Assembly (NCBI GenBank): GCA_030754595.1
Contig: JASLZZ010000012.1
Coordinates: forward strand, 1-12,765
DNA: 12,765 bases
Reading direction: 5' to 3'
Origin: Nitrospinota bacterium
Lineage (GTDB): Bacteria > UBA8248
The notes below the pieces were generated by a model. That model was not told where the DNA came from and searched no databases. It saw only the letters and a program-made list of their open reading frames with translations. The position numbers and the translations under genes were made by a program. Below, piece after piece: positions 1-12,765 of the stretch (the stretch's first letter is position 1; every line of letters begins with the position of its first letter).

Positions 1-2
1 GG

Positions 3-386
3 GTCTTCACCGACGGGGAGGGCAACGTCGGTGAGGGCTCTAACATGAACATGGCCTTTGTCACCCGGGACGGGGTTTTGAAACACCCCCGTTTCGAGAA
101 TATCCTCTCGGGATGCACCGTGGTGCGCCTCCTGGAGTTGGCTCCCGCGCTCGTGAGCCTGGGCGTCATCAAGGATATCGTCGTGGGCGATATTCCGGTC
201 GAGGAGGCGAAGGACGCGGCGGAGATGATGCTGATCGGCAGTTCGATTCAGGTCGCGCCGGTGGTGGAATGGGACGGAAAAATGATCGGGGACGGCAAAC
301 CGGGCCCCGTTTCAAAGGCGATGCTCCGGCTACTCGAGGAGGACATGACATCAGGGGAAGGAAGGCTGATCGACGTGCCGTACTAA
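3..386 (+). CDS. PLP-dependent aminotransferase class IV (IlvE/PabC/D-amino-acid aminotransferase family), C-terminal part, 5'-truncated by the window
   Basis: Frame is open from base 3: VFTDGEGNVGEGSNMNMAFV...ILSGCT...AEMMLIGSSIQVAPVVEWDGKMIGDGKPGPVS. This matches the class IV motifs EGsxxN, iLxGiT and Exf.tgs...v.PV..iDG..ig.G.pGpv. Confidence 0.9.
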   Translation, partial: VFTDGEGNVGEGSNMNMAFVTRDGVLKHPRFENILSGCTVVRLLELAPALVSLGVIKDIVVGDIPVEEAKDAAEMMLIGSSIQVAPVVEWDGKMIGDGKPGPVSKAMLRLLEEDMTSGEGRLIDVPY

Positions 387-578
387 TTTTTTCCTTGCTC
401 CGGGGTGCCGGCCGCATGGCGCGCGATTATTTTTCTAACCTATTGATTCCTCTCTCTCCCTATTGTTTTTTGAAGCGAGGAAAAAGTTAAAGTTCATCAT
501 TAAAAAACATCCCTTAAGTTTCGGTTGTACATCATAATCAACCAATGCCGCTAGCCGAGCGGGCGGTTATCGTGTACT

Positions 579-779
579 ATGAAAGATGTCCTTTTAATCA
601 TTTTATACTTTGTTGGTCCGACCGCCCGGGGATTTTCCTCTCTATTATACATGGGACTTTTCTTCCGCCCTCGCGAAAACCGCGATGGGAATGGAGGTTC
701 CGGGCAGGGACATCGAAGCCATTCACGCCGGTCCGGGCGGCTCCCAAGCTGCCGCCGGACGGACCAAGGAAAAACATGA
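579..779 (+). CDS. possible small membrane protein (66 aa), translationally coupled to the radical SAM gene
   Basis: Hydrophobic N-terminus (VLLIILYFVG...LLYMGLFF) followed by a Gly/charged tail. Its TGA overlaps the ATG at 776 (ATGA). No clear RBS. Confidence 0.3.
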   Translation: MKDVLLIILYFVGPTARGFSSLLYMGLFFRPRENRDGNGGSGQGHRSHSRRSGRLPSCRRTDQGKT

Positions 780-2233
780 GCAGACCATCATTTACCAACG
801 ATAACGCCTTATACGCTAATCTTATTCCGATACCCGGGATGATCCCCAGACAATCGAGCCGGTTTCGGGGGGAAGGCGATTCCGCCTTTCGCACCAATTT
901 TCCGGCCAATCCTTTCCGGGTGTTCACGGCGCGCCAGCTGGATAAAATTCCTCAGCTCGAACTCCTCTCCAGGGACCAGCGGTTTTCGATGAAGGTGGTT
1001 TCGAGCGTACTCCCCTTTAGGATGAATCAATATGTCATCGACAATCTCATCGACTGGGGAAATGTTCCGGAAGACCCCATCTTTCAGCTCACCTTCCCCC
1101 AGCCCGGCATGTTGTCTCCCGAAAACTTCGGCCGGATGGCGGACCTGATCAGAGGCGGGGCCTCCAAGACGGAAATCGATGCGGCGGCGACCCGAATCAG
1201 GGCCCAGTTGAATCCTCATCCGGCAGGTCAGCAGGAACTCAACGTTCCAATGCTCGGCGACGAGGCAATGGAGGGGATGCAACACAAATACCGCGAAACC
1301 GTTCTTTTCTTCCCGAGCCGGGGACAGACCTGTCACTCCTACTGCACCTTTTGTTTCCGGTGGGCGCAGTTCGTAGGCGACAAGGGACTCCGGTTCGCCT
1401 CGCACGAAGCCGAATCGCTCCACGCCTATCTCGCGGCGCATCCGGACGTGACCGATCTTCTTCTTACCGGCGGCGACCCGATGGTCATGAAAACCCGGAA
1501 CCTGGAGGACTATCTGTACTCCTTGGCCAACAACCCCTCCCTCGAGCACATTCAAACCGTTCGAATCGGGACTAAATCCATGACCTTCTGGCCCCACCGA
1601 TTTGTCACGGACGACGATGCCGACGATATGCTCCGTCTCCTGGAGCGGCTCGTGAAAGCCGGAAAGCATGTGGCCCTGATGGCCCACTATAATCATTGGC
1701 GCGAGATGGAGACCGACATCGCCCGAGAGGCCATCCGGAGGGTTCGGGGGACCGGCGCGATTATCCGCAGCCAGGGGCCCGCCCTGGCGCATATCAACGA
1801 CAGCGCCGACACCTGGGCGCGAACGTGGCGAACCCAGGTGAAACTCGGGATCGTCCCTTACTACATGTTCGTTGAGCGGGACACCGGTGCGCGCCGCTAC
1901 TTCGAAATTCCGTTGGTGGAAGCGTTTGAGATTTACAGCGGAGCGTTAAAAGCGGTTTCGGGGCTCGGGCGCACGGTCCGCGGCCCCAGCATGAGCGCGG
2001 AGCCGGGCAAAGTGGAGATTCAGGGCGTCTCCGAAATCCGGGGCGAAAAAGTATTCGTATTAAGGTTCATTCAGGGCCGGAATCCCGACTGGGCGCAACG
2101 TCCGTTTTTCGCGAAATTCGACGAGAAGGCCATATGGTTCGATCAACTCGTCCCCGCCTTCGGCGAAAAAGAGTTTTTCTACGAAGCCGAGTTCCGGGCG
2201 ATGAAAGAAAATATGGCCGAGGCGCTAACCTGA
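776..2233 (+). CDS. KamA-family radical SAM protein (lysine 2,3-aminomutase-like; substrate uncertain)
   Basis: CxxxCxxC motif (TCHSYCTFCFR) preceded by GMQHKYRETVL, then DLLLTGGDPM, RIGTK, HYNH, PYYMF and PGKV (candidate PLP lysine). The ATG at 776 follows AAGGA; the ORF-track start at 545 is probably an over-extension. Confidence 0.88.
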   Translation: MSRPSFTNDNALYANLIPIPGMIPRQSSRFRGEGDSAFRTNFPANPFRVFTARQLDKIPQLELLSRDQRFSMKVVSSVLPFRMNQYVIDNLIDWGNVPEDPIFQLTFPQPGMLSPENFGRMADLIRGGASKTEIDAAATRIRAQLNPHPAGQQELNVPMLGDEAMEGMQHKYRETVLFFPSRGQTCHSYCTFCFRWAQFVGDKGLRFASHEAESLHAYLAAHPDVTDLLLTGGDPMVMKTRNLEDYLYSLANNPSLEHIQTVRIGTKSMTFWPHRFVTDDDADDMLRLLERLVKAGKHVALMAHYNHWREMETDIAREAIRRVRGTGAIIRSQGPALAHINDSADTWARTWRTQVKLGIVPYYMFVERDTGARRYFEIPLVEAFEIYSGALKAVSGLGRTVRGPSMSAEPGKVEIQGVSEIRGEKVFVLRFIQGRNPDWAQRPFFAKFDEKAIWFDQLVPAFGEKEFFYEAEFRAMKENMAEALT

Positions 2234-2453
2234 TAGCCCGTCGCCCGATTGTCCCTTCAGACCACTTCTCCTAGAGCGCTTTTCCAGAGTACCTTTTTAT
2301 GAAATCCACCGGCATGTATGCCCCCGGGTCGATCTTTGCGCGCAATAATAATCCTCGCCGGCATCCTCCGCCAGGACGGGCTCCCGCCGAGACGGACGCA
2401 CCCCCAGAGCCGAAAAAACTGACAGCAAGTATCATGCCGCCAAACGGGTCGCC

Positions 2454-3857
2454 TCACTTTTTGGGCGGGTTGTGGATGGCGGCGCCATGCACATCGTGCG
2501 CCGCCTCCATGACAGCTTCCGACAGCGTCGGATGTGAATGAATGGTTCCGCCGAGATCGACCGCAGAAATATTATTTCGAATCGCCACCGCCGCCTCGTG
2601 AACCAAATCGGCCGCGTGAAGGCCGACCACATGAACCCCGAGGATCGAATCGTCCTCCGCATCGGCGATTATCTTCACTTCCCCCGATATCTCGCGCTCG
2701 GCATGTGCCTTCCCCAGCCCCCGCATCTGAAAGCGGCCGATACGCAGGTCTCGGCCTTCGTCCCTGGCCTGCCGCTCGGTGAGGCCGACGACGCCCACCT
2801 CGGGATGAGTGAAGATTCCCGCGGGAATGCCCCGGTAGTCCATGGCGACATCTCCCCCCGTCGCGTTTTCCGCCGCGACGACACCTTCCGCAGACGCCAC
2901 ATGGGCGAGCATGAGCCCCCCGATGACATCCCCGGCGGCATAAACTCCCGGCACATTCGTCTCCATCTTGTCGTTCACCGTGACATCGCCCCGCTCGCCG
3001 AGCGCAACCCCGATTTTGTCGAGGCCCAGGTTGTCGGTATTGAAAGTGCGGCCGATGGAAACGAGAACCAGATCCGCCGCGACGAGATCGCCACCCTCGA
3101 TTTGCGCGGCCATCTCGCTTCCGCTCGGTTCGACCTTGAGAATTTTCCTGCCGGTGAGGACCTTGATTTTCTGTTTCTTCAACTCCCGCTCTATCAGCTT
3201 AGACACATCCTCATCGCCCAGGGGAAGCGCCCGGTCGAGCAACTCGACCACAGTGACCTCCACCCCTATCTCCCTGTAAAAGCAGGCGAATTCGCATCCG
3301 ATCGCGCCCGCTCCGATGATGAGGAGCCGCTCGGGCAACTCCTTTAGATGAACCGCCTGATCGCTCGAAATGATTCTCTTCCCGTCGATTGGAAAAGCCG
3401 GGATCTGCGCCGGCCGCGCACCCGTCGAAACGAGAATTTTATCGGCCCGGATTTCCTCCTCATCGCCTTCCGCTCCCCGGACGCGAATGAGGGCTTTTTC
3501 CACTATCGACGCCTCGCCAGCGAAACGTTCGACCCGGTGCGCCTTGAAAAGGCCTTCGATGCCCTTCACCAGGCCCGCCACGATTTTGTCCTTGCGCTCG
3601 ATCATATGACCCAAATCGGCCTTGATCTCCCCGGTGATCTCGACCCCGAAATCCCGGGACCGCTTGATGCTCCGGTAAACATCGGCCGAGCGAATGAGGC
3701 TCTTGGAAGGGATGCACCCCCAGTTCAGGCAGGTGCCGCCGAGGGCGCCTCGTTCGATGACAATGCATTTCGCCCCCCGCTGGGCCGCGCGAACGCCGGC
3801 AACATATCCCGCCGGCCCCCCTCCAATCACAGCGAAATCGTACGTTGAATCCACCAT
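2454..3857 (-). CDS. lpdA: dihydrolipoyl dehydrogenase (E3)
   Basis: FAD motif IGGGPAGY, redox disulfide GGTCLNWGCIPSK, NAD motif IGAGAIGCE, YAAGD and C-terminal HSHPTLSE. The ATG at 3857 follows GGGGGAG. Confidence 0.95.
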   Translation of the reverse strand: MVDSTYDFAVIGGGPAGYVAGVRAAQRGAKCIVIERGALGGTCLNWGCIPSKSLIRSADVYRSIKRSRDFGVEITGEIKADLGHMIERKDKIVAGLVKGIEGLFKAHRVERFAGEASIVEKALIRVRGAEGDEEEIRADKILVSTGARPAQIPAFPIDGKRIISSDQAVHLKELPERLLIIGAGAIGCEFACFYREIGVEVTVVELLDRALPLGDEDVSKLIERELKKQKIKVLTGRKILKVEPSGSEMAAQIEGGDLVAADLVLVSIGRTFNTDNLGLDKIGVALGERGDVTVNDKMETNVPGVYAAGDVIGGLMLAHVASAEGVVAAENATGGDVAMDYRGIPAGIFTHPEVGVVGLTERQARDEGRDLRIGRFQMRGLGKAHAEREISGEVKIIADAEDDSILGVHVVGLHAADLVHEAAVAIRNNISAVDLGGTIHSHPTLSEAVMEAAHDVHGAAIHNPPKK

Positions 3858-3973
3858 ATCTCCCCCCGGGCCCCGGGCCCGAACAACAATAATCAGATGA
3901 AATATTAACCGATTCAAGAATACCCCATGGGGCCGAAACAGTCTGCCCTTGGCCTCTATTCCTCCCGCAATCG

Positions 3974-4003
3974 TTGACCAATGGAGTCCGCCCTCTGTAG
4001 GAT
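3974..4003 (+). promoter_or_regulatory. candidate sigma70 promoter for the GDP-sugar genes
   Basis: TTGACC (3974-3979), 18-bp spacer, TAGGAT (3998-4003) in the divergent lpdA/gmd intergenic region. Confidence 0.4.
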
Positions 4004-4040
4004 TCCCCCTCGGTTGTATGTCCCCGGAAAGGAGCTAAAA

Positions 4041-5000
4041 GTGTCGGATCGCGTACTTATCACCGGAATCACCGGGTTCGTGGGCAGTCACCTGGTCGAC
4101 TACCTGCTCACCTTGGATGATGTTGAAATTTTCGGCATGCGGCGGTGGAGAAGCCGCACCGAGCATATCGATCACCTGACCGACAGCGTGAATATCGTCG
4201 AGTGCGATTTGCGGGACCAGATTTCCGTCAGCCAGGTGTTGATTGATACCCGGCCCACGAAAATTTTCCATCTCGCGGCGCAAAGCTTTGTCCCCACATC
4301 CTGGACGGCTCCGGAGGAAAGCCTGCACACCAACATCATCGGAACGCTCCACCTTCTTGAGGGCGTCCGCCAGGCGGGAATCGACCCATGGATTCAGGTG
4401 GCGGGAAGCAGCGAGGAATACGGCTTGGTGCACCCCGACGAGGTTCCGATCACAGAGACCAACCCGCTGAGGCCTCTCTCCCCCTACGCCGTGAGCAAGG
4501 TTGGAACCGACCTGCTCGCCTACCAGTTCCACCAGAGCTACGGGTTGAAACTCGTACGAACCCGCGCATTCAACCACACCGGTCCGCGCAGGGGCGATGT
4601 ATTCGTTTGCAGCGATTTTGCCAAGCAGATAGTCCAGGCCGAGAAAGGGGATCGCGAGCCTGTCATTCACGTCGGAAATCTCGAGGCCAAGAGAGACTTC
4701 ACCGATGTGCGGGATATCGTGAAAGCATATTGGCTATCCTTGCTCCACGGCGAAGCGGGCGAGGTCTACAATATCGCCTCGGGAACCACTTGGACGATTC
4801 GCGAGGTGCTGGACATGCTAATCGCCCTCTCCAACATCGAGATCGCCATCGAGGAAGACCCGGCAAGAATGCGTCCCTCGGACGTGGAAATTCTTCTGGG
4901 CGATTCGTCGAAGTTTCGGGAAGCCACGGGCTGGAAGCAGGAGATTCCCTTCGAGCAAACCTTGCGGGACATACTGGACTACTGGCGAGAGCGTTTGTGA
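4041..5000 (+). CDS. GDP-mannose 4,6-dehydratase / GDP-4-keto-6-deoxymannose reductase family extended SDR
   Basis: GTG start after GGAAAGGAG. Motifs LITGITGFVGSHL, HLAAQSFV, GSSEEYG, SPYAVSK (YxxxK), FNHTGP, GNLEAKRDFTDVRD and RPSDV. Confidence 0.92.
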   Translation: MSDRVLITGITGFVGSHLVDYLLTLDDVEIFGMRRWRSRTEHIDHLTDSVNIVECDLRDQISVSQVLIDTRPTKIFHLAAQSFVPTSWTAPEESLHTNIIGTLHLLEGVRQAGIDPWIQVAGSSEEYGLVHPDEVPITETNPLRPLSPYAVSKVGTDLLAYQFHQSYGLKLVRTRAFNHTGPRRGDVFVCSDFAKQIVQAEKGDREPVIHVGNLEAKRDFTDVRDIVKAYWLSLLHGEAGEVYNIASGTTWTIREVLDMLIALSNIEIAIEEDPARMRPSDVEILLGDSSKFREATGWKQEIPFEQTLRDILDYWRERL

Positions 5001-5950
5001 AAGCCCTGATCGCGGGCATTGCCGGATTCGCCGGCAACCATTTGGCCGAGCACCTCCTCGAGCTTGGTTACGATGTGTCGGGCATCGCTCTCCCGAAATA
5101 ATCGCTGGATAACCTGAGCCGCATATCCGGCCGGGTCATCCTCCACCGGGGAGACCTTCTCGATAAAGAGGAAATCCGGTCCATCGTCTCGGAGACCCGG
5201 CCCGATCGCGTATTCCACCTGGCGGCGCTAAGTTCGGTCCCCGCCTCGTGGGAGGACCCCGCCCGAACTTTCGAAACCAATATCAACACGGGCATCCATC
5301 TTCTTGAAGCCTGCATGGCCGCGAAAAACGAAATGCGAGTCCTGCTCGTCAGTTCGGCGGACATCTACGGAGGGGGCGACCTCTCCGGCCAAATCACGGA
5401 AGAATCGCCGTATGCCCCCAACAATCCCTATGCGGTGAGCAAACTGGCTCTGGACCTCGCATCCGCCAAAATCGCGGAGGCAAACGGGCTCCACCTCGTC
5501 CGGGTGCGGCCGATGAACCATACCGGACCGCACCAGGCTACGGGATTTGTCATTCCGGATTTATCCAAGCAAATAGCCGAAATTGAAATCAAAAAGAAAG
5601 ACCCGATTTTAAGAACCGGCAACCTGGAACCCCGGCGCGATTTCTCGGATGTCAGGGACATTGTCCGGGCCTACGCGGTGGCCGCCGAGCGCGGACACCC
5701 CGGAGAGGCTTATCTCGTCTGCTCGGGCCAAACGAATTCAATCCGCGAGGCTTTGGAGGTACTTCTCTCCTATGCGAAAATTTCGATCATGGTCGAAGCG
5801 GATTTACGGAAAAACCGCCCCAGCGAATCCAATGTCGGGTCCGCATCCCACAGCAAATTCACTCAAACGACAGGCTGGCATCCAGAAATTCCCTTCGAGC
5901 AGACCTTGCGGGAGACCCTCGATTACTGGCGGGAAAAGATCGGCCGCTGA
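4997..5950 (+). pseudogene. second GDP-sugar SDR (Rmd-like reductase) interrupted by an in-frame TAA at 5099-5101
   Basis: The GTG start overlaps the upstream TGA (GTGA). The frame reads VKALIAGIAGFAGNHL...IALPK*SLDNL...GDLLD...RPDRVFHLAALSSVPASW... and continues in the same frame into the 5315-5950 ORF (SSADIYG, YAVSK, NHTGP, GNLEPRRDFSDVRD). Confidence 0.85.
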
Positions 5951-6117
5951 TCCTATGGCCCTCTGGCGGGAAAAGACGGGGCCCTGATCGTCCGGCCACA
6001 ATGAATACCGAGCCGCAATGAATCCCGGGTTTCCCTCCAAACGCCATTTAATTGCTTTCATTATGGGGAAAATATCCCCTTCCCAGGCGTGTTTTGGGGC
6101 TTTTTCCCTTTTTTCAC

Positions 6118-6236
6118 CCCCAATATCTGGGGAAAAATTGTGAACAACTCCACATATTTTGTGGATTTTCATAAAAAATTCTTGACAACCCCATATCTGG
6201 TGCTTTATCTTTATCCCATTATACTATATGTACTTA
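6118..6236 (+). promoter_or_regulatory. NrdR-box-like operators (two good, two weak) upstream of nrdJ
   Basis: Compared with consensus acaCwAtATaTwGtgt: CCCCAATATCTGGGGA (6118-6133), TCCACATATTTTGTGG (6149-6164, weak), ACCCCATATCTGGTGC (6188-6203), ATACTATATGTACTTA (6221-6236, weak). Starts within each pair are 31 and 33 bp apart. Confidence 0.7.
6182..6211 (+). promoter_or_regulatory. sigma70-like promoter of nrdJ
   Basis: Perfect TTGACA (6182-6187), 18-bp spacer occupied by an NrdR-box-like site, TATCTT (6206-6211), AT-rich upstream tract. Confidence 0.65.
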
Positions 6237-6440
6237 CAGAGGCCCCTAGGTTCAGGGTTTTCGTAGGTCGTTTTCCTGGTTCCACCGGATATGCCTGAAT
6301 TTAGGTTTGTTATCGGTTTTGTTGATCGCCGGTTTTGGCCCAGATGATTGAAAAGGAAAAAAAGACGAATACAATACGAACAATGTTGATTTTTTGAATT
6401 TCGCCCGAAATTCAGCCCGAAATTCAGAGGAATTTTTTAA

Positions 6441-9400
6441 ATGAAATTTGATCGTTTATTCACCTTCTCCGGGGCGGGCCCATACGAGGATATCAACTTC
6501 GTCCCCCGGACCTCCCGAATCATCAACCCGGACGGAACAGTTGTATTTGAAGCAAAAGACATCCTGGTTCCCGAGAACTGGACCCAGGTCGCGGTCGATA
6601 TCATCGCCCAGAAATACTTTCGGAAGGCGGGGGTTCCCGCCAAACTGAAAAAAGTCGCCGAATACGGCGTGCCCGAGTGGCTCCAGCGTTCCGAGGCCGA
6701 CGAGGAGGCTTTATCCACGCTCCCCGAGGACGAACGGTTCGGCATGGAGCGGGACGCTCGGCATGTATTTCACCGGATGGCGGGATGCTGGGCCTATTGG
6801 GGATGGAAACACGACTACTTCGGCGACGGGGAAAACGCCAGGGCCTTCTACGACGAGATCACTTTCATGCTCGCCGGCCAGATAGCCGCGCCAAACTCCC
6901 CCCAATGGTTTAACACCGGCCTCAACTGGGCCTATGGAATCGAGGGCCCCGCCCAAGGCCACCACTACTGCGACCCGATTACGGGAGAAGTGACCCGGTC
7001 CAAGAATGCCTACGAGCGGCCCCAGCCCCACGCCTGCTTCATCCAGTCGGTCAACGACGATCTCGTGAACGAGGGCGGGATCATGGACCTCTGGGTGAGC
7101 GAGGCGCGCATTTTCAAATTCGGTTCGGGGACGGGGTCGAATTTCTCGAACCTGCGGGGCGCGAACGAACCCCTCTCCGGCGGCGGAAAAAGCTCGGGCC
7201 TGATGAGCTTCCTCAAAATCGGCGACCGCGCCGCCGGCGCCATCAAATCGGGCGGCACCACCCGCCGCGCGGCAAAAATGGTCATCCTCGACGCCGATCA
7301 TCCGGACATCGAGGAATTCATCAACTGGAAGGTCCGCGAAGAACAGAAAGTGGCCGCCCTGGTTACGGGCAGCCGGACCTGCAACCGGCACATGAACTCC
7401 ATCATCGCCGTCTGCAACCCCAAGGATCAGGCCGAACTGAACGGCGGACTCTACCTTCTCGAGGAAAATCCCGTCCTCCGCGCCGCAGTCCGCAAGGCCC
7501 GAGACGCCGGTGTGCCCGACAACTACATTCACCGCGCCCTTCAGCTCGCCAAGCAGGGCTACAAGGAAATCATTTTCGACGAACTCGACACGAACTGGGA
7601 GGGCGAGGGTTACGCCACCGTCGCGGGCCAGAACTCGAACAATACGGTCCGCCTGAAGGACGAGTTCATGAAAGCCGTCGAAGAGGGCGGAACCTGGAAT
7701 CTCATCCAGCGGACGGACGGCGCGGTGGCGAAAGAGCTCGAGGCCAGGGATTTATGGGACCAGATCGGCTACGCGGCCTGGTGCAGCGCGGATCCGGGCC
7801 TGCAATTCGACACCACCATCAACGACTGGCACACCTGCCCGGCGGACGGCCGAATCAACGCCTCGAACCCCTGCTCGGAGTATATGTTCCTCGACAATAC
7901 GGCCTGCAACCTGGCATCGATGAATCTCATGCGATTCCTCGACACCGATACGGGCGGTTTCCGGGTGGACGAGTACCGGCACGCCGCCCGGCTCTGGACG
8001 ACCGTACTCGAAATTTCCGTTCTGATGGCCCAGTTCCCGAGCCGGGACATCGCTCTCAGGTCCTACCAGTACCGCACCCTCGGCCTCGGCTATGCGAATC
8101 TGGGCACCCTTCTCATGGTGCTCGGAATTCCTTACGACTCGCCCCAGGCCGAGGCTTGGTGCGGAGCCCTCTCCGCGATCATGACGGGCTGTTCATACGC
8201 GGCGAGCGCCGAGATCGCATCGGAGATGGGGGCCTTCCCGCGCTATGACACCAACCGGGAGGACATGCTCCGCGTCATCCGGAACCACCGCCGCGCCGCC
8301 TACGGCGCGCCGCCGGCGGAATACGAGGACATCTCCAAGGCCCCGGCGGGCATCGACCCCAGCCACTGCCCTCCCTACCTGCTGTCGGCGGCGAGGAAGG
8401 CGTGGGACAGCGCCCTCAACCTGGGCGAGCAATTCGGCTACCGCAACGCCCAGGCCACCGTTATCGCGCCCACGGGCACAATCGGCCTCGTGATGGACTG
8501 CGACACCACCGGAATCGAGCCCGACTTCGCTCTGGTGAAATTCAAGAAGCTGGCGGGCGGCGGCTATTTCAAAATCATCAACCAGTCGGTTCCGATCGCC
8601 CTGAGAAGGCTTGGCTACGGCGAGGAGGAAATCAGGGAGATCGTCGCCTACTGCCGGGGCCGAGGAAGCCTCACGAACGCCCCCCACATTAATCCCGAAT
8701 CGCTCATCGAGAAGGGATTTACGGAGAAAACCCTCGAATCGGTGGAGGCGGCGCTCGAGGGGGCCTTCGAGCTTCCGTTCGCGTTCAGCAAATATACGCT
8801 CGGAGAGGAATTCTGCCGCGAAAAACTGGGGCTCACCGACGAACAGCTCGGCGACTGGAGCCTCAACCTCCTCGAAGCCATCGGCTTCACGCCCGGGGAA
8901 ATCCGCGAGGCGAACGATTATGTATGCGGGATGGTGACAATCGAGGGCGCCCCCCATCTCAAGGAAGAGCATCTCGGGATTTTCGACTGCGCGAACCGTT
9001 GCGGCCGCGGGGGCAAGCGCTACATCAGCCCGATGGCCCATGTGCGGATGATGGCCGGAGCCCAGCCGTTCATCTCCGGCTCGATCAGCAAGACGATCAA
9101 CCTGCCCAACGAGGCGACCATCGAGGAGATTCAGGGTCTCTACCACGAGTCCTGGAACCGGGCGACCAAGGCCATCGCTCTCTACCGGGACGGCTCGAAG
9201 CTCAGCCAGCCGCTAACGACGCAGCTTCAGACCGGCCTTTTCGACGAGGATGAAAGCGACGACAAGGGGGCGGGCGAAAGCCGGCCCGTCCATGTGGCGC
9301 AACAGATTGTGCGCCGATACATGTATCAGGGCCGCCGCCGCAAGCTCCCCACCCGGCGGGGCGGTTACACCCAAAAGGCCATCGTCGGCGGCCACAAGGT

Positions 9401-10100
9401 CTATCTCAGGACCGGCGAATACACCGACGGGAATCTGGGCGAAATCTTCATCGACATGCACAAGGAGGGCGCCGCCTTCCGCAGCCTGATGAACTGCTTC
9501 GCCATCGCGATATCGCTGGGGCTCCAGCACGGTGTACCGCTCGATGAGTTCGTGGACGCTTTCGTGTTCACGCGCTTCGAGCCGGGCGGCATTGTCGAGG
9601 GCAACTCTCATATCAAGATGAGCACCTCGATCATCGACTACATCTTCCGCGAGCTGGCCCTCAGCTACCTGGGGCGTAACGACCTGGCGCAGGTCAAGCC
9701 CGAGGACCTGAGGGGCGACACCATCGGCCGGCCCGAGAACGAAATCCCAGAGTTCGACGTCGAGACCGAGGAAGTGGTCGAAACCTTGGAGGTGGACGTG
9801 GACGTGCCGCGCAGCGATCATCTCCACCTGGGCCAAAAAGATGACAACGGCAATTCTATTGACAATGGTGCTGACACACATAACGAAAACGAGAGAAAAG
9901 ATACAGAGCAAGACCTTATTTATACGAGAAGTTCTAGACCAGTTCCCGACCTTAAAGCACAAAATGCGAACCAAGTTGAATCAGCTCGAGTTAAGGGCTA
10001 CGAGGGCGAGGCCTGCGGCGATTGCGGGCATTTCACGCTCGTGCGAAACGGCACATGCCTCAAGTGCATGACTTGCGGTTCGACAAGCGGATGCTCGTAG
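6441..10100 (+). CDS. nrdJ: vitamin B12-dependent (class II) ribonucleotide reductase
   Basis: [43 protein letters not shown] (thiyl-radical Cys), [20 protein letters not shown], a C-terminal TSCPD-like domain ([11 protein letters not shown]...SIIDYIFR) and a Zn-ribbon CGDC...[19 protein letters not shown] upstream. Confidence 0.96.
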
Positions 10101-10126
10101 TAGAGGCGCGTGACGACTGAATAATT

Positions 10127-10504
10127 TCCCGTCTCAGGGGTAACGGGCGGACTCTGTGGCGGGTAGAGGGCCGGTAGGCAGACCTTGGAGGTTTGGCTGC
10201 CGGCCCTCACCAAATACGAACTTCCTGGCGTGGGGCACACGGGCGGACTCTGCGTCAGGACGAGGGCCGGTAGGCGGACCTTGGAGGTTTGGCTGCCGGC
10301 CCTCACCAAATTACGAGTTTCCTGGCGTGGGGCACACGGGCGGACTCTGCGCCAGGATGAGGACCGGAAGGCGGACCTAGGAGGTTTGGCTTCCGGTCCT
10401 CGCCAAATACGAATTTCCTGTCGCGGGGCACACGGGCGGACTCTGCGGCGGGATGAGGGCTGGTGGGCGGCCTTGGAGGCTTGCTCGCCAGCCCTCGCTT
10501 TTTT
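10127..10504 (+). repeat. tandem array of four ~96-nt double-hairpin units (putative structured ncRNA)
   Basis: Unit starts are 10127, 10223, 10320 and 10416. The invariant ACGGGCGGACTCTG occurs at 10143, 10239, 10336 and 10432 (period 96/97/96). Each unit has two stems with compensatory substitutions. Confidence 0.92.
10455..10504 (+). terminator. intrinsic terminator formed by the last hairpin of the array
   Basis: GAGGGCTGGTGGGCGGCC-TTGGA-GGCTTGCTCGCCAGCCCTC followed by GCTTTTTT. Confidence 0.6.
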
Positions 10505-10539
10505 CGGCCCCCTTGCTTTATTTCGCCCTACACCGACGC

Positions 10540-10568
10540 TTGACACCGGCAGGGCGTTGGCCTAATTT
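10540..10568 (+). promoter_or_regulatory. sigma70 promoter of tRNA-Ala
   Basis: TTGACA (10540-10545), 17-bp spacer, TAATTT (10563-10568), 13 bp before the tRNA. Confidence 0.75.
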
Positions 10569-10581
10569 CGGGCTCCTGTGT

Positions 10582-10657
10582 GGGGGTGTAGCTCAGCTGG
10601 GAGAGCGCGTGGATCGCACCCACGAGGTCAGGGGTTCGAGCCCCCTCACCTCCACCA
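10582..10657 (+). tRNA. tRNA-Ala (anticodon CGC)
   Basis: Cloverleaf: acceptor GGGGGTG/CACCTCC with the G3:U70 Ala determinant, D arm GCTC/GAGC, anticodon stem CGTGG/CCACG with loop AT-CGC-AC, T arm AGGGG-TTCGAGC-CCCCT, discriminator A and encoded CCA. 76 nt. Confidence 0.97.
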
Positions 10658-10723
10658 ACAAAATCAACGGGTTACGGGTAAAGCCGGGCCCGTTAATTTG
10701 TTGAGGTAAGCACAAGGTAAGCA
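10657..10723 (+). other. tRNA 3'-flanking hairpin plus direct repeat; candidate att-site/integrase arm-site remnant
   Basis: Imperfect inverted repeat AACAAAATCAACGGG...CCCGTTAATTTGTT (10657-10702), then AGGTAAGCA twice (10704-10712, 10715-10723). Confidence 0.45.
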
Positions 10724-10774
10724 TCAGATTTCATCTGCATGACAAGCCCGCCATAGAAGCGCAGGAGGTCTCCT

Positions 10775-10990
10775 ACATTCGCAAAGCGGTTACGCGAGCT
10801 CACTCCCAATGAGATCCAGCAGCCCGTAACCGAGTCCGTGCAGGAAGGGCCTGATATCGAATTCAAGGCGACCCTGACGCCAGAATGGGTGATGACCCTT
10901 GGATTCAAAGCCAGGAAAGTATTGGAGACCGTGCCCGAAATGAAATAATTGAAGGGGTCATCGCCTTCGCCAATGCCCACGGGGGGACCG
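10775..10990 (+). pseudogene. Schlafen AlbA_2-type (putative DNA-binding/ATP-binding protein) N-terminal fragment, frameshifted and truncated
   Basis: After AGGAGG there is no ATG (ACA instead). The frame reads TFAKRLRELTPNEIQQPVTESVQEGPDIEFKATL, shifts near 10880, then reads GDDPWIQSQESIGDRARNEIIEGVIAFANAHGGT. E...EFK and AFAN..GG are the AlbA_2 signatures. Confidence 0.8.
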
Positions 10991-12088
10991 TTAGTGCCCC
11001 TCACCGAGGGGGAGCTTCACCACTTCTCCGGTGCGCGCCGATTCTTCCATCGCAATCGTCACTTCCAGCGTCTGGCGTGCCTCCTCAGCCGTGGCAAGGT
11101 GGCAGGGCCGCCCTGTCGAGAGATAATCGAGCCACCCGCGCGTCTCGTCACCGATAGGGCCATACATGTTGTCCAGCACCCAGTCTCCCGACGAAGTGCT
11201 ACCCAGGAATACCATCGGCAGGGAGTGATCGGGCACATAGGCATGCGGATAGCCTTTCTCGGTATAAAAAATATTCTCTTTATGGTCCTCATCGAACATC
11301 AAAACACCTTCCGTTCCGATTATTTCGAGACGGACACTCTGCCCCGCCGTGGGATATTTAGCCGGAAGGGAATAACAGATACCCAGATTCACCACCGCCC
11401 CGTCCTCGAACGTGATGATGGCCCAGCTGAGATCATCCGCATTGGGATATCCCGCCTCCTTGAAAACAATCCCATGCCCCCGGCAGATGACCTCGACCGG
11501 CCGGTTTCCCTTCATGAACCAGCACATCATATCGACATAGTAAGTCAAAACATCGAGAACGGGTGTGGCATCGGCCGAACGCTTGAGTATTTCGAGTGCC
11601 TGCGCCCGTGAGTTGAAGACTCGCCCCGTCGCGCCGACCAACGTGCCCAGCCGTCCTTCGTCTATCTGCTCCTTGCCCAGAAAATACTGCCGCTTGTAGC
11701 GCATGATGTATCCCACACGCAGATCGCCATTACTTTTTTCCACGGCGGAAAGCACCCTGTCCGCATCTTCGAGCGACATGGCAATGGGCTTTTCGACCAG
11801 GACGGGCTTGCTAAGCTCAAGAGCCTGCAAAATGGGCTCCACATGGGCGAACTCGGATGTGGAAATAATCACGGCGTTGACGTCGGGATGCGCGATTATC
11901 TCCTCGTTGCTGCCCGATGTGACCTGCGCCCCCACGCGCTTTCCGAGCGCTCCGGCGCGCTTCGGGTCCAGATCGGAAATCGCCAGGAATCGAACCGCCG
12001 GATGCTGAACGGCCAGGCGGGAGCGGTGCGTCCCGATACGGCCGGCTCCGATAACGGCAATGCCGAGTTCTTTTCTATCGAATCGCAT
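10991..12088 (-). CDS. Gfo/Idh/MocA family oxidoreductase
   Basis: IAVIGAGRIG Rossmann motif, VLVEKPIA, VGYIMRY, D..TYYVD, LEIIGTEG, ESARTG..VKL. The ATG at 12088 follows AGGGGTGG. Confidence 0.92.
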   Translation of the reverse strand: MRFDRKELGIAVIGAGRIGTHRSRLAVQHPAVRFLAISDLDPKRAGALGKRVGAQVTSGSNEEIIAHPDVNAVIISTSEFAHVEPILQALELSKPVLVEKPIAMSLEDADRVLSAVEKSNGDLRVGYIMRYKRQYFLGKEQIDEGRLGTLVGATGRVFNSRAQALEILKRSADATPVLDVLTYYVDMMCWFMKGNRPVEVICRGHGIVFKEAGYPNADDLSWAIITFEDGAVVNLGICYSLPAKYPTAGQSVRLEIIGTEGVLMFDEDHKENIFYTEKGYPHAYVPDHSLPMVFLGSTSSGDWVLDNMYGPIGDETRGWLDYLSTGRPCHLATAEEARQTLEVTIAMEESARTGEVVKLPLGEGH

Positions 12089-12107
12089 GAAACCACCCCT
12101 GGTGTGG

Positions 12108-12222
12108 CTAGAAGTCATTTCATAACCCATTCCCGAGGTTTCCACCCCTGTGAGAAGGCCGATAAAATCAAGGCCTTTGACGGACGAAGATTCCGCGAAA
12201 GAGGTTATGAAATGACCTCTAG
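12108..12222. mobile_element. MITE-like element (115 bp) with 20-bp terminal inverted repeats beginning CTAG
   Basis: Left end CTAGAAGTCATTTCATAACC (12108-12127). The reverse complement of 12203-12222 is CTAGAGGTCATTTCATAACC, a 19/20 match. The interior has no coding capacity. Confidence 0.65.
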
Positions 12223-12298
12223 AAAAATTCCACCTTCAAGCTATGATGTTAAACTCGACTTGGAACGTCCTAACCACGCATTCCCGCCAAAAAGCTAC

Positions 12299-12348
12299 AA
12301 ACCCCGTATAGGCAAGGAAATCCCTTGTTTATACGGAGTTTTTCTTTT
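12299..12348 (+). terminator. long hairpin followed by a T-rich tract (terminator-like or att-flanking)
   Basis: AAACCCCGTATAGGCAAGG-AAATC-CCTTGTTTATACGGAGTTT, then TTCTTTT. Confidence 0.45.
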
Positions 12349-12395
12349 GGATGAATGATACGGAGGGCGACCAAATTAGCTCTTTTTTGATGCCC

Positions 12396-12419
12396 AACCG
12401 GCACCAGAACCGGCACCAG
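12396..12419 (+). repeat. perfect 12-bp tandem direct repeat, possible integrase/excisionase binding sites
   Basis: AACCGGCACCAG twice, immediately upstream of the RBS of the excisionase-like gene. Confidence 0.55.
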
Positions 12420-12437
12420 ATCAAAGGAGCATAAATA

Positions 12438-12555
12438 ATGGAAACCACCGCAGAGCAATATCTCAGTACCAAAGAGCTTATGGCTCTCCTCGGCATATCA
12501 AGGTCCACCAACTACCTCCTGTTGGATGTTGGTCTTCCTTGCCTGAAAGTAGGGG
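12438..12555 (+). pseudogene. excisionase/AlpA-like helix-turn-helix gene interrupted by an IS3 element
   Basis: AAGGAG RBS. METTAEQYLSTKELMALLGISRSTNYLLLDVGLPCLKVG fits the Xis/HTH_17 pattern (yLt.kE.a..LgisrsT.Y.....glP..kvG). Similarity ends where the IS terminus begins at 12556. Confidence 0.75.
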
Positions 12556-12765
12556 TGAGGGTTCCCCAAAAACTGTTCCGGGCATTAGGTAAGGATTCCG
12601 GCATTAAGACAGGCCCGGCGAGCTAGGCCTGTCCGGGCAAATTCGCTGGGTGTTTTGTTTCCCAGCGATGAATGTGGTCTGAACTCGTTGTAGTCTTTTC
12701 GCCATGTTCTGATTTTGACCCGGGCGTCCTCCAATGACAAGAACCAGTTCACGCCCAGGCATTCG
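12556..12765 (-). mobile_element. IS3-family insertion sequence (IS407-group-like), right end; continues beyond the window
   Basis: On the minus strand the element ends ...CCGGAACAGTTTTTGGGGAACCCTCA-3', the canonical IS3 CA end, directly after the transposase stop codon. Confidence 0.85.
12585..12764 (-). CDS. IS3-family transposase OrfB, C-terminal 59 aa (not in the ORF track)
   Basis: Manual translation: [62 protein letters not shown]...WF.SL..AR..I..WR.DYN..RPHSSLG..TP.EF is the IS3 integrase-core tail. Confidence 0.92.

Follow-up and report, generated by a model that had tools for sequence, protein, structure and literature searches.

A tandem array of covarying double-hairpin RNA modules follows nrdJ in a Nitrospinota bacterium and its relatives

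The region between nrdJ and a tRNA-Ala gene in this Nitrospinota bacterium contains an element that is structured at the RNA level on the + strand. It is a tandem array of four head-to-tail units of about 96 nt, located at 10127-10504 of the 12,765 nt stretch of DNA that was analysed (the window). We consider that there is about an even chance that the array is a structured 3'UTR of the nrdJ mRNA whose modules would each offer an invariant docking site to a putative trans-acting factor. Judging by sequence comparisons, the array appears to belong to a hitherto undescribed RNA family which, among the searched genomes, seems to be confined to one family of the Nitrospinota (Nitrospinaceae-type).

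Results

Architecture of the array

Tandem Repeats Finder reports a repeat at 10143-10496 with a period of 96, 3.7 copies, 86% matches and a score of 515. The alignment of the four units (97 columns, mean identity 87%) places the unit starts at 10127, 10223, 10320 and 10416, and the periods are therefore 96, 97 and 96 nt, exactly as the preliminary description of this DNA had given them. An A/T-rich spacer of 26 nt (10101-10126) separates unit 1 from the stop codon of nrdJ. Unit 1 (10127-10222) is made up of hairpin 1 (10127-10164), hairpin 2 (10166-10208) and an A-rich linker (10209-10222). The same order is found in unit 2 (10223-10319; hairpins 10223-10260 and 10262-10304, linker 10305-10319) and in unit 3 (10320-10415; hairpins 10320-10357 and 10359-10401, linker 10402-10415). 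In unit 4 (10416-10504) the two hairpins (10416-10453 and 10455-10496) are followed by a run of six T residues (10499-10504) instead. All of these features are on the + strand. The invariant stretch, which comprises the hairpin 1 loop and the top of its stem, lies at 10143-10154, 10239-10250, 10336-10347 and 10432-10443 in units 1 to 4, and the units score 106.5, 107.9, 112.4 and 88.4 bits, respectively, with the covariance model.

The preliminary description had assigned two hairpins and an A-rich linker to every unit. The hairpins stand in all four, but the linker is present only after units 1-3. The coordinates that it gave for the four copies of hairpin 2 agree with the alignment, the stems that it quoted are right, and the loop that it called invariant, ACGGGCGGA, is the same in 4/4 units. 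It had also reported that unique spacers are absent, and in the alignment the units do abut one another.

Fold, strand and covariation

RNAalifold applied to the four units alone gives 33 pairs, six of which have changes on both sides. The + strand folds with -253.3 kcal/mol (z -10.3), a value equalled by 0/100 shuffles, and the - strand with -175.4 kcal/mol (z -4.9). Covariance-model scores are 88-112 bits on the + strand versus 26-30 bits on the - strand. Both measures favour the + strand, on which the structure had been proposed to be selected.

Covariation was assessed in a set of 79 units (72 distinct) from 30 loci. Across the 79 units, 94.8% of the pairing cells are paired, compared with 46-54% in controls with slid partners, and 25 of the 32 pairs show two-sided compensatory changes; none of 500 shuffles matches the observed pairing and covariation values. 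RNAalifold by itself gives 29 pairs, 22 of them two-sided. The compensatory changes described from the four units, and the covariation looked for in homologues, are borne out by these figures. A mutual-information scan shows no tertiary contacts or pseudoknots, with only helix pairs ranking highly.

The stems covary around a core that does not change. In hairpin 1, columns 20-30 (CGGGCGGACTC), G11 and G13 are identical in 72/72 distinct units and G12 in 71/72. The loop CGGGCGGA is constant in all 72, as is the CTC next to it, in keeping with the earlier claim that the loop is under sequence selection. The three pairs below this loop (G-C, G-U and G-C) are frozen, and the rest of both stems covaries. 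The central pair, G12-U29, is G-U in 78/79 units and never turns into G-C or A-U. The apex of hairpin 2, C-C-U-N-G-G-R-G-G, is also conserved, the base after GG being G in 40 and A in 27 of the 72 distinct units. Taken together, the covariation and the invariant loop support the view, put forward in the preliminary description, of a structured RNA under selection for both fold and loop sequence.

Genomic setting

The array lies between nrdJ, which ends at 10100, and tRNA-Ala(CGC), which begins at 10582, as was first described. The reading frame of nrdJ (6441-10100, + strand) encodes a class II (B12-dependent) ribonucleotide reductase of 1219 aa with Pfam matches to Ribonuc_red_2_N, Ribonuc_red_lgC and TSCPD, and no other catalytic subunit of a ribonucleotide reductase was found in the genome. 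In 27/30 related loci, 8-26 nt separate its stop codon from unit 1, a gap that is not conserved in sequence and is too short for a promoter of the array's own. A promoter scan found no sites (0). The third-codon positions at the 3' end of nrdJ vary freely across relatives, so there is no embedded promoter there either.

The hairpin at 10455-10496 and the T run at 10499-10504 (+ strand) together look like an intrinsic terminator (a G+C-rich hairpin followed by a U run) that would serve both nrdJ and the array. A simple terminator scan omitted this hairpin because its loop and stem exceed the limits of the scan. In the relatives, the tails of the last units are T-rich in 26/30 loci, with TTTT present in 19/30, and the tails of inner units are A-rich in 41/49 units. 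The array thus has the layout of a 3'UTR-derived small RNA, lacking its own promoter and sharing a terminator with the upstream gene.

A likely promoter for the tRNA gene (TTGACA, 17 nt, TAATTT; 10540-10568, + strand) was read by eye. It was not called by a consensus promoter scan; TTGACA right after the last unit recurs in many relatives. The tRNA-Ala(CGC) gene itself (10582-10657, + strand) was identified by ARAGORN and scores 61.4 bits with the Rfam tRNA model, and a tRNA-Ala gene is located downstream on the same strand in 25/30 related loci. Beyond it there is a GFO_IDH_MocA oxidoreductase on the opposite strand. Pfam matches identify the neighbouring genes as nrdJ, sugar dehydratases and the oxidoreductase; the earlier statement that no cas or toxin gene is adjacent therefore stands.

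Two short RNA-library contigs covering parts of the array lend weak support to its transcription. One, of 151 nt and without mismatch, runs from nrdJ (10016) into unit 1 (10160), and the second covers 10365-10502. The contigs are few, with a depth of 2.5-3.5, and DNA in the libraries is a possible source of them; one contig extends 10 nt beyond the T run. The stretch from about 10161 to 10364, which is most of the array, is without contig cover in four RNA-library runs. The depths come from assembled contigs only and cannot rank the array against nrdJ.

Distribution and family status

In all 30 related loci the element adjoins the 3' end of nrdJ on the same strand, with one to four units. The covariance model finds it in 36/41 other genomes of the family (37/42 including its own) and in 0/9 genomes of the phylum's other families. 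Five of the 41 family genomes have no match, and laxer filters still gave 0/5; these genomes are fragmented (280-560 contigs, 79-93% complete) and so are uninformative either way. There is one locus per genome, and at E <= 1 the four units are the only matches in the genome of the array. Dispersed copies, which the preliminary description had named as the mark of an ordinary repeat, are thus absent from this genome, and each relative has a single locus. The copy number of the module varies between genera, and genera with NrdJ proteins only 65-75% identical still share the two-hairpin form. In the sister family, a homologous element behind nrdJ is absent from the three loci read. Sister-family nrdJ is followed by plain G+C-rich hairpins, one with a T run after it.

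With Rfam 15 at gathering scores, only the tRNA was matched in the whole window, so the Rfam check proposed earlier returned no family for the array. In E-value mode all 16 matches in 10050-10600 are far below the thresholds. The best of these sub-threshold matches is asX1 (RF02235), a small RNA of the Xanthomonadaceae, at 16.3-22.6 bits, where the gathering score is 70. Its two-hairpin outline can be aligned with each of the four units, but the E-values are 0.37-5.8 (in a 551 nt search), the alignment passes over most of the model, and asX1 is an antisense RNA from a different phylum. We therefore reject membership of this family. A literature search found nothing on the element, and no description of small RNAs for the Nitrospinaceae-type group was found.

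Further candidate occurrences were set aside. One viral contig matches a 20 nt pattern, yet only the motif aligns (12.7 bits), and it was not accepted as a phage copy. Among the pattern-scan loci from genome contigs, 62/80 have neither a covariance-model nor an nrdJ match and were discarded. These 62 loci come from many unrelated taxa (e.g. Streptomyces), and the distances between their motifs are often divisible by three. In two genomes an 83 aa ORF separates nrdJ from the array; it lacks a Pfam match, occurs in 2/51 genomes of the phylum and was rejected as a partner.

Three points go beyond the preliminary description: the array reads as the nrdJ 3'UTR, its last hairpin serves as the terminator as well, and the element is found family-wide in Nitrospinaceae-type genomes.

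Searches for pairing partners

Exact-complement searches in the genome of the array and in 42 genomes revealed no conserved target site for the loop. Pairing of the loop with the nrdJ 5'UTR was rejected, as a family-wide signal is absent among the 21 5'UTRs tested. In the array's own genus, a direct repeat at 6403-6427 gives an 8 bp duplex with the loop (-14.8 kcal/mol, z -2.4), and z lies between -1.6 and +0.6 for the other 19 of the 21. Complementarity to tRNAs is limited to G-U-rich runs of 8-9 nt against the common T-arm and was judged to be due to chance. An RNA-binding insertion in the NrdJ of the family was also rejected: what makes this protein longer than that of the sister family is a linker of acidic, low-complexity sequence at about residues 1083-1167. 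With the 16S rRNA of the same genome, the 12 nt loop has only one Watson-Crick match of at least 7 nt. This is a perfect complement between the loop bases ACGGGCGG and CCGCCCGU in the decoding region. The GGRGG of the hairpin 2 apex can pair with CCUCC at the 16S 3' end.

Discussion

In the reading to which we give about an even chance, nrdJ and the array would form a single transcript ending at the last hairpin. Each module would display the invariant loop on a locked G-U platform together with the U-N-G-G-R apex of hairpin 2, and loop and apex may jointly form a docking site that is specific in both sequence and shape. The trans-acting factor bound there would most likely be an RNA-binding protein. 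The wobble pair never becomes G-C or A-U, which suggests direct recognition rather than plain antisense pairing. Repetition of the module would provide more sites. Acting in cis, the bound factor could set the lifetime or translation of the nrdJ mRNA; acting in trans, the 3'UTR could titrate the factor, perhaps after cleavage within the A-rich linkers. Either way, the effect would be on something coupled to nrdJ expression. Several points count against this reading. The 12 invariant nucleotides could equally be an antisense seed, the mutual-information scan shows no tertiary contacts, and hairpin 1 has no other copies in its own genome, so that there is no regulon of sites of the kind typical for an RNA-binding regulator.

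The seed interpretation leads to a 3'UTR-derived small RNA, in which the array, or units cut at the linkers, would act in trans with the loop ACGGGCGGACUC as the antisense seed. We regard this as rather unlikely. The modules would multiply the seed, the terminator is common with nrdJ as in known 3'UTR-derived small RNAs, and the array has no promoter of its own. A run of 12 invariant nucleotides is typical of a seed, and the A-rich inner tails (41/49 units) could be cleavage sites. In one genus the single-unit form has the classic layout, with the stop codon followed by an A/T-rich stretch, the hairpin with the conserved loop and a terminator hairpin with a T run. Small RNAs derived from 3'UTRs are known in enterobacteria, CpxQ, SdhX and DapZ among them. 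Like these, the array comes right after the stop codon, lacks its own promoter, uses the intrinsic terminator of the parent mRNA and has, ahead of the terminator hairpin, a short single-stranded stretch of high conservation. Unlike them, it has its module in up to four tandem copies, its conserved stretch is in a 12 nt hairpin loop on a frozen G-U platform, and Hfq was not found in its own genome. A seed alone does not need both partners to be frozen in G12-U29 and the two adjacent G-C pairs. The searches for exact matches also speak against a seed: the exact 11-mer occurs 10 times elsewhere in the genome, always deep in long reading frames and split into five in the target sense and five in the loop sense, and exact complements of the 12-mer outside the arrays number 0-3 per genome in 42 genomes, about the same as the reversed control. 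If the modules targeted the ribosome, a unit could clamp the 30S or pre-30S subunit by means of the two 16S rRNA complementarities, and the nrdJ 3'UTR would then link ribosome availability or maturation to DNA-precursor supply. This is very unlikely, as 8 nt matches are common by chance in this G+C-rich DNA (there are seven in a 4.8 kb control) and the pairing leaves the frozen stem top unexplained.

The remaining alternatives ask less of the loop sequence or assign it to known systems. It is improbable that the array is a passive stabiliser and terminator, modelled on REP hairpins or retroregulators, whose G+C-rich hairpins merely block 3'-to-5' exonucleases and end transcription before the tRNA promoter. 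The hairpins are indeed very stable, the last is followed by a T run with a promoter directly behind it, and the sister family has plain G+C-rich hairpins, one with a T run, in the same place. As with REP/BIME elements and 3' stabiliser hairpins, the array is G+C-rich and located in a 3'UTR between convergent or tandem genes, and protection of the mRNA is plausible. Passive hairpins, however, do not explain why 11 nt of the loop and stem top are invariant (72/72) while the stems change freely, why the C-C-U-N-G-G-R-G-G apex is conserved, or why the module is retained across genera with NrdJ 65-75% identical. We know of no established bacterial 3'UTR riboswitch, and a riboswitch-like element, in which the module would bind adenosylcobalamin, dNTP, ATP or dATP to set mRNA decay or termination and tandem copies would sharpen the response, is more improbable still. 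The covarying stems with frozen unpaired bases do resemble the conservation of an aptamer, and reading by eye suggests an alternative mini-hairpin, GGG(21-23):CUC(28-30), as a possible competitor of GGG(11-13). NrdJ is B12-dependent, and the cultured Nitrospinae strains covered by PMC8026999 are reported there, on the basis of their genomes, to seem auxotrophic for B12. Against this, no riboswitch family in Rfam 15 is matched, there is no multi-helix junction, pseudoknot or covariation outside the two helices, and no alternative pairing between hairpin 1 and the terminator hairpin was seen by eye. A sponge of the CsrB/RsmZ type, taking up CsrA via GGA in hairpin loops, is hardly credible, and the way CsrA is distributed can be regarded as having refuted it in effect. 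The array's own genome yielded no CsrA (PF02599), which was found in only 7/42 genomes of the family and in 0/23 genomes of one genus, where 21/23 carry the RNA. In common with CsrB, RsmY and RsmZ, the array has many stem-loops that repeat one short G-rich loop motif and a terminator at the end, and its copy number differs between genera. Both conserved loops contain G-G-A or G-G-R, and RsmW gives 14.6 bits (gathering score 52). In contrast with these RNAs, which are separate genes with regulated promoters, the array is a coding gene's 3'UTR without its own promoter, its units are 96 nt double hairpins that the Rfam Rsm models do not match, and it is present in 32 genomes where CsrA was not found. 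GGA is always present within the hairpin 1 loop CGGGCGGA, but the hairpin 2 apex is mixed and has GGG rather than GGA in many units. There is next to no likelihood that the element does not act as RNA at all, being a REP/BIME DNA repeat, a CRISPR-like array, a type III antitoxin repeat or a coding repeat. It is a tandem direct repeat with hairpin potential, and long open frames overlap it on both strands. These frames have no Pfam match, though, and the unit spacings in relatives, 94-123 nt, are for the most part not divisible by three; the fold, which contains G-U pairs, is specific to one strand. REP elements have hundreds of dispersed copies in both orientations, whereas the array has an invariant loop and one locus per genome, always on the nrdJ strand in relatives. 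A CRISPR array is rejected because the units abut without unique spacers and the Pfam matches of the neighbours (nrdJ, tRNA-Ala and oxidoreductase being the flanking genes) include no cas. Type III toxin-antitoxin systems such as ToxI, with a repeat of about 36 nt, also have tandem structured-RNA repeats ending at a terminator, and processing of the array into units is conceivable. The array differs in its units of about 96 nt and its vertical inheritance at a housekeeping locus across the whole family. What lies downstream is not a toxin endoribonuclease, but a promoter and tRNA-Ala (25/30 loci) and then, in this genome, the GFO_IDH_MocA oxidoreductase.

The Nitrospinaceae-type bacteria are the main oceanic nitrite oxidisers. 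From genome analysis, Mueller et al. (2020; PMC8026999) concluded that their three strains seem to be B12 auxotrophs, a trait that had been proposed before for N. gracilis. As no ribonucleotide reductase other than the B12-dependent NrdJ was found in this genome, anything attached to its mRNA sits at the gate of DNA synthesis. The array is among the better-supported orphan structured RNAs that can be obtained from sequence alone: both helices covary fully, the loop is strictly invariant, the genomic position is fixed and the number of copies differs from genus to genus. Bacterial 3'UTRs whose structure is conserved, modular and specific in sequence remain rare. The covariance model is ready for annotating Nitrospinaceae-type genomes. 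Finding the partner of the array would bring to light a new regulator that binds RNA or else a new family of riboregulators derived from 3'UTRs.

Structure of the array

Tandem Repeats Finder places a repeat at 10143-10496 with a period of 96, 3.7 copies, 86% matches and a score of 515. Alignment gives four units starting at 10127, 10223, 10320 and 10416, with a mean identity of 87% over 97 aligned columns, and the array as a whole spans 10127-10504 on the + strand. As the preliminary description claimed, it is flanked by nrdJ (6441-10100, +), an ORF whose Pfam domains are those of a class II ribonucleotide reductase, and by tRNA-Ala(CGC) (10582-10657, +), which was found by tRNA call and by the Rfam tRNA model. 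RNAalifold on the four units shows two hairpins per unit: hairpin 1 has a loop of 12 nt and 13 pairs, hairpin 2 has a small internal loop and about 19 pairs, and two-sided changes are seen at 6 pairs within the four window copies alone. The coordinates, stems and loop described earlier for a four-unit tandem array are all correct. The A-rich linker that had been assigned to each unit is present in units 1-3 only; unit 4 lacks it and carries six T residues (10499-10504) instead. The structure is strand-specific, because the + strand of the array folds at -253.3 kcal/mol (z -10.3, equalled by 0 of 100 shuffles) compared with -175.4 kcal/mol (z -4.9) for the - strand. This agrees with the suggestion that structure is selected on the + strand.

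Covariation and invariant positions

A model-guided alignment of 79 units (72 distinct), which leans towards the model, has standard pairs in 94.8% of cells; sliding the 3' partners by 1-3 columns lowers this share to 46-54%. Two-sided changes occur at 25 of its 32 pairs and none of 500 column shuffles reaches any of five covariation measures. An independent RNAalifold run gave 29 pairs, with two-sided changes in 22. The test of covariation in homologues that had been proposed therefore supports the RNA. High ranks in a mutual-information scan were held by helix pairs only, which gives no indication of a pseudoknot.

The hairpin 1 loop and its platform are frozen. Columns 20-30 (CGGGCGGACTC), G11 and G13 of the unit alignment show no variation in any of the 72 distinct units, and the loop called invariant from the four window copies is unchanged across the homologues; G12 and A19 are near-invariant (71 and 69 of 72, respectively). 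The frozen positions are the nine loop bases towards the 3' end together with the closing pairs G-C, G-U and G-C; on the 5' side of the loop three or four bases vary. The wobble pair beneath the loop, G12-U29, is G-U in 78 of the 79 units and never G-C. Hairpin 2 keeps a base of G-A-G ... C-U-C, covarying to G-G-G ... C-C-C, and an apex of C-C-U-N-G-G-R-G-G.

Distribution and known families

BLAST and a covariance model of the four units (E <= 1) found no match beyond the array locus in the source assembly (138 contigs, 96.9% complete), whose contig C12 is the window in full, so the dispersed copies expected of an ordinary repeat were not found there. When 60 relatives were searched with this model, 31 of the 36 that belong to the same family had 1-4 units, and 0 of the 24 outside it had any. 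With a second covariance model, built from the 79 units, the element was detected in 36 of the 41 other genomes of the family and in none of nine genomes of the phylum's other families. A laxer search of the five match-less family genomes, which are fragmented (280-560 contigs, 79-93% complete), again gave none. A pattern scan of all prokaryotes, with one genome per species, returned at least 119 stretches. Covariance-model matches and nrdJ occurred together in 18 of the 80 examined, labelled Nitrospinota/Nitrospinaceae (5), Candidatus Tectomicrobia (1) or 'bacterium' (12); the remaining 62 were unrelated loci from taxa such as Streptomyces with no covariance-model match. A viral copy was rejected, since the one match in a viral-contig scan aligned over the motif itself only. 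Among the genomes searched, the RNA family is specific to Nitrospinaceae-type genomes.

The tRNA is the sole match to Rfam 15 in the whole window at gathering scores, which leaves the array without a family in the Rfam check called for earlier. Permissive thresholds gave 16 matches in 10050-10600, every one far under its cut-off; the top one, asX1, lies on each unit at 16.3-22.6 bits against a cut-off of 70. A non-exhaustive full-text literature search found no publication about an RNA downstream of nrdJ or small RNAs of Nitrospina. Taken together, the array is a real and strongly supported structured RNA family, with no description found in the literature searched or in Rfam 15. Its kin in general type are regulators derived from 3'UTRs and sponge RNAs built of repeated hairpins, and it does not show the defining features of any named family tested.

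The array as the tail of nrdJ

The array has a fixed place as the nrdJ tail, lying directly behind the 3' end of the gene on the same strand in 30 of 30 related loci. The stop codon is 8-26 nt from unit 1 in 27 of these, across an A/T-rich gap of unconserved sequence. Third positions vary freely in the last 35 codons of nrdJ and therefore no promoter is hidden there; a consensus promoter scan of 9800-10800 found no sites. Copy number is modular, with one unit in 3 loci, two in 10, three in 12 and four in 5. At L019, L021 and L024, related loci in other genomes, a middle unit between units 1 and 2 lacks hairpin 1 and keeps a hairpin-2-like stem, and at another (L037:1404-1490) one unit scores only 34.8 bits. 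Decayed units in some arrays indicate that modules are gained and lost over time. Three sister-family loci that were read have ordinary hairpins behind nrdJ and no array element.

Among the ten bases behind hairpin 2, at least four are A in 41 of 49 inner units and at least four are T in 26 of 30 last units (TTTT in 19 of 30). Hairpin 2 of the last unit is thus shaped like an intrinsic terminator. In many related loci a TTGACA box immediately follows the T run of the last unit, so that the terminator directly adjoins a promoter. Downstream, 25 of 30 loci have tRNA-Ala(CGC) in the same orientation; of the five that do not, two are truncated by contig ends. The window has a near-consensus, likely tRNA-Ala promoter (TTGACA, 17 nt, TAATTT) at 10540-10568 (+), about 13 nt upstream of the tRNA.

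Fourteen DNA runs (seawater/marine metagenomes) each contain half or more of the words sampled from the stretch, and six RNA runs contain small shares of them. Four RNA runs from three studies, all stored as assembled contigs, were compared with the window. One mismatch-free contig of 151 nt runs from nrdJ (10016) into unit 1 (10160), so that 85 nt lie in the gene and 34 nt in the array; a second covers 10365-10502 and continues with 10 letters that match a sister species and not the window. Their depths (2.5 and 3.5) are similar to those of nrdJ pieces and they may derive from library DNA; they hint that nrdJ and the array are co-transcribed.

Upstream of nrdJ, 6110-6240 contains a TTGACA box and four A/T-centred palindromes (e.g. 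ccacatattttgtgg and cccaatatctgggg), which resemble the NrdR-box consensus and are putative NrdR boxes; similar palindromes precede nrdJ in relatives. The neighbouring ORFs 3981-5000 and 5315-5950 both match GDP-mannose 4,6-dehydratase/epimerase profiles. The latter (211 aa) covers profile positions 119-332 only and may be either a shortened paralogue or a gene that really begins further upstream.

Candidate partners and mode of action

We infer that the array is a modular 3'UTR of the nrdJ (class II ribonucleotide reductase) mRNA, each module being a putative docking site for a trans-acting factor. A docked factor would control nrdJ mRNA in cis, or would itself be titrated by the array RNA in trans. 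CsrA was rejected as the partner, being found in only 7 of 42 family genomes and in none of 23 genomes of one genus, where the RNA is present in 21. Hfq was not found in the source genome. An RNA-binding domain in NrdJ was also rejected, as what this family's NrdJ has in addition to the sister-family protein is not a folded domain but an acidic low-complexity linker (9687-9941, residues approximately 1083-1167) before the C-terminal cysteine-rich tail; this linker does not align with sister-family NrdJ. An 83-aa ORF between nrdJ and the array was set aside because only 2 of the 51 phylum genomes have it. This inserted ORF, 83 to roughly 95 aa long, lies at L018:1242-1490 (+) and at the corresponding position of L027, loci from two genomes of one genus. 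It carries a ribosome-binding site of its own and matches nothing in Pfam, and in L027 it is followed by a remnant with hairpin 2 only.

The serious rival is that the array acts by antisense base pairing through the loop, and the single-unit form seen in a small-genome genus has just the appearance of a classic 3'UTR-derived sRNA. At 6403-6427, close in front of the nrdJ ribosome-binding site, there is a direct repeat (GCCCGAAATTCA x2.1); together with the bases that precede it, it could pair with the invariant loop over 8 bp (-14.8 kcal/mol, z -2.4). Only 2 of 21 nrdJ 5'UTRs contain this repeat, those of the source genome and one genus relative, and pairing across the 21 exceeded background in the source genus only; exact complementary sites elsewhere were at chance level. 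An antisense seed constrains one strand only and does not explain why both sides of G12-U29 and the neighbouring pairs are frozen. For this reason we favour a protein factor over plain antisense pairing, which we regard as unlikely. Far less probable still is that the modules are directed at the ribosome. The loop bases ACGGGCGG are perfectly complementary to CCGCCCGU, which lies in the 16S rRNA decoding region of the organism itself and is known as the universally conserved decoding-centre sequence; this is the sole Watson-Crick match of at least 7 nt between the 12-nt loop and 16S; additionally, the hairpin 2 apex GGRGG can pair with the 3'-terminal CCUCC. However, a 4.8-kb control stretch beside 16S contains seven loop matches of 8-9 nt in either sense, and the 16S match is therefore well within chance.

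Docking of a protein factor, the favoured reading, would bear on the sole RNR catalytic subunit detected in the source genome, NrdJ. An NrdR repressor gene is present there (contig C122; TIGR00244, 186 bits), so any post-transcriptional regulation by the array would come on top of transcriptional control.
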